A stretch of 64,000 nucleotides of DNA from Candidatus Buchananbacteria bacterium RIFCSPLOWO2_01_FULL_39_33 (GTDB lineage: Bacteria; Patescibacteriota; Patescibacteriia; 2-01-FULL-39-33), in NCBI GenBank assembly GCA_001817505.1, contig MHIM01000028.1:383-64382 (forward strand), in the 5' to 3' direction. Below the pieces are notes generated by a model. That model ran no database searches. It saw only the letters and a list, made by a program, of their open reading frames with translations, and was not told the origin of the DNA. Positions 1 through 64,000 of this stretch are shown one piece after another. A program made the translations under genes and the position numbers. Each line of letters opens with the position of its first letter. The first letter of the stretch is position 1.

Positions 1-929
1 GAATTCAAGGCGAACCAGGGGCACAGGGTTTGCAGGGCGAAACAGGACCCCAAGGTCGGCAGGGAATTCAGGGGGAACCCGGCTCTCAAGGAGAGCAAGG
101 CGAAATGGGAGCATCAGGTGAAACTGGCCCGCAAGGCCCACAGGGTTTGCAGGGGCCAAAGGGTGACCCGGGCGAACCGAGCTGGGATGAGACCAGAATA
201 GCGGACTTGGAAGCCCGAGTGGTTTATTTGGAAAACCTTAATCAGCCACCAGAGCCCCAGGGATTTTCGGCTTACGCGAATTTTAAGAGAGGTCTTAGTC
301 AGTATTTATCAATAACTGACGCCGATCAAGTTGGTTTGAATATTACACATGATATGACTATTGAGGGTTGGATTTATTTAGAAGCAGATATGCCAAATAA
401 TACTGATTATGAAATTGTTAGTAAATATGATATTGATTATAATATTGATAGTCGCGCATATCGTTTCTATCTCTCAACCTATGGTACACAAGCACTATAT
501 TTAAATACTAGTCAAGATGGTTCTAATGAAGTAGCCAATAATGCAGCTTGGTCACCAATCGCACAGATTTGGTATCATGTAGCCGTAACCAGAACTTTAA
601 CCACAACAAAATTTTATGTTAATGGTATGCAACTTAGTACTAATAACCAATTTCATACCAGTACAACAATTTGTGATAATAGTGCCAGTTTTATTGTAGG
701 TCAACTTGGTGTAACTCCTGATGACTATTGGAATGGCAAAATGGACGACTTAAGAATCTGGAATGTCGCCAGAACACCGGCCGAAATTCTTGCCAACAAA
801 GACATTGAATTAACTGGCGCTGAAGCCGGACTAATGGGCTACTGGAAGTTCAACGGCAACGCTCTGGACTCCTCGCTCAATGGCAATGATTTGACCAATA
901 ATAATGGCGTTACTTTCATCGCCTATTGA
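1..929 (+). CDS. Secreted protein, 5'-partial, with N-terminal collagen-like Gly-X-Y repeats and a C-terminal concanavalin-A-like/LamG-type lectin domain.
   Basis: The reading frame is open from base 3 in the same frame as ORF 30..929. The translation GEPGAQGLQGETGPQG...GDPGEP is a run of Gly-X-Y triplets. The C-terminal part (DDLRIWNVARTPAEI, WNGKMDD) resembles LamG / Laminin_G_3 domains. The gene continues upstream of the window. Confidence 0.6.
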   Translation, partial: IQGEPGAQGLQGETGPQGRQGIQGEPGSQGEQGEMGASGETGPQGPQGLQGPKGDPGEPSWDETRIADLEARVVYLENLNQPPEPQGFSAYANFKRGLSQYLSITDADQVGLNITHDMTIEGWIYLEADMPNNTDYEIVSKYDIDYNIDSRAYRFYLSTYGTQALYLNTSQDGSNEVANNAAWSPIAQIWYHVAVTRTLTTTKFYVNGMQLSTNNQFHTSTTICDNSASFIVGQLGVTPDDYWNGKMDDLRIWNVARTPAEILANKDIELTGAEAGLMGYWKFNGNALDSSLNGNDLTNNNGVTFIAY

Positions 930-952
930 AACTCGGACTTTTAAAAACCAAA

Positions 953-986
953 ACTCCCGCACCGATTGGTGGCAGGGAGTTTTTTA
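953..986 (+). terminator. Putative rho-independent terminator
   Basis: Imperfect hairpin ctcccgcacc-gatt-ggtggcagggag followed by a T-run (ttttttatt), immediately 3' of the collagen/LamG gene. Confidence 0.45.
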
Positions 987-1230
987 TTCGTCATTACTAT
1001 CAATATTTCCTCCCTTTACCCCGCCAAAGGCGGGCAGGCAAGGGGAGGTGAATCCGCCAATTGGCGGAGAAACAACCCCATATTTTCTGTGTCATTGCGA
1101 ACGCAGTGAAGCAATCCCATGTTTATATTGATGAGATTGCTTCGTCCGTCCGCCAACCGGCGAACTCCCTCGCAATGACATTAGTAGGAATACTTGTAAT
1201 GACTGTAGTAGGAATATTTGTAATGACTGT

Positions 1231-1485
1231 TTATTTCTTAATCTTATTAAATAGAAAAGCAAAAAGCCAAACAGCCACCACATCAATAACATTCCAGATA
1301 ATTAAACCGGCAATAAAAGTGGCCAATGTTATTATGTTTCGTCCCAAGGCAATATCAGAGTGAAGGGCATAGCGCATAAATAATTCTCGCGTAGCCGGAA
1401 ACAGAGCTACGCCGGCAAAGCAAACCACGTAAACGATGCTGGTCCAGGCCGCCGTAACTTTTAAGAGGTGTTTGATGTTAATCAT
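1231..1485 (-). CDS. Small hypothetical membrane protein (84 aa, two predicted TM helices)
   Basis: Only the ORF and its hydrophobicity pattern support this; no recognisable motif. Confidence 0.4.
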   Translation of the reverse strand: MINIKHLLKVTAAWTSIVYVVCFAGVALFPATRELFMRYALHSDIALGRNIITLATFIAGLIIWNVIDVVAVWLFAFLFNKIKK

Positions 1486-1534
1486 AAGGTTATTTGTTAA
1501 CCGAAAAAATTGCTGTTAAAACAACAACTTGTTC

Positions 1535-1669
1535 TTACTTTTTATTGACGTATTTCCACAAAGCGGCGATGCCTAAAACCAGCAGAATAATGATCAAAAG
1601 ATAAGTAATCCAAGCAAAAAGCATCATACTGCTTGTGCCCACGCCGCCCATTAAGCCATAGTCCATCAT
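1535..1669 (-). CDS. Small hypothetical membrane peptide (about 44 aa)
   Basis: A GGAGGTG Shine-Dalgarno sits 7 nt upstream of ATGATG on the minus strand. Translation is MMDYGLMGGVGTSSMMLFAWITYLLIIILLVLGIAALWKYVNKK, with one TM helix. It is too short to appear in the ORF track. Confidence 0.35.
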   Translation of the reverse strand: MMDYGLMGGVGTSSMMLFAWITYLLIIILLVLGIAALWKYVNKK

Positions 1670-1715
1670 ATTTATTTCACCTCCTTCAATTAATTAAATT
1701 TAAAAAGATAATTTA

Positions 1716-2456
1716 TTATCTTAGTGTCCAGCCGCCGTCAACTATTATTGTCTGGCCGGTAATATAATCCGCTTTATTGGAAGCCAAAAAAACAACCGTG
1801 TTGGCAATATCTTCAGGCAGTCCGAATCTTTTGGCTGGAATAATAGCAATCGTCTGGTCTTTTTCTTTTTTAGTCATTACCCCGGCGGCTCCCGGAGTAT
1901 TAATTGCTCCTGGGGCAACAGCGTTGACATTTATTTTCTTGGGAGCTAATTCCAAAGCCAGCGCCCGCACCAGGGCATTGATTCCGCCTTTGGAAGCGCA
2001 GTAATGGGTCAGGCCTTCAAAGCCGACGAAAGAGGCGATTGAGGAAATATTTACGATCTTGCCACCCGCTTTCATTTTTTTTAGGGCCGCTTGCGAACAT
2101 AAAAAGATGCTTTTCAAATTAGTATCTATGACCCTGTCCCAATCAGCTTCTTTCATATCCAAAAACGGCACAAAAGGGAATATGCCGGCGTTATTTACCA
2201 AAATATCCAGTTGGCTGAATTCTTTTACGGTTTTGGCTATTAAATTATCTACTTCTGATTTCTTAGAAACATCACAGGCAACAGCCAAGATTTTTACTCC
2301 TTCTTTTTTTATTTTTTCAGCCGCTACTTGGCAATCTTTTTGATTGAGATCGCTTACCACCACCTTGCAGCCTTCTTTAGCCAGAGCCAGGGCGATGCCA
2401 TAGCCGATGCCTTGCTTGGCGCCGGTGACAATGGCCACTTTGTTTTTCAATATCAT
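1716..2456 (-). CDS. Short-chain dehydrogenase/reductase (FabG-like 3-oxoacyl-ACP reductase family)
   Basis: N-terminal TGAKQGIGYGIA matches the Rossmann TGxxxGIG motif. The catalytic YCASKGG matches YxxxK. NNAG motif present. Length 246 aa is typical for the family. Confidence 0.9.
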   Translation of the reverse strand: MILKNKVAIVTGAKQGIGYGIALALAKEGCKVVVSDLNQKDCQVAAEKIKKEGVKILAVACDVSKKSEVDNLIAKTVKEFSQLDILVNNAGIFPFVPFLDMKEADWDRVIDTNLKSIFLCSQAALKKMKAGGKIVNISSIASFVGFEGLTHYCASKGGINALVRALALELAPKKINVNAVAPGAINTPGAAGVMTKKEKDQTIAIIPAKRFGLPEDIANTVVFLASNKADYITGQTIIVDGGWTLR

Positions 2457-2689
2457 AATTTAATTAGTTTTTATTAATAATTTTTATATCTGCTTCATTA
2501 TAGCATAGTTTTTTATCTGATATAATATTAGAATAAATAAGTAAGATTTTTATATGATAGGCATCATAATTATAATTCTGATTGTTCTGGTAGTGGCAGT
2601 AATTTTGGTTATGGGCGTCAGGGAAGATAAGAAAAAATAGAAGTCCAAACCATTCACATTTAAAAACACTCCGATTAGGAAGTGTTTTT

Positions 2690-3229
2690 TTAAGATAAGC
2701 TGACGTGTCTAAACAGCCAAGCCGAGACGAAAAAAAACATAGCTAAAAGGGAATTTAAAATTAATACGCCGATAACGCCCGCCTCGCCCCAGGAGGTCTG
2801 GGCCGGCCAAATAAAGAGCGCCACTACCGGAATCAATACTTGAACCAGCGCTACTGTCAGCAGGGTATAGGCCATGCCGCGCGGCCTAAAACGTGCCGCA
2901 AGAGAGCCGATGAGTAAGACAGTGGGTACTGCCCAATACATCAAGTTGGCGGGGTTATTCTCGCTGCCGATAATGCCAACAGCGCCACTGACCCAGCCAA
3001 GAAATAGCGCTCCTACAAGTCCAACTCTAAAAGCGATGCGATACATTCTGTTTTGCGTTCTCAACCATATTGCCAGTTCATAGGCGCCGCCAGCGACCAA
3101 CAGTATGATGATATAGGCGACAGTTTCAATCCACTGCACTTCATTGGTGAACTGCCTGGCCAGAGATATTATTAATATAAGCGCTATGACAACAGCCCAG
3201 ACAATCTGTCTTTTGGTAATTTTTTTCAT
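2690..3229 (-). CDS. Hypothetical polytopic membrane protein
   Basis: Five to six hydrophobic segments; no recognised motif. Confidence 0.5.
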   Translation of the reverse strand: MKKITKRQIVWAVVIALILIISLARQFTNEVQWIETVAYIIILLVAGGAYELAIWLRTQNRMYRIAFRVGLVGALFLGWVSGAVGIIGSENNPANLMYWAVPTVLLIGSLAARFRPRGMAYTLLTVALVQVLIPVVALFIWPAQTSWGEAGVIGVLILNSLLAMFFFVSAWLFRHVSLS

Positions 3230-3495
3230 AACTTGAATAAGTTATTTTATATTGTCAGCATAGCAAAAGATCGCCATTTAGGCGATTTTTTATTTTCAGG
3301 ACTTATGGGGCGATTTTGGAAAAATTGGCTGGTGGGAATTAGCATTAGATTTTGATAAAACTATTTCCCAGTCATACCATTTTGCACATTTTTATAAATA
3401 ATTCTCGTCATGCTTGCTAATAAGAACGATAAATTAATATTGACAAACAATAAGCCACCAATTAAGCTGTCATTATTACTGATCAAAGATCATCT

Positions 3496-4002
3496 ATGAA
3501 AAAAAGCCCAACGATATTTCTTCAATTATTAATTGTGCTCATCGGCATCGGCACTCTGGCCCTCATGCTTTGGGAGCCTCATCTCGAAGGCAGGAACGCG
3601 CAGGCCACACTCTTTGAGATTTATTTCAAAGATCCGTTTCTGGCGTATGCGTATCTAGGGTCTATTCCGTTTTTTGTGGCGCTTTATCAGGCAATCAAGG
3701 TGCTGGGATATGTCGGACAAAATCAGGCATTTTCCCAAGCGGCCGTGAAAGCTCTGCGGACCATAAAATATTGCGCGCTCGCTACTGCGGGTTTTATTGT
3801 GGTGGCAGATGCTTACCTTATGATAGCTGCACGTAGCGGCAACGATGATCCTGCGGGAGCTATAATGCTGGGTCTTATAGCCACCTTCGCCTCTATCGTT
3901 ATCGCCGCCGCCACCGCGGTGTTTGGACAGATTTTGCAAAGTGGGGTGGACATAAAAAAAGAGAGCCCAACTTCAATTAATAATAATAAAACAGTCCCTT
4001 AA
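3496..4002 (+). CDS. Hypothetical membrane protein (DUF-type, 4 TM)
   Basis: ORF with hydrophobic segments; no catalytic motif. Confidence 0.5.
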   Translation: MKKSPTIFLQLLIVLIGIGTLALMLWEPHLEGRNAQATLFEIYFKDPFLAYAYLGSIPFFVALYQAIKVLGYVGQNQAFSQAAVKALRTIKYCALATAGFIVVADAYLMIAARSGNDDPAGAIMLGLIATFASIVIAAATAVFGQILQSGVDIKKESPTSINNNKTVP

Positions 4003-4151
4003 TAGGGCTATTTTATTATGGCGGTGTTTGTTGGACAAAGTTCACCCGGAATGGTTTGAAACGCCTAAGCCAAAATCTGTTACTGGTAAGAATGCGGTGG
4101 ATTATTCAATCAAGTAATGCCCATAAGCTTGAATGGGGCTTTTGGTGATGA

Positions 4152-5123
4152 TTATTTCTTTCCTAATTCCCCGATAATGTAATCTATCCAATTTTGATAC
4201 CAATACCAAGTTTTCACAACCATAGTACCAAAACCCTTGCTCATATTTTTACCGTCATGTTTTCTCCAAAATTGAGTGTGTTGATACATTCCGAAATTCT
4301 TAAAACCTGCCTCCTTAACTTTTTGAATTACCAGCGTTGCGGTAAATTTTTGTTTTTCCGTTTCTTCTTTTATCCAGTATTCTTTTGAAATATTTTTTGC
4401 CAAATCGGATTTTGGATCAATAAATTCAATGACTCTATCCGCTTGTCCTTTACGTTTTGCTAAAACTTTTGCGAACAAAAGACGATAGGCAAACCTATCA
4501 CTTTTTGCTTCGTTTTCGGACAACTTACTATCAAAATCGGCAACATAAGAAATAACATTTTGAGGAATAAAACCTTCTTTATCTTTAATAACTTTTGATT
4601 GTGAATGGTCTAGTTCGGAGAATTGTAAACTCAACGCCAAATTGTTATCAAGACCATATTTTTCTCCGTGCAGTTTTTTGAGATAGAAGTTCAAGTTCAA
4701 TGCACATGCTTGATAACGAGCAGACAAATAAGAATCTAACCCACTGGCTTTCCGGTGCTCAATCTGGTTACGCAACCCAATTAAAAAGTTTAAGTTGTTC
4801 ACGGTGTCCCTATCGAGTGGACAGTCAGATTTTGAGATACACTCTCTCAAATCCCAATATTTAATACTCCCGTCAGGATTTTTAACATATTTTTTACGAC
4901 TACCGCTTTTTGTAAAATATCGATAATCTACCCCTTTTTCTCTATAGTGGGCGTGCAGAAGATATGTCCAAGCAATAAGTGAGAGCACAATAAAGCTCTC
5001 GGTTTTAAAGTAAATGAGTGGATTGTTATAAATTTGAACAGCCGAAAGCATGGCCTCGCGGGCTTTCATTATTAAATCAACTTTTTCAGAGTAAATAGTT
5101 CTGGTCATAGTTCTTGTGGACAA
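4152..5123 (-). CDS. Hypothetical protein with a HEPN-like Rx4-6H motif; possible Abi-family (AbiD/F, Abi_2-like) abortive-infection protein.
   Basis: Contains LIGLRNQIEHRK (R-N-x-x-x-H), resembling the RNxxAH signature of Abi_2/HEPN proteins. The 323-aa size is in range. It is transcribed divergently from the R-M methyltransferase. The functional call is inference. Confidence 0.4.
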   Translation of the reverse strand: MSTRTMTRTIYSEKVDLIMKAREAMLSAVQIYNNPLIYFKTESFIVLSLIAWTYLLHAHYREKGVDYRYFTKSGSRKKYVKNPDGSIKYWDLRECISKSDCPLDRDTVNNLNFLIGLRNQIEHRKASGLDSYLSARYQACALNLNFYLKKLHGEKYGLDNNLALSLQFSELDHSQSKVIKDKEGFIPQNVISYVADFDSKLSENEAKSDRFAYRLLFAKVLAKRKGQADRVIEFIDPKSDLAKNISKEYWIKEETEKQKFTATLVIQKVKEAGFKNFGMYQHTQFWRKHDGKNMSKGFGTMVVKTWYWYQNWIDYIIGELGKK

Positions 5124-5165
5124 ATCCCACTTCTTTTTATATAGGTATCATACTATAATATACAT

Positions 5166-6263
5166 ATGGCAAGCAACCAAATCTTCAAAGCAGTCTATTT
5201 TTCTGACTACAAGGAAACAAACCCAAAAGCAAAGGGTGTTGTCTTGGCTTTTGGTGAGAGAAATATAGATTTATACAAAAGCGTAGCCGGTCTTGGGAGT
5301 AATGAATTACGCAACTTACTCGGAACTGACTCCTATCTTGAGCTAGAGCAACGCGCGCAACAAGAGGGTTTGCCGGTAAACACTTACTGCCTTTGGTATT
5401 TGCGAAAAAATCTCGGCGCGGAAGAAGTAAAACCGAAAAAGGCAAAGATTAGCGAAAGGGCAATCTCTCACTTTATAAATCAGGTCATTAAGGGAGACTG
5501 TTTGGAAGTGATGAGAGAAATTCCAGCAAAATCGATAGATATGATTTTGTGTGATCTACCTTATGGCACTACACAAAATCACTGGGACAGCGTTATCCCT
5601 ATTGATCAACTTTGGAGCCACTACGAACGTATTATAAAAGACAAGGGCGTTATAGCCCTCACAGGGCAAGGGCTCTTTACGGCGAATCTCATGCTATCTA
5701 ATCCAAGACTGTTTAAATACAAAATCACCTGGGTTAAATCAAAACCAACTAATTTTTTGAATGCCAAAAAGCAACCACTTCGCAAGCATGAAGATATTTG
5801 TATTTTTTATAAAAGCCAGCCCGCCTATAACCCACAGATGACCTACGGCGAACCCTACAACAAAGGTTTCAGGAAAGATCAATTTACTGGGAGTTATGGC
5901 GACTTCAAAACCGTTGAGGTAAAAAGCAATGGCGAGAGGTATCCTACTGATGTTATCTATTTCAAAACTGCCGAGAGCGAAGGCGAAGTTTATCATTCCA
6001 CACAAAAGCCAGTGGAACTTGGCCGTTATCTTATTTGTACCTTCACAAAAGAAGGAGATGTTGTCTTAGATAACACTTGCGGTAGCGGCAGTTTCCTTGT
6101 TTCGGCAGTTTTGGAGGGAAGGAAATTTATTGGAATTGAAAAAAACGAAGATGTTTATCTGTTCAAAAAACATAAAGTGGATTATATCGAAGTTTCCAAA
6201 AAGCGTATCGAAGAAGCCGAAGCTCAATACAAAGCAGAGAGCAACAAACTAAAGCTATTTTAG
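5166..6263 (+). CDS. DNA methyltransferase (amino-MTase, beta-class: motif IV before motif I; N6-adenine or N4-cytosine) with an extra N-terminal extension of about 100 aa.
   Basis: Motif IV appears as SIDMILCDLPYG (a D/S-PP-Y variant). Further downstream the HSTQKPVEL...DVVLDNTCGSGSF stretch matches motif I / AdoMet binding (FxGxG). This order is the beta-class arrangement seen in, for example, M.PvuII/M.RsrI-type enzymes. Confidence 0.85.
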   Translation: MASNQIFKAVYFSDYKETNPKAKGVVLAFGERNIDLYKSVAGLGSNELRNLLGTDSYLELEQRAQQEGLPVNTYCLWYLRKNLGAEEVKPKKAKISERAISHFINQVIKGDCLEVMREIPAKSIDMILCDLPYGTTQNHWDSVIPIDQLWSHYERIIKDKGVIALTGQGLFTANLMLSNPRLFKYKITWVKSKPTNFLNAKKQPLRKHEDICIFYKSQPAYNPQMTYGEPYNKGFRKDQFTGSYGDFKTVEVKSNGERYPTDVIYFKTAESEGEVYHSTQKPVELGRYLICTFTKEGDVVLDNTCGSGSFLVSAVLEGRKFIGIEKNEDVYLFKKHKVDYIEVSKKRIEEAEAQYKAESNKLKLF

Positions 6264-7177
6264 ATTCCGCTATACGGCTCCTCTTGGAGAATTTTTCGTG
6301 CTTTTTCAATCTCCCCGTCAGTTAATACACCCTTTTCTTTGAGCCAGTATAGCAGGTGAAAATACTGATTTGAGTGTAAAACTGGCTTCACAATTTTATT
6401 TATGCCAGTTTCCTTTTGAACAAAAGCAAGGTGTTTCTCGGAAAGCACGCCCCGACCAATAAGGTCGTAGGCAATTCTAATGGCATCAACCGAAGTGAGA
6501 TTTAGGTCGCCCTTGTGGTTTCTGTCTCGCTCGACGTCTGACTCATCAATACTTAATAAATCTTCAACGGTCTCCAATCCATTGAGATTGCGGTTATAAT
6601 ACTCTATTTCTTGCCCACGATAAGTGAACCATGTTCTTCCTTGTTCGGTAAGAGAACCGCGCGGCAAATAAACACCCTCATTAGATATTCGCTCCTTTGA
6701 TACCCAGCCACAGATATAAAGTATCCATTTTCTTTGTCTGGTCGTACCCGGAAGTTCTCTTTTGCTGGGAGTTTCGAGGTGAGTCATAACATAAATATCG
6801 GCATCCAGTCTTTCGTCATGCATCTGCCGCGCAAAAAAATTATGTTTTGCTTCTCTCGCAATACCATCACTACTTTCGTATTCCTCTTTGAATGGTAATG
6901 CGCCACCGCGGCACTTAACATCAACTTTTATCCCGGAGGGAAGTAGAAGATCGTACCCGAGAGGATGATCTTCGGGATTTATTTCCGGCATACCCAGCTT
7001 ATTTCGTATAACCATCTCCGCAAGTGCGCCGAACCCTTGTTCCTCTGAACTGCCTCGTTCTGCGCCGGTTCGATTTTGATTTGCGGTAATATATTCAGCC
7101 GCTTTTTGCCGCAATCGAAAACCAAGCTCATCGGTGAGCTTTATTACTATTGGTTTTGGATGCTTGTATTTATACAT
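6260..7177 (-). CDS. Putative Type II restriction endonuclease cognate to the adjacent methyltransferase
   Basis: Convergent with the MTase and overlapping it by 4 bp at the 3' ends. Contains a candidate PD-(D/E)xK motif (GYDLLLPSGIKVDVKCR). The call is inference; R-M enzymes have low sequence conservation. Confidence 0.5.
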   Translation of the reverse strand: MYKYKHPKPIVIKLTDELGFRLRQKAAEYITANQNRTGAERGSSEEQGFGALAEMVIRNKLGMPEINPEDHPLGYDLLLPSGIKVDVKCRGGALPFKEEYESSDGIAREAKHNFFARQMHDERLDADIYVMTHLETPSKRELPGTTRQRKWILYICGWVSKERISNEGVYLPRGSLTEQGRTWFTYRGQEIEYYNRNLNGLETVEDLLSIDESDVERDRNHKGDLNLTSVDAIRIAYDLIGRGVLSEKHLAFVQKETGINKIVKPVLHSNQYFHLLYWLKEKGVLTDGEIEKARKILQEEPYSGI

Positions 7178-7195
7178 GGTTCAAAGTTGGAAATC

Positions 7196-7272
7196 TGGCG
7201 GAGACGAAGGGATTTGAACCCTCGACCTCTTCCGTGACAGGGAAGCGCTCTAACCAGCTGAGCTACGTCTCC
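7196..7272 (-). tRNA. tRNA-Asp (anticodon GTC), CCA encoded
   Basis: Reverse complement reads GGAGACGUAGCUCAGCUGGUUAGAGCGCUUCCCUGUCACGGAAGAGGUCGAGGGUUCAAAUCCCUUCGUCUCCGCCA. Full cloverleaf; anticodon loop CUGUCAC. Confidence 0.9.
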
Positions 7273-7406
7273 ATTAATAACTGACAACTATTAACAATTG
7301 ACTCTTAATAATTTAGTAATTTTTTAAAAAATACTATTCAGTATTAAGTTGAATTTTATCACAGAAGCTCATTAAAGTCAATAGATTTTACCTAAAATAT
7401 AAAACC

Positions 7407-7435
7407 GCCTAAGTCGCGGTTTTAATATTTTTGGT
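7407..7435. terminator. Bidirectional hairpin terminator
   Basis: Hairpin aaccgcctaagtcgcggtt with A/T runs on both sides. Confidence 0.5.
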
Positions 7436-7451
7436 AAATTCTTTATCCTGT

Positions 7452-7478
7452 TAAGCCAAAAATCCTTTCAGGATTTTT
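7452..7478 (-). terminator. Perfect hairpin immediately 3' of rplT
   Basis: ccaaaaatcct-ttc-aggatttttgg is an 11-bp perfect inverted repeat directly after the rplT stop codon. Confidence 0.5.
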
Positions 7479-7492
7479 GCCAATTAATCGAC

Positions 7493-7846
7493 TTACTTAA
7501 CGGGGCTAATTTTCTCTATAATCTTGGCAAAAACTTTCGGTTCTTTTCTGGCTAATTCGGCTAAAACCTTCCTGTCCAAATCAATTTTAGCTTTCTTGAG
7601 TAAGTCAATAAACTTACTGTAAGAAAGACCATGCTGCCTGACGGCGGCGTTAAGCTGAATTTGCCAAAGGGCTCTCATAGTTCTTTTTTTAACTCTCCTG
7701 TCCCGGTAGGCATAGGCCCCGGCTTTAATGGTGGCGGTTTTGGCGATTTTAATCAGCCGCTTTCGGCCCCACTTAAAACCCTTGGCTCTTTTTAAAATAT
7801 TTCTTCGGTTTTTAGTATGGATTACACCTCTTTTTACTCTTGGCAT
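7493..7846 (-). CDS. rplT: 50S ribosomal protein L20
   Basis: MPRVKRGVIHTKNRRNILKRAKGF...AYRDRRVKKR is a canonical L20 sequence; 117 aa. Confidence 0.95.
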   Translation of the reverse strand: MPRVKRGVIHTKNRRNILKRAKGFKWGRKRLIKIAKTATIKAGAYAYRDRRVKKRTMRALWQIQLNAAVRQHGLSYSKFIDLLKKAKIDLDRKVLAELARKEPKVFAKIIEKISPVK

Positions 7847-7854
7847 ATAAAATT

Positions 7855-7956
7855 TAGTTATAAAGTTAATAAAGTATAAAGTTATAAAGTTGATTGAATT
7901 AAAATTTGTAAAGTTAATAAAAAACTTTTAACTTTATAAACTTTTAAACTTTTAAC
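7855..7956. repeat. AT-rich tandem and inverted repeats built from a TAAAGTT unit in the rpmI-rplT intergenic region
   Basis: ttataaagttaataaagtataaagttataaagtt faces aactttataaacttttaaacttttaactt. The same unit family recurs at 42841-42895. Confidence 0.6.
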
Positions 7957-8154
7957 TTAATTGTAGGGCATCAATCGCTTGATATTTTTCTGATCGGCCT
8001 TGGCGATTTGCTTATCTCGTCTTTTGTTTCTTTTGACTCGGCCGGATTCTCTGGCGTTGAAATGGTCTTGACCGCCGGTTCTCTTAAGAATCTTTCCTTT
8101 CTTAGTTATTTTGAATCTTTTGGCGATAGCTTGCTTGGTTTTCATTTTTGGCAT
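7957..8154 (-). CDS. rpmI: 50S ribosomal protein L35
   Basis: MPKMKTKQAIAKRFKITKKGKILKR; 65 aa, canonical L35. Confidence 0.95.
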   Translation of the reverse strand: MPKMKTKQAIAKRFKITKKGKILKRTGGQDHFNARESGRVKRNKRRDKQIAKADQKNIKRLMPYN

Positions 8155-8162
8155 ATTTTTTC

Positions 8163-8199
8163 GATTTCAGATTTACGATTGCAGATTTCAGATTGATTG
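8163..8199. repeat. Short tandem repeat (gatttcagattt-like units) between infC and rpmI
   Basis: gatttcagatttacgattgcagatttcagattgattg. Confidence 0.5.
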
Positions 8200-8248
8200 A
8201 ATAAATTAGACCTTAATCTGTCTTTGGTAATCTGTCATTGGTAATTAT

Positions 8249-8806
8249 TTATAAAGCGATGATAGCTGATAATTTACTGCCCAATTTTTTTATTTCTTGT
8301 TCCACTTTTAATTCTTTATTAGCTAAACCCTCTTTGGTTTTGACGATTATTTTATTAATTATCTCTTTGGCCAAATCAATATGCTGATGTTCCCGGCCCC
8401 GGAGCTGCAATTCAATTCTGACTTTATGGCCGTCGCTTAAAAACCTTTTGGCCTGTTCAATCCTTAAATTCAAATCATGGTTGCTGATTCGGCTGGAAAC
8501 TTTAATGGTTTTGGTCTCGGCGGTTTTCTGTTTGGCCTTATGCTTTCTTTCCTGCTTTTCTTTCTGGTATTTATAACTGCCATAATCCATAATTTTGCAA
8601 ATTGGCGGTTCAACCAAAGGCGAGACCTCGACCAAATCCAAGTCCTTAGCTCTGGCCATAGCCAAGGCCTCAGGTCGGCTGATGACGCCCAGATTATTAT
8701 TTTCATCATCTATCACCACCACTTGGGGCGCCAAGATTCTCTCATTGATTTTGAGTTCTTTGACGGCTGATGATGGCGGTTTACTGCCTCTAAACGATCT
8801 TCTCAT
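8249..8806 (-). CDS. infC: Translation initiation factor IF-3
   Basis: INERILAPQVVVIDDENNNLGVISRPEALAMARAKDLDLVEVSP...ICKIMDYGSYKYQ. The C-terminal domain is conserved. The true start may be a non-ATG codon downstream of the annotated M. Confidence 0.9.
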   Translation of the reverse strand: MRRSFRGSKPPSSAVKELKINERILAPQVVVIDDENNNLGVISRPEALAMARAKDLDLVEVSPLVEPPICKIMDYGSYKYQKEKQERKHKAKQKTAETKTIKVSSRISNHDLNLRIEQAKRFLSDGHKVRIELQLRGREHQHIDLAKEIINKIIVKTKEGLANKELKVEQEIKKLGSKLSAIIAL

Positions 8807-8810
8807 TAAT

Positions 8811-8915
8811 TTAGCTTATTAGCTGGTTAGCTTATTAGGTAGTTAGTTGTCGGTTGGTAATTTTGTTAGCTTTATAAAATTTCCTAAGAAGCTAAAAGCT
8901 ACAAGCTACAACCTA
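8811..8915. repeat. Dispersed intergenic repeat element (AAGCTAAT/AAGCTACAA unit family). This is the reverse-orientation copy of the element at 60124-60349.
   Basis: ttagcttattagctggttagcttattagg ... cctaagaagctaaaagctacaagctacaacctaa. The reverse complement of the second half closely matches 60124-60155, and the first half matches the reverse complement of the gctaataagctaa units at 60160 onward. Confidence 0.6.
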
Positions 8916-8919
8916 ATTT

Positions 8920-9308
8920 TGGTGGAGATGAGGAGTAATGAGCTCCTGTCTGGAAGCAAATTGAAAATCAGTGTACAGAATTAGTTCTTTTAGCTTTAGC
9001 CGAAACCTTTTAAAAGAACAAAATGATTTCAGCTTTATTCGAAATGATTTAAATGGGTCGGCTCGAATAGACCAACCCATCGATTCCAGAAATATAACAC
9101 CGCTTAATACTTACCTGGAAAACAAGTAAGGCGATGGCCATTGGTATTAAGCAACGGCAGGAGCGAAAGCCAAACCGCTGAAAGCGGATTTGACCTTGCT
9201 TGAAATTTTGTCTGCACTTAGAGTGCTTGGCTATTAGTTTATGAGCAACAGCCAATCTCATCCTGCTGATTTTGAATTTAAGAACTTCCATCAAAACAAT
9301 ACATCCCC
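8920..9308 (-). ncRNA. ssrA: Putative tmRNA (ssrA) immediately downstream of smpB
   Basis: The minus-strand RNA begins GGGGAUG... and ends ...CAUCUCCACCA. This gives a 7-bp acceptor stem with the conserved G3.U70 wobble and an encoded CCA. An internal ORF ...AFSGLAFAPAVA-UAA is a plausible tag peptide. Length of about 389 nt is typical. The gene abuts the smpB stop codon. Resume codon and pseudoknots were not verified. Confidence 0.6.
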
Positions 9309-9779
9309 TTAAAATCTTTGTTTTAATGTTCGCTGTATTTCTCTTGCCGCTTCCCGCTTTTTGATAGTTTCTCTTTTATCAATCTTGGTTTTACCGCGGG
9401 CGAGAGCGATAGCTACTTTAATCAGTCCTTTCTTAGTATATACACTTATCGGTATAATTGTCAAGCCCTTATAAGAGCTTTTGCCAATTAGCGAGCTTAT
9501 TTCTTTTTTGCGCAGGAGCAGTTTTCTGGGACGATGAGGATCGTATTTTTTTTGAGCGCTTTTAGCCGGCTGATAAGGCGTGATATGGGCTTTAAGCAGC
9601 CAGACCTCACTGTTTTTATCAATAGTGGCATAAGAGCCCTTTAAACTCATTTGTCCTAATTTAACCGCTTTGACTTCCGGACCGCTTAAGACCAAGCCGG
9701 CTTGGTAGGTTTCCAATATTTCATAATTGAATAAGCCGTCTTTATTAGCGGCTATTATTTTGGGTTGGCCTTTGGACAT
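9309..9779 (-). CDS. smpB: SsrA-binding protein SmpB
   Basis: GLVLSGPEVKAVK...YDPHRPRKLLL is canonical SmpB; 156 aa. Confidence 0.95.
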   Translation of the reverse strand: MSKGQPKIIAANKDGLFNYEILETYQAGLVLSGPEVKAVKLGQMSLKGSYATIDKNSEVWLLKAHITPYQPAKSAQKKYDPHRPRKLLLRKKEISSLIGKSSYKGLTIIPISVYTKKGLIKVAIALARGKTKIDKRETIKKREAAREIQRTLKQRF

Positions 9780-9890
9780 CTTGTTTGACTTGGCGGTTTC
9801 TGGTAAAGTATAATTTAAGTAGTTCGGATCTCTAACTGATGGCAGGTGGACAAGTAAGCGCTTTATTAAAATTAACTTATTTGTAATAAA

Positions 9891-10937
9891 ATGGCAAATC
9901 CAGAATGGCCCCAGAAGATTACTTTTGATGTTTCCCTATCGGCTTTGTTTAAAATTTCAGTTTTATTCCTGATTGTCTTTTTTTTATTTTTCGTCAGAGA
10001 TGTGATTCTGATTATTTTTGTGGCTTTAATTTTGGCTTCAGCTTTGGACCCTTGGGTTGATTTCATGCAGAAGCACAAGATACCGCGCGGCTTGGGTATA
10101 CTGATGATTTATTTAGTAGCGATTATTATTTTAGCCGGAACAGTTTATTTGATTATACCACCAATAGCGATTGAGGTTAAGGATTTAGCCAAGGATTTTC
10201 CCCTTTATTGGGAAAGGTTGTCCGGCAGTGTTGAGAGCTTTCGCATCTATTCTGATGACCATGGCTGGACGCAGACCATCCAGAATTCGCTTAATGATTT
10301 GCAATCCAATGTCAATGCGATTGAAGCGGCGGCTGGCGGAGTTTTCTCTACCGTTTTTGCTTTTTTAGGCGGCCTATTCTCTTTGTTAATCGTGGCGGTT
10401 TTGACTTTTTATTTGACTATTGAAGAGCAGGCCATGAAAAGAGTGTTACGCTCACTGGTGCCGGTCAAATACCAGCCGTATGTTACTCATTTAATCAATC
10501 GAATTCAGGAAAAAATAGGTCTTTGGCTTCGGGGCCAATTGATTTTATCTCTGATAATATTCCTGTTGAGTTGGTTTGGCCTGACTATTTTGGGAATTAA
10601 ATACACTTTGGTCTTGGCTTTATTTGCCGGCATTATGGAATTGGTGCCTTATCTGGGCCCGTTTATCGGAGCGATTCCGGCAGTGTTTATTGCTTTGACT
10701 CAAGCACCGGCTCTGGCCTTGGGAGTGGTGATTGTTTATCTAATCATCCAGCAGTTGGAAAATCATATTATAGTTCCGAAAGTGATGCAGAAAGCTGTTG
10801 GCCTTAATCCGATAATTACTATTGTGGCCATGATGATCGGTTTCAAGCTGGCCGGCATTTTGGGCATTGTCATAGCGATTCCGGCAGCCACGGCTTTAAA
10901 TATCGTCTTAAACGATTTTATTGAAATCAAGAAATAA
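9891..10937 (+). CDS. AI-2E family transporter (PerM/UPF0118)
   Basis: Eight TM segments with a conserved C-terminal region (MELVPYLGPFIGAIPAVFIAL) typical of the AI-2E family. Confidence 0.8.
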   Translation: MANPEWPQKITFDVSLSALFKISVLFLIVFFLFFVRDVILIIFVALILASALDPWVDFMQKHKIPRGLGILMIYLVAIIILAGTVYLIIPPIAIEVKDLAKDFPLYWERLSGSVESFRIYSDDHGWTQTIQNSLNDLQSNVNAIEAAAGGVFSTVFAFLGGLFSLLIVAVLTFYLTIEEQAMKRVLRSLVPVKYQPYVTHLINRIQEKIGLWLRGQLILSLIIFLLSWFGLTILGIKYTLVLALFAGIMELVPYLGPFIGAIPAVFIALTQAPALALGVVIVYLIIQQLENHIIVPKVMQKAVGLNPIITIVAMMIGFKLAGILGIVIAIPAATALNIVLNDFIEIKK

Positions 10938-10959
10938 ATATTACTAACTAATCAGCTTT

Positions 10960-11592
10960 TTGCAGACGCGGGATAGATTTATTGATAAATATTATTCTGC
11001 CATTTGCAAACAGCGAAAGGAAAAAATAATGGTTTACAAAAAAAGGGACAGTCATCAGGTTTCGGAGATTATTCCTGATGAACAAGCAGAGCTGGAAATG
11101 GGCGCCCAGAATTACGCTTATGGGGCCAAAAGCGGCAGGGGATTCTTAAAATTTGTCATTATTGCTTTAGTGGTGATAGTGGTGGTCGTCGGCGGTTGGT
11201 ATCTGATTGACAACTATACCGATTGGAATTTACCGGGAATGAATTTCCAAAATAAGGCAGTGTCAAGAGGTTGGTATGCCGTGTTCTTATCCAATGGCCA
11301 GGTTTATTTCGGCAAAATTGATAAAATAAATAAAAGCGATCTGGTTTTAAGCAATATTTATTATTTACAAGTGGTGACTAAGCCCTTACAACAAAGCCAG
11401 GAAACTCCGTCTGTTAATCAAGCCCAAACCCAGCAGGAGCTGACCTTAGCCAAACTGGGTAACGAATTGCATGGTCCAGTTGATATCATGACGATTAATC
11501 GCGACCATATCCTTTTGACTGAAGAATTGAAAGAGGACTCCAAAGTGGTAACGGCCATTACCACCTATATTGCCGAACAAGCCGCCAAATAA
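10960..11592 (+). CDS. Hypothetical N-terminally anchored membrane protein
   Basis: Single TM helix (FVIIALVVIVVVVGGWYLI) followed by a soluble domain. The start may instead be the internal MVYKK near 11029. Confidence 0.5.
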   Translation: MQTRDRFIDKYYSAICKQRKEKIMVYKKRDSHQVSEIIPDEQAELEMGAQNYAYGAKSGRGFLKFVIIALVVIVVVVGGWYLIDNYTDWNLPGMNFQNKAVSRGWYAVFLSNGQVYFGKIDKINKSDLVLSNIYYLQVVTKPLQQSQETPSVNQAQTQQELTLAKLGNELHGPVDIMTINRDHILLTEELKEDSKVVTAITTYIAEQAAK

Positions 11593-11613
11593 TAATTATC
11601 AATCTGCATTTTA

Positions 11614-11645
11614 AAAGGACGTGGAAAAACCGCGTCCTTTTTGTT
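11614..11645 (+). terminator. Rho-independent terminator
   Basis: Hairpin aggacgtgg-aaaaa-ccgcgtcct followed by ttttt. Confidence 0.6.
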
Positions 11646-11689
11646 ATACTAAATAAAGATAATGACTTTATAATGTTGCTGGCCGAATA

Positions 11690-11819
11690 CCCCTGGCTTT
11701 TAAGCCAGGGGATGAAGGCCAGTGTGAGAAAAAATATTGTCGGCGGTAGAGACGGGGCATGCCCCGTCTCTACCAGTCATTCTGAATTTGCCCAGATACT
11801 GCGGTCTTTAGACCGCAGT
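11690..11819 (+). promoter_or_regulatory. Cluster of three perfect palindromes/hairpins in the leader of CDS 11833..12576
   Basis: Three perfect inverted repeats: cccctggc-tttta-gccagggg (8 bp), ggtagagacggggc-at-gccccgtctctacc (14 bp), and actgcggtc-ttta-gaccgcagt (9 bp). Confidence 0.4.
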
Positions 11820-11832
11820 CAAATTCATTAAA

Positions 11833-12576
11833 ATGCAATTAGAAAATAGTAAAATTTTCGATGATGGTGAAAAATATCTGACTCTTTTGGAGTTGTCCAG
11901 AGCGCAAAAATATGGTCTGGAATATCTGCTTGACGCCGCCAGCCGCGGGCAACTCAAGGCCTTTAAGATTGGTGATGACTGGCTGACTACCGCCAAGTGG
12001 TTTGATGATTATAATTTCTTAATTAAGAAGGAAATTGCCGGGGAAGTTGCCCGTTTCCGGCAGACCGATGAAAAGAGCCAATGGGCCGATTTTTTTACCA
12101 AGGAAAACCGTCGTCTGGCTTTTAGACCCCAGATTTTTTTGATTATAATAATTTTTTCTCTGTTTTCCTTTTCTTTAAGTTGGCTGGCCTTTTCTCCCAG
12201 AGGCAATAAGATGGCGCTGGCTGCCAGCAATCTGGTTAATAAGAAATATGTGGCAGCCAATTATTTTTTAAATTCGGTTCATGGCGTTTATGGTTATGGC
12301 TCCGGTTACTTAGCTTATCTATTTAACAGTTCTCTGATGTCAGTCGGCCTGCTCTATGATGCTACCCTTGAAGCCGCCAAAGGGCTGGACCAAATAGCCT
12401 TGGGGATTGATAATAAGACCCGAAGCTATAAAATATCCGATGAAATCATTACCGAAGGAATCCATGAATTAGCTGAGATAGCCAGGCATAAATATCGAGC
12501 GGTGGCCGGTACTGAAGAAATCAGGCGCCAAATATATTTTAGTGAATGGCAGAAATCGTCTGAATCGGGCAATTAA
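11833..12576 (+). CDS. Hypothetical membrane protein
   Basis: ORF with one central hydrophobic segment; no motif recognised. Confidence 0.5.
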   Translation: MQLENSKIFDDGEKYLTLLELSRAQKYGLEYLLDAASRGQLKAFKIGDDWLTTAKWFDDYNFLIKKEIAGEVARFRQTDEKSQWADFFTKENRRLAFRPQIFLIIIIFSLFSFSLSWLAFSPRGNKMALAASNLVNKKYVAANYFLNSVHGVYGYGSGYLAYLFNSSLMSVGLLYDATLEAAKGLDQIALGIDNKTRSYKISDEIITEGIHELAEIARHKYRAVAGTEEIRRQIYFSEWQKSSESGN

Positions 12577-12669
12577 CTGATTATTGCCGAATCCTTGGCT
12601 TTTCGCTAAGATGGTTTAACTCAAATGATTATTAAAATATTCCATATGCCTTTAAAGGATGACGATTTG

Positions 12670-14016
12670 ATGCAAAAAATAGTGTCGTTTTGTAAAAGGA
12701 GGGGCTTTATTTTTCCGGCCTCGGAGATTTATGGCGGCTTTGCCAATGCTTACAGTTATGGCCCTTATGGCACGGAACTCAAAAACAACATCAAAAAATT
12801 GTGGTGGAAAATGTTTGTTCAAGACCGGGCAGATATTGTTGGCTTAGACGGACCGATTTTACTCAACCCCAAAATTTGGGAGGCCTCTGGCCACACCAGC
12901 GGTTTTAATGATGCTATGGTTGACTGTCGGGCCTGCCAAAAAAGATTTCGCGCCGACCACTTAGTGGAACAAGCGACTGGCCGTGATTTGGAAGGCGATT
13001 TAAAAGCGATGTCAAAAATTTTGCATGATGAAAAAGTCAAATGTCCCAATTGCGGCCAATCCGATTGGACAAAGGTCAGGAATTTAAATCTGATGTTTAA
13101 GACCGAAATGAACGGCATTGAGGGACCGGTCTATCTTCGGCCAGAAACTGCCGGCGCTATTTTTGTGGATTTTAAAAATGTTATTGATTCTATGAGGGTC
13201 AAGATACCCTTTGGCATCGCCCAAATCGGCAAGGCCTTTAGAAACGAAATTATCGCTGGCAATTTTATTTTTCGTTTGCGGGAATTTGAGCAAATGGAAA
13301 TTGAATATTTTATTGACCCCAAGACCAAATGGGAGCCGTTGTTTGAAGGGTGGCTTAGAGACCAAGGGGAATTTGTAATGGCTTTGGGCGCCAAGAAAAA
13401 GAATTTTAGAAGATTTGAACATCCTAAAGAGAAACTTTCCCATTATTCTAAAAAGACCGTGGATATTGAATATAATTTCCCTTTTGGCTGGAGCGAGCTC
13501 TATGGCTTGGCGCATCGGGGCGATTTTGATTTAAGCCAGCATGCCAAATTTTCCGGCCAGGATTTGAGTTATTTGGACCAGATTTCTAACCACCGGTATA
13601 TCCCGCATGTTTTAGAGCCGACTTTTGGTGTTGATAGAAGTGTTTTAGTGTCTTTGGTCTCGGCTTACACTGAAGAGAAAGTAGGGGATGAGGAAAGAGT
13701 AGTTTTGAAGTTTCCTAAAAACTTAGCGCCGATTAAAGTAGCGATTTTCCCGCTTTTAAAAAACAAAGAAAAATTAGTTGAGAAAGCCAAAGGAATTTTT
13801 AATTCTTTGAAAACCGAATTAATATGCGAGTTTGATGATAACGGCAATATTGGCAAACGCTACCGCCGGCAGGATGAAATCGGCACGCCTTATTGTATAA
13901 CAGTTGATTTTGATACTTTGGATAACAACACCGTCACTGTCCGCGACCGTGATAGCATGAAGCAGGAGAGGGTGAATATCGGGGAGTTGAAAGAATGGCT
14001 TAAGAGGGAAATTTAA
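12670..14016 (+). CDS. glyQS: Glycine--tRNA ligase (dimeric alpha2-type GlyRS)
   Basis: MQKIVSFCKRRGFIFPASEIYGGFANAYSYGPYG matches the GlyRS N-terminus. Class II motifs present. AAGGA lies 10 nt upstream of this ATG. The ORF track's start at 12625 is probably too far upstream. Confidence 0.9.
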   Translation: MQKIVSFCKRRGFIFPASEIYGGFANAYSYGPYGTELKNNIKKLWWKMFVQDRADIVGLDGPILLNPKIWEASGHTSGFNDAMVDCRACQKRFRADHLVEQATGRDLEGDLKAMSKILHDEKVKCPNCGQSDWTKVRNLNLMFKTEMNGIEGPVYLRPETAGAIFVDFKNVIDSMRVKIPFGIAQIGKAFRNEIIAGNFIFRLREFEQMEIEYFIDPKTKWEPLFEGWLRDQGEFVMALGAKKKNFRRFEHPKEKLSHYSKKTVDIEYNFPFGWSELYGLAHRGDFDLSQHAKFSGQDLSYLDQISNHRYIPHVLEPTFGVDRSVLVSLVSAYTEEKVGDEERVVLKFPKNLAPIKVAIFPLLKNKEKLVEKAKGIFNSLKTELICEFDDNGNIGKRYRRQDEIGTPYCITVDFDTLDNNTVTVRDRDSMKQERVNIGELKEWLKREI

Positions 14017-14970
14017 TTGAACGCCATGAAAAACCCCGAATTTCTCAAACAAAAATACGATCTCCATAACAGCCCCGAGGCGGCTTCAGCCGCTAAGAGC
14101 AGCGAGGTTGCTATCGGCCGGAAGGTTCCTCAAAATCCCGAGGCGCGCATTGAGAATTATCTCGCTCGCCTGGAACAGCTAGCTCTTGATCCTGAAAAAA
14201 AACAGGCCAGAAAAATGTTCGGCGGTGAGCCGCGGCCTCGCGCGCTCGCCATCCTGCGGGAAATGGTAATGGACAAGTATGTCAGACCAAATAAAGATAA
14301 GCTGGCTCAAGGCGCGGCACAAGTGGAAGAGCGCGCCGCCAGAGAACTAGGCATTGAGGCGCGCTATGGCCAAGAAGAACTGGCCGAGCGCGGAGAAATA
14401 GCCGTGGCGGACTTGGAAAAGTCCCTGGACAATTGGATCTTGTATCTTTCCGATTTGAATGAGCCATACCCTGTTTGGTTCAGGTATTATGCTTTTCGCA
14501 ATATTCTTGATCTGGGCGATTATGACAAGGACAAAGGCGAATTCACCAAGCGCTCAAAAGGCAGCACGCGTCTTTTTCCCGATATTGATCGCGGTGCTCT
14601 GGCCTATGTGGAGCAGATGATAGAAGCCTCACGCGATCCCAAAATGCTAGAACGGCTCATCGGCGCCCAGCAAACAGCGGCTCGAGGAGACATACCCGCC
14701 GATCAGCTCATCACCAAAGAAAAAGCCCAAAACTTCGCCCAACTCTCATTCGCCAAGCAATACGCCGAGGGTATCCGACAAGCCGGCGAGATTACACCGG
14801 AGATGAGGGCTGAAACTAAAGGTCAGTGGGTCAAATATCAGAAAGGCACCGATCCGACAGCTTTATGGGCCTCTTTGCAAAACAAGGGCACGGCTTGGTG
14901 CACCAAGGGCTTTGCCACGGCCGAGACCCAGCTCAAAGGCGGCGACTTCTATGTCTATTACACTCTTTGA
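14017..14970 (+). CDS. Hypothetical protein, likely co-transcribed with the DGR target gene
   Basis: ORF whose stop overlaps the next gene's ATG (14951) by 20 bp; no motif recognised. Confidence 0.5.
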   Translation: MNAMKNPEFLKQKYDLHNSPEAASAAKSSEVAIGRKVPQNPEARIENYLARLEQLALDPEKKQARKMFGGEPRPRALAILREMVMDKYVRPNKDKLAQGAAQVEERAARELGIEARYGQEELAERGEIAVADLEKSLDNWILYLSDLNEPYPVWFRYYAFRNILDLGDYDKDKGEFTKRSKGSTRLFPDIDRGALAYVEQMIEASRDPKMLERLIGAQQTAARGDIPADQLITKEKAQNFAQLSFAKQYAEGIRQAGEITPEMRAETKGQWVKYQKGTDPTALWASLQNKGTAWCTKGFATAETQLKGGDFYVYYTL

Positions 14971-15943
14971 TCGCCAAGGTCAGCCCACTATTCCCCGCAT
15001 TGCCATCCGTCTGCAAGGCTCCAATATCGGAGAGGTGCGCGGCGTGGCCGATAATGATCAGAATCTGGAAGGCAATATGGCTACTATCGCCGAAGAAAAA
15101 CTCAAGGAATTTCCTGACAGCCAGCAATATGAGAAGAAAACTCAAGACATGAAACTGCTGACTGCCATTGAAAAGAAAACCAAAAACAACGAACCACTGA
15201 CCAGAAACGAACTGATCTTTCTCTACGAGATCAACTCCAAAATAGAGGGCTTCGGCTATCAAGACGATCCGCGCATCAAGGAAATCCGCGAAACCAGAAA
15301 AGTCGAAAAGGACGCATCAATTATTTTTGAATGTGAACAATCGCAAATCGCTTATGACGAGAAAGACGTCACTGAAAACACACAAGCATACATTGGAAAA
15401 TGGAACATCAAAATCTTCCAGAAAATCAGAAACTATCCGAACATCAAACATCTTTTTGAATCATTTCCGGACAAAAAAATATTCATGGAAACTCTGGAAA
15501 CTGACCCGAGTATCAATTCTCCTGAATCCGCCGAAGAAGCAATGAAAAGAAAAAAGATCTATTATTCCGATTGGGGTAAAGACATTCTTTACAAAACAGA
15601 ATTCAGTGAAGAAAAACAGTCCTATGATTTAGTGAGATTTTCCGTAGAACAACTTGGATTTCCCAAGGGTGCGACTACGCAAGAAATATACGATAAAGCG
15701 GAAAAATTAGGATTGGAACTTTGCCCGGCAGAAGTTGGTCCGCATTTGCGTTTGCAATATCCAGGCAAAGAATGGATGTTAATTGCGATGAAACAAATTC
15801 CTGACCGCTATGACTCTCCGGCTGTGTTCCTCCTGGGCACTTATGGTGGACAGCTCGTACTCTACGGCTACGATGCCAAGCCTTCGAGCAGGTGGTGTAC
15901 TGACGATGAGTTTGTTTTCCGCGTCCGCAAGTTTAAAACTTAG
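14951..15943 (+). CDS. DGR variable (target) protein; its C-terminal 42 codons form the variable repeat (VR)
   Basis: The last 127 bp of the gene (15801-15927) match the downstream template repeat, except at positions where the TR has adenine. Confidence 0.7.
   Translation: MSITLFDRQGQPTIPRIAIRLQGSNIGEVRGVADNDQNLEGNMATIAEEKLKEFPDSQQYEKKTQDMKLLTAIEKKTKNNEPLTRNELIFLYEINSKIEGFGYQDDPRIKEIRETRKVEKDASIIFECEQSQIAYDEKDVTENTQAYIGKWNIKIFQKIRNYPNIKHLFESFPDKKIFMETLETDPSINSPESAEEAMKRKKIYYSDWGKDILYKTEFSEEKQSYDLVRFSVEQLGFPKGATTQEIYDKAEKLGLELCPAEVGPHLRLQYPGKEWMLIAMKQIPDRYDSPAVFLLGTYGGQLVLYGYDAKPSSRWCTDDEFVFRVRKFKT
15801..15927 (+). repeat. DGR variable repeat (VR)
   Basis: 127-bp alignment to the TR at 16270-16396 shows 19 mismatches, every one at a TR adenine. 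The last 28 bp before the repeat end (ending gtttgttttccgcgtccg) are identical, an IMH-like region. Confidence 0.85.
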
Positions 15944-16269
15944 AAATTTTTTCACTTTTAATTTTTTGACGTTTTGAAGTTTTGTTTCTTTGATACTTTT
16001 CCGCCGTAGGCGGTCGACACAATTTTTTGGTATAATATATTCAGTTTGATTTATCGGACGGTTACGGCTTTCCGAAATCTTTCCGGCAAATGCGTATTGA
16101 GAGCGCAAGCGGTCAAGGCTTCTTGCGGAGTGGTTTGTATTTTGTCTTCAAAAAGAAATTTACTTGGTATGCGGCGCTGGTGGATTTTAGATCCCAAATA
16201 ATATACAGCTTGTGGTCTTCTGCTTTGTGGATTACTCAGGCAGTGTCAAAGATGGCCCCGCATATATTA

Positions 16270-16396
16270 CTGACCGCAATGACAATCCGAATGTGTTCAA
16301 CCTGAGCACTAATGGTGAACAGCTCGAACTCAACGGCAACAATGCCAAGCCTTCGAACAGGTGGAATACTGACAATAAGTTTGTTTTCCGCGTCCG
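16270..16396 (+). repeat. DGR template repeat (TR)
   Basis: Same 127-bp unit as the VR, with A at all variable positions. TR Asn codons AAC/AAT correspond to Y/S/A/L/G/V/Y/Y/D/S/C/D/E codons in the VR. Not protein-coding, although it appears as ORF 16212..16400. Confidence 0.85.
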
Positions 16397-16419
16397 TTAG
16401 TCAATTCTTTTTCCGCGTT

Positions 16420-16818
16420 TCACAAATCGCGGTTTTTCTTATCAGGATTTTTAAAACTATTCCGCCAGCCGCCCAGCATCCGACCGGTTTCTTCAAGCTT
16501 CAAAGACACAATTTCGCAGTGCCTATGGGAAATCAACTTGCCTTCCCAAGCCACGGAAACCAAGAATTTTAATGTATCTAAAATGAGAATGCAATTGGCA
16601 ATTTTCTCCGCCTTTTTCTCTTTCTCGGTAAAATATGCGTTATATGACAGTTCCAGCAGATCAAGAAATTTATTTTCAATCCGAGTTCTAATAGTGTAAC
16701 GGGCTCCTTTAGCAATATGAGGCATAATATCAACCCAAATCAAATATCCCTCTTCGATTCTATTGAGAATAGAGGCGTTATCGAGAGAGAGAGAGAGAGT
16801 AGAATTCGGCCGTGTCAT
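16420..16818 (-). CDS. avd: DGR accessory variability determinant (Avd)
   Basis: About 133 aa taken from the internal Met. The C-terminus ...HRHCEIVSLKLEETGRMLGGWRNSFK parallels Bordetella phage Avd ...QVETAQVLIAEVGRILGSWIARV. It lies on the opposite strand from the RT, TR and VR. Confidence 0.7.
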   Translation of the reverse strand: MTRPNSTLSLSLDNASILNRIEEGYLIWVDIMPHIAKGARYTIRTRIENKFLDLLELSYNAYFTEKEKKAEKIANCILILDTLKFLVSVAWEGKLISHRHCEIVSLKLEETGRMLGGWRNSFKNPDKKNRDL

Positions 16819-17796
16819 ATTTATAATGATATCATTTCTGTGGAAAATTTGCTTGCCGCCTGGCGAGAATTTCTGCGCGGCAAGCGGCATCGCCAAGATG
16901 TGGCGTTATTTTCGCTCCATTTAACTGATAATATTTTATTATTACAGCGTGAACTTGCAAACAGAACTTACCGGCATGGTCCATATCGCGCTTTCAAAAT
17001 CAATGATCCGAAACCGCGTCATATTCACAAAGCGAGTGTCCGTGATCGACTAGTCCATCACGTTATTTATCGGGTTTTATATCCATATTTTGATTCGAAG
17101 TTTATTTTTGATTCATTTTCGTGCCGTCGCGGCAAGGGGACGCACCGAGCAATGAATAGATTTCAGCAGTATGGCCGGCAGGTATCGCGCAATAATACTC
17201 GGACGGCCTGGATTTTGAAAGGCGATATCAGGAAATTTTTCGCCAGCATTGACCATAAGATTCTGCGCGACATTTTATCGCGGCAAATCAGAGATAATGA
17301 CGTTGTTCGGCTCTTGGGCGAAGTGATCGGAAGTTTCCAGACCAAAGACAAACCCAATATCGGTCTGCCGCTCGGCAATCTGACCAGCCAACTCTTAGTG
17401 AATATTTATCTGAATGAATTCGATTATTTCATTAAGAGAAAATTGAAAATTGCATATTATGTCCGTTATGCCGATGACTTCGTGATTATATCGGACGATA
17501 AACGATGGTTAGCAAACCAAATCAGGCCAATCAGCGATTTTTTGTTTAATAATTTGCAACTTCAGCTTCACTCCGATAAGGTTTTTATTAAGAGTTTGGC
17601 GTCCGGCGTTGATTTCCTCGGCTGGGTGCATTTCCCGCGCCATCGCGTACTAAGAACAGCGACGAAAAGAAGGATGTTAAAAAGAATCATTGAAAATCCC
17701 AAACCTGAGTCGGTGAATTTGTATTTGGGATTGATCAGTCATGGCAATAGCTATAAACTGCGAGAGAGAATTGCCAATTTATGCGATTTTTGCTAA
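16717..17796 (+). CDS. DGR-type reverse transcriptase
   Basis: LGNLTSQ matches the DGR hallmark [I/L]GxxxSQ (group II RTs have QGxxxSP instead). YVRYADDFVII is the catalytic YxDD motif. N-terminal ENLLAAWREFLRGKRHR parallels Brt ENLLDAYRKTSHGKRR. The probable true start is GTG at 16840, which would remove the overlap with avd. Confidence 0.9.
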   Translation: MRHNINPNQISLFDSIENRGVIERERESRIRPCHIYNDIISVENLLAAWREFLRGKRHRQDVALFSLHLTDNILLLQRELANRTYRHGPYRAFKINDPKPRHIHKASVRDRLVHHVIYRVLYPYFDSKFIFDSFSCRRGKGTHRAMNRFQQYGRQVSRNNTRTAWILKGDIRKFFASIDHKILRDILSRQIRDNDVVRLLGEVIGSFQTKDKPNIGLPLGNLTSQLLVNIYLNEFDYFIKRKLKIAYYVRYADDFVIISDDKRWLANQIRPISDFLFNNLQLQLHSDKVFIKSLASGVDFLGWVHFPRHRVLRTATKRRMLKRIIENPKPESVNLYLGLISHGNSYKLRERIANLCDFC

Positions 17797-17816
17797 AATA
17801 GCGATATAAATTAATT

Positions 17817-18161
17817 ATGGAAATAAAAATAATTGAAAATAAAATAACTTGGCCAGAAGTTAAGAAGCTGGCCAATGAAAGTTATGGCGATATGGTCAAA
17901 GCCGTAGCTGATGTTAACCAGGGTTTTTTGGCGATTGGCGGAGAAATGCATGCCGATGCCGAACAATTATTGATAGAAAAGGGTTCGCGGCAGGACGATT
18001 TATGGGGCTTTAATATTTATCCAGAAGCGCCAAGCGAAAAAATGTTAGAATATGTGTCGTTTATAAACATCCGGCCCAAACTCGGCAATCGCAGCCAGGA
18101 AATAAACAGTCAGACAATCAAAGATAGAATAAAAGCGTTGATAAATAAAATGATTGTATGA
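17817..18161 (+). CDS. Hypothetical protein
   Basis: ORF only. Confidence 0.45.
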   Translation: MEIKIIENKITWPEVKKLANESYGDMVKAVADVNQGFLAIGGEMHADAEQLLIEKGSRQDDLWGFNIYPEAPSEKMLEYVSFINIRPKLGNRSQEINSQTIKDRIKALINKMIV

Positions 18162-18466
18162 GCGAGGAAAATTGGCATGAAAAATCACTATCTTGGCAAT
18201 TGGGTAATATCGGTAGCGAAGTGTCACGCGCCATTAATCGCGATAAAATTGGTGATAGCAATGGCCGGCAAAACGCCTTAGAACGCGCTTTGGAACTCAT
18301 TGATTTTACTTTATCGGATAAAAAACATATTAATCGGCTAAAAGAAATTGTTAGATTACGGGAATTATTGGCTGGTCATTATATTAACAATAATTATTAT
18401 CAAGTCGGTTTAGAGGATTTAAATAAATATTTACTGTCATTTGCTTTATTGGCGAAAAATAAATAA
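18158..18466 (+). CDS. Hypothetical protein (possibly a small MazG-like/all-alpha NTP-pyrophosphohydrolase fold; weak)
   Basis: 4-bp overlap with the previous ORF. The motif call is weak. Confidence 0.4.
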   Translation: MSEENWHEKSLSWQLGNIGSEVSRAINRDKIGDSNGRQNALERALELIDFTLSDKKHINRLKEIVRLRELLAGHYINNNYYQVGLEDLNKYLLSFALLAKNK

Positions 18467-18483
18467 TAAAAATTATTTAAATA

Positions 18484-19740
18484 ATGTATCAAAAAATAAA
18501 ATTGCCTAACCAAGTTAGGTTGATTACCGTACCCCAAAAAGAAACCCAGACTGCTAATCTGCTGGTTTTAGTGAAAGTCGGTTCACGAGCCGAGAATCTC
18601 AAAAACAGCGGCGTTTCTCATTTTATCGAGCACTTGATGTTTAAAGGCACTAAAAAACGGCCCAGTACTTTAGCTTTGTCTAAAGAATTAGACGGCGTTG
18701 GCGCCGAGTTCAATGCTTTTACCGGCAAGGATTACACCGGCTATTATATCAAATCCGATACCAAACATTTATCGCTCTCCATTGATGTTTTAGCGGACAT
18801 GCTTTTAAATTCCAAATTTGACGCTCAAGAAATTGACAGAGAAAAGGGTGTGATTGTTGAAGAAATCAATATGTATGAAGATAATCCGATGATGTACGTT
18901 GATGATTTATTGGAACAAACCATGTATGCCGGTCATCCCTTAGGTTGTTCTATTGCTGGCACCAGGCAATCAGTCAAGGCAATGTCCCAGGCAGATTTGC
19001 TTGGCTTTAAGAACCAATTTTATATTGGCAATAATATTGTCATTTGCCTGGCGGGAAATTTTAATAGTCAGCATTTACAAGAACTGAAAGCTAAATTCAA
19101 ATTTCCCTTATCAACTAAGAAATTTCCCATCAATAAAATAAAAATCAAGCAAAATAAGTCGCGGGTGGTTTTGAAATTCAAAGAAACCGAACAAAGCCAA
19201 ATCGCTTTGGGCTTTCCGGCCTATGCTTATACCGATAAGAAAATCTATGCCCTGCAATTACTCTCAGTGATTTTGGGCGGCAATATGAGCTCCAGATTAT
19301 TCTGGCAAGTCAGGGAAAGAAATGGCTTGGCCTATTTTATCCGTTCGTTTTTGAGCGTCTATGAAGATACCGGCGCTTTAATAATCCAATCGGGCTTAGA
19401 CAAGTTGCGGGTGGAGAGTGCTATGGCCTTGATAGTTTCCGAACTGGAAAAAATTAAAAAAGGAGTAACCCCGGAAGAATTAAAGCGAGCCAAAGAATAT
19501 TTATTTGGCAAAACCGCCCTGGACTTGGAAGATACCTCTCATCTGGCCCAATGGTATGGCCAACAGGAATTAATGATTGGCAAAATTCTAACTCCCGAGG
19601 AAAAAAATAAAAAAATCACGGCCGTTACCCTCGGTGATGTTGCCTTGGTGGCTAAGGATATTTTCAAAATCAATCAGTCAAGTTTAGCTGTGATCGGGCC
19701 GTTTAAGAATAAAAATAAATTCAAAAATCTTTTGAAATAA
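18484..19740 (+). CDS. M16 family zinc peptidase (pitrilysin/insulinase-like)
   Basis: SHFIEHLMFKGT contains the inverted zinc-binding HxxEH motif; the glutamate further downstream is conserved; 418 aa. Confidence 0.85.
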   Translation: MYQKIKLPNQVRLITVPQKETQTANLLVLVKVGSRAENLKNSGVSHFIEHLMFKGTKKRPSTLALSKELDGVGAEFNAFTGKDYTGYYIKSDTKHLSLSIDVLADMLLNSKFDAQEIDREKGVIVEEINMYEDNPMMYVDDLLEQTMYAGHPLGCSIAGTRQSVKAMSQADLLGFKNQFYIGNNIVICLAGNFNSQHLQELKAKFKFPLSTKKFPINKIKIKQNKSRVVLKFKETEQSQIALGFPAYAYTDKKIYALQLLSVILGGNMSSRLFWQVRERNGLAYFIRSFLSVYEDTGALIIQSGLDKLRVESAMALIVSELEKIKKGVTPEELKRAKEYLFGKTALDLEDTSHLAQWYGQQELMIGKILTPEEKNKKITAVTLGDVALVAKDIFKINQSSLAVIGPFKNKNKFKNLLK

Positions 19741-19743
19741 TTT

Positions 19744-21027
19744 ATGAGAATAGGCATTGATTGCCGGACAATTTTAAATCCTGCTGGCGGCGAACGGGCC
19801 GGCGTGGGCCACTATACTTATTATTTGGTCAAAAATTTATTGGCTCTGGACAGAAAAAACGATTACGTCTTGTTTTTTGACAGCCGCTTGAAAGATGTTG
19901 AAGAATTCAAAAAATATAAGAATGCCATTATCCGGTTTTTCCCTTTTTACCAGTATAAAAAATATCTGCCTCTAATCTATTCCCAGCTGCTGATCAGCGC
20001 GGTTTTAAATCGGGAAAATTTGGATATTTTCCATTCTCCGGCCAATGTCATTCCTTTTTATTACAGTAAGAAATCAGTCATTACCGTTCATGATCTGGCT
20101 ATTTACAAGTTTCCGGAATTTTTTCCTAAAACTTTTTTAAGCCGTCAGGCCTTTTCTACCAAGATATTAGTGCCTAAATCCCTGGCTCAAGCCAGCCAGA
20201 TAATCGCCGTTTCCAAAAATACCAAAAAGGATATAATAGAAGAATTCGGCCTGGCGGAAGAAAAAATTGAAGTGGTTTATGAAGGGGTTACAACTAATCA
20301 GGAAATTTGCGCCAACGTCGCTAATTGGGAAAATGTTTTTAAGAAATACGGCATCAAAGAAAAATTCATTTTGTTTTTAGGCACAATTGAGCCCAGAAAA
20401 AATATTGTCAGTTTAATCAGGGCCTTTCGCAATGCCCGTCTGGTTTATGACTCGCCCCTAAAAGATTATCAACTGATAATTGCCGGCGGCTCCGGCTGGA
20501 ACGACCAACCGATCTATCAGGCAATTACCGATGCTAATGCTAGCATTTTAGGTATCAAAGAAAGAAGAACCGGCTTGGAAAGGCGTAGCGGCTTAAATAA
20601 CTGGCCTGGAATTAAGGGGGAATTACCAAAGGAAAGGCGACAAAAAGAGGAAAGAAGGAAAAACCAGCCAGTGAAGTATATCGGTTATGTTTCTCCAAGC
20701 GATAAACTGACCCTGCTTTGCAAAACCCAATGTTTTGTTTTTCCCAGTTTATACGAAGGTTTCGGCCTGCCGGTTTTGGAGGCGATGAGTTTGGGCGTTG
20801 CCACTATTACTTCTAATTCCAGCTCTTTGCCGGAAATCACCGGTAGTGAAGGAGCAATCTTGGTTAATCCCAACAAAGAATCGGAAATTTCTGACGCGCT
20901 TTTGCAAATCGTGACTGATGAGGGTTTAAGGGAATTGCTAACTATCAAAGCCCGGGAAAAATCCCGACAATTCAGCTGGAAGAAATGTGTTAAAGAAACG
21001 CTCTCTGTTTATAATTCACTCAAGTAA
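19744..21027 (+). CDS. GT4-family glycosyltransferase (GT-B fold) with a roughly 40-aa charged insertion
   Basis: EGFGLPVLEAMSLGVATITSNSSSLPEI matches the GT4 EX7E region. The insertion KERRTGLERRSGLNNWPGIKGELPKERRQKEERRKNQP lies between the beta-strand motif and VKYIGYVS. Confidence 0.8.
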   Translation: MRIGIDCRTILNPAGGERAGVGHYTYYLVKNLLALDRKNDYVLFFDSRLKDVEEFKKYKNAIIRFFPFYQYKKYLPLIYSQLLISAVLNRENLDIFHSPANVIPFYYSKKSVITVHDLAIYKFPEFFPKTFLSRQAFSTKILVPKSLAQASQIIAVSKNTKKDIIEEFGLAEEKIEVVYEGVTTNQEICANVANWENVFKKYGIKEKFILFLGTIEPRKNIVSLIRAFRNARLVYDSPLKDYQLIIAGGSGWNDQPIYQAITDANASILGIKERRTGLERRSGLNNWPGIKGELPKERRQKEERRKNQPVKYIGYVSPSDKLTLLCKTQCFVFPSLYEGFGLPVLEAMSLGVATITSNSSSLPEITGSEGAILVNPNKESEISDALLQIVTDEGLRELLTIKAREKSRQFSWKKCVKETLSVYNSLK

Positions 21028-21097
21028 ATAATCATCTAACATATTTTATAAAAATAAATTACCCGGTGTTACCGGGCAATTTATTTATTTGGCGAAG

Positions 21098-21598
21098 TTA
21101 TTTTACAAGGTAAATAGTCCAGATGATGACGGTCAGTATGATGACCTGTACCAAAATGCCATATTGGAGAGGCAGATCAAAATTAAGTTTATTGACTAAT
21201 AAATTGTGGTTTTTATTATGCAATTTATAAAACCATTTGATAATTCTAAACTCTTTTAATTTATAAACAGCCACTAAAACATCCGGTAGAATACTGCCGA
21301 TAATCGCCCAAATTACATTATCAGCTCGGGCGAATTCAAAATTTTTAAAGAGAAAAATCAAAAAAACAGCCAGCACGAAGCTGTCAATACTGCCGTACAA
21401 AGCCATAAATTTAAGATCACCTTTTTCTTGTAAAAATTTAAGACGTTCGCCCCAAAACCTTTTACCCATCTTGGAATCGCCATGAGGGATTAAGTCCAAA
21501 ATCAAATGCGATAACAGACCCAACAAAAAAGCGATAATCGGACTGCTTATATTTTTGCCGATAACGGTGGCCGCCGCCGCGTGAACCGTGATAAACAT
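21098..21598 (-). CDS. Membrane-bound metal-dependent hydrolase (YdjM/DUF457-like)
   Basis: LLGLLSHLILDLIPHGD matches the conserved His/Asp pattern of DUF457; several TM segments. Confidence 0.55.
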   Translation of the reverse strand: MFITVHAAAATVIGKNISSPIIAFLLGLLSHLILDLIPHGDSKMGKRFWGERLKFLQEKGDLKFMALYGSIDSFVLAVFLIFLFKNFEFARADNVIWAIIGSILPDVLVAVYKLKEFRIIKWFYKLHNKNHNLLVNKLNFDLPLQYGILVQVIILTVIIWTIYLVK

Positions 21599-21659
21599 AT
21601 GTTAATAATTAATGGTTAGATCGTTTGTATTATAGCATTAGAACAATTTTTGGTAAATA

Positions 21660-21685
21660 AAAAACAGCGAAAGCTGTTTTTTGGT
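21660..21685. terminator. Bidirectional terminator hairpin
   Basis: aaaaaacagc-gaa-agctgtttttt. Confidence 0.5.
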
Positions 21686-21970
21686 GCTCCATTCTTAAAA
21701 TAGTTCGAACGCATTTCGCCGCCGGCGGCGGCGAGGAAGCCCCCCGCAAAAATGAACGGCTTCGCCGCGAACCGGACAATTTCAAGTTTTTGAATGATTT
21801 AAGTATAAATCATTCCAGTAAATTTTTCAATGAAAATGATTGAAAAATTTAATGCCTTGGCGGCAAATTCTTTTATGAAAATTCAATCCCAAAATTTGAT
21901 AAAGAAAAAGGGCTCCGAGCAGAACTGGTGTCTGTAAGGAGCCCCATTGTCGGCGGAACTTCGTTCGCCG

Positions 21971-22681
21971 TTAGCCGAGAGACAAAAGCGTGGGGTTGAG
22001 CACGCCGCCGGACTCGTTGGCCTTCTCGCCCTCGTTCCCGATCTGGGTCTTGAGGTTGTGCCAACGCCGAAGTCGGTCGCCGTGCTTCCAGCAGGCCGCG
22101 AGTGTCGAGACAGCACATTCGTACATGAAGCCCGTGATGCCCTCGAGGTTGGCCTCGTGATATGCGGCGTCCGCCACATCTTCGAGGTTTTTCCCGTTGG
22201 CCATCTCGACCTGCATGAGGCGTGCCCACCGTTCCGAGTAGGTGACCACCGCACCGCCGTAACCGTCCGTGTTCATGTCCTTGAACTTCTGCCAGCCGGC
22301 TTCGTCGGCGAGCTCAATGGTGGGGGCGTTGGCCAACTTGGCCTCGACCTTCTCGCGATGAGCACGAGCTTTCTTCTCGTACTCCACCTGCCGCTTCTGC
22401 CGCTTACGCTCGTTCTTGGCTTCGATGCGCGCGTCTTTCGCCTTGTCTTCGGCCGTGAGTTCGGCTTTCGGATAGGGTCCGACCTCGCCCTCGATGTAGC
22501 CCGATTGGGCGCGCTGTTGGTCACGGAAGATGAGTTCGGCATTGGAAGTGCCGTTCACCAGCACCGTGACGCCGTTGAGCTCCTGCTTCGCCGTGAAGTT
22601 GCCTTCCTTGGCGAGTCCGATCATCTCCCTGATGGTGTCGACGATGAGGCTGTTGTAGACGTTCGTCTCTTTGGTCTTCAT
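21971..22681 (-). CDS. Hypothetical protein encoded in a high-GC (about 60%) island; likely horizontally acquired
   Basis: The 236-aa ORF has GC-rich third codon positions. A perfect AGGAGG lies 7 nt upstream of the ATG. The composition contrasts sharply with flanking DNA of about 35-38% GC. The + strand ORFs in this interval look like antisense artefacts. Confidence 0.6.
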   Translation of the reverse strand: MKTKETNVYNSLIVDTIREMIGLAKEGNFTAKQELNGVTVLVNGTSNAELIFRDQQRAQSGYIEGEVGPYPKAELTAEDKAKDARIEAKNERKRQKRQVEYEKKARAHREKVEAKLANAPTIELADEAGWQKFKDMNTDGYGGAVVTYSERWARLMQVEMANGKNLEDVADAAYHEANLEGITGFMYECAVSTLAACWKHGDRLRRWHNLKTQIGNEGEKANESGGVLNPTLLSLG

Positions 22682-22752
22682 GCTTCTGTCCTCCTTTCAA
22701 GGTATGGTTTGATTCCATCTAGGTACTATACCCAGATTTCAATCTATCCTAG

Positions 22753-22790
22753 CATACCAGACCATAAAAGTCAAGAGGCGGCAAGCACCG
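22753..22790. terminator. Perfect 12-bp-stem hairpin flanked by A/T runs
   Basis: aaaa-gtcaagaggcgg-caagca-ccgcctcttgac-tttt. Confidence 0.55.
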
Positions 22791-22809
22791 CCTCTTGACT
22801 TTTCCTACG

Positions 22810-22894
22810 TGGTGCCGAAGGAGAGAATCGAACTCTCACATCTTGCGATACACGATTTTGAGTCGTGCGCGTCTACCAATTCCGCCACTTCGGC
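22810..22894 (-). tRNA. tRNA-Leu (anticodon CAA), class II with long variable arm, CCA encoded
   Basis: Reverse complement reads GCCGAAGUGGCGGAAUUGGUAGACGCGCACGACUCAAAAUCGUG...GAGAGUUCGAUUCUCUCCUUCGGCACCA. Confidence 0.85.
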
Positions 22895-22980
22895 CTACTA
22901 TCAACAATTAACTTTTAACATTTAACTATTAACAAAATTGTTAAATATTAATTATTAATAGTTAACAGTTATTATCGTAG

Positions 22981-23130
22981 CAGGGGCCGGAGTTGAATCG
23001 GGTTGTTTCTGGACAACGCTGAATGCCTGCTTGCCGGTAGATAGGCTTGTATTTGCTCGTTTTCATTGACACTCATCTTCGCTAATGCTCGTTTCGTTTC
23101 CGTCCTCGCCTATTTGATATTAAGTAAGTT
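22981..23130 (-). other. Degenerate tRNA-derived element E0: 3' T-arm/acceptor copy of tRNA-Met(A) attached to unrelated sequence
   Basis: The minus-strand 3' end ...CCCGAUUCAACUCCGGCCCCUGC closely matches the 3' end of the tRNA at 23166-23237, but its T-stem is broken. Confidence 0.3.
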
Positions 23131-23165
23131 AATAGTTAACTGTTAATTGTTTATTGTTAACCCTG

Positions 23166-23237
23166 TAGCAGGGGCCGGAGTTGAACCGGCGACCAATGGC
23201 TTATGAGTCCACTGCTCTACCACTGAGCTACCCTGCC
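23166..23237 (-). tRNA. tRNA with CAU anticodon (Met or lysidine-Ile2); no encoded CCA
   Basis: Reverse complement reads GGCAGGGUAGCUCAGUGGUAGAGCAGUGGACUCAUAAGCCAUUGGUCGCCGGUUCAACUCCGGCCCCUGCU. Anticodon loop is CUCAUAA; G1.U72 wobble. Confidence 0.75.
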
Positions 23238-23260
23238 GTGATTTAATCTTTCTAAGTTGT

Positions 23261-23395
23261 TAATCCACTGCTCTTCCAGGGCAGCGCCAGATGCTCGCGC
23301 TTGCTCGCATCTGTCGGCGTCTCAGCTTCGCCTTCGGCTCGCTTCACTGCTGCCCGTCGCTTCGCGACCCACTAAGCTACCCTGCCAGAAAATAA
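23261..23395 (-). other. Element E1: the first 18 nt of tRNA-Met(A) (acceptor and D-arm) fused to a roughly 98-nt GC-rich insertion, truncated after an anticodon-stem-like segment
   Basis: Minus strand reads GGCAGGGUAGCUUAGUGG + GC-rich 98 nt + AGAGCAGUGGA, then diverges. Confidence 0.3.
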
Positions 23396-23490
23396 TTTTC
23401 AATTTTCAATTTTTAAATAATTTAAAAATGATTAATTTAAAAATTAAATCATTGTTTAGAAATTAGAAATTAGAAATTTTAAAATTAGTA

Positions 23491-23600
23491 TCTGTTGCGG
23501 GGGTGGGATTCTTGTCCTGGGCAGCGTCCAGTCCTGCGCCAGCTCGGACTGGCCGACGCTCGTCTTCGCCTCGCTTCTGCCCGTGCGAATCCTCTCCTGA
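23491..23600 (-). other. Element E2: GC-rich sequence ending in a copy of the 3' T-arm/acceptor of the tRNA at 23651-23722
   Basis: The + strand begins tgttgcgggggtgggattc, identical to the first 19 nt of the tRNA at 23651 onward, then continues as GC-rich sequence (cttgtcctgggcagcgtccagtcctgcgcc...). Confidence 0.3.
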
Positions 23601-23650
23601 AAATAATTCATTATTAACCAAATAGGCATCTTGATTATCCGAAATTTTTG

Positions 23651-23722
23651 TTGCGGGGGTGGGATTCGCACCCACGACCTCCAGGTTATGGGCCTGGCGA
23701 GCTGCTACTGCTCTACCCCGCA
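23651..23722 (-). tRNA. tRNA with CAU anticodon (elongator Met or Ile2); atypical D-loop and T-loop; no encoded CCA
   Basis: Reverse complement reads UGCGGGGUAGAGCAGUAGCAGCUCGCCAGGCCCAUAACCUGGAGGUCGUGGGUGCGAAUCCCACCCCCGCAA. Anticodon loop is CCCAUAA; U1-A72 pair. Confidence 0.6.
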
Positions 23723-23815
23723 CAGAACATTGTATCATAAAAATTTAATTTTGACAAGGTAATTAAGATAATTTTTATTTTTAAAGTTCCATTATTTATG
23801 ATACTATAAATTAAT

Positions 23816-24583
23816 ATGGGACAAGTAATCTCGGTTGTTAATCAAAAAGGCGGAGTCGGCAAGACCACCACCGCTGTTAATTTAGCCGCTTACCTAAGCC
23901 AATTAGGTAAGTTTGTTTTATTGATTGATTTAGACCCGCAAAGCAATGCCACTTCTAATCTGGGCATCTCCAAGGATTTAGAGAAAGGCGTCTATGAGGT
24001 TTTGACCGGCCCTTATTCTTTTAAAGAAGTGATGATTGATACCCAGCACGAATATTATAAATTAGTGCCGGCCACGGTGTCTTTAGCGGGCGCCGGAGTG
24101 GAGTTTGTTAATTTAGACCGGCGCGAATTCCGGCTTTATGATAATTTATTGGAGATCAAGAATGACTTTGATTACATTATAATTGATTGTCCGCCGTCGC
24201 TGGGACTTTTAACCATTAATGGCTTAGTGGCTTCCGACCAGGTTCTTATTCCGGTCCAAGCCGAATATTTTGCCCTTGAGGGCTTGGGACAATTGGTCTC
24301 AACCATCGGTCTTATCCAAGAGAATGTCAAGCCGGAACTGGATATTTTGGGCGCTGTCTTGACCATGTATGATAAAAGGTTCAAGTTAGCCAATGATGTT
24401 TTGATGGAACTTTACCGGTATTTTCCCAATAAAATATTTCGCTCGGTTATTCCTCGAAACATTCGTCTATCAGAAGCGCCCAGCCATGGCCAGACAATTT
24501 TGGCTTATGATCCCAAATCCAAGGGCGCTAAGGCCTATGAAAGATTGGCTAGAGAATTGGTCTATCAGACCAACCCTTATTAG
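23816..24583 (+). CDS. parA: Chromosome partitioning ATPase ParA/Soj
   Basis: KGGVGKTTTAVNLAAYLS is a deviant Walker A; DLDPQSNAT; 255 aa. Confidence 0.9.
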   Translation: MGQVISVVNQKGGVGKTTTAVNLAAYLSQLGKFVLLIDLDPQSNATSNLGISKDLEKGVYEVLTGPYSFKEVMIDTQHEYYKLVPATVSLAGAGVEFVNLDRREFRLYDNLLEIKNDFDYIIIDCPPSLGLLTINGLVASDQVLIPVQAEYFALEGLGQLVSTIGLIQENVKPELDILGAVLTMYDKRFKLANDVLMELYRYFPNKIFRSVIPRNIRLSEAPSHGQTILAYDPKSKGAKAYERLARELVYQTNPY

Positions 24584-24605
24584 ACATATTTAAAAGATAA
24601 AATTT

Positions 24606-25481
24606 ATGCAAAAACCATCTGGTCTAGGACGGGGATTGGGTTCGCTGATTACCGGCAAGAAGACAGCCAAAGAAATAATCGGCGTTGCCAGTGAAGTAGC
24701 CGGTATTTTAGATACCCAAGAGAAAATTTATCAATTACCGGTTGATAAAATTACTCCCAATCCTCATCAACCCCGCGCTCATATTAACGAAGAAGATTTA
24801 TTGGAATTGACTAAGTCAATCAAAGAGCATGGCGTTATTCAGCCCTTGATAGTCACTAAAATCGATAATGGCTGGCAATTGATTGCCGGCGAAAGAAGAT
24901 GGCGGTCGGCCAAACTAGCCGGTTTGGATAAAGTGCCGGCGATTGTCCGCCAAATGAGCGAACAAAAGAAACTGGAAGTGGCTTTGATTGAGAATTTACA
25001 GCGCCGCAATCTTAATGCTTTGGAAACGGCTTTTGCTTATCAGAAATTAGTTGATGAATTTAACTTAACCCATGAACAACTCTCCCAAAGGGTTGGCAAA
25101 AGTCCCAGCACTGTCGCCAATACCTTGCGGATTCTCAACGTTATTGATGAAGCCAAGGCAGCTATCAGAGATGGCCAGATTTTTGAAGGACATGCCCGGG
25201 TTTTGGCTGGCTTGCCGGCGGCGGATCAATTGATAACACTGAAAAAAATCCTGGCTGAAAATTTAAACGTGCGCGATACTGAAAAAGCCGGCCATCAGGT
25301 CGTAGTCCAAAAGCGCATCAGGAAGGTTTCCTTTGATCCGGAAGTCAAAGCCAAAGAAGAATTGCTGCAGGGGATTTTAGGCACTAAAGTGGAAATAAAA
25401 AAGCATGGCTCAACCGGCCAAATTATCATCAAATTCTTTTCCGAAGAGGAATTAAGAAATATAGTTGATAAAATTATTTGA
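24606..25481 (+). CDS. parB: Chromosome partitioning protein ParB/Spo0J
   Basis: GERRWRSAKLAGLDKVPAIVR is the ParB box; an HTH region follows. Confidence 0.9.
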   Translation: MQKPSGLGRGLGSLITGKKTAKEIIGVASEVAGILDTQEKIYQLPVDKITPNPHQPRAHINEEDLLELTKSIKEHGVIQPLIVTKIDNGWQLIAGERRWRSAKLAGLDKVPAIVRQMSEQKKLEVALIENLQRRNLNALETAFAYQKLVDEFNLTHEQLSQRVGKSPSTVANTLRILNVIDEAKAAIRDGQIFEGHARVLAGLPAADQLITLKKILAENLNVRDTEKAGHQVVVQKRIRKVSFDPEVKAKEELLQGILGTKVEIKKHGSTGQIIIKFFSEEELRNIVDKII

Positions 25482-25513
25482 TATTCTCTTCTGGCCAACG
25501 GTCAAGATTAAAA

Positions 25514-26977
25514 TCATTGTTTTTTCAATCGGTTGAAAGCTGTTCTGATTTTACTTTTAGCCATAGAGGTCTTGACGCTCTCCAACCAATCAATATTCGG
25601 CCCTTGGCGGTTTTTATCGGTGATAATTTCCACAATATCGCCGCTTTTTAATTTGGAATCCAAACTGACTAAATGGTCATTGACTCTGGCGCCGACGCAT
25701 TGGTTGCCGATGGAAGAGTGGACATGATAAGCGAAATCAATCGGAGTTGATGCCTCGGGCAAATCAATCACATCACCGGTCGGGGTAAAGACAAAAATCC
25801 GGTTTTGGAAAATATCCAATTTAATATCATGCAAGAATTGCTCGTCATCAATGATTTGCTTTTGCCACTTGACCAATTCTGCCAGCCATTTGACGCTTTT
25901 CTTATTGGCATTGCCTTTATTTTCTTTATAATCCCAATGGGCGGCAATGCCGAATTCGGCTTCCTCATGCATTTCAATGGTTCTGATCTGGAATTCAACG
26001 ATCTCGCCATTTTCCGTAAAGACAGTCGTATGCAATGACTTATAGCCATTGGGCTTGGGCTGGGCGATGTAATCCTTGACTCGGCCGGGCATAGGCCGGT
26101 AGAGGTTATGCAGAATGCCCAGAGTTGAGTAGCAATCAGCCATGGTCGGCACGATAATCCTTAAAGCGATTAAATCATAGACCTTGGACAAATCTTTATT
26201 AACTGACGGGCGAAGCAGTTTTCGATATAAGCTGTAGAGGTGTTTGGTTCGGCCGTGGATGGCTATATTTTTTAAGATTATGCCGTTTTCTAATAATTTT
26301 TTAGAAACGCGTTTTTTAACTTTTTCCAAATATCTTTCTTTTTCTTTATATTTTTTGGGCAATATTTCCATAATCCAGTTATAATCAGCCGGGTAGACAT
26401 ATTTGAAAGACAGGTCTTCCAACTCGCCTTTGATTTTGCCGATGCCCAGGCGATCAGCGATGGGAGCGTAAATTTCCAATGATTCAGTGGCGATCCTGAT
26501 TTGTTTCTCGGCCGGTAAAAATTCCAAGGTTTTCAGATTATGGATGCGGTCGGCGAACTTAATTAAAATTATTCTGATGTCATTGCTCATAGCCACAAAC
26601 ATTCTTCTTAAATTTTCAGCGTATCGGGCTATGCCGCGGTACTTTAAAGTGCCCAATTTAGTGATGCCGGCTACCAAATTAGCTACTTCTTTACCAAAGT
26701 TTTTTTTGATGTCTTCCAAGGTGATTTTAGTATCTTCGGGAATATCGTGCAGCAAACCGGCGATAATGGTTTCCTTATCCATTTTAAGCTCGGCCAGAAA
26801 TTGCGCTGTGGCTAAAGGATGGATAATATAATCATCTCCGGACAAGCGTTTTTGGCCCGAGTGGGCGCTAAAAGCGAATTCATAAGCCAATTTAATCATA
26901 TCCAAATCGCCATCAGGATTTTTTTCACTGATGGTTTTCAATAATTTTTCAAATTCTGTCTTAGGGTCGGTGAGCAT
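25514..26977 (-). CDS. Bifunctional (p)ppGpp synthetase/hydrolase Rel/SpoT (short form: HD, synthetase and TGS domains)
   Basis: HD domain HSGQKRLSGDDYIIHPL...HDIPEDT. Synthetase region has the RelA/SpoT pattern. 487 aa, so it lacks the C-terminal ACT region. Confidence 0.85.
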   Translation of the reverse strand: MLTDPKTEFEKLLKTISEKNPDGDLDMIKLAYEFAFSAHSGQKRLSGDDYIIHPLATAQFLAELKMDKETIIAGLLHDIPEDTKITLEDIKKNFGKEVANLVAGITKLGTLKYRGIARYAENLRRMFVAMSNDIRIILIKFADRIHNLKTLEFLPAEKQIRIATESLEIYAPIADRLGIGKIKGELEDLSFKYVYPADYNWIMEILPKKYKEKERYLEKVKKRVSKKLLENGIILKNIAIHGRTKHLYSLYRKLLRPSVNKDLSKVYDLIALRIIVPTMADCYSTLGILHNLYRPMPGRVKDYIAQPKPNGYKSLHTTVFTENGEIVEFQIRTIEMHEEAEFGIAAHWDYKENKGNANKKSVKWLAELVKWQKQIIDDEQFLHDIKLDIFQNRIFVFTPTGDVIDLPEASTPIDFAYHVHSSIGNQCVGARVNDHLVSLDSKLKSGDIVEIITDKNRQGPNIDWLESVKTSMAKSKIRTAFNRLKKQ

Positions 26978-27087
26978 ATTGACCAGTATAAATTATTTCT
27001 TGGATTTAGGCAAAAGACGAAAATATTGACAAAATTTAAAAGTAATGTATAATACGGTCAGCAGTTCTTTAAAAAAAGGGAGGAGTT

Positions 27088-27408
27088 ATGAGCACGGAAA
27101 CAGCAGAACCAACGGTTGATGGCCAAGAGTATAATCTTAAAGATATCTTCAATTTTCAAGATGTTCCCGACGATGTTATTTTGCGGGCTATGATTATTGG
27201 AATGATTGTTTCTTCTTCTATCAGCACTGCCGAACGTAGGTGTAGAAGTTTCTGGGATTTTTCTGATGAAATTGAAAAAAATATCATGAGTAAAATCGGT
27301 CAAACTCCACCCGGTTTTGATCACTCCCTAACCAAGGAAGAGGCTGAAGCGATTTTTGCCTTTTTTGCTAATCCTACAGCACAGCTCTTATTTTTCAATT
27401 ACTTTTAA
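27088..27408 (+). CDS. Hypothetical small protein
   Basis: Strong GGGAGGAG Shine-Dalgarno lies 6 nt upstream of the ATG. Confidence 0.5.
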   Translation: MSTETAEPTVDGQEYNLKDIFNFQDVPDDVILRAMIIGMIVSSSISTAERRCRSFWDFSDEIEKNIMSKIGQTPPGFDHSLTKEEAEAIFAFFANPTAQLLFFNYF

Positions 27409-27410
27409 AC

Positions 27411-27441
27411 AAACCCAAAACCCACCGGTAAAGTGGGTTTT
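27411..27441 (+). terminator. Rho-independent terminator
   Basis: aaacccaccgg-taa-agtgggttttt. Confidence 0.6.
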
Positions 27442-27488
27442 TAAATTGGCTTATAATTTGTTACGTAGCCAATTACGTAACAAAAATA

Positions 27489-29690
27489 TTAAGATTGGCA
27501 ATCCTTATTAGTGCATTTGATGTTGCCATATTTGTCTTCGCTTAGCGGATAACCGCAATTTTCGCATTTTTGGTCTAAGGGCTTATTCCAACTGGCAAAG
27601 TCGCATTTAGGATAATTGGAACAGCCGTAAAATAAGCCCTTCTTGCTTCTTTTAGCGACAATGTCACCAGCTTGGCATTTGGGGCATTTAATTCCCAGAT
27701 CCTGGGCGGCTTCATTCTTGATGTATTTGCATTTGGGATAATTGGAACAGCCCTTAAACTCGCCGTAGCGTCCGGTTCGCAGTACCAGATTAGCTCCGCA
27801 GTCCGGACATTTTTCAGCTAATTTCTTCGGTTCGGCTTTTTCTTCAACTTGTTCGCTGCCGTTTATTTTTTTGGTATTTTTGCATTTGGGATAATTGGAA
27901 CAAGCCAGGAATTTGCCGAAACGCCCGACTTTAATCACCATCGGCGAGCCGCATTTCTCGCATTTGGCATCGGTTTCTTCCTCGGTAATTTCTTTTTTAG
28001 TTAACTCTTTTTCTTTGGCCATAAGGTTTTTATTAAAGGGTTCATAAAATTTTTTTATTATCGGCTGCCATTTTTTTTGGCCTTCGGAAATTTCATCCAG
28101 GTTCTCTTCCATTTTAGCGGTGAAGTCGTAATCAACAATATCCGAGAAATGCTTGACTAAAAGGTCGTTAACCACTAAAGCGATGGCAGTCGGTTTTAAA
28201 CGGCGATTTTCAACTCTTTCGGCATAGCCCCTGTCAATGACGGTGGCAATGGTTGGAGCGTAAGTTGAGGGCCGACCGATGCCTTTTTCTTCCAAGATTT
28301 TAACCAAACTGGCATCGGAATATCTGGCTGGCGGCTGGGTGAATTTTTGCGCTAGCTTAAGGGCGATTAATTTTGCCTTCTCGCCTTTTTTTATCAGCGG
28401 CAGGATTTCATCTTGGGTTGAGGTCGGATAAACTTTCAAGAAGCCGTCAAATTTAATGACCTGGCCGTTGGTTCTGAAAGTATACTTATCGTCTTGAGTG
28501 TTGATATCAATAGTTGTCGCTTCCAGCTTGGCGCTGGACATCTGGCTGGCCAGAGCTCTTTGCCAAATCAGCTGGTAAAGCTTGAATTGCTGATCATTAA
28601 GCGATCCTTTGATTGAGGCCGGAGTTCTAATAATTGAAGTCGGACGAATAGCTTCATGGGCTTCTTGGGCGCCGCGGCTTTTGGTTTTGAATTCCCTGAC
28701 ATTAAGATAGGTCTGACCCAATTCAGCTTTTAGATAATCGGCGGCCTCGGCCAGGAATTTTTTAGACAGAGTGGTTGAATCGGTCCTCATATAAGTGATC
28801 AAGCCGATTGCCTCGCCGTTTATTTCCAGGCCTTCATAAAGTTTCTGGGCCACCAGCATGGTTTGCTTGGCGGAAAAGTTAAATCTTCTGTTGGCCTCTT
28901 GCTGCAGGGTGGAGGTGGTAAAAGGAGCGCTGGGGTTTCTCTTGACTTCTTTTTTGACTGCCTCGGCTATATAATAATCTTGCAACTCCAATTTTTCTTT
29001 TAATTCCTTAGCCTCTTTTTCCGATTTAATCGCCAATTTATCCAGGGTCTTATTATTAACCTTTTGCAGCTTGGCAGTGAAGTCATTATTTCTAATGGTC
29101 TGCCAATCGCCGGTTATTTCCCAGTATTCTTCAATTTGGAAATTTTGTATTTCTCTTTCACGTTCAACTATCAATCTGACTACTACCGACTGGACTCGGC
29201 CGGCGCTTAGCCCGCGAGCCACCTTTTTCCATAAAAAAGGCGAAAGCTTGTAGCCCACCAGCCGATCCAATATCCGGCGCGCCTGCTGGGAATCAACCAT
29301 AGCCAGGTTAATTGTTCGGGGATTTTTCAAGGCCTCTTTGATGGCCTCTTCGGTAATTTCATGGAAAGTTATTCTTTTGGTTTGGCCAATCGGCGTTTTA
29401 AATATTTGAGCCAGATGCCAAGAAATTGCTTCGCCTTCGCGATCTTCGTCAGTGGCAAAATATATTAAATCGGCTCCTTTAGCCAAGGCGCTTAATTCCT
29501 TAACTCTTTTTTTGGCCTTGGCGGGAATGACGTATTCCGGTTCAAAATTATCATCAATGTCAACTCCCAATTCATCGGTTGGCAGATCCCTGATATGCCC
29601 GAAAGAGGACTCTACTTGGAAATCTTTAGCTAAGAATTTTGAGATGGTTTTGGCTTTGGTTGGCGATTCCACTATGACGAGATTTTTCAT
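27489..29690 (-). CDS. topA: DNA topoisomerase I with C-terminal C4 zinc ribbons
   Basis: Toprim N-terminus MKNLVIVESPTKAKTI. The active-site Tyr region is present. The C-terminus carries three to four CxxC...CxxC ribbons. 733 aa. Confidence 0.95.
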   Translation of the reverse strand: MKNLVIVESPTKAKTISKFLAKDFQVESSFGHIRDLPTDELGVDIDDNFEPEYVIPAKAKKRVKELSALAKGADLIYFATDEDREGEAISWHLAQIFKTPIGQTKRITFHEITEEAIKEALKNPRTINLAMVDSQQARRILDRLVGYKLSPFLWKKVARGLSAGRVQSVVVRLIVEREREIQNFQIEEYWEITGDWQTIRNNDFTAKLQKVNNKTLDKLAIKSEKEAKELKEKLELQDYYIAEAVKKEVKRNPSAPFTTSTLQQEANRRFNFSAKQTMLVAQKLYEGLEINGEAIGLITYMRTDSTTLSKKFLAEAADYLKAELGQTYLNVREFKTKSRGAQEAHEAIRPTSIIRTPASIKGSLNDQQFKLYQLIWQRALASQMSSAKLEATTIDINTQDDKYTFRTNGQVIKFDGFLKVYPTSTQDEILPLIKKGEKAKLIALKLAQKFTQPPARYSDASLVKILEEKGIGRPSTYAPTIATVIDRGYAERVENRRLKPTAIALVVNDLLVKHFSDIVDYDFTAKMEENLDEISEGQKKWQPIIKKFYEPFNKNLMAKEKELTKKEITEEETDAKCEKCGSPMVIKVGRFGKFLACSNYPKCKNTKKINGSEQVEEKAEPKKLAEKCPDCGANLVLRTGRYGEFKGCSNYPKCKYIKNEAAQDLGIKCPKCQAGDIVAKRSKKGLFYGCSNYPKCDFASWNKPLDQKCENCGYPLSEDKYGNIKCTNKDCQS

Positions 29691-29725
29691 TTGATCTGAG
29701 TTAATTTTTAGAGATAATTTTACTA

Positions 29726-30847
29726 TTATCTCTTAAGGTAGTGTTTGCCCCCGATGTCTTTTATCAGCCCTTTTATTTCCAACATCGTTAGAGCGCTTGA
29801 GAGGACATTAATATTAAGTTTACTCAATTGTTTGATTTTGTCAATGTGCAGCGGCTCTTTGGACAATAAATTGAAAACAATTTTTTCTTCTTCTTGACTG
29901 ATGGCCGGCTCATTTTTTGTTTCTTGGAGAATTACCTGGATGTTAAATTCTTGCAAAATGTCATCAGCACCGGTGATTAGCTTGGCGCCCTGCTTAATCA
30001 GATTATTTACCCCTTTTGAATTATGGCTGTAAATGCTGCCGGGTATAGCAAAAACATCTCGATTTTGATCCAAGGCGTATTTGGCGGTAATTAACGCCCC
30101 AGAACTTTCCGGCGCTTCTATGACCAAAACCCCTTTAGCCAAACCGGAGATGATCCTGTTTCTCATAGGGAAGGTATATTTGGTCGGAGCCGTGCCAACC
30201 GGATACTCGGAGATGACTGCTCCCTGGGAACTGATTATCTTATCAATTAAGTACCTATTGCTTGAAGGGTAGACAGAGGGCTGATCTGCTCCCGATCCTA
30301 GGATAGCGACTGTTTTGCCGTTGGCGTTTAAGCAAGCTAGATGAGCCAGGGCATCTATACCCAGCGCTAAACCAGAGATGATGGTAAGGCCTCTTTCGGC
30401 CAATTGGTAAACGATTTCTTCAGTGGCTTGCCGGCCGTAAGCGGAAAATTTTCTGGTGCCGACTACCGCCAAACAGATGTTGTTCAAGGCATCAATTGAG
30501 CCGCGCAGGTATAAAAGAGGCGGAGGATTATATATTTCTTTTAAAGCCCTGGGGTAGTTATCGTCTTTAATGGTGATGGTTTTTAAACCCTCTTGATTCA
30601 CCAAGTTCAATTCCTGGTCGGGGTTAATTTGACTTCTCCTGATTATTATTTCTTCAACTAAATCCTTATTAAGGCCGGCTGAAATAAGCTTATTGGCATT
30701 GGCCTGCCAAGCCGTTTTTAAGTCGTTAAAATAATTGGCCAATTTTTTGAAATTAATCGGACCGATTTTTTGGATTCTTGAGTAAGCTAGCCAGTATTTC
30801 AAATCAGAACTGTGTTCATTTTTATTTTCGCTGATTTTTTCCTCCAC
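29726..30847 (-). CDS. dprA: DNA-processing protein DprA (Smf)
   Basis: LAVVGTRKFSAYGRQATEEIVYQLAERGLTIISGLALGIDALAH is the DprA Rossmann-like core. Confidence 0.9.
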   Translation of the reverse strand: MEEKISENKNEHSSDLKYWLAYSRIQKIGPINFKKLANYFNDLKTAWQANANKLISAGLNKDLVEEIIIRRSQINPDQELNLVNQEGLKTITIKDDNYPRALKEIYNPPPLLYLRGSIDALNNICLAVVGTRKFSAYGRQATEEIVYQLAERGLTIISGLALGIDALAHLACLNANGKTVAILGSGADQPSVYPSSNRYLIDKIISSQGAVISEYPVGTAPTKYTFPMRNRIISGLAKGVLVIEAPESSGALITAKYALDQNRDVFAIPGSIYSHNSKGVNNLIKQGAKLITGADDILQEFNIQVILQETKNEPAISQEEEKIVFNLLSKEPLHIDKIKQLSKLNINVLSSALTMLEIKGLIKDIGGKHYLKR

Positions 30848-31069
30848 CTGATGAAGTTTATTTATCCGGTATTGACAATTTACCGGTTATTTGCTAAGGT
30901 CTAATATTGGTAAGGGTAATAACTGCTGTTCTGCCTGCTAGTTGATAGATCTGGTTGTCCCCCTCCTGGTAACTTGATTTATCGCCAATTATGATTTTAC
31001 TCTTAATGGGTAGAGTTATATACTAGTAGGCAGTATAGCAGCTATTATTTTTCGGACTTTTAAAACCAA

Positions 31070-31145
31070 GCGAGGGTAGCCAAATCGGTAAGGTGGGGGC
31101 CTGCAAAGCTCTTAATTGCCGGTTCAAGTCCGGCCTCTCGCTCCA
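31070..31145 (+). tRNA. tRNA-Cys (anticodon GCA), U73 discriminator, CCA encoded
   Basis: GCGAGGGUAGCCAAAUCGGUAAGGUGGGGGCCUGCAAAGCUCUUAAUUGCCGGUUCAAGUCCGGCCUCUCGCUCCA. Confidence 0.85.
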
Positions 31146-31149
31146 AACT

Positions 31150-31254
31150 TCAATATGAGGAGATGGATTTCTGACGATTACGCCTTTGGGTCAAGTGACC
31201 GTTTAAGTCGTCAGTGAAATCTTCTTGGGAGAACCCAAGCATCTCCTCTCCCAA
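31150..31254 (+). ncRNA. Candidate structured RNA of about 100 nt with a three-way junction and unknown function
   Basis: The closing helix pairs GAGGAGAUG with CAUCUCCUC. The enclosed stem CUGACGA/UCGUCAG contains the hairpin GGUCA-AG-UGACC. A further hairpin CUUGGG-AGAA-CCCAAG follows. Confidence 0.3.
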
Positions 31255-31343
31255 TTTACGGGGTGTAGCTTAAAGGGTTAGAGCCCCTGCCATGGATGGT
31301 ACATGGATGTGGGGGAGATGGTGGTCCAAATCCGCCCATCCCG
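31255..31343 (+). tRNA. tRNA-like gene with canonical acceptor, D-arm, T-arm and ACCA end, but an 18-nt anticodon loop holding a 7-nt direct repeat; pseudo-tRNA or noncanonical tRNA
   Basis: CGGGGUG/CAUCCCG acceptor. D-arm UAGCUUAAAGGGUUAGAGC. T-arm GGUGG-UCCAAAU-CCGCC. Anticodon stem CCUGC/GUGGG (two G.U pairs) encloses CAUGGAU-GGUA-CAUGGAU. Confidence 0.35.
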
Positions 31344-31361
31344 ACCAAACTGCCTCTTCAG

Positions 31362-31448
31362 TGCTTGAGTGGTGGAATTGGCAGACACAACGGACTTAAA
31401 ATCCGTTGGCTTAACAGCCGTGCGGGTTCAAGTCCCGCCTCGAGCACC
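31362..31448 (+). tRNA. tRNA-Leu (anticodon TAA), class II, CCA encoded
   Basis: GCUUGAGUGGUGGAAUUGGCAGACACAACGGACUUAAAAUCCGUUGGCUUAACAGCCGUGCGGGUUCAAGUCCCGCCUCGAGCACCA. Confidence 0.85.
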
Positions 31449-31514
31449 ACTGCTTTTTAAAAACAAGGAGGTAATTCAATGACAGAACACTGCCTGACTT
31501 TCCCCTCGTCAACT

Positions 31515-32081
31515 TTAATTATATTTGTTCATTGCGCTGTCAAGCGAAACAGACACCGTCTCTTCAACTGCTGAGGCGGTTTTTTTTATAATTTCTTTGG
31601 CTTGATGGGATTGTAGCCAGCCGATTTTTGTCAAAACATAATCAGCGCCGTCCATTTTTTCTTTTTTGGGGGTAGCCACGCCCAGCCGGATTCTAATAAA
31701 ATCCTGGGTTTTTAAATGTTGAATGATGGATTTAACGCCATTATGCCCGCCAGCTGAAGCATCTTTAACTATTTTTATTCGACCCAGAGGCAAATCAATG
31801 TCGTCATGGATAATGATAATGTCTTTAGCCCCTAATTTATAGTATTTGACTAAAATGCCCACTGCTTCACCGGAACTGTTCATATAAGTCGTGGGCTTGG
31901 CTAAGATAATTTTTTCAGCTTTGATTTGCCCAGTGGTAATTTCCGCTTTGAATTTTTTAGTTTCTTTAAAATCAGAAAAATTAAAATCGTCAGCCAAATT
32001 ATCAATAGCTAAAAAGCCGATATTGTGCCAGGTTTTTAAGTAAGCTTTCCCGGGATTGCCTAAACCGACTATAAGTTTCAT
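31515..32081 (-). CDS. pth: Peptidyl-tRNA hydrolase
   Basis: MKLIVGLGNPGKAYLKTWHNIGF is the canonical Pth N-terminus; 188 aa. Confidence 0.9.
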   Translation of the reverse strand: MKLIVGLGNPGKAYLKTWHNIGFLAIDNLADDFNFSDFKETKKFKAEITTGQIKAEKIILAKPTTYMNSSGEAVGILVKYYKLGAKDIIIIHDDIDLPLGRIKIVKDASAGGHNGVKSIIQHLKTQDFIRIRLGVATPKKEKMDGADYVLTKIGWLQSHQAKEIIKKTASAVEETVSVSLDSAMNKYN

Positions 32082-32176
32082 AATTTTAAAAAATTAAAAA
32101 TATAAAATTATAAAAATATAAAACAATAATATCAAATATCTAATATTTATTTTTAGGTTTTTATATTTTTACGTTT

Positions 32177-33610
32177 TTATTTTGTAGCTTTTAATTTAGC
32201 CACTGCTTTAGCGATATTTTCTCGTTGACCATATTTTTTATTCTCTTTGGCTTCAATGGACACGTTCCATTTTTTGGTTTCCATCTGGATCGGCGTGCCT
32301 AAAATATGGAATTTTTCCCTGATATTATTTTGTAAGAATCTGATGTAAGAAAAATGCAGGATTTTAGGGTCATTAACATAAAGCAAGAATCTGGGCGGCT
32401 TAGTGCCGACTTGCTCTATCTTATAGATATAAGGATTCCTCAAGCCGCGGCCCCGCGCCGGTCGGTGCCGGCTGATTTGGTATTTTAAGAATTTATCTAG
32501 CTGGCTTTTGGAGAGCTGGATGGCTTTTGATTTCTCAATATCAATTATCATATCTAAGATTTTTCTGGTCCGAACCCCATCTTTGGCGGAAACGAAAATA
32601 ATCGGCGCCCACCAAAGATAGGGGAATTGGTTGTAATAATAATCAACATATTGGTTGACGGTGTTGGTTTCTTTAGCGGGTATCAAGTCCCATTTATTGG
32701 CCACGATAATCAAGGACTTGCCGCTGTCTAAAATTTCCTGGGTAACTTTTTTGTCTAAAGCATCTATTTTTTTCTGGGCTTCCGTGACAAAAACCACCAC
32801 CTCGGCCTGACTGATGGTCTGGAGGGATTTTTCAATTGAGGCCCTGGCCAGCGTCTTATAGCCAACTCGGCTTTTTCTGACAATGCCGGCGGTATCAATT
32901 AAAATGAAATTATAATCTTTATAAGAGAATTCAATATCGTGTGATTCACGGGTGGTATGGGCGATATCAGTGACAATCACTCTTTCCTCACCCAAGATGG
33001 AATTTAAAATTGAGGACTTGCCGACATTGGGTTTGCCCACAATGGCCACTTTAATTTCCGGTTTCTTTTTTTCTGGCACTGACCGGTTTTTTCTTTTAGG
33101 CAGACGACTGACCAGCAAATCCAGCAAGTCGCCGCAACCCGAGCCATTAGCGGCGGAAATCATTTGCGGTTCGCCTAAATTAAGCGAATACAAATCTCCT
33201 GCCATTTGGTGGTATTTAAGAGAATCGGCTTTATTACCGACTAAAATCGTTCTGGACTTAGAACTGCTTTTGATAATTTCTCTAGCCAGTTCTTTATCGG
33301 TGGGTAAAACGCCGTTTTTAATGTCAATTAAAAAAAGCATCAAGTCAGCGTCGGCTATGGCTTTCTGGGCTTGTTTGACAATATTCTTTTCTATTGGCCC
33401 GGCCTGGCTGCTTTCAATATCCAAGCCGCCGGTGTCAATCAGAATAAAGTATTTTCCTTGCCAAGAAACTTTATCAATGTTTCTATCTCTGGTAGTGCCG
33501 GACAGGGGTGAAACCAAGGCTTTATTTTTTTCCACCAAACGGTTGAACAAGGTTGACTTGCCGACATTAGCTCGGCCGACGATAGCGATTTGCGGAAGTG
33601 TGGTTTTCAT
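32177..33610 (-). CDS. der: Ribosome-biogenesis GTPase Der (EngA) with tandem GTPase domains and a KH-like C-terminus
   Basis: Two P-loops: IAIVGRANVGKSTLFN and VAIVGKPNVGKSSILN. The start is taken at the internal MKTTLPQIAIVGR. The ORF track extends to 33673. Confidence 0.9.
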   Translation of the reverse strand: MKTTLPQIAIVGRANVGKSTLFNRLVEKNKALVSPLSGTTRDRNIDKVSWQGKYFILIDTGGLDIESSQAGPIEKNIVKQAQKAIADADLMLFLIDIKNGVLPTDKELAREIIKSSSKSRTILVGNKADSLKYHQMAGDLYSLNLGEPQMISAANGSGCGDLLDLLVSRLPKRKNRSVPEKKKPEIKVAIVGKPNVGKSSILNSILGEERVIVTDIAHTTRESHDIEFSYKDYNFILIDTAGIVRKSRVGYKTLARASIEKSLQTISQAEVVVFVTEAQKKIDALDKKVTQEILDSGKSLIIVANKWDLIPAKETNTVNQYVDYYYNQFPYLWWAPIIFVSAKDGVRTRKILDMIIDIEKSKAIQLSKSQLDKFLKYQISRHRPARGRGLRNPYIYKIEQVGTKPPRFLLYVNDPKILHFSYIRFLQNNIREKFHILGTPIQMETKKWNVSIEAKENKKYGQRENIAKAVAKLKATK

Positions 33611-33706
33611 AATAATTATAGTATCGCAAATAATTCTTCTTGGCAATTTAAAGTCAAACAAAAAGCCCGCCATTGAGACGGGTTTTTAAATGAATAAATT
33701 TCTATT

Positions 33707-34002
33707 TTATTTGTATCTTTTAATTATTACTCCGAAAAAGTCATTAGCGCATAATGGGCAGTGTTCACTTTCAAAAAATAAGCCACTAAGTGATTTAGGC
33801 CAATTGATATTGAATATATCGGCGATTTCTTGCGCTTTATCGCTAGAAAAACCTTGGACAAAACCGCAACTTTTACAGAAAGAGACGATGGCCGCTCCTT
33901 CACTTAAAACTTCTTTTATTTTTTTTCATCTAACTGATTTGCTTCATTAGCGGGTGCTTTAATTACTCGGCCCAAAAGAGAATTTTTAAGGTTATCTTCC
34001 AT
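33707..34002 (-). pseudogene. Small zinc-ribbon-like protein gene interrupted by a frameshift in an A8 homopolymer; possible sequencing error or slippage site
   Basis: The minus strand reads MEDNLKNSLLGRVIKAPANEANQLDEKK, then stops within gatgaaaaaaaataa. Adding one A yields the continuation ...IKEVLSEGAAIVSFCKSCGF...HCPLCANDFFGVIIKRYK, which has CxxC...CxxC pairs. Confidence 0.3.
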
Positions 34003-34009
34003 AATATGG

Positions 34010-34618
34010 TTACCTTGCTTTTTTAGAATACCCGGACTTTCTAACTTGTTTTTCTTGGAAAATTTCAATAATTTCTTGGGCGGTTCTGGCTATTAAACTC
34101 TGATAATCTTCTTTATCAATGTTCGGGTCAAGTCCTTCGGTTGGATATATTAGTAAAATATCAGTTTTCAATGTTGCCGGTTTTTCAACTGGATGAGTTT
34201 TTAGATCAATAGTAATGGTATAGGTAAAATCACCATCATCTATCTCAAAGAAAGCATCTATGTGGTGCAGATAATCCAAGGGTGAGCCGACGGCGGTAAA
34301 AAACCTTACCCGATTATAATCGTTAGGATAAACTCTTTCAACGATAGTGGCTTGAAGATCGTTGGCAAATCTTGGTTCCGGATCGCTGGGGTTACCGGGT
34401 TGGCTTTCTTGGACCAGTCGCAACGCTTCATTTCTGGTCATATAATTATGACCTTCTCGCCAGTTTTCAAATTCTACTGGTCTTATCACTTCTCCAAAAA
34501 TTTCTGATTCTGCCATTGATCCGGTCAAACCAAAATGAGGTTTTCCGCGATGTTTCATATTAGCCGTTAAATATTTATTTATGTTTTTTATATTATCATT
34601 TTTTAAAACTACTGACAA
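34010..34618 (-). CDS. Hypothetical protein
   Basis: 202-aa ORF; no recognisable motif. Confidence 0.5.
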   Translation of the reverse strand: MSVVLKNDNIKNINKYLTANMKHRGKPHFGLTGSMAESEIFGEVIRPVEFENWREGHNYMTRNEALRLVQESQPGNPSDPEPRFANDLQATIVERVYPNDYNRVRFFTAVGSPLDYLHHIDAFFEIDDGDFTYTITIDLKTHPVEKPATLKTDILLIYPTEGLDPNIDKEDYQSLIARTAQEIIEIFQEKQVRKSGYSKKAR

Positions 34619-34709
34619 TTATATTAGATGTTAGGGTTAAATCATCATTGACTTTTTTAAAAGGAAGTGTTAGGTTTTGATCAGCACTTTAACAATCAAG
34701 GAGTGAGTC

Positions 34710-34970
34710 ATGAACCATTTTAACAGGCAAGACCTTTGGTTTTTAGAACCGCTTGACGAGAGGACTAAAGCAGTTCTGGCTTCCAAGTTGTCCCAGGAAA
34801 ATTTTTCGAGGCAAATTGAGTGCGCTGACGGGCTAAAAAGAGATCTTTGGCAAGTCAGTAATTTGTTTATTATTAATTTGCAAGAAAATTGGCGAGCTTT
34901 CGGCCTGCATTTCAATATTTATGTCAAGCATAAAGACCGGCTGGCTGCCCGCTGGGAAATTGCTGATTAA
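34710..34970 (+). CDS. Hypothetical small protein
   Basis: AAGGAGTGAG Shine-Dalgarno lies upstream of the ATG. Confidence 0.45.
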   Translation: MNHFNRQDLWFLEPLDERTKAVLASKLSQENFSRQIECADGLKRDLWQVSNLFIINLQENWRAFGLHFNIYVKHKDRLAARWEIAD

Positions 34971-34984
34971 AGAGGAGAAAGCCA

Positions 34985-35323
34985 ATGTATTATTGCAGAA
35001 AATCGGACTGTCCGGGACATTTTTTAAGAGGTCAAACCTGTTTTATCTTCTATCCTTTAAGTTATCGTTGTAACGAAATTGGTTGCCCCGGTCATCTTAA
35101 AAAGGGTGAGAAATGTTTTCCTCATGTTTTTTATTGCCAAGAATTGGGCTGTCCGGGCCATCAGCGTTTAGACCAAGCCTGCTTGCCCCGGATCATTTTT
35201 TGCGGTGAAAAAAATTGTCCAGGCCACTACGGTTCTGGACGATGCTTGTATTATTGCAAAAAAGTAGATTGTCCCGGTCATCGTCTTCCCTTTAGCCAAT
35301 GTGCTGGCCGCCAATTGCCTTGA
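34985..35323 (+). CDS. Small cysteine-rich protein with five tandem repeats of about 22 aa, each containing C-x4-CPGH...C (putative metal-binding)
   Basis: Repeats: SDCPGHF, IGCPGHL, LGCPGHQ, KNCPGHY, VDCPGHR. Each is followed by GxxC and then YYC/FYC. AGAGGAGAAAG Shine-Dalgarno present. Confidence 0.55.
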   Translation: MYYCRKSDCPGHFLRGQTCFIFYPLSYRCNEIGCPGHLKKGEKCFPHVFYCQELGCPGHQRLDQACLPRIIFCGEKNCPGHYGSGRCLYYCKKVDCPGHRLPFSQCAGRQLP

Positions 35324-35554
35324 GATCAGCGGTCTGATTTTTAACTAACATTTTTCCAACCTCTTATTAATAAAGATAAATCAGTCCCGAACGTCAGAAT
35401 CGTTTGGGATTTTTTTATCCATTATTTTTAGGTTATAATTAAAACTATCAGTTTGGCATGGTTTTTTCGCCCCAAAGACCGAGACCTTATTATTCAGTGC
35501 AATTAGCCAATTATTTTGCTATAATAAAAATAACCTAAAAATAATTTCAAATCT

Positions 35555-36388
35555 ATGGATGATATGAGTCAAGCGCCTCCAATGGCGCCAGCTCCGGCTT
35601 ACACTTATACCGGTCCCAGCCAATTTGATTACAAAGACCGGCAAATCCATTATGAAATCAAAAAGCGTCACTGGCAAAGGTGGGTTTTTTACGGCTTGAT
35701 TTCGGTTTTGTTCCTGGGTATGACCGTTTACATTGTCAAAGTTTATAGTGATAACCTCAAGTTGGTCAATGATATATTAGCGGTTAATCAAAACTTGAAA
35801 ATCACTGTTGCCAATTTGACTGAATCGGAAAAGAAATTAGTTGAAAGGCAAAGGCAGATTGGCGAACTGGAAAAATCAATTGCCGACAATCAGGCAATTT
35901 TAGACCAAAAAACTGATGACTTAAAAAAAGCGACTGATGAACAAACCCAACTGATAAACAAATATCAGAATTTTAAGGTCAAACTGGGTTCGGCTGATGC
36001 CAATATCTATTCTTTTTTGATAAATTTCAGCACCGGCGTTTCGGCTGAAGATGTCGCTAAAATTCCCTTGGCGGAATATAATTTCGGCGGAGAAGATACT
36101 GATAAAGACGGCTTATCTAATGCCATTGAATCGGCTTTAGGCACCGATACCAGCAAAAAAGACAGTGATGGCGACAGTTTTGAAGATAAAGCGGAAATAT
36201 TAGCTGGCTATAACCCATTAGGAAAGGGCAAACTGCCAATTGACCAAACCTTTATCGCCCTGAACAAGGGTTTGATTCTGATTCAAGTGGAGCAAAATAA
36301 AGAGGCCTGGTATGTCAGCCCCAAGGACGGCCAGCGCTATTTTTTAGGCAGTCCGGCTGATGTTTTGACCGAAATTGAAAAATTATAA
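35555..36388 (+). CDS. Membrane-anchored coiled-coil protein with bacterial TSP3-type Asp-rich calcium-binding repeats
   Basis: N-terminal TM helix, a coiled-coil segment, then GEDTDKDGLSNAIESALGTDTSKKDSDGDSFEDKAEILAGYNP matching the DxDxDG...GTDP bacterial TSP3 repeat pattern. Confidence 0.55.
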   Translation: MDDMSQAPPMAPAPAYTYTGPSQFDYKDRQIHYEIKKRHWQRWVFYGLISVLFLGMTVYIVKVYSDNLKLVNDILAVNQNLKITVANLTESEKKLVERQRQIGELEKSIADNQAILDQKTDDLKKATDEQTQLINKYQNFKVKLGSADANIYSFLINFSTGVSAEDVAKIPLAEYNFGGEDTDKDGLSNAIESALGTDTSKKDSDGDSFEDKAEILAGYNPLGKGKLPIDQTFIALNKGLILIQVEQNKEAWYVSPKDGQRYFLGSPADVLTEIEKL

Positions 36389-36428
36389 TAAATTATAAAA
36401 ACAGCCGCTACCTCGGCTGTTTTTACAA

Positions 36429-37100
36429 TTGACCTTTATGAGCATTAATGGAATAATAAATTATAGGAAACGAATAATTTTAATTTCTGCAGTTTCTTTT
36501 TTAATTATTTTAGCTATTATTGCTGTTGTACGTTTTGGCTTGGGTGGTCCAGAAGATACTTGGCTCTGCGAAAACGGCGTTTGGGTCAAGCATGGCCAGC
36601 CCTCAAAACCGGCTCCTTTAACCGGTTGCGGCCAACTCAAAACAATTGCCAATTTTGAAGAATGCGCTGCTCTGGGCCAGCCGATTAGTGAAAGCTATCC
36701 CAGACAATGCCGTTATAACGGTCAAATTTTTACCGAAGACATTGGCAATGAACTTTTAAAGACCGATTTGATCAGGATCAGTAATCCTCGACCGAACCAA
36801 AAAATCTCCAGTCCTTTAACTATTACCGGCCAAGCCAGGGGCAACTGGTTTTTTGAAGCCAGTTTTCCGATTGATCTTTATGATGGCAATAATAATTTGT
36901 TGGGCACTGCCATTGCCCAGGCCCAGAGCGAATGGATGACAACCGATTTTGTGCCTTTCACGGCTCAATTGAAATTCGGCCAGCCCAGCCTTGAAAAGGG
37001 ATTGTTGATTTTAAGAAAAGACAACCCTTCCGGCTTAGCTGAAAATGATGAACAATTAATTGTACCGGTAAAGATAAGCAATCAGTCTACTACAAATTAA
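36429..37100 (+). CDS. Secreted/anchored protein with a probable Gmad2-type Ig-like domain
   Basis: N-terminal TM helix. The C-terminal pattern GNWFFEASFPIDLYDG...LILRKDNPSGL...LIVPVKI resembles the Gmad2/GerM-associated Ig-like domain. Confidence 0.45.
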   Translation: MTFMSINGIINYRKRIILISAVSFLIILAIIAVVRFGLGGPEDTWLCENGVWVKHGQPSKPAPLTGCGQLKTIANFEECAALGQPISESYPRQCRYNGQIFTEDIGNELLKTDLIRISNPRPNQKISSPLTITGQARGNWFFEASFPIDLYDGNNNLLGTAIAQAQSEWMTTDFVPFTAQLKFGQPSLEKGLLILRKDNPSGLAENDEQLIVPVKISNQSTTN

Positions 37101-37112
37101 TTTACCAATAAT

Positions 37113-37892
37113 ATGAACGAAAAATTTCTTAATGAAAATAGAAGAAAAGAGTTGGAGATATCAGCGACCAGAGAAAGTTTTTTACCGGAGCACGAAGAAT
37201 TGGACGAACCAGTTGAAGTTAAGTCGCCATTGTCAGCGGCTGATTTTGCTCCTGAAAATAAACCAGCCGAGTTAGATTATTCTAAACCGCCCAAATTAGA
37301 ATTAGCTGATTTGTTAAATCGTGAAGGCGAGATAGTTGATTTTAGCCAAGCCAATGATTACCACCAATTAGTGGAAATGATTATGCGCGAAGGATCAATC
37401 ACCAATCAATTAGGCCAAGAACTGCCAGCTGAAACCGTCATTAATTTGATTTACAAGCTGACTTACCAGGATTTGAAAAATTATCAGAAAGCGGATTGGA
37501 CTAATATAACTTTGCGTCATAACCTGCGAGCAACTGTGGCCAAACTCATTGATGAATACAAAAAAACCGATGAATTCAAGGCCTTAGCTGGTTTGGATTT
37601 GAGCGCCGCTTCAACTATTGAGGAAGTGATTGATTTAATTAATCAGCCAGAAAAGTTAATTGATACCAGTGGCAATTTTATCGGCGCTAACGATATAATT
37701 AAATATATCAAAGACGGCCAACTGCATTTGCTACCCGAACCTATTCGTTTTAAGGTCATTGAAATAAATCGCCGGGCCAGTCAAGAATATATGGCTTTAA
37801 AAGAACAAACTCCCAAAGCATCACCACCGCCGAAATCATTTTTAGGCCGAATTGGCGGCGCTGTTGCCAAATTAAAATTTTGGAAAAAATAA
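37113..37892 (+). CDS. Hypothetical protein
   Basis: ORF only. Confidence 0.5.
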   Translation: MNEKFLNENRRKELEISATRESFLPEHEELDEPVEVKSPLSAADFAPENKPAELDYSKPPKLELADLLNREGEIVDFSQANDYHQLVEMIMREGSITNQLGQELPAETVINLIYKLTYQDLKNYQKADWTNITLRHNLRATVAKLIDEYKKTDEFKALAGLDLSAASTIEEVIDLINQPEKLIDTSGNFIGANDIIKYIKDGQLHLLPEPIRFKVIEINRRASQEYMALKEQTPKASPPPKSFLGRIGGAVAKLKFWKK

Positions 37893-37893
37893 A

Positions 37894-38601
37894 ATGATTA
37901 TGAGCCAGAAGCTTTTTATCCTGTTTTTATTTTTTTTGCCTTTGGCTACTCTTGCCTACCAGCCCAGATTGACCGTCAATCAAAATTATCTTGAGATATT
38001 AAAGCCGGAAACTTCCCAGGCCTTTTACGGGGAATTAAAGGGGCAATCGGCTGTCTATAAAATAAAATCAACTACTTCTTTTCGACTTTATCTGGGTTTG
38101 TTGGTCCCAGCCCTTGATAACGCCGACCAGGATTTTTCAGCCCGGGTCTATGTTAAAGATGAGTTAAGTAACTGGCAGATGATTTATTTCTTAGACGGTT
38201 TAAAAATGTCTTGGTTAAAATTCTATGAAGGTTTTACCAACGATGATTATCTTCGGGGCCCGGAATTGAAATCGGAAGAAGCTCTTAGCGATAAATTGAG
38301 AGGAGTGGAGATGGCCGCCGGCATTTATACTATTGAGGTTTTTAGTCCTGATAATTTAGGCCGCTACGTCTTGGTAGTCGGCGATCAAGAAGAACTGTCG
38401 GTTCAAGAGGCGATTGGCGCTTTAAGCATTCTGCCGGCAATAAAAAAAGATTTTTTTAATAAATCTCCTTTTTCAGCCCTATTCACTTGGCTGGCTTTTT
38501 ATCTGCTGCTCTTGGCTTTGGCTGTATTGCTGCCGATCATGGCTATAATAATTTTAATTTTTACCATCAGAAAAAAACGATACTTACAAAATAACCTTTA
38601 A
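37894..38601 (+). CDS. Hypothetical secreted protein with signal peptide and C-terminal TM anchor
   Basis: N-terminal LFILFLFFLPLATLA reads as a signal peptide. The C-terminus carries a hydrophobic anchor followed by RKKRY. Confidence 0.5.
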   Translation: MIMSQKLFILFLFFLPLATLAYQPRLTVNQNYLEILKPETSQAFYGELKGQSAVYKIKSTTSFRLYLGLLVPALDNADQDFSARVYVKDELSNWQMIYFLDGLKMSWLKFYEGFTNDDYLRGPELKSEEALSDKLRGVEMAAGIYTIEVFSPDNLGRYVLVVGDQEELSVQEAIGALSILPAIKKDFFNKSPFSALFTWLAFYLLLLALAVLLPIMAIIILIFTIRKKRYLQNNL

Positions 38602-40172
38602 TTTTGGCCCAAAATTATCAGAAAATCAGCTTGGGAGGCGATGGCTAGCGGCTGGCTTGAAGTCGGGGTGGTCTTATAGATTTTAGCCAGTTCGGTAGCG
38701 GTGGCCGGGTTCTTACCCTCGGACAAATCATAAATTATTGTTTTCAAATAGTCATGATTATTAGCATTAGCCACGTTGATGACTTCAAAGCCGCTTTCTT
38801 CCAAATTGATCTGCTGCTGGCCGGCTAAACCGGTTACCCAAGTGCCGTTTCTAATATCAATCGTTGCCCCTTCTTTTTTATAATCAATTATCGGCGTTAG
38901 CGGTAAGGTCTGGGCCGGTTCGGTTTCTGTTTTTGATTTGTTTGGAGTTTCGTCGCTAATCTGATTGGCGGCGTTTTCTTTTTTGGTTAGAGCGGCGGTT
39001 AAAGATTCGCTGACCGTACTGGTCAATATTTGACTGCCTGGGGCAGAAAAAATATTTTTCCACATAGCTCTGATTTCGCCATAACTACTGTCCTTAAGTA
39101 AAAGAACATAAGCGCCGTTGATGATTTGGGAATAAACAAAACCACTGGGCCCATCGGAGAGCGTCTGGCTGATTATTTTTGAGGTCTCAATGTTTTTGCC
39201 CAGCTGGACCAAACTCAGCATTTCCCAAATTTCCAAATTAGTGTGAATATGCTCGTTATAGGCATTGAGCAAGCTATTGATTTTTTTGGGATTAAAAAAT
39301 GTTTCAACCTTAAATATTTTTTCTTTAAGCGCTGCCAAAATTTTTTGTTGTCTTCTGGATCTGGCGAAATCCGAGCCCTCTAAGCCCAGCGCGTGCCGGG
39401 ATCGGGCGTATTTTAAAGCTAACTGGCCATCCATATGCTGCTGCCCCTTTTTAATATATAAATTTTCATACCTGTTTTCTATGGGGAAAACATATTCTTG
39501 GCCGCTAATCGGATATTGAGGATCAATTAAGTCCCTTTCCACTTCAATATCCACTCCGCCGAATTCATTAATCAGTTTTTCAAAGCCGGCAAAATCCACC
39601 GTAACGTAATAGTTTATCGGCGTATCTAAAAGTTCGCTTAGAGCCCGAGCCATTTCCCGACCACCGCTGCCGGCCTCTTTTTTTTCGGCGTAAGCGTTGA
39701 GAGCGTTTATTTTTAGCCAATCATAATTATTGGTTTTAAGGCTCAGGTCTCTGGGGATTGAAACCATAGCGACTTGTTGAGTGCTGGGTTTGAATGAACC
39801 TAAAATTATGGTGTCAGCCAAAGTGCCGCCTTCATGGTTTTGGCCGCCCATGCCAATGATCAGGATATTTATCCTGTCCTCATTTTCGCCAACCAGGTTC
39901 TTATTCCCCGAGCCCATTAATCTGCTCATTTGCTGAAGCAGATTTAATTTTGACAGGCTTTTAATCAGATTTTCATCGGAAAAAACCACTGAAGATGAAA
40001 AAACTGCCAGGACTATAATTGTTACAATAATAATGCTGGCAATTATCTTTTTGATCCTATCTCCTCTGACTGGCTGGTCAGGCGAGATCTTTTCCGTTAT
40101 TTTTTCTCCTGCACTGCCTTTTATTTTTACTTTATCCTCTACCGGTAAGAGATTGACCTTGACTTTTGTCAT
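38598..40172 (-). CDS. LytR-CpsA-Psr (LCP) family cell-envelope phosphotransferase with C-terminal LytR_C-like domain
   Basis: N-terminal TM helix. The LCP core motif is LYIKKGQQHMDGQLALKYARSRH...RSRRQQKIL. Confidence 0.85.
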   Translation of the reverse strand: MTKVKVNLLPVEDKVKIKGSAGEKITEKISPDQPVRGDRIKKIIASIIIVTIIVLAVFSSSVVFSDENLIKSLSKLNLLQQMSRLMGSGNKNLVGENEDRINILIIGMGGQNHEGGTLADTIILGSFKPSTQQVAMVSIPRDLSLKTNNYDWLKINALNAYAEKKEAGSGGREMARALSELLDTPINYYVTVDFAGFEKLINEFGGVDIEVERDLIDPQYPISGQEYVFPIENRYENLYIKKGQQHMDGQLALKYARSRHALGLEGSDFARSRRQQKILAALKEKIFKVETFFNPKKINSLLNAYNEHIHTNLEIWEMLSLVQLGKNIETSKIISQTLSDGPSGFVYSQIINGAYVLLLKDSSYGEIRAMWKNIFSAPGSQILTSTVSESLTAALTKKENAANQISDETPNKSKTETEPAQTLPLTPIIDYKKEGATIDIRNGTWVTGLAGQQQINLEESGFEVINVANANNHDYLKTIIYDLSEGKNPATATELAKIYKTTPTSSQPLAIASQADFLIILGQN

Positions 40173-40326
40173 TATTTTGGATAAATTTAATTTTCTGGTA
40201 GACGTTTTAGTTGACTCTTTTTCATTATATCTTATTACTTGAAATTTGCCAAGAGTTTATGTTATGGCAAGGTTTGCAAAATACTAATTTAACTGTTATA
40301 ATTTAATCAAATATTACCTTAAATAA

Positions 40327-40956
40327 GTGGATAATTTTTCTGACTACAATTCAAGCGCCGGCCAAGCTGATTCCGGCCTTCAGCGGCCGGGCCATCTTAG
40401 GAAAATCTTAGAATTTATCTGGGAGATGACCAAGATAACTTTTATTTCTTTAGTTATTATTTTACCGGTCAGGTATTTTCTAATTCAGCCGTTTTACGTT
40501 AAGGGCGCTTCTATGGAACCGAATTTTTATGATCACGAATATCTGATAATTGATGAGATAACTTATCGTTTAGGCGAGCCCCAAAGGGGTGATATCGTGG
40601 TTTTTAAATATCCTAAGGATCCCAGGCAGTTTTTTATCAAAAGAGTCATTGGCCTGCCGGGCGAAAGAGTTAAAATTGAGAACGGGCTGGTTTATATTAC
40701 TTCAGGCGGTCAAACCAATGTTTTAAATGAAGAATATCTGACTGACGGCCTTGAGACCAGATTGCCCATTAGCGGCTACGGGGAGGTAACCCTTAAAAAT
40801 GATGAGTATTACCTTTTAGGCGATAATCGCGATCAAAGCTTGGATTCCAGGGTGTTCGGCTCGGTTAAGAGGGATTACATTATTGGCCGAACTTGGCTGC
40901 GGGGCTGGCCTTTGACCCGGCTGACATTATTTAACGCGCCGGAATACGGCTTTTAA
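40327..40956 (+). CDS. lepB: Signal peptidase I
   Basis: KGASMEPNF carries the catalytic Ser; GDNRDQSLDSRVFG is box E; the catalytic Lys region is present. Confidence 0.9.
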   Translation: MDNFSDYNSSAGQADSGLQRPGHLRKILEFIWEMTKITFISLVIILPVRYFLIQPFYVKGASMEPNFYDHEYLIIDEITYRLGEPQRGDIVVFKYPKDPRQFFIKRVIGLPGERVKIENGLVYITSGGQTNVLNEEYLTDGLETRLPISGYGEVTLKNDEYYLLGDNRDQSLDSRVFGSVKRDYIIGRTWLRGWPLTRLTLFNAPEYGF

Positions 40957-40980
40957 TAAAAAAGCGCAGTTGTATTAATT

Positions 40981-42462
40981 ATGTTGAAAAAAAAGGCAAT
41001 AATTTCTCAAAAGTCCAATAAGACGGCAGAGAGGAAGACCGGCAAAGCGGTTAAAAAAATCCGTCGGGCGAAAAAAAATATCGCCACGGTTACCGGTATG
41101 CGCGATATTCTGCCCCAAGATCAAAAATACTGGGAGAAAGTTCGCCAGGTGGCCAAGCAAATTTCCATTGATTACGGCTATGACCGGATTGATACCCCGG
41201 TTTTGGAGTTGACTGAATTATTTGTCCGAGGCGTGGGAGCCCAGACGGACATAGTTGAAAAAGAAATGTTTTCTTTTACCGATCAAGGCGGCGACAATTT
41301 GGTTCTTCGTCCTGAATTCACGGCGGCGGCGGTTAGGGCCTATATCCAGCATGGCATGTTGAATCAAATTCAACCGGTTAAATTTTTTTACTTAGGCCCG
41401 CTTTTTCGGCACGAGAAACCACAATCCGGCCGCTATCGGCAGTTTTTTCAGTTTGGCTTTGAGGCCATTGGTGAAGAAAATCCGGCTTTAGACGCCCAAT
41501 TGATATTAATGGGCTGGAATTCTTTAAATGATTTAGGCATTGAATCGGTCATCCAAGTCAATAGCATTGGCTGTATGAGTTGCCGGGAGGAATACAAAAA
41601 AGTCCTGGTAAAATATTACAAAGCCAAGGCCAAACTTTTATGCGAGAGTTGTAAGACTAGGCTAACAAAAAATCCCCTGCGCCTTTTGGATTGCAAGGAA
41701 AGCGGCTGCCAAGAACTAAAAGACGACGCGCCCCAGATTTTGGATTATTTGGACGATAACTGCAAAGAGCATTTTATGAAAGTGGTTGGCTACCTTGATG
41801 AGTTGGATTTGCCTTATGTTTTAAATCCTTATATTGTCCGCGGCCTTGATTATTATAATCGGACGATCTTTGAATATTGGGCAATTGATGATGTTGAAGG
41901 CAAAAATGCTTTGGGCGGCGGCGGCCGATATGACGGTTTGGTAACTATGTTGGGCGGTCGGGAAGATACTCCGGCTTGCGGACTGGCCATGGGCTTAGAT
42001 AGAATAGTAGCCAAAATGAGAGAGAAGAACATTGAAGTGCCGGATAAAAGGGTGGATGTTTTTGTGGCCCAGCTCGGTGACGCGGCCAAAAAGAAAGCTA
42101 TGTTGATGTATGAAAATCTTCGGCCAAACGGCAGTTTTACCATTGCTCAGGCCTTTCATAAGGACAGCTTAAAGAAGCAATTGGAACTGGCTAATAAAAT
42201 GAAAGTGAAATTTACTCTCATTATCGGGCAGAAGGAAGTTGGCGAGGGGACAATTATGCTCAGGGATATGCAAGGCGGCGTGCAAGAAGTGATTGATTTC
42301 AATAAAATTGAAAAGGAATTAAAAAAACGCCTGGAGAAATATCGCGAGGGCGCAGTGATAGATTTGACAGCTGATGAGGAAGAAAAGGAGAGTAGCACCG
42401 AAATACCGGAAGAAGATGTTGCCGACCTTGGTGATTTAGGTGATGATTTAGCGGCCGTCTAG
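40981..42462 (+). CDS. hisS: Histidine--tRNA ligase with an internal Cys4 zinc-finger insertion and an acidic C-terminal tail
   Basis: MRDILPQDQKYWEKV...RPEFTAAAVRAY and GGGGRYDGL are class II HisRS motifs. The insertion is CMSCREEY...CESCKTRL...CKESGC. The start may instead be the internal MRDIL at 41098. Confidence 0.9.
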   Translation: MLKKKAIISQKSNKTAERKTGKAVKKIRRAKKNIATVTGMRDILPQDQKYWEKVRQVAKQISIDYGYDRIDTPVLELTELFVRGVGAQTDIVEKEMFSFTDQGGDNLVLRPEFTAAAVRAYIQHGMLNQIQPVKFFYLGPLFRHEKPQSGRYRQFFQFGFEAIGEENPALDAQLILMGWNSLNDLGIESVIQVNSIGCMSCREEYKKVLVKYYKAKAKLLCESCKTRLTKNPLRLLDCKESGCQELKDDAPQILDYLDDNCKEHFMKVVGYLDELDLPYVLNPYIVRGLDYYNRTIFEYWAIDDVEGKNALGGGGRYDGLVTMLGGREDTPACGLAMGLDRIVAKMREKNIEVPDKRVDVFVAQLGDAAKKKAMLMYENLRPNGSFTIAQAFHKDSLKKQLELANKMKVKFTLIIGQKEVGEGTIMLRDMQGGVQEVIDFNKIEKELKKRLEKYREGAVIDLTADEEEKESSTEIPEEDVADLGDLGDDLAAV

Positions 42463-42515
42463 CCAGTTGCTAAAATAACTAATAATATAATTCATAGAAA
42501 GCGAGGTGAACAAGA

Positions 42516-42758
42516 GTGGCTGAAGTTAAGAGAAAGAAGGGTGAAACCTTTGAAGCTTTAATTCGCAGGTTCAGCAAGAAAATTCAACAGAGCGGCAGAT
42601 TGATCCAATCCAGGAAAATTCGCTATTATAATCCTGAAAAAAATAAGACCGCTATCAGAGCGGCCGCCAAAAGAAGACAAGAAATAACTGCTAAACGGGA
42701 ATATTTGAAGAAAATTGGAAAATTAGTTGAAGAAAAAGAAAGAGACGGCCGAAGATAA
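42516..42758 (+). CDS. rpsU: 30S ribosomal protein S21
   Basis: MAEVKRKKGETFEALIRRFSKKIQQSGRL...YYNPEKNK matches S21. Confidence 0.9.
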   Translation: MAEVKRKKGETFEALIRRFSKKIQQSGRLIQSRKIRYYNPEKNKTAIRAAAKRRQEITAKREYLKKIGKLVEEKERDGRR

Positions 42759-42840
42759 TATTTAAGTGGCAAGTTTATCCTGTTAAGTAGGCAATTTATT
42801 ACCAAAATGCCGGCAGAATTTTTACTTAACAGGGTGAATA

Positions 42841-42895
42841 AAGTTTATAAAGTTCATAAAGTTGAAGAAATTATTTTTTGACTTTATGACTTCCT
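42841..42895. repeat. Second copy of the TAAAGTT-unit inverted-repeat family
   Basis: aagtttataaagttcataaagttgaag...gactttatgactt. Confidence 0.5.
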
Positions 42896-42913
42896 AAATT
42901 TTAATCTAAACCC

Positions 42914-43372
42914 ATGCCTTTAGCCAAGCAAATCAATAATGATTTTTTAACCGCTTTCAAGAATAAGCAAGATACAACTGTCTCGGTTTTAAGGTTGCTC
43001 AAAGCCGCTTTGACTAATAAAGAAATAGAAAAAAAATTGCCTAAGGGTGAAAATCTGGCTGATGACGATATCCTGGCGGTTATCAAATCGGAAGTAAAAA
43101 AGAGAAAGGACTCAATTGAAGCCTTTAAGCAGGGCCACAGAGATGATTTAGTCCAAAAAGAAGAAAAGGAATTGGCCATCTTGGAAAGATACCTGCCCAA
43201 ACAGCTGTCCGAAGAGCCAATCAGGGAAATTGTCAAGAAAGTTATTAGTGGTATTGGGGCGACTGCTTTAGCTGATTTTGGCCGGGTTATGGGATTAGTG
43301 ATGCTTCAAATTCAAGGCCGAGCTGACGGACAAGTTGTTTCAAAAATTGTTAAAGAAGAAATGGGAAAATAA
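42914..43372 (+). CDS. GatB/YqeY domain protein
   Basis: LRLLKAALTNKEIEK...ILAVIKSEVKKRKDSIEAFKQGHRDDLVQKEEKELAILERYLP matches the YqeY family. Confidence 0.85.
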   Translation: MPLAKQINNDFLTAFKNKQDTTVSVLRLLKAALTNKEIEKKLPKGENLADDDILAVIKSEVKKRKDSIEAFKQGHRDDLVQKEEKELAILERYLPKQLSEEPIREIVKKVISGIGATALADFGRVMGLVMLQIQGRADGQVVSKIVKEEMGK

Positions 43373-43399
43373 TATAAATTAAGCGTAAAATATATTATT

Positions 43400-46300
43400 A
43401 TGTTTGGGCTGCGACTTTTACCTATGCAGAAGTCAAGAATCGCCAAAAAAGTGCTATTGGCCAGCTTTTTGGCGATTTTTTTATTGATGATTCTACCCCA
43501 AGCCGGCTGGGCTCAAGTCACCGATAGCCGCTTTGGCTTAAGTGAAGCGTCAACTATTGGCCTGCCCCAAACTAATCTAATAACAGCCATTGTCAGAATC
43601 GTCCAGCTGCTCTTGGGTTTCTTAGGAATTATAGCGGTTATCATGGTGCTTTACGGCGGTTTTGTCTGGATGACTTCCGGCGGCGACCCGGCTAAAATTG
43701 AGAAAGCCAAAAAAATACTGATTAATACAATTATTGGTATAATTATCATCCTGTCATCATACATTATCACCGCTTTTATTATCAGGGCGTTGATGGGCTG
43801 GGGCGGCGGCGGTTGGGGGGATGGCGGCGGTGGCACTGATGATTTTGGCCGCTGGGGCATCGGTGTTGGTCCGATTGAAAGCGTTTATCCGGCGCCCGGA
43901 CAGGTTGATGTGCCGATTAATACGATAATCGCTGTCACTTTTAAAGAAAAGATCAATCCCCAGACAATCTGCGGCAGCTCGGCTTGCGATGGCCAAACCA
44001 AAATGGCCAATGTGGAAATTTGCCAGATTGACGATCATGGCGTTTGTGTTGATGAAGAAGAAGAATTTTCAACCAATGATTTCACTGACAGTTTGGTCAA
44101 AAGCGATGATAACCGAACCTTTACCATCATTCCCAATAAATATCTGGGACTGGAAGATTTCCAAGACCGGAGATTCAAGGTTGTTTTGCAATCAGGCATA
44201 GAAACTTTAGCCGAACCGGGTAAGTCGGTCTTCAACAGCTTGGTTGATAAAGAATACGCCTGGCAATTTATAACTAACGGCGAATTAGATCTTGATCCGC
44301 CAGAGATTATTGACTTAGTCGGCGTTTATCCTTATCCGGATGATGAGATTGATACTTATGGCATCTCGGCTGGACCGACTGCCACTAAATTTTTCGTCAG
44401 CTTAGAGGCCGATACTATCAAGAAAGAAATTCTATCAGCTTTTGACGCTACTGCTACCAAAGGAGCTGGGACTACTATAACTGGAACACTGACCGGGAAT
44501 TACGGCGGTACAGCTACCGGAGTGGCGACAGTTAGAATTGATTCCGGTACCGGAGAAGTAAAGACCACTTGGCCCGGTGAGATGGGAACATTTAATAGCG
44601 GTCAGTTTGATCCCACCGGCGCTACTTTAAATATCGGTCCCTATGGTTTGGTTTTCAATGTCAGCGGCGTAGTGGCTCGCGGCAATTCCTGGACTTTTAA
44701 TGTTGTCTCTCATCAAGTCGGCGATAAATTGGAAATAAAGTATAATAATGGCGTTATTAAGACCTATATTTTTGGCACTGATATCGCCGAGCCCGATGAT
44801 TTTGCCGATAAATTAATTGCTGATACCAATATATTTTCCGCTTGCGGAACTTATTGCCTCCAAACCAAGCAAACCGGTGTTGCTACCGCCAAGTATGATC
44901 TTAGTTATGTGGGCAGTGGCACTTTTACCATCACTAAAACCAATGGCCAGGATGAACAGCCCAACAGGCAGCCAAATGGTCAGCGCGATGTTTACCGCAA
45001 TACCATTATCCAGATTAATTTTAATGAGGCCATTAATCCCACAGCCGTCAAAGACAATATATTTATTATGAGAAGTGATCGGCTGATTGATTATGATATT
45101 CAAATATCCAACCAATATAAAACTCTGGAATTAGTCGCTTTGGAGCAATGCGGTCTAAACAGTTGCGGCGACGCCATATTTTGCTGGCCGATTGAAGGCA
45201 ATGCCCAAAAATACGCTATTAGAATCACAGCCGCGACCCTGATGTCTAAGAGCGATACTAAATGCTCGGCTTGGGGCGGAATTGACGACGGTCATGACCG
45301 TTGCGTTAAAGATGTTAATGGAGTGAAGGTTTTTTATCCTCTGGCTCCGACTGGTGATGGCCTGGTTGATATGAGCTTTAATTCTTTTAACGGCAGTTTC
45401 AATACTTATCTGAATAATGATAAAAATATTGGTCTAGCTGAAGGCAAGTCAGGAAATGGCAATAATCACTCTGGCCGACCGCATTATAATCTTAATTCAG
45501 GTATAAGCTGCGTTTTAGATGATGTTGCCGTCAATTGCGGCACGGCCAACTCCCGAGTAACCAGTTATGGCAATTCTACCCCGGTCTACGGAGTCAGCGG
45601 TTTTGGCGATGATTTTATTTGGTCTTTCTTCATTTCCAGTGAAATTGACAAGCAGGCGCCGCTGATTAAAACCGATTCGCCAGTGGGCGATGAAGATATA
45701 AATACTGCCACCGGCGATGTTGAATTTTATTTTGACCGCTTAATGCGCAGTTCAACCTTAAAGCCGGGCTGGAATTACGGTTCACTGGCTAAGGAAAAAT
45801 CAATTCGCTATCTTATTTTACAGACCATAACCGATAGCGCCTTGCCAGTCGGCTATTGGGCGCTCAAAGTTGACCAAGATGATAATTTTGACGGCTGGGC
45901 TGATTACACTTTGGCTAAATTACACCATAATGATTTTGATAGCGCGGTCAAATACGGACCCTTGGGCGGTTCGGGCTTGCAGTCAATAACCCAAAATTGC
46001 TTTTTACCCAGCGCCGGTCCCAAAGAAGCTGCCAGATCAGGCCAAGAGTGCGCTTATAACGGCGACGCCTTAGCTGCTGATTGCGCCGAAGTGGTCTCAA
46101 CTAATCCCGCTTCCTATGGCTATTTGAATTGTAATGAAATAACCGGTGCTAGCGAATGCGCCTATACCTGCAAAGTTTTGTATTATGATGCCAATAACAC
46201 CACCACTGATTTAGGCGGCAGCTGGGTCTTGACCAAAGATCACCCGACGGCGGTTAACGGCCAAACCGGCTGCTGTTTTGGCCTTTGCGTGGAAGAATAA
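43400..46300 (+). CDS. Large secreted surface protein (966 aa) with an N-terminal VirB2/TrbC-pilin-like domain, a Gly-rich linker, beta-rich Ig-like region and Cys-rich C-terminus
   Basis: A signal peptide (cleavage after AGWAQ) is followed by two hydrophobic helices with a short loop (IVRIVQLLLGFLGIIAVIMVLYGGFVWMTSGGDPAKIEKAKK). The pattern parallels VirB2 ICTFILGPFGQSLAVLGIVAIGISWMFG. A GWGGGGWGDGGGG linker follows. Confidence 0.8.
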   Translation: MFGLRLLPMQKSRIAKKVLLASFLAIFLLMILPQAGWAQVTDSRFGLSEASTIGLPQTNLITAIVRIVQLLLGFLGIIAVIMVLYGGFVWMTSGGDPAKIEKAKKILINTIIGIIIILSSYIITAFIIRALMGWGGGGWGDGGGGTDDFGRWGIGVGPIESVYPAPGQVDVPINTIIAVTFKEKINPQTICGSSACDGQTKMANVEICQIDDHGVCVDEEEEFSTNDFTDSLVKSDDNRTFTIIPNKYLGLEDFQDRRFKVVLQSGIETLAEPGKSVFNSLVDKEYAWQFITNGELDLDPPEIIDLVGVYPYPDDEIDTYGISAGPTATKFFVSLEADTIKKEILSAFDATATKGAGTTITGTLTGNYGGTATGVATVRIDSGTGEVKTTWPGEMGTFNSGQFDPTGATLNIGPYGLVFNVSGVVARGNSWTFNVVSHQVGDKLEIKYNNGVIKTYIFGTDIAEPDDFADKLIADTNIFSACGTYCLQTKQTGVATAKYDLSYVGSGTFTITKTNGQDEQPNRQPNGQRDVYRNTIIQINFNEAINPTAVKDNIFIMRSDRLIDYDIQISNQYKTLELVALEQCGLNSCGDAIFCWPIEGNAQKYAIRITAATLMSKSDTKCSAWGGIDDGHDRCVKDVNGVKVFYPLAPTGDGLVDMSFNSFNGSFNTYLNNDKNIGLAEGKSGNGNNHSGRPHYNLNSGISCVLDDVAVNCGTANSRVTSYGNSTPVYGVSGFGDDFIWSFFISSEIDKQAPLIKTDSPVGDEDINTATGDVEFYFDRLMRSSTLKPGWNYGSLAKEKSIRYLILQTITDSALPVGYWALKVDQDDNFDGWADYTLAKLHHNDFDSAVKYGPLGGSGLQSITQNCFLPSAGPKEAARSGQECAYNGDALAADCAEVVSTNPASYGYLNCNEITGASECAYTCKVLYYDANNTTTDLGGSWVLTKDHPTAVNGQTGCCFGLCVEE

Positions 46301-46320
46301 TTTTGAGCTAATTATTAACC

Positions 46321-49300
46321 ATGACAATAAAAGTTCCAATTAAAAAAATAATTCCATTGCTGATTATTATGGCAGTTTTAATCGGAGTTTTTAGTTATGT
46401 TAATTTGTCTTTAGCCCAGACCGACCGGTTTGGTTTGGAAAATGCCGCCGGCATCGGTTTGGCCCAGACCGATTTGAGAATTGCTATTATAAATATTATC
46501 AGGTTTATTCTGGGTTTTTTAGGCCTGGCGGCGGTTATCATCATCCTTTATGGCGGCTATCTTTGGCTGACGGCTGATGGCAACCCCAATAAAATTGAAA
46601 AAGCCAAGAAAACTTTGATTTCTGCCGTTATCGGCTTGATCATTATTTTATCAGCTTTTATTATTGCTTCGTTTATTATCAATGCGCTTATCGGCGCTCT
46701 GTGTGTGGGCGATGAATGTCCCACTGATACCTGCCCGGTTCCGCCTTGCACACCAACTTGCCCGGTTCCGCCTTGCACACCCAATAGCTCCAATCAATAC
46801 GCTTATATCAACAAGCTAAAAGATAATGCCTTGTCTTGGTCCAGAATACTTGGTTATGGCTTTACCGGCGTAGCTAAAATGCCGGGCAGCGCGACGCTGG
46901 AAGTCGGCGGTTATGCCAAGAATAAAGACAGCACTATTAATGGTCTGGATCTTTATACCGCTCTTTCAGGCGAGACCTTTGCTTTGCAAAGCCAGTTTGC
47001 TAATGTGCCGGCTAATGTGGCCATTGTTGATAATGTTTATGCCCCTTGGAATTCCTCGGCTTATGCCATTAACAGCGAATATCAAGCCAAGATTAATGCT
47101 TTGTTTCCTAATGACTCGCATGTTGAATCGCACACTCTTAAGACCATCGTTAAGCCGCTTCATTGCTTTAACAATATTCAGGATGAAGGTGAAACCGGAG
47201 TTGATTGCGGCGGCGATGAGGCGGTTTTAGGCGATGATTATTGCGGCGCTTGTGAAGGCGGCACTTGCACCACTGATAGCGATTGCTCTACCGGCGTTTG
47301 CCTGGATGGCGTTTGCGCTTTTAGTCCTATTATTTCCAGCTTGGAACCCAATAACGGAGCCCAGGGAAATTACATCACTATCTGGGGCAAATATTTTGGC
47401 GCTACGCCGGGATCGGTGATGCTGACTAAAGACGGACAAACCAGTGTTTTTGCCAACTTAGATTTGGCTGATGGCTGTGATAATACTTGGACTGATACCC
47501 AGATTATTTTTGAAGTGCCCGAAGTGGCCTTGCAGACCTATAATGTCATCGTGGAAAACAGCGTCGGTTTGACCAGCAATCCCAAGGATTTTGAGGTTAA
47601 TGACACAGTGCGCCCGGGCATTTGCGGAGTCAATCCCGAGTCCGGACTTAATCCGGACCCGATAGAAATCGTCGGTAATAATTTTCCGACAGCGCCAAAC
47701 GGCCAAGTTTATTGGAGTTTTAAACCGGATAATTTCTCCAGTCCCAATGTGGTTTGGCTGGATGATAACCGCGCCAGCGATATCGTGCCCGAGAGCGGAG
47801 TCGGCCAGACCAGCATCAGGGTTTATAACAGCGCCGAATACAGCAATTATTATAATTTTTTAATTAGCGGCGGCGGCTTGGGCGAACCCTGCGGCGACTC
47901 TAATGCGACTATCTGCTCCGCCGCTAATATCTGTCAGAGCGGGCTTTTCTGCGACCCTAACGCCGGCTGTACTTGCCAGGTGATTACTAATCCTTGCACG
48001 CCCGGTTCTGCCCGGAGTTGCGAGATTCCTGATAATACTTGCGCTGCCACTGAAGTTTGTCCGACTAGCGGCAACTGGGATGATGCCGTTTGCACCCAGA
48101 CCGATCTGACTTGCATCTCGGGTTTGACGGTAGAACCGGCCACCCAATCGCTTTATGCCTGGGCTTTTACTTTTGGCAATGGTTACGGTTTTGAGGCGCC
48201 GGCCGTGATTGAAGATTGCAGCCGCATCAGGACTTGTTCTCCCGATCAGAAATTGCCCAGTCCGGCTCCCTGGTATGAAGGCGAGGGAGCGGTTGAGGGC
48301 TGGGATAGCGCTATTTCCCGAAATTCTTCTTTATATATTCAGGATCCTAAGGCCTGCGTCAATGCCACGGTTTCAGCCAGATTCACTGAAAAAATGGACG
48401 TCCAGTCGGTTAAAGACCATGTTAAATTTTTTAAGTGCGCTGACCGAGGCGGCACCAATTGCCAAGCGGTGGCCGGTAACGGTAACCTTGAGGTCTATCC
48501 GACTGATGACGGCGTCAGGGATTATTTTATTTTGCGGAATCCGGTTTTGGAAGATAACGCTTGGTATAAAGTCGTCTTAACCGATGGCCTGCGCAGTTAT
48601 CTTAATGTGGAAATGGCAACCAGCACCAAAGTCATTGCCGATCGTTTTTGCAATGTGACGTCTTATGAAGGCAACAACATCAGTAACGCGGTTTATTGCT
48701 GGAATTTCCAAACCCGGAAATCGGATCAGTATTGCGAGCCCGGCTGTCCGGAGTGCAACCCCGATCCCAAGACGATGAATTATTATTATCAAACGCAGTT
48801 ATTTTCCACCAATGTAGTCAGTGAGGATAATGTCTGTTTAATGATTGATCCTTGGGCTTATAATTGGGGTTGGTCGTCTAAAGATATTAGCAAAGTGACT
48901 ATAACCAATAATGATTTGTACAAATATGATCCCGGTACGACTAACCGGAATTTAACGGCCGGCAGTGATGACAAGGTTGATCCCGAACAGACCGGCACGG
49001 CTAGGGGTGAAAATTATAACATCGCTCCTGAATTCCACACTAAAGTTTTCAGCGAACTCACTCAGACCGGCCAGAATGATTATTGCCGGGTAATTACCGA
49101 TTTTACCAATCCGGTGGTGATGGAAAATTCCTCTTGTTCTTTCGGCACTATTCAAAGCCCGACTCCCTGGATTAATTCTAAGGATGCTTGTCGCAACGCT
49201 TTGATTGCCGCCCGCTTCAGCCGTGATATGCATGATGATAGTTTAACCTTAAATACCAGAACCAATCTCCGGCTAGGCAGTAGCAACACCACTGGCAACA

Positions 49301-52300
49301 TTATTGTGGAAAAATGCGGAGCCGGCGAGGAGTTCAGCGAGGCTGCCTCAAACTGTCAAAGCATTAAGATTGCCGAAGCTGATAGTTTGCGGATATTCAC
49401 TTACAGCCAAGCCGTTGATTTTGAAGAGTTATTAGCCAACCAATCGGCTTTTGGCGATGGCACAGCCGAAGGGTTTGTGATTGATATCAACGCCAAGGAT
49501 TTGGAAGATCCGACTGTTGATGAATATCTTGACGCCAAGACCTGGTACCGGGTGGTCATCCTTGGCGGCAAACATGGTGTTGCCGGAGCTGATACTAATA
49601 ATGATGGCAGTCCTGATGGCATTTTACTGACGGAAAATAGCATTATAAATGAAGTCAGAAACGGCTGGGATTATAACCATGACGGCCAGGATGATTATTT
49701 CTGGGTGTTTAAAACCAGTGACCAGGCCTGCGATGTTGACACCGTTCAGGTCTCTCCGGCTGAAAATTTTATGGAATTTATTGGTGAAACTAGCGGCTAT
49801 GACGCCTTTCCTCAAGCCGCTAATTGCAATATCTTGGCCCGTTGTTTGTTTGATTGGACCTGGCGGTCGCTGATTGAACTCTCCGATAATCCCAATGAGA
49901 CCGGCCAGGTCATCGCTGCCATTACCAAATTAAAAATACAAACCGGCATCTGCGGCGCGGTTGATGATAATCTAACTGACCCGGTCCAGACCGCTACCGC
50001 CAAATTAGACGGCGAAACCAATATCCGCGCCGAAGAGCCGGGACTAAAATGGGGCTATGGCCATTTACAAGTCGGCTACGGGGATTTAGCGGTAGTCAAA
50101 TACAGCCCCAATAAAACCACTCACTTTGAAGAAAAAAATATCAAAATTGATTTTAATATTGAAGCTCAAATGGATTCGGTTAGGTTTAATAACGCCGCCG
50201 ACCATAATGTTAATTTGTACCAATGCACTGACGCCCAGGCCTATTATAAATTGAATGATAATACCAATGACAGTTCCGGCTGGCAATATAACGGGGTCAA
50301 TAAAAGTGTTTCTTTTGCCGCTGGCCAGTTTGATAAAGCCGCTAATTTTACCGGCAGCGCTGGTAAATACATCCAAATTGACAGCGATAATTTGAAAATT
50401 GCCGGCGCTTTGACTGTGGCGGCTTGGGTCAAGCCGTCAACTGCTCCTCTTGGCGAGGGCCGAGTCGTCTTTTCCAATTATGCTTGGAATAATGGCGGCG
50501 CTAATGAGCGCGGCCTGGTTTTGGGCGATGATTATGGTGCGGTTGACCATTTCCAATTCAAAATATTTGACGGTTCTGGTAAAACTGCCTCCGCCTCCAC
50601 CACCGATTTCTTTAAGAACTATTTAAATAAGTGGACGCAGGTCGTCGGCGTTTATCGGCCAGGTAAGTCCGTTAAGTTATATATTAATGGCGAAGAAGTA
50701 GCTTCTACTGCTACTGCCTTGTCGGCCATTTCTTATAATGCCGATATCCCAACCAGAATCGGCGCGCGCGCGGATTCTGATAACCAAGGCATGTGGAGCG
50801 GTTCAATTGACGAGGTGAGATTGTATGATCAGGCCTTGAGCGCCAGCGAAATCAAAAACTTATATAATAGCGATGGCGAATGTCCGGTTTCCGGTTTGAT
50901 TAATAAGGATTTGACCGGCCTGGCTGAGGCCGGAGACGGTGCCTTGTCTAAAGTAATCGCCACTTCGGCCTCGCTTAATTATCAAGTCGGAGCCCAGTAT
51001 CGGCTGGTCTTAAAAGGTGGTCCTAAAGGTCTAATAGCTTGGAATGATAATGAATTGACCAACCTGAATTTTAACAGCACTGGTAGCGGCGGCGGCGAGG
51101 AATGCGAGCCCGGCCTTTATCCCTGGCAAGAGCAAGCCGGCGTTTGCACCAATGAGGAGTGCCTTTTGGCTGCTGATCAGGATTTATGCTCCTTGGCTAA
51201 TGGCCGCTTGGCCGAATGCCGATTGGGCTCTGTTGATTGCGACAATAAATGCCATAACCAGGGCAACAACAACCAGGCCTCTTGCGGCGATAGAACAGTT
51301 GGTCCCAATGAAGATTGCGATGATGGCAACATAGTTGCCGGCGATGGCTGTTCCAACCGTTGTTTGAACGAGGGCTCCAGCGATAAGTGGAGTTCGCTCT
51401 GTTTCAATAAAATACTGGAAAAGGGCGAGGACTGCGACTTCGGTAGTCAGAGCGCTAACAGCGCCAATAGTTGCAGCGATCAGTGCCTTTGGAAAAATAA
51501 GACCAATACCGGTAGTAGCGCCAATGTCTCGGTCTGCGGCAATAGTAAGAAAGAACAGGGCGAGGATTGCGATGACGGCAATACTGTTAGTGGCGATGGC
51601 TGTCGGGGCACTGAAAATGGAAACAAGGGCTGTCTTTTTGAAGGAACGGCCGGCGGAGCGGTTTGCGGCAATAACTTGGTGGAGTCCGGCCAAGCCGACA
51701 GTTTTTCTTGGACCTTTGAGGCGGTCAATGACCCTTCAGTCACTATTAATATGAATAATTGCACTAACGGCATTTGGCAGGTCTTGGTCAAGCGGGGGGA
51801 TATTGATGCTGATAGTATTTTTATTTGCGAAAAAGATCAATTTACTGGCCTGTCAGAGAATAATTTATGGGGTCGGATCGTCTATAAAATAAAATCAATC
51901 CTGGCCCGGTTTTTCAACATCGGCGTTTTAGCCGACGATAATGACGGTTGCGGCGCCGGTTATGCAGTAGTGCCGCCGACCACGGCTGTTTTCAGCGACC
52001 GACTGGAATATCTGAATCAAGACCAGCGCGTTTATACTTATATTAAAAATAGAGATTGGACTCTTGATAAAAAATATAAGATCAACGTTTATGAAGGTGA
52101 TTTTGACGCTCTTACCAACAATCAGCCCAAGGTTTCTAAAGAAACGACTATTAAAGAATACTGCCAATTAAACGATGTCAAAGTTGAGATTTGGCCCCAA
52201 GGCGAAGAGAAATATAATGACAATTATTTCTGTATCGGCGACGATTGCGGGCAAAATACCGACAGCCGCTATGACAATGATATTTCCGCCAGCGGGAATG

Positions 52301-55300
52301 CTGACGCCCAATACTTGATAGAGCCCACGACCGCTTATGATTTCCCTTATTTGAAATCAAATGGTTTGGCTGTCATTGATGACAATTTAGAGGGTAATCA
52401 GCATTTATATCTGGCTTGGGCGGTTAATGCCAAAGATTATTTAATTAAAGCCGAGGGAGGTTTTAATTGGGAGTTGGCGGATTTGCCGAAGTTTGACTTA
52501 TCAACTTCAGATTTTACCGGAACTTCTTATAAAGGCGACCAATGGATTTCTTTAGATGGTTATAAAGTCGCTGGTCAAGTTGATGGTTCTGACCAATTAA
52601 CAGTAACTGCTACTCAACAAAAGTCGGGCCAATCAGCTCTTAGCGCCGAGGCCACCATTGATATTAAAATTTTCTTATGCAATAATCCTTGGCCCACTCC
52701 GGAAAATTTTCCTTATCAAGATGAAGAGAAAAATTGTTTACCTGATATTGGTATTACCGATTGTCCCAATACTAATTTTGAAATCTATTATTGCCGCGAC
52801 AATGGCCAGGCCGGGGAAAACGACGATTTGCCGACGCTGGCTACCAGCACGGTGGTCTATCAGCCCGATCCGTTTAAAAAAGAATTCTTGCTCCAGCGCG
52901 CCGATAAAAGCGATGCTATCGGCATCAGAGTGATGGCCAATGACAACCATTATTCACCTTTACTGTGGTATCGGGAAAATTTTGACCTTGAACATCAAGG
53001 CAATCCGCAGAGCGCCTTAGTTGACGGTTATGAAGCCATCAACGAGGGCCGGACTGTTTATGCCAATGCCGTCAATGTAGAATATATGGCCGGCAGCCAG
53101 TCCTTATGGTCCGATATCTATTTGATTTCTTACAGCGATGGCGCCGATGCCGCCACCCAGAATATTTATTCCCAAATGGCCGGCTATATGAAATTTAATG
53201 TCGGCGCTAAAGACGAAGGCGGTTTGCCTTTTGATTCCAACGACAGCGGCAGTGTTTGTAAAAATAACGGGTCTTATAAGTGCTGGGAGGATAGTGATTG
53301 CGCGGCAGTTGACGCCGGCGCTTGCTTGTCCGCTAAAGGCAAACTAACTCGCGACACCAAGCGCTTGGGTGATATTCAGGATATTAACTGGCTCTTGAAC
53401 GAGTATTACAGCCAAAAACGCTGTAGCAATGACAAAGCCGTTGTTTGCAATAGCGGCGCGCAATGCTCCGGTGGAGGAACTTGCGCTAATTATTATCCCG
53501 ATTTGCCTGCCGGCACCTATATTGCCGGCCGCAGTTTCAGCGTCTGGCCTTCCTGGCAGGCGACTTTGGGCAATGCTTTGGGCTCGGCCTTGCCGATTGA
53601 TCCTTTAAACAACGGCGTTGCTGAAAGTAAATTCAGCAGTGATGGCTACGGCTTTGATGGTTGCAGCGACGATAGCGACGATTTTGATTCTGTCACTTGC
53701 TGGGATGATATTAATAAGAAAATGCAATGCCCGAGTTCGGCCCGGGTCTATACTTATTTTTCTACTGATAATTCAACCAACAGGCATGTTTCTGCCTTCA
53801 ATGAGTTCACTAACGGCGCTTGGAATCCTAATTGGGTTGATGTTAATTTTATAGAATATTATGGTAATCCTTTTGGCCTTGGCACTAACATTATTTGCCG
53901 GGGACTTCTTGTAAACTGTGGCAATAACGAAGAAAACGAAGGTGAGAATTGTTATAACTGTCCATTTGATGTCTGGTGCGACTCTGGTTATTCCTGCCGT
54001 GATGCTGATTCTGGCATAGGAGAAAATTGGCAATGTACTTCTAATTTAGCTAATATTGATTCTGACACTGACGGCTTAAATAATGAAGGGGATAATTGTC
54101 CGTTTGAAGCCAATGCCAATCAAGCTGATACCGACAATGATGGCGTTGGCGATGTTTGCGATAACTGTCCGACTGTAAAAAATGCCAACCAAAACGATAA
54201 AGACAGCGATACCATAGGCGACGCTTGTGATAATTGCCCCAGCGCTTATAATCCCACCCAAGATGCCAGTGTTTGCGCTTTGCCCAGTTGCGGCAATGAC
54301 ACAGTGGAAACCGGCGAGGTCTGCGATGATGACAATACCACCAATGCTGGTAAATGTAATTATAATTGCGCAGCTTGGACTTTTTGCGGCGACGGTCTAA
54401 TCCAAATGCCTAATGGCGGCACTACTGGCTTAAATGGCTTTAATGAAGAATGCGATGACGGCGATAGTTTGTCCGGCGACGGCTGTTCCAATAAATGCGA
54501 AGTGGAAAGCGGCTGGGCCTGCAGTGGTGGTAATGTAGATGGATCTCCCAGCGTTTGCTCGGTGGTCGTAGCGACTTGCGGCAATGGTGTCAGAGAAGGC
54601 GCGGAAACTTGCGATTGCGGCACTGGAGTCGGCTTGTTGCCGGGCGGCGCCTCCAATTGCGGCAATACTTCAGATGTTTATTATACTACTTATAACATAC
54701 TGGGCACTGTAGGTGATGCTATTTATGAGAGTTATTTTGGTTTTTCTGCTTCTTGGTATCAAGAAGGTAAATGGCTGCCTTATTGCAAGGATTCTTGTAA
54801 GAATGGATCAGTAGTTTCCTTATTTTGCGGCGATGGGGAATGGACGGCAGATAGAGAAAAGTGTGATCCACTGACTGCCAAAGGCGAGGCTTTTAGCTGG
54901 GGCCTGGGCACTGGCGATAACAACCAATGGTCTTGCACTATAAATGGCAGTAATGGTTCAGGCGGCTGTCAGGATACCGGCGGCTGGTGCGGCGACCGTA
55001 TTATCAATGGCCAGGAAGAATGCGATGGTGAAGAGGGTTGCCAGTCCAATTGCAGTTGGACGGTTTGCCCGCCTTACACTGTTTCAGCCATTACTCTTGG
55101 TGATTTTATCAATGGCTCAGCAGCTTTAAGCGGTGTTCCGGCTTGCAATTCAGCTGAAAAAATTACCGCTGACTTTAAAATTGATTCCACTGTTTCCAAA
55201 GCGGCTATAGTTTTTGTTAGTGATTTATCTGACAGTATGGAAGATGGTTTAAATAATGGGGTGCGGACTCCCAAATTAACTACCTTAAAGTCCAGTTTAA

Positions 55301-56256
55301 CAAGTGCTATAAATAAAATTTTTGATGAAATTCCGGATGCTCAAATTGGTTTAGTTAGTTTCGCCGATAGTGGTTCCAATAATGTCGGGCAACAATGCTC
55401 AGATTCTTTATGCGATTCTTCTCAGGCAAATATATTAACTAATATAATCAATGGTTATGCCGTTGATAACGAGAGTTATTCTCCTGGTCGAGGCACCAAT
55501 CCGGCTGATGGCTTGGCTATAGCTCGGCCAATTATTAAAAATGTTTCAGCGCTGAATAAATTTATTGTATTTATGAGTGATGGCGCGGCAGATACTGGCA
55601 CGGTATGTAATGAAAATGATAAACCTTCTTCATGTGATATTATTAGCACAGATTCTTCTTTGTTATGCGGCATACTAGACAGAACACGATATTATTATAG
55701 CTGTAGCGGAGTACCAATAGCTAACACTCTAAAATCCGATCCAATTAATGCTACAGTATATTCTATCGCTTATTTCACAGTGGATGCCGGTGCGCTTTCG
55801 GATATGAATCAAATCTCATCCAATAATGTTGTCGACAGTTGTGGCACTGGCTATTGTTATAGTAGTGATAATACCGGTCTCAATAATTTTTATACCAATA
55901 TCATTGACAACATCAAAGATAATTTAAAAGTTAATTTTGATGTTACGGTGGGTGGGATAGTAACTGGTTTTTCTTTAACTATACCACCGGTAGGATCTGC
56001 TAATTTCACTAGCCAATCAATAACCCTACCGGCCGATTTCTGCACTGCTAATGCCAATAACCGAACAATTGAAATTACTAGTGGTAACTTTAACCTGTCA
56101 ATGTCCAATCTTAATTTGAGCTATTGTCCTTATCATCTTTTAGCCAATAAGGCCGGTGTCGGTTCAGTAGCCGGCGAGGCGGCAAAAGCAGCCGATGGCG
56201 GAGCCCAGGGGTTTTTCAGCGCCATCAAGAATTTCCTATTTAATTTATTTCGGTAA
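46321..56256 (+). CDS. Giant secreted multidomain protein (3311 aa) that shares the same N-terminal VirB2/TrbC-pilin-like domain and carries several adhesin-type module classes
   Basis: The N-terminus is paralogous to the preceding gene (IIRFILGFLGLAAVIIILYGGYLWLTADGNPNKIEKAKK). Modules recognised: a TCPVPPCTP x2 repeat; an IPT/TIG domain (SPIISSLEPNNGAQGNYITIWGKYFG); a LamG domain (DEVRLYDQALSASEIKNLYNS); Myxococcus Cys-rich repeats (CGDRTVGPNEDCDDGNIVAGDGCSNRC and others); TSP3 repeats (DSDTDGLNNEGDNCPFEANANQADTDNDGVGDVCDNCP...); and a vWA domain with a DLSDSM MIDAS motif. Confidence 0.85.
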   Translation: MTIKVPIKKIIPLLIIMAVLIGVFSYVNLSLAQTDRFGLENAAGIGLAQTDLRIAIINIIRFILGFLGLAAVIIILYGGYLWLTADGNPNKIEKAKKTLISAVIGLIIILSAFIIASFIINALIGALCVGDECPTDTCPVPPCTPTCPVPPCTPNSSNQYAYINKLKDNALSWSRILGYGFTGVAKMPGSATLEVGGYAKNKDSTINGLDLYTALSGETFALQSQFANVPANVAIVDNVYAPWNSSAYAINSEYQAKINALFPNDSHVESHTLKTIVKPLHCFNNIQDEGETGVDCGGDEAVLGDDYCGACEGGTCTTDSDCSTGVCLDGVCAFSPIISSLEPNNGAQGNYITIWGKYFGATPGSVMLTKDGQTSVFANLDLADGCDNTWTDTQIIFEVPEVALQTYNVIVENSVGLTSNPKDFEVNDTVRPGICGVNPESGLNPDPIEIVGNNFPTAPNGQVYWSFKPDNFSSPNVVWLDDNRASDIVPESGVGQTSIRVYNSAEYSNYYNFLISGGGLGEPCGDSNATICSAANICQSGLFCDPNAGCTCQVITNPCTPGSARSCEIPDNTCAATEVCPTSGNWDDAVCTQTDLTCISGLTVEPATQSLYAWAFTFGNGYGFEAPAVIEDCSRIRTCSPDQKLPSPAPWYEGEGAVEGWDSAISRNSSLYIQDPKACVNATVSARFTEKMDVQSVKDHVKFFKCADRGGTNCQAVAGNGNLEVYPTDDGVRDYFILRNPVLEDNAWYKVVLTDGLRSYLNVEMATSTKVIADRFCNVTSYEGNNISNAVYCWNFQTRKSDQYCEPGCPECNPDPKTMNYYYQTQLFSTNVVSEDNVCLMIDPWAYNWGWSSKDISKVTITNNDLYKYDPGTTNRNLTAGSDDKVDPEQTGTARGENYNIAPEFHTKVFSELTQTGQNDYCRVITDFTNPVVMENSSCSFGTIQSPTPWINSKDACRNALIAARFSRDMHDDSLTLNTRTNLRLGSSNTTGNIIVEKCGAGEEFSEAASNCQSIKIAEADSLRIFTYSQAVDFEELLANQSAFGDGTAEGFVIDINAKDLEDPTVDEYLDAKTWYRVVILGGKHGVAGADTNNDGSPDGILLTENSIINEVRNGWDYNHDGQDDYFWVFKTSDQACDVDTVQVSPAENFMEFIGETSGYDAFPQAANCNILARCLFDWTWRSLIELSDNPNETGQVIAAITKLKIQTGICGAVDDNLTDPVQTATAKLDGETNIRAEEPGLKWGYGHLQVGYGDLAVVKYSPNKTTHFEEKNIKIDFNIEAQMDSVRFNNAADHNVNLYQCTDAQAYYKLNDNTNDSSGWQYNGVNKSVSFAAGQFDKAANFTGSAGKYIQIDSDNLKIAGALTVAAWVKPSTAPLGEGRVVFSNYAWNNGGANERGLVLGDDYGAVDHFQFKIFDGSGKTASASTTDFFKNYLNKWTQVVGVYRPGKSVKLYINGEEVASTATALSAISYNADIPTRIGARADSDNQGMWSGSIDEVRLYDQALSASEIKNLYNSDGECPVSGLINKDLTGLAEAGDGALSKVIATSASLNYQVGAQYRLVLKGGPKGLIAWNDNELTNLNFNSTGSGGGEECEPGLYPWQEQAGVCTNEECLLAADQDLCSLANGRLAECRLGSVDCDNKCHNQGNNNQASCGDRTVGPNEDCDDGNIVAGDGCSNRCLNEGSSDKWSSLCFNKILEKGEDCDFGSQSANSANSCSDQCLWKNKTNTGSSANVSVCGNSKKEQGEDCDDGNTVSGDGCRGTENGNKGCLFEGTAGGAVCGNNLVESGQADSFSWTFEAVNDPSVTINMNNCTNGIWQVLVKRGDIDADSIFICEKDQFTGLSENNLWGRIVYKIKSILARFFNIGVLADDNDGCGAGYAVVPPTTAVFSDRLEYLNQDQRVYTYIKNRDWTLDKKYKINVYEGDFDALTNNQPKVSKETTIKEYCQLNDVKVEIWPQGEEKYNDNYFCIGDDCGQNTDSRYDNDISASGNADAQYLIEPTTAYDFPYLKSNGLAVIDDNLEGNQHLYLAWAVNAKDYLIKAEGGFNWELADLPKFDLSTSDFTGTSYKGDQWISLDGYKVAGQVDGSDQLTVTATQQKSGQSALSAEATIDIKIFLCNNPWPTPENFPYQDEEKNCLPDIGITDCPNTNFEIYYCRDNGQAGENDDLPTLATSTVVYQPDPFKKEFLLQRADKSDAIGIRVMANDNHYSPLLWYRENFDLEHQGNPQSALVDGYEAINEGRTVYANAVNVEYMAGSQSLWSDIYLISYSDGADAATQNIYSQMAGYMKFNVGAKDEGGLPFDSNDSGSVCKNNGSYKCWEDSDCAAVDAGACLSAKGKLTRDTKRLGDIQDINWLLNEYYSQKRCSNDKAVVCNSGAQCSGGGTCANYYPDLPAGTYIAGRSFSVWPSWQATLGNALGSALPIDPLNNGVAESKFSSDGYGFDGCSDDSDDFDSVTCWDDINKKMQCPSSARVYTYFSTDNSTNRHVSAFNEFTNGAWNPNWVDVNFIEYYGNPFGLGTNIICRGLLVNCGNNEENEGENCYNCPFDVWCDSGYSCRDADSGIGENWQCTSNLANIDSDTDGLNNEGDNCPFEANANQADTDNDGVGDVCDNCPTVKNANQNDKDSDTIGDACDNCPSAYNPTQDASVCALPSCGNDTVETGEVCDDDNTTNAGKCNYNCAAWTFCGDGLIQMPNGGTTGLNGFNEECDDGDSLSGDGCSNKCEVESGWACSGGNVDGSPSVCSVVVATCGNGVREGAETCDCGTGVGLLPGGASNCGNTSDVYYTTYNILGTVGDAIYESYFGFSASWYQEGKWLPYCKDSCKNGSVVSLFCGDGEWTADREKCDPLTAKGEAFSWGLGTGDNNQWSCTINGSNGSGGCQDTGGWCGDRIINGQEECDGEEGCQSNCSWTVCPPYTVSAITLGDFINGSAALSGVPACNSAEKITADFKIDSTVSKAAIVFVSDLSDSMEDGLNNGVRTPKLTTLKSSLTSAINKIFDEIPDAQIGLVSFADSGSNNVGQQCSDSLCDSSQANILTNIINGYAVDNESYSPGRGTNPADGLAIARPIIKNVSALNKFIVFMSDGAADTGTVCNENDKPSSCDIISTDSSLLCGILDRTRYYYSCSGVPIANTLKSDPINATVYSIAYFTVDAGALSDMNQISSNNVVDSCGTGYCYSSDNTGLNNFYTNIIDNIKDNLKVNFDVTVGGIVTGFSLTIPPVGSANFTSQSITLPADFCTANANNRTIEITSGNFNLSMSNLNLSYCPYHLLANKAGVGSVAGEAAKAADGGAQGFFSAIKNFLFNLFR

Positions 56257-56416
56257 AATTTTATTATATAAAATAAATCCCTCCTTAACCCCCCCCAACC
56301 CTATCCTTTATAAGGAGGGGGAATAAAAGTAAATCCCTTTTCGTTCAGATACATTTATAGGTAAATTAAACCAAGTTATTGTATAATGTAATTAGATTAT
56401 ATTTTATTTTAAATCT

Positions 56417-57160
56417 ATGTTTGACCAAAAACCAACGCCATTATCCAATCAGACCGGCCAAGAACCGGTGCCGTCTTTGAATTTACCCCAAGAAAATCCC
56501 AGTCCGATTTCTCAACCGCCCCGGCCAACTGGCCAACCAGGCCCAATAGGTCCGCCAGTGGATGATATTTTTTCTCAAACGGATATGGCGGCGCCTTATA
56601 AAGTGGCCAGGCCGATTCAGCCGGGGGAAGCCACTCAAATGCCGGTTGGCCAAGAAGAGATGTTTGGGGGCAAGAAACTCTCAGACAATAAGGCCTTGAT
56701 TATAATTTTGTCTATAATCGGCTTAGTTGTAATTGGCGCGGTGACTTGGGCCGCTGTCAGCTTTTTGACCAGTCAAAGCGGCGGGGAGGACGCTGATTTG
56801 AACGCTAATACTGCTGCTGTTAACAATGTTAACGCCAACGCTAATGCAGGCATTAATGCCGAGACCAATGCCAATGCGGAGATTAATACCAATGCCGAAA
56901 CTAATGTTAATGAGAGCATTATGCCGCCCCCAGACAGCGACAATGACGGCTTAAGCGATGAAGAAGAAAAGCAATTAGGCACCGACCCGAAGAATTTTGA
57001 TACCGATGATGACGGCCTGATGGATCGTGTTGAGGTCAGGATTTATCAGACCGATCCTCTTAATAAAGACACGGACGGCGACGGTTATGAGGATGGAGCC
57101 GAAGTGATTAATGGCTATGATCCGGCTAAAGCCGGCGCTCGGCTTTTTAATATTCCCTAA
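56417..57160 (+). CDS. Membrane-anchored protein with Pro-rich N-terminus, Asn/Ala-rich low-complexity linker and bacterial TSP3 repeats
   Basis: ...NANANAGINAETNANAEINTNAETNVN..., then DSDNDGLSDEEEKQLGTDPKNFDTDDDGLMDRVEV...DTDGDGYEDGAEVINGYDP. Confidence 0.6.
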   Translation: MFDQKPTPLSNQTGQEPVPSLNLPQENPSPISQPPRPTGQPGPIGPPVDDIFSQTDMAAPYKVARPIQPGEATQMPVGQEEMFGGKKLSDNKALIIILSIIGLVVIGAVTWAAVSFLTSQSGGEDADLNANTAAVNNVNANANAGINAETNANAEINTNAETNVNESIMPPPDSDNDGLSDEEEKQLGTDPKNFDTDDDGLMDRVEVRIYQTDPLNKDTDGDGYEDGAEVINGYDPAKAGARLFNIP

Positions 57161-57183
57161 AGTTTATAAATAGGTAAGACGCT

Positions 57184-58257
57184 ATGTTTGGCAGTCAAAA
57201 AAATTATCTTCCGCCGCCGGCTAAAGCGGCCAGGGGCAGCCAGCCAATCCGCCCGGCAGGAGTAGAAGCCAGGGATGAGGTTTATATTATGCCGGAGAAA
57301 TTCCATCCCCAAAAAATGAAGAGTTCATCAACTAAGACGCTGATTATCGCCACGGCTGTTTTATTAATTATAGCGACAGCCGCCGGTTCGTATCTTATTT
57401 ATGACCAGTGGCAACAAAATCAAACCCCAGTTGGAATTTCTGCCAATAAGAACACAACTATGGTAATTGAAAATATAAATACCAATATTGAGGCCAATAT
57501 TAATACCGGTCTTAATGCCAATGAGAATATAAACGTTAATACCAATGCCAATCTAAATGCCAATGAGAACGAGAATATCAATGCCAATCTAAATGCCAAT
57601 GAGAATATCAATGCCGATATCAGTGTCAGTCAGCCGCTGATTATTGTCAGAAGCGGCGACGCTGACAAGGATGGGCTGACTGATTTGGAAGAGGCCTTAA
57701 TTGGCAGTTCACCCAGTTCTCCGGACTCTGATCAGGATGGCTATTTAGATAGCGCCGAGATTATCAGCGGCTATAATCCGATTATCAATCCCGCTAGCGG
57801 CCAGCCGTTTCGTTTGGCTGAAGCGTCTTTTATCAGCCAGCTAACGACGGATTTTTCCGATGACAATTTCAGTCTTTCTTACATCAAGGGCTGGCCGGTC
57901 AACTTAATTGAGGCCTTACATGAAGCCAGGATCATAACCGCTACCGGTGAGATGATCAAGGTAGCTGTGGCTGATAATCCCAATCAAGTTTCGGCCGCTA
58001 ATTGGTATTTATCAGACCCCAAAAATTCTTCGGTCACTTTAAGCCAGCTTAACAGCTTAGAGTTTAGGGATTTTAAAGGCATCTATTCGCCAGACGGCTT
58101 GGCGGTCTATTTGACTGATTCCAAAAGAGAAAAAATTTATATTTTCCAATATGATTTAGATGAGATGACCGAATTTAGGTATCCGACGATTTTTGAAATG
58201 GTTATCAGGAGTTTGTCAATTGGGGCCGCGGCCACTTCTAGTTCAATGGCAATTTAG
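57184..58257 (+). CDS. Paralogous membrane-anchored protein with Asn-rich (NANLNANENINAN) linker, TSP3 repeats and a C-terminal globular domain
   Basis: TM helix, Asn-rich repeats, DADKDGLTDLEEALIGSSPSSPDSDQDGYLDSAEIISGYNP. Confidence 0.6.
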   Translation: MFGSQKNYLPPPAKAARGSQPIRPAGVEARDEVYIMPEKFHPQKMKSSSTKTLIIATAVLLIIATAAGSYLIYDQWQQNQTPVGISANKNTTMVIENINTNIEANINTGLNANENINVNTNANLNANENENINANLNANENINADISVSQPLIIVRSGDADKDGLTDLEEALIGSSPSSPDSDQDGYLDSAEIISGYNPIINPASGQPFRLAEASFISQLTTDFSDDNFSLSYIKGWPVNLIEALHEARIITATGEMIKVAVADNPNQVSAANWYLSDPKNSSVTLSQLNSLEFRDFKGIYSPDGLAVYLTDSKREKIYIFQYDLDEMTEFRYPTIFEMVIRSLSIGAAATSSSMAI

Positions 58258-58260
58258 TTT

Positions 58261-58755
58261 ATGCTGATTTTTGAAGTGCACCAACAAGCCAAAACTCCGG
58301 TTGCCGATAAATGGCTGAAAGAGGTAGCGCAAGCGTTTTATAAGCAGAGCGGTTTAAAGGGGGACTGGCATTTTTCTCTGGCTTTTATCGGCAATCCGGC
58401 TATGAGGCGGTTGAACCGCCTCTATCGCCAGGTTGATGCCAATACCGATGTCTTGAGCTTTGGGGAGAATTCAGCCAGAGATAAATTTTGGTCGGTTGAC
58501 AACCAAAAGTATTTGGGGGAAATCATCATTGCTGTCCCCCAAGCCAGAAAACAAGCTCGGGTTTTGAAGTGCAGTTTAAAAGCTGAAGTGGCTCGGCTGC
58601 TGGTTCACGGCTTGGCACATTTAGCCGGCTATAACCATGAAAGCGGCGATTTAAAAAAGGCCAAGAGAATGCTGAAATTGGAGAAGCGAATATTAGTGGC
58701 CTTAAAACTCTGGAAACTATTTAGGTTTGAAGAAGAGCTCGGCCACCCTAAATAA
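58261..58755 (+). CDS. ybeY: Endoribonuclease YbeY (16S rRNA 3'-end maturation)
   Basis: HGLAHLAGYNHESGD matches the Zn-binding H..H....H motif of YbeY; 164 aa. Confidence 0.9.
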   Translation: MLIFEVHQQAKTPVADKWLKEVAQAFYKQSGLKGDWHFSLAFIGNPAMRRLNRLYRQVDANTDVLSFGENSARDKFWSVDNQKYLGEIIIAVPQARKQARVLKCSLKAEVARLLVHGLAHLAGYNHESGDLKKAKRMLKLEKRILVALKLWKLFRFEEELGHPK

Positions 58756-58867
58756 TTGTTGAACACAATTTTTATTCAATAGTTCACTTATTGATGCTTG
58801 AAGTGAACATCTTTTTTTATTATAATACCATCAAGACAGGTTGAGGTATTATTTACATATTAAGCCC

Positions 58868-60115
58868 ATGCTAAAAGACAATTTAATAACCGGTTTGGAT
58901 ATAGGTTCCACTGCCATCAGAGTGGTGGCTGGGCAAAAATCCAAAGGCGAAGAAAAATTAAAAATCATCGGAGCGGTGGAAGTGCCGGCTCAAGGCATCA
59001 GTAAAGGTGTGGTTATCAGCGTTGAAGATGCTGTCTCTTCAATTTCTTCGGCTTTGGAAAAAGTTGAAAGAATGATCGGCCAGCCAATTGAGCAGGCCTG
59101 GGTGGGTATCTCCGGTTCTCATATCATCAATCAAGAGAGTAAAGGCGTAGTGGCTGTTTCCAAAGCCGACGGTGAAATCAGGGAAGAGGATGTGGAAAGA
59201 GTGATTGAAGCCGCCAAAGCCATTGCTACTCCGCCCAATTATGAAATCCTGCATGTTATTCCCAAAAACTTTACTGTTGATTCGCAAACCGGCATCAAGG
59301 ATCCTATTGGCATGAGTGGCATTCGGCTGGAAGTGGAAACGCAGATTGTCCAGGGACTGACTTCTCAGATTAAAAATCTGACCAAATGCATTTATCGTAC
59401 CGGCATTGACATTGATGATTTGGTGCTTTCCATTTTAGCCACAGCCGAAAGTGTTTTAACCAACCGCCAGAAAGAATTAGGCGTGGTGGTAGTTAATTTG
59501 GGCGGCGCCACTTCCAGTTTGGCGGTCTTTGAAGAAAATGATGTTTTACAGACCACCGTCTTGCCAATCGGTTCTGAATATGTTACCAATGATATTGCTC
59601 TGGGCTTGAAAATTTCTATTGATACGGCTGAAAAAATCAAAATCAGGGAGGGCAGCTGTTTGCCCAAGGAAGTTAAAAAAAATGATTTAGTCAAATATGC
59701 GGAATTGGGCGCGCCGGAAGACGGCGATTTCAGCCGTAAGGAAGTAGCGGAAATCATTGAAGCCAGGATTGAAGAGATTATGGAAAATGTTGATAAAGAG
59801 CTGAAAAAAATCGGCAAATCAGGTATGTTGCCGGCTGGCGTGGTTTTAACCGGCGGCGGCGCCAAATTAGATGGCTTAGCAGAGGTAGCCAAAAATGTTT
59901 TGCGGTTGCCGGCCTCGCTGGGCTATCCTCGGGAATTGATATCTAACATCGGTAAAGTGAGCGATTTGTCTTTTACTACTGCCATTGGCTTGGTTTTATG
60001 GGGCAGCCAGCTTCAGGAGCGAGGCCGACATGGCCTGATGCCTTTTCAAATCGGAGGTAGTATTGAAGGCGCGACTAAACATTTAAGGAAGTGGTTCAAA
60101 AATATATTGCCTTAA
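58868..60115 (+). CDS. ftsA: Cell division protein FtsA
   Basis: ITGLDIGSTAIRVVAG is the actin-like phosphate-1 motif. The C-terminal amphipathic tail is present. The ATG at 58868 is preferred over the TTG at 58841. Confidence 0.9.
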   Translation: MLKDNLITGLDIGSTAIRVVAGQKSKGEEKLKIIGAVEVPAQGISKGVVISVEDAVSSISSALEKVERMIGQPIEQAWVGISGSHIINQESKGVVAVSKADGEIREEDVERVIEAAKAIATPPNYEILHVIPKNFTVDSQTGIKDPIGMSGIRLEVETQIVQGLTSQIKNLTKCIYRTGIDIDDLVLSILATAESVLTNRQKELGVVVVNLGGATSSLAVFEENDVLQTTVLPIGSEYVTNDIALGLKISIDTAEKIKIREGSCLPKEVKKNDLVKYAELGAPEDGDFSRKEVAEIIEARIEEIMENVDKELKKIGKSGMLPAGVVLTGGGAKLDGLAEVAKNVLRLPASLGYPRELISNIGKVSDLSFTTAIGLVLWGSQLQERGRHGLMPFQIGGSIEGATKHLRKWFKNILP

Positions 60116-60123
60116 AAATATAT

Positions 60124-60349
60124 TAGCTTGTAGGTTGTAGCTTTTTAGCTTTTTAGGAATTAAACTAATAAGCTAATAAGCTAAAATATTATAACCTAAT
60201 AAGCTAAGAAGCTAATAAGCTAAAATATTATAACCTAATAAGCTAAGAAGCTAATAAGCTAATAAGCTAATAAGCTAAGAAGCTAAGAAGCTAATAAGCT
60301 AATAAGCTAAAATATTATAACCTAATAAGCTAAGAAGCTAATAAGCTAA
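60124..60349. repeat. Intergenic tandem-repeat array (8-mer units AAGCTAAT/AAGCTAAG organised in roughly 48-bp higher-order repeats) between ftsA and ftsZ. Same family as 8811-8915 but in opposite orientation.
   Basis: ttagcttgtaggttgtagctttttagctttttagg followed by many copies of (aagctaat)n and aagctaaaatattataacctaataagctaagaagctaataagct x3. Confidence 0.7.
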
Positions 60350-60355
60350 ATAAAT

Positions 60356-61540
60356 ATGCCTGAAATAAAACCGGAAGTGGAAACTTTTGCAAAAATTAAA
60401 GTGGTAGGCGTCGGCGGCTCGGGCGGCTCAGCCATTAATCGCATGATCGCTTCCAAAATCAAGGGAGTTGAATTTATTGCGGTCAATACCGATGTCCAGG
60501 CCCTGCTTCATAATAATGCCAGACATAAGTTGCATATTGGCGAATCAACCACCAAGGGCTTGGGAGCAGGCATGGATCCCAATATCGGCTTACAAGCTGC
60601 CCAAGAAAGCATCAATGAGCTCCGGGACTTATTAAAAGGTTCGGATATGGTTTTTGTCACTTGCGGTTTGGGTGGTGGCACAGGCACCGGTGCTTCACCG
60701 GTAATAGCTCAAGTAGCCAAAGAACTGGGCGCTTTAGTGATTGCCGTTGTCACTAAGCCGTTTTCTTTTGAAGGGGTCCAAAGAACGGAAATAGCCGAAA
60801 GGGGCTATAAAGAATTGGAAAGCCGGGTGGATACCATCATTACTATTCCCAATGATAAGATATTTCAGATAATTGATAAAAAAACTTCGCTCTTGGATGC
60901 TTTTAAAATAGTTGATGATGTTTTAAGACAAGGTATCCAAGGTATTTCCGAAGCCATTACCATCCCTGGTCTTATTAATGTTGATTTTGCCGACATCAAG
61001 GCGATTATGAACAATGCCGGTTCGGCTTTGATGGGCATTGGCGAAGCCACCGGAGAAAATCGGGCAGTAGTGGCCGCTAAAAAAGCCATTTCTTCTCCGC
61101 TTTTGGATATTTCCATTGACGGAGCCAGAGGCGTCTTATTCATTTTTATCGGCAGTCCAAGTTTAACCATGAATGAGATTAATGAGGCAGCCAATGTTAT
61201 CACGGAAAACGCCGATGCCAACGCCAAAATAATATTTGGCACGGTGATTGATGATAATATGAAGGATAAGGTGCGAGTGACGGTTATTGCCACTGGTTTT
61301 GATGATCGGCGTCCGTCGGTCAACCGGTCGATGTCGCTGGAAGAACCTAAGTATTCCATGAATCGCTTTTTTTCCAAAAAAAATATTGAAGATAAGATAG
61401 AAGAAGCCAAAAAAACAGTTGAACCCTCCAAAGAAAGCGGCGTTAAAACTTTTATAACCGAACCCAAGCCGGCTAAACGGATCGTGGCCGAAGAAGATGA
61501 TTTAGAAATCCCGGCTTTTATCAGAAGGAAGATGAAATAA
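60356..61540 (+). CDS. ftsZ: Cell division GTPase FtsZ
   Basis: [13 protein letters not shown] and [17 protein letters not shown] form the tubulin signature; T7 loop present; 394 aa. Confidence 0.95.
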
Positions 61541-61817
61541 CTTTCCTTACTCCAGCCCAGAAAAATATTTTTAGTTTTATCTTACCCCGATCTCTGGCCT
61601 TGATTTATCGGGGTAGTTTTTATCCACAATTTAAGGTAAAACTCCAGTAAAACCAAATTTTTGACACTTGTTTTAACTAGAGGGTATAATGGGTATTATT
61701 AAGGGAAGAAATATAAGGAAATAGATCTATTTTTTGCCAGTAACCACATTTTTGCAAAACATTCAGGGATCTATTTTTTTCTTCTTTAAGATTCATTAAA
61801 AATTAAGCCGATCAAGC

Positions 61818-64000
61818 ATGGAAACCCAGATAAAACAAGTTAAAAAAAGGGACGGCAGTATAGTTGACTTCAACCAAAATAAGATAACTAATGCCATTTA
61901 TCAAGCACTCAAAGCGGTCAATCGCGATGATGAGGCCTTATCTTTTGAATTGTCGGAGAAAGTGGTCGGTTTGCTGAACAATAAATTCCATTATCGTTCC
62001 ATACCGGCTATTGAAGAAATACAAGATCTGGTGGAAGAGGTTCTAATCAGAGAAGATTTGGTTAAAGCCGCCAAGGCCTATATTATTTACCGAGAACAGC
62101 ATGCTCGCTTGCGGGATTTGAAGAAAATGATCAATTCCAATGATATTATTGACGGTTATTTGAAGCAATTGGATTGGCGGGTCAAAGAAAATGCCAATAT
62201 GAGCTATTCTTTGCAGGGCTTGAACAACCATGTGGCTTCGGCTATCAGCTCACATTATTGGCTTAATAAAATTTATCCTCCGGAAATCAGGGACGCTCAT
62301 ATTGACGGCACTTTACATATCCATGATTTACAACTTTTGGCGGTTTATTGCTGCGGTTGGGATCTTCAACAATTACTGCGTCTCGGTTTTGGCGGCGTTC
62401 ACGGCAAGATTAATAGCAAGCCAGCCAAACATTTTCGGGTGATTTTAGGCCAAATTGTCAATTTTTTTTACACCTTGCAGGGCGAAGCAGCCGGCGCCCA
62501 GGCCTTTGCCAATATGGATACTTTGCTGGCGCCCTTTATCAGATATGATCAGCTTGATTATAAAGGCGTCAAACAAGCGATCCAGGAATTTATTTTCAAT
62601 GTCAACGTGCCAACCCGGGTGGGCTTTCAGTGTTTATCTGGGGACACGGAGATTTTAACTGCCCAAGGTTGGCGTGGTTATAAAGAGGTCAAAGAAAAAG
62701 ATATTATTGCTACCTTTAACACTAATTCCGGTATTATCGAATATCTGCCGGTCAAGCGTGTCTTTGCTCGTGAGTATAAAGGTAAAATGTATAATTTAAA
62801 AAATCGCATCAGCGATCAGCTGATTTCACCGGCCCATCGCGTGGTCAGGCGGCAATTTAATGGCGGTGGCTATGTTTTGGAGCCGATTGAAAAGGTGTGG
62901 CGATTAAAATCGCTGTTTATCGTGCCCGTGGGTTCGCTCGGCCATGTTCGCGGCCAAAGTTCCTTAAACGATGCCTGGGTTAAATTTTTAGCTTGGGTGA
63001 TCAGTGAGGGTACTTTGGATAAGGGTCAAAGAGGCGCCGGACGAATTAGTATTTATCAATCAGCCGAAGTTAAGTTAAGCGAATATGAGGAAATTAAAGA
63101 TCTCTGTGCTGAATTAAATTTAACTTATACGGAAAGGACACAAAGCGGTTTGGGAGCCGATTGCCAGGTGTTGCGCTTTGACGCCCTGTCAACTAAAAAG
63201 ATTTTGAAATTTTTTGGCGGTCATAAGTCATCGGGCATTAAGTTTATTCCGGCTGAAATCCTATCGGCTGAGACGGAAACAGCCAGGTTGTTTTTAGAAA
63301 CTTATATCAAAGGTGACGGTCATGACGAGTGCAAAATTACGACAACTTCCACGATTATAAAAGACGGTTTATTAATGGTGGCGGCTAATGCCGGTTATGG
63401 CGCGACAACATTAGTTAGGCAGCCGGATAATAAATTATCAAAGAAAGATCGCTATATCATTCGTTTAATTAAGCATGTTGACACTTATATAAACGAAGTC
63501 AAACAAGTTGATTATCGTGGTGTGATTTGGTGTCCCAATACTGACAATGAAACTGTAATCGCGCGCCGAAACGGCAAGATTTTTATTACTGGCAATACCC
63601 CTTTTACTAATTTAACCTTTGATCTGATTTGTCCGTCAACCTTAGCCAAGGAAAGTGTGATTATCGGCGGTTTGCCCCAGCCAGAAACCTATAAAGAATT
63701 CCAAGAGGAAATGAACTTGCTTAACCGGGCTTTTGCCGAAGTGATGATGGAAGGCGATGCTCACGGCCGGGTTTTTACTTTTCCTATTCCCACCTACAAT
63801 ATTTCCAGCGATTTTGATTGGGATAATGAGGTTTTTAATCCGCTTTGGGAAATGACAGCCAAATACGGCATCCCTTATTTTGCTAATTTCATCAATAGCG
63901 ATATGAAAGCCGAGGATGCCAGGAGTATGTGTTGCCGTTTGCGACTAGATAATCGGGAACTGCGGAAAAGAGGCGGCGGAATTTTTGCCGCCAATCCCAT
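61818..64000 (+). CDS. nrdD: Anaerobic ribonucleoside-triphosphate reductase (class III, NrdD) with N-terminal ATP-cone; 3'-partial; interrupted by an intein
   Basis: The ATP-cone is VKKRDGSIVDFNQNKITNAIYQAL. Exteins are ...NVNVPTRVGFQ | intein | TPFTNLTFD... and KYGIPYFANF. The ORF runs off the window end. Confidence 0.8.
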   Translation, partial: METQIKQVKKRDGSIVDFNQNKITNAIYQALKAVNRDDEALSFELSEKVVGLLNNKFHYRSIPAIEEIQDLVEEVLIREDLVKAAKAYIIYREQHARLRDLKKMINSNDIIDGYLKQLDWRVKENANMSYSLQGLNNHVASAISSHYWLNKIYPPEIRDAHIDGTLHIHDLQLLAVYCCGWDLQQLLRLGFGGVHGKINSKPAKHFRVILGQIVNFFYTLQGEAAGAQAFANMDTLLAPFIRYDQLDYKGVKQAIQEFIFNVNVPTRVGFQCLSGDTEILTAQGWRGYKEVKEKDIIATFNTNSGIIEYLPVKRVFAREYKGKMYNLKNRISDQLISPAHRVVRRQFNGGGYVLEPIEKVWRLKSLFIVPVGSLGHVRGQSSLNDAWVKFLAWVISEGTLDKGQRGAGRISIYQSAEVKLSEYEEIKDLCAELNLTYTERTQSGLGADCQVLRFDALSTKKILKFFGGHKSSGIKFIPAEILSAETETARLFLETYIKGDGHDECKITTTSTIIKDGLLMVAANAGYGATTLVRQPDNKLSKKDRYIIRLIKHVDTYINEVKQVDYRGVIWCPNTDNETVIARRNGKIFITGNTPFTNLTFDLICPSTLAKESVIIGGLPQPETYKEFQEEMNLLNRAFAEVMMEGDAHGRVFTFPIPTYNISSDFDWDNEVFNPLWEMTAKYGIPYFANFINSDMKAEDARSMCCRLRLDNRELRKRGGGIFAANP
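62631..63596 (+). mobile_element. Intein (322 aa) with a LAGLIDADG-type homing-endonuclease domain inserted in nrdD
   Basis: Begins CLSGDTEILT (Hint block A). Internal LAGLIDADG-like blocks LAWVISEGTLDKG and LFLETYIKGDGH. Ends ...IFITGN, followed by Thr as the +1 extein residue. The penultimate residue is Gly rather than His. Confidence 0.75.

Follow-up and report, generated by a model that had tools for sequence, protein, structure and literature searches.

Among the closest known counterparts of the locus analysed here are the islands and prophages that integrate into tRNA genes. In these, inserted DNA separates an intact tRNA gene from a direct repeat of its 3' end that begins in the T-loop, the resident end having been displaced downstream. 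A T-loop sublocation class among the tRNA sites of tyrosine integrases was reportedly distinguished by Williams in 2002. The three GC-rich elements considered here, E0, E1 and E2, share this arrangement, but they carry no integrase, span 100-250 bp and use one structured core for any tRNA. Moreover, they contain an extra T-loop and T-stem sequence in antisense, their repeats range from 17 to >60 nt, and there is a 5'-fragment variant (E1). Homing-endonuclease cassettes that import a replacement gene end, such as the GIY-YIG element in Allomyces atp6 and SegB in the tRNA cluster of phage T4, leave a displaced host-gene fragment beside a restored, partly imported gene, as the present insertions may also do, and relatives of this locus have GIY-YIG ORFs at the position equivalent to E1, with a 5' tRNA fragment on one side and the intact tRNA on the other. 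However, E0-E2 contain no ORF, and their conserved part is a folded nucleic acid that is not known to have cleavage activity. In CTX phage the single-stranded attP is a forked hairpin of two inverted dif-like sites. The elements resemble it in combining an inverted target copy, a spacer of ~100 nt and a direct target copy, such that a single strand can mimic the duplex target, but there is no Xer-type site or phage genome, and the arms match each tRNA including its acceptor stem. Since the arms match each individual tRNA, they are made or corrected in place. The tRNA introns (bacterial group I introns, archaeal non-canonical introns and split tRNAs) occupy the same niche, with insertion in the D-, variable or T-loop, whereas the elements match no intron model, are too small for group I, form truncated pseudogenes beside an intact gene and reside in bacterial hosts.

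A further likeness is to the GC clusters of yeast mitochondria, which are GC-rich hairpin elements of an AT-rich genome (PMC4478555), the repetitive hairpin-forming elements of sponge mitochondria (PMC2800124) and bacterial REP/MITE repeats (PMC3184786). All are, like the present elements, short, non-coding, GC-rich, hairpin-forming, multi-copy and polymorphic, and lie in AT-rich intergenic DNA of small genomes. The present core differs in being conserved across phyla, in having a covarying hairpin and in being nearly exclusive to tRNA genes, and its arms are copied from the target and are not terminal repeats of the element's own, accompanied by a short duplication of fixed length.

The window, meaning the whole stretch of 64,000 nucleotides analysed, contains a minus-strand tRNA operon in the order tRNA-fMet, E2, E1, tRNA-Met, E0, tRNA-Leu. 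Its features follow in that order; R1 denotes a covariance model of the core whose seeds include E1 and E2 and not E0.

23729..23757, minus strand: predicted promoter-like site of the tRNA operon (TTGTCA-17-TG-TACAAT; 10/12 matches, extended -10)
23651..23722, minus strand: intact tRNA-fMet (CAU), the gene to which E2 is attached (ARAGORN; Rfam tRNA 61.7 bits)
23593..23650, minus strand: AT-rich spacer from tRNA-fMet to E2, not alignable to the flank in a close relative (L013)
23583..23592, minus strand: E2 antisense arm GGATTCGCAC, reverse complement of tRNA-fMet G53-C62 (GTGCGAATCC)
23516..23582, minus strand: E2 core, with P1 GGGCAG/CTGCCC, AAGCGAG, CGAGCGTCG, P3 CCAGTCC/GGACTGG and CGCTGCCCAGG
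23493..23511, minus strand: E2 sense arm GAATCCCACCCCCGCAACA, the final 19 nt of tRNA-fMet repeated in direct orientation, that is, a displaced 3' end
23369..23386, minus strand: E1 left flank, duplicating tRNA-Met positions 1-18 with one mismatch (GGCAGGGTAGCTtAGTGG)
23356..23368, minus strand: E1's own 5' hairpin P0, GTCGC-GAA-GCGAC, identical in the elements of loci L033 and L104
23276..23355, minus strand: E1 core, variant GGGCAGCAGTGAAGCGAG, P3 CAGATGC/GCATCTG, inserted after G18-G19 of the D-loop
23257..23275, minus strand: E1 right flank, tRNA-Met positions 20-37 (alignment score 12 over 18 nt)
23166..23237, minus strand: intact elongator tRNA-Met (CAU) (ARAGORN; Rfam tRNA 68.3 bits)
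23004..23117, minus strand: decayed E0 core (R1 22.7 bits, E=3e-4)
22977..23002, minus strand: E0 sense arm CCCGaTTCAACTCCGGCCCCTGCTAC, duplicating the T-arm and the 3' acceptor strand of tRNA-Met
22813..22894, minus strand: tRNA-Leu (CAA), the operon's last gene (ARAGORN, Rfam)
22766..22803, minus strand: perfect 16-bp hairpin past tRNA-Leu, predicted operon terminator (inverted-repeat search)

The locus is no assembly artefact, because it is 100% identical in at least 6 independently assembled metagenome contigs. An equivalent of its promoter-like site (TTGCCA...TACAAT) lies upstream of tRNA-fMet in the relatives L013 and L011. The hairpin past tRNA-Leu, which the promoter/terminator scan passed over owing to its short T-run, is likely the operon terminator. 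All three window copies lie inside this single tRNA transcription unit and would be transcribed, then trimmed off as spacer RNA. The odd D- and T-loops that the first-pass annotation had remarked on in the second CAU tRNA, the tRNA-fMet, are real: the D-loop AGTAGCA lacks GG, the T-loop TGCGAAT has G55, and both are identical in L011 and L013. Another odd tRNA lies at 31259-31344 of the window.

The same annotation had recognised copies of tRNA ends in E0, E1 and E2, and all of them are present where it placed them. For E2 it had spoken of the first 19 nt of the tRNA at 23651-23722. The identity is complete (23493-23511 equals 23649-23667, 19/19; within-window BLAST E=2e-5), but with the genes on the minus strand these are the 3'-terminal 19 nt. 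The antisense arm of E2 adjoins the core directly, with the same junction in L011, and the spacer that separates it from tRNA-fMet is part of the inserted block, the empty site having no counterpart. E1 is the 5' half of tRNA-Met with ~93 nt inserted in the D-loop, and it does start, bar one mismatch, as the first 18 nt of the tRNA at 23166-23237. On the 3' side of the insert, AGAGCAGTGGA corresponds to tRNA-Met positions 20-31 and continues weakly to position 37, where the fragment stops within a mutated anticodon loop (GTGGATTAACAA versus GTGGACTCATAA). The D-loop insertion site of E1 recurs in L048, L019 and L079, and the stem of P0 covaries between copies (TCGCAACGCGA, TTGCGAAGCAA, GTCGTAATCGAC and others). 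tRNA-Met is flanked by its own 5' fragment in E1 and by its own 3' fragment in E0, which ends, as had been noted, with the T-arm and acceptor: 17 of the 26 nt of its sense arm match as one exact stretch (BLAST E=4.5e-4), inside a 62-nt repeat of 76% identity that reaches into the tRNA flank, and ~40 nt past the sense arm resemble that flank.

The GC-rich segments are related to one another: E1 and E2 are homologous (86% identity over 66 aligned nt), and E0, at 22.7 bits, is a third, decayed copy of their family. As seed sequences, E2 and E1 score 81 bits over 23506-23594 and 63 bits over 23266-23367 against R1, and they fold with z-scores of -2.9 and -2.4, respectively; E0 has z=+0.5, no better than shuffles. 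The decay of E0 is by G/C-to-A/T changes and has carried its antisense arm beyond recognition. It retains an extra hairpin, CCTATCTACCGGCAAGCAGG, that is present in the tRNA-fMet copy of L011, and it shares 77% identity over 96 nt with the L011 copy. BLAST, motif search and R1 found no copies besides E0-E2 in the 64 kb.

The GC-rich parts of E0-E2 are copies of one structured core, GGGCAG-AAGCGAG...CGAGCGTCGA-hairpin-CGCTGCCCWGG, characterised by P1 (GGGCAG/CTGCCC), AAGCGAG, CGAGCGTCGA, a covarying P3 hairpin and CGCTGCCCWGG. The scan pattern GGGCAG-N0-5-AAGCGAG-N40-70-CGCTGCCCWGG matched 48 loci in one-genome-per-species contigs and 64 loci in metagenome contigs. By our own estimate ~2 matches are expected by chance in the genome scan; those that look like chance number 4 there (L036, L053, L060, L061) and 2 in the metagenome scan (L085, L087), sit in GC-rich DNA and, where titled, are non-CPR. 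All other matches bear titles of Patescibacteria lineages (Moran-, Magasanik-, Komeili-, Uhr-, Kerfeld- and Saccharibacteria). According to ARAGORN, an intact same-strand tRNA lies within 150 nt upstream in 47 of the 90 distinct copies and downstream in 10, and additional copies follow tRNAs bearing group I introns or show tRNA 3' ends by eye. Most copies are 20-75 nt downstream of an intact same-strand tRNA, whatever its identity, and the core was found next to at least 16 tRNA identities. Each of the three window copies has both an intact same-strand tRNA within ~150 nt and a partial copy of that tRNA; by ARAGORN this holds for 57 of the 90 distinct copies, and for more of them if tRNAs with introns are included.

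Double compensatory changes occur at 10 of the 18 predicted pairs, one of which is CG in 38 cases and UA in 35. The unpaired CGAGCGTCGA is conserved across phyla and lies outside what the search pattern imposed, which suggests a function beyond inert DNA. Coding inserts are ruled out by these compensatory changes and by the length of the core, 64-99 nt, which varies by non-multiples of 3; the ORFs of E0-E2 are all spurious, crossing tRNA and hairpins. The first-pass annotation had also proposed a comparison with introns and rRNA. Against Rfam 15, whose scope includes group I/II introns, ribozymes, rRNA, RNase P, tmRNA and IS605/IscB guide RNAs, cmscan of 22700-23800 at E<=10 returned three tRNAs and noise only, with no intron or rRNA match to the GC-rich segments, and a search of the whole window at the gathering threshold gave no match in E0-E2. 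The full core pattern had no match in viral contigs, where a simpler pattern had one chance match within a GC-rich coding region, and BLAST of E2 against GenBank phages gave none. Literature searches on CPR/Patescibacteria tRNAs, introns, T-loops and repeats, on GIY-YIG tRNA duplication and on mitochondrial GC clusters found analogues only, and the family is apparently undescribed.

Usually, a tRNA and its terminator are followed by T-loop and T-stem sequence in antisense, with G53 as the last position, then by the core and by a sense tRNA copy from A58 to the 3' end. Of the 46 T-loop-type copies, 39 have a still recognisable antisense arm, and all 39 arms are anchored at G53 of the neighbouring tRNA. 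The arm mostly measures 9-13 nt, the length of T-loop plus T-stem, and tracks each tRNA's own T-loop sequence. The direct repeat begins at A58, extends 0-45 nt beyond the tRNA end and varies in length from 17 to >60 nt. In the T-loop type, to which E2 and E0 belong, the antisense arm ends at position 53-55 and the core may be followed by a second hairpin; the D-loop/variable-loop type (E1) has its own 5' hairpin and sits in a 5' tRNA fragment that immediately precedes the intact gene. The terminators after the intact tRNA and after the fragment differ in 6 of 20 inspected loci (L020, L097, L022, L027, L049, L051), and the terminator is duplicated in L026, L047, L090 and L107.

The close relative L013 has the empty arrangement, with tRNA-fMet, a 180-nt AT spacer, tRNA-Met and tRNA-Leu in succession and no match to the core. 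L011 bears different variants at the same two tRNAs, which are 99% identical to each other and 76-87% identical to the window copies. In L011 the displaced 3' fragment of tRNA-fMet is followed by the flank that borders the intact gene in L013, the 5' fragment has A7 as in the empty relative, and the intact tRNA-Met has G7:C66. This difference at position 7, like the differing or duplicated terminators, may reflect import of the unit. Across the family, cores cluster by genome and not by tRNA type (JBAZBY01: Glu, Glu, Leu; CAWDHY01: Leu, Gly), copy number and tRNA partner differ between genomes, and copies occur in tandem in L025, L029 and L084. Clustering of the ORFs within 3 kb of 79 cores disclosed no consistently linked transposase, nuclease or recombinase. 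The sole recurrent mobile-type families near cores are small GIY-YIG proteins, large serine recombinases being near only 2 cores, and group I introns occupy the tRNAs next to cores in L044 and L059.

We consider it reasonably probable that E2, E1 and E0 are insertions of one family of small (~100-250 bp), non-coding, GC-rich hairpin elements that specialises in tRNA genes and occurs widely in Patescibacteria (CPR). Part of the target tRNA is duplicated at each insertion, so that an intact gene is always left. We infer that the elements are mobile. They would be non-autonomous, selfish DNA in need of a trans-acting enzyme or of the host replication/repair machinery. During template switching or break repair, a donor copy might be entered via the universally conserved T-loop (the antisense arm) and left through the sense arm, giving rise to a new copy. 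The tRNA sequence on both sides could then provide portable homology arms, with which recombination would copy the unit into the same tRNA locus of other cells. The template-switch origin of the antisense arm is our own proposal. It would lead one to expect long arms that extend as far as the terminator, but only a few copies have such arms (38 nt in L084, 17-19 nt in L023, L029 and L032), most arms stopping at ~13 nt. If the reading as tRNA-specialised insertions holds, tiny structured elements live phylum-wide on the tRNA genes of Patescibacteria, never destroying them, and the universal T-loop and the conservation of tRNAs would be usable as portable targeting or homology arms in reduced genomes. 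The element itself has a compact nucleic-acid fold that covaries strongly, and its junctions lie precisely at tRNA positions 53 and 58.

Several standard routes were rejected. A standard transposon with target duplication does not account for a left flank that is tRNA antisense, not sense, or for arms that are tRNA-specific; an IS200/IS605-type insertion after the T-loop pentanucleotide and a generic T-loop att site fail on the same antisense left flank and on the tRNA specificity of both arms. A MITE would not fit the absence of a fixed-length duplication (17 to >60 nt) or inverted arms that follow each tRNA's T-loop/T-stem. A reverse-transcribed copy of the mature tRNA is disfavoured, because the window repeats lack an added CCA (GCAACAg) and repeats elsewhere reach flank and terminator.

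It is possible, though in our judgement rather unlikely, that the core is instead a functional ncRNA made with the tRNAs as a processing, stability or decoy module, for which the RNA needs the duplications, mobility being secondary, and in which the closing helix is built of the tRNA's own T-arm and acceptor sequence. The strong covariation and the conserved joining sequences would suit such an RNA, as would the position of the three window copies between one promoter-like site and one terminator hairpin. In most loci, however, the tRNA's intrinsic terminator sits between tRNA and element, so that the element would be poorly transcribed. On the tRNA-sense strand G-U cells exceed A-C cells by 32 to 8, which is indicative of selection acting either on an RNA or on a single strand of the DNA, and the antisense and sense arms can pair, as they do in the predicted fold of E2. 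However, close relatives such as L013 lack the element, copies decay (E0), and copy number and tRNA partner vary by genome.

We give only a slim chance to a scenario in which the antisense arm is a guide. It would belong either to a homing device directed by RNA or ssDNA, with a scaffold that brings a nuclease to the T-loop of tRNA genes, or to a minimal intron-like ribozyme. In the latter case the 5' guide would pair across the insertion site 57|58, as the internal guide sequence of a group I intron does, and the ribozyme would reverse-splice into the pre-tRNA at that point. The 9-13 nt of target-specific antisense directly 5' of a conserved scaffold do span the insertion point in internal-guide order (53-57 | 58-65), but in a few copies the arms (17-38 nt) are too long for guide co-evolution, and no ribozyme family in Rfam is matched. 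The insertion sites (D-loop after G19, variable loop, T-loop) are also used by archaeal non-canonical tRNA introns, yet every element-bearing tRNA has an intact twin nearby, and the direct repeats extend into the downstream flank, which implies a duplication at the level of DNA and not a copy of the mature tRNA. A candidate nuclease would be the GIY-YIG protein, whose Pfam match covers the catalytic domain only. Such an ORF occurs in L011 at the equivalent place (PF01541, E=2e-15) and beside tRNAs in 15 other loci. These domain-only ORFs are nevertheless tRNA-associated independently of the core, a GIY-YIG gene is in reach at only ~1 locus in 8, and the window inserts E0-E2 have no endonuclease ORF inside. 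If the guide scenario were true, the element would represent a new homing system that is directed by nucleic acid and has the tRNA T-loop, the most conserved sequence in biology, as its target.

The first-pass annotation had preferred attL/attR-type duplications left by high-GC elements that integrated repeatedly at tRNA genes and decayed. Taken to mean scars of larger islands carried by an integrase, this explanation is now largely refuted, and we regard it as very improbable. Its anatomical part stands: tRNA pieces flank inserted DNA beside an intact tRNA, L013 is empty, and the direct repeats of tRNA 3' ends start in the T-loop, as integrative elements leave them. However, only 140-190 bp without integrase or ORF remnant lie between the repeats, E1 duplicates a 5' end, and the content is no residue of a high-GC donor but a complete conserved unit with covarying structure that recurs as the same core at 16 or more tRNA identities, its GC content being that of hairpins. 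The proposed tie to the neighbouring GC island also fails. Although a GC-rich Tad4-like cassette adjoins tRNA-Leu here, and in one contig 1.6 kb of cargo lie between tRNA-His and a core, L011 carries elements without the Tad4-like gene; the island is a separate tRNA-adjacent cassette that adjoins tRNA-Leu(CAA) in L127 and tRNA-Val in L128.

That E0-E2 are functional unusual tRNA genes, whether insertion-bearing paralogues, as had also been considered, or split halves joined in trans, is scarcely credible and refuted as far as sequence can tell: E1 does hold the acceptor 5' strand and D-arm, E0 and E2 the T-arm/acceptor 3' strand, and the window has other odd tRNAs (31259-31344), but neither ARAGORN nor the Rfam tRNA model calls E0-E2, from which no cloverleaf forms, E1 has its mutated anticodon loop and no 3' half, in E2 and E0 nothing upstream of the T-loop is preserved and only positions 50/57 to 76 are present, E1 as the Met 5' half lacks a complementary leader for E0, and intact genes of both tRNAs are adjacent.

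For annotation, copies of the family yield spurious ORFs, pseudo-tRNAs and contig breaks. In public assemblies a spurious 91-aa 'gene' is annotated across tRNA-fMet and E2.

The three GC-rich segments E0, E1 and E2 are copies of one structured element, set among the tRNA genes of a single operon. All genes concerned lie on the minus strand, and the locus reads as follows, 5' to 3' on that strand.

23757-23729 (-): predicted promoter-like site of the tRNA operon
23722-23651 (-): tRNA-fMet, called by ARAGORN and Rfam
23592-23493 (-): E2
23386-23494: very AT-rich palindromic spacer between E2 and E1 (14% GC; 53-nt arms, 72% complementary)
23386-23257 (-): E1
23237-23166 (-): tRNA-Met, called by ARAGORN and Rfam
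23117-22977 (-): E0
22894-22813 (-): tRNA-Leu(CAA), called by ARAGORN and Rfam
22803-22766 (-): perfect 16-bp hairpin after tRNA-Leu(CAA)
22681-21971 (-): GC-rich gene with its own promoter-like site and a Pfam Tad4 match

Whereas the three neighbouring tRNAs are called, ARAGORN and Rfam make no call in E0-E2, nor does the element match a known Rfam family. The tRNA-end identities reported in the first-pass annotation are real and above chance. The 3' end of E2 equals the final 19 nt of tRNA-fMet (19/19; BLAST within the window, E=2e-5); E2 'begins' with this tRNA end, as had been claimed, in plus-strand terms, but biologically the copy is the tRNA-fMet 3' end. E0 ends in tRNA-Met sequence, namely its T-arm and the 3' strand of its acceptor; 17 nt are exact and lie within a 62-nt repeat (76%) that extends into the tRNA-Met flank. 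E1 consists of tRNA-Met positions 1-18, an insert of ~93 nt and positions 20-37, with a mutated anticodon loop. E1 and E2 have GGGCAG...AAGCGAG...CGCTGCCCWGG in common and differ in a compensatory manner in their apical hairpins (CAGATGC/GCATCTG in E1 vs CCAGTCC/GGACTGG in E2), while E0 is an AT-shifted copy of the same element. R1, a covariance model made from the alignment (A2) of the conserved hairpin-forming core, with E1 and E2 but not E0 among its seeds, gave three matches over the 64-kb window, exactly E2, E1 and E0, the last from outside the model at 22.7 bits (E=3e-4).

The atypical loops noted in the second CAU tRNA are likewise confirmed: tRNA-fMet (23651-23722, minus strand; initiator-type CAU) lacks G18-G19 in its D-loop and reads TGCGAAT, with G55, in its T-loop. 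Since the organism's close relatives L011 and L013 have the same loops, they are a clade-conserved feature rather than a defect. The window locus recurs unchanged in at least six independent assemblies. Several metagenome contigs from the same population (L007-L010) stop inside or beside the tRNA-fMet/E2 region, which agrees with assemblies being broken there by repeats or population variation, and public annotations have an ORF of 91 aa or 52 aa over tRNA-fMet/E2.

Scanning with a degenerate pattern based on the four good copies gave 48 matching stretches in a one-genome-per-species collection, where we estimate ~2 by chance, and 64 in a metagenome collection. Four genome-scan and two metagenome-scan matches, in GC-rich DNA and non-CPR where titled, look like chance matches. 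The others carry Patescibacteria (CPR) titles, apart from some labelled 'uncultured Gammaproteobacteria', which we think is wrong because, for example, the core and flanks of L039 are nearly identical to a Patescibacteria MAG locus (L046). Among the 90 distinct copies found by profile, 47 have an intact same-strand tRNA at most 150 nt upstream, 10 have such a tRNA at most 150 nt downstream and nine are at the edge of their locus; among the rest, several come after tRNAs that went uncalled by ARAGORN, two of them with group I introns. At least 16 tRNA identities are involved. This is a new, widespread, tRNA-specialised structured element, and the literature searched, with incomplete coverage, yielded no description of it.

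The group I introns (Rfam; L044 3806-4086, 72 bits; L059 5549-5765, 55 bits) are directly upstream of cores, presumably within the preceding tRNA, and the tRNA genes of these genomes are targets of several kinds of insert. One contig, CAYPXF010000009.1 (L021 and L018), carries tRNA-His, two ORFs (1.6 kb), a core and a tRNA-His 3' fragment, then a paralogous ORF, a core identical to the first and one more such fragment; these look like cargo-bearing tandem cassettes, each ending in a core. Six cores with their own hairpin and no detected RNA gene nearby (L033, L024, L040, L056, L058, L112) are preceded by a hairpin CCTCC..GGAGG(G)TC, and GGAGG(G)TC is repeated after the element, hinting at a target that is defined by sequence and present in the tRNA variable-loop region as well.

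Two types can be distinguished. In the T-loop type, which includes E2 and E0 and is described here from 46 copies that follow an intact tRNA, the tRNA is separated from the element by 54-74 nt, in a minority by 20-33 nt, a spacer in which the tRNA's intrinsic terminator usually lies. An antisense partial tRNA copy always abuts the core and is anchored at G53 in the 39 recognisable arms, although the final AC is universal and the real end could therefore be 55. Most arms match exactly over 9-13 nt (G53, T-loop and T-stem 3' strand), a few over 17-19 nt, and each tracks its tRNA's own sequence (TTCGAAT, TTCGATT, TTCAAAT, TTCAACT, TGCGAAT, TTCGACT, TTCGAGT); in L084 the arm makes up 38 nt together with the terminator palindrome. 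After the core, most copies have a small second hairpin framed by ACAAGGAG...GACGCGGAA, and a sense arm runs from A58 (56-58) to the tRNA 3' end plus 0-45 nt beyond, long repeats taking in the terminator (L026, L047, L090, L107). Elsewhere the terminators on either side are unrelated (L020, L097, L022, L027, L049, L051). The D-loop/variable-loop type, which includes E1, has its own small 5' hairpin (GTCGC-GAA-GCGAC in E1, L033 and L104, covarying variants in others) and no second hairpin. Its host is a 3'-truncated tRNA copy 26-78 nt upstream of the intact gene, entered either in the D-loop, behind G18-G19 (E1, L048, L019, L079), or in the region of the variable loop and T-stem (L088, L104, L080).

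The neighbouring ParA marks the organism as a member of the Patescibacteria, its matches including Buchanan- and Falkowbacteria-like names. Synteny around the locus is kept in relatives. L013 (ParA 92% identical) is compact and empty, with tRNA-fMet, a 180-nt AT-rich spacer, tRNA-Met, 5 nt and tRNA-Leu, and has neither element nor Tad4 gene; its spacer is filled by AT-rich hairpins, like that between E1 and E2. L011 (ParA 95%) has one element after tRNA-fMet and another after tRNA-Met, and at the E1-equivalent place a 9-nt tRNA-Met 5' fragment, a GC-rich hairpin and a 78-aa GIY-YIG ORF. The L011 block is an insertion, because the DNA past the displaced 3' fragment of tRNA-fMet is a homologue of the intact-gene flank in L013. 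Between the two L011 cores identity is 99%, against only 76-87% with the window copies, which points to turnover rather than simple vertical descent.

We lean, from sequence comparison, towards reading the family as a probable insertion element that is non-autonomous and specialised on tRNA genes: presence varies among close relatives, near-identical copies sit at different tRNAs in one genome, the cores clustering with others of their genome and not by tRNA, tandem copies exist (L025, L029, L084) and old copies such as E0 decay. The insertions would persist because the partial duplication coming with each of them preserves an intact gene.

It is possible, but rather unlikely, that the core is a functional RNA co-transcribed with tRNAs. 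Double compensatory changes occur in 10 of the 18 predicted core pairs (81-sequence alignment), and CGAGCGTCGA, a stretch left free by the search pattern, shows conservation of at least 90%. By our count the tRNA-sense strand has 32 G-U/U-G against 8 A-C/C-A cells, a hint that this strand is under selection, in the form of RNA or single-stranded DNA, though no more than suggestive since the cells are not independent. A functional RNA would agree with this conservation, with the bias and with the window copies lying within an operon; however, terminators usually precede the element, and copies are lost and decayed. It is less likely still that the antisense arm is a guide or the element intron-like: a 5' antisense segment does span the insertion point, but every element-bearing tRNA has an intact twin and the duplications are at the DNA level. 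The first-pass annotation was right to see insertions with tRNA-end duplications, but decayed integrase islands are a very improbable source given the element's size, conservation and diverse tRNA partners. That E0-E2 are functional or split tRNAs, or insertion-bearing paralogues as alternatively proposed there, is scarcely conceivable, being excluded by their sequence.

How new copies might gain arms specific to their target may be read from the arm geometry. Since the antisense arm ends at 53, the sense arm starts at 58 and a few loci form a single long palindrome that begins at G53, passes the terminator loop and returns, we infer serial template switching or break repair. The nascent strand would fold back, enter a donor copy via the universally conserved T-loop sequence, copy the core and return through the sense arm, leaving a unit bracketed by tRNA sequence at both ends. 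We hold this model loosely because it over-predicts long antisense arms. The unrelated terminators and the A7 versus G7:C66 difference in L011 suggest that units may also reach the matching tRNA locus in other genomes by being copied through recombination, the manner in which free-standing homing cassettes spread. Small GIY-YIG genes, which share the element's niche but are near only ~1 core in 8, are obvious candidates for break-making. Such ORFs (65-91 aa; Pfam matching the catalytic domain only) lie directly beside tRNA genes (L011 3864-4100; L026, L028, L041, L115, L099, L122, others), often between an intact tRNA and its 5' fragment carrying other GC-rich hairpin inserts; in L041, ~70 nt of upstream flank is duplicated too.

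Like mitochondrial GC clusters, REP sequences and MITEs, the element is small, GC-rich, hairpin-forming and multi-copy in AT-rich DNA, but it lacks the intrinsic terminal repeats or short fixed duplication that define a MITE. tRNA-integrating islands leave similar repeats, but the element has no integrase; it resembles homing cassettes carrying a replacement gene end, but has no endonuclease gene.

The GC-rich cassette at 21655-22766 (-; ~60%) carries a promoter-like site of its own, a gene resembling Tad4 (Pfam PF25186, E=1e-28) and, distally, a GC-rich three-way hairpin (21700-21785; arms with GGTTCG/CGAAC), TGGAGCACCA and a terminator. The Tad4-like gene is absent in L011 and L013. The same cassette, distal hairpin included, adjoins tRNA-Leu(CAA) in a different genomic context in L127, and the gene adjoins tRNA-Val(CAC) in L128; homologues (55-88% identity) are common, mostly on 1-kb contigs, the few named ones being Patescibacteria. 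A second GC-rich palindrome family, e.g. CCCGCCTCGCGTCGACGAGCTCCGCGAGTCGAGGCGGG, occurs in tRNA fragments, in the D-arm, anticodon loop or acceptor part (L026, pseudo-tRNA-Glu; L047/L054, tRNA-His 3' fragment; L041, L011, L122). The ~110-nt hairpin-rich spacer at 31146-31258 (+), after tRNA-Cys, has a closing stem GAGGAGATG/CATCTCCTC (-39 kcal/mol, z=-3.8), no Rfam match and belongs to a family other than the core. It precedes an 86-nt tRNA-like gene (31259-31344, +; Rfam 38 bits, missed by ARAGORN) with a good acceptor stem and encoded ACCA, whose anticodon region CCATGGATGGTACATGGATG resembles a tandem duplication of 11 nt about a CAT anticodon; the gene could be a tRNA-Ile(CAU) with an insert, or a pseudogene. 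GC is also raised at 14001-15000 (52% vs ~40% background).
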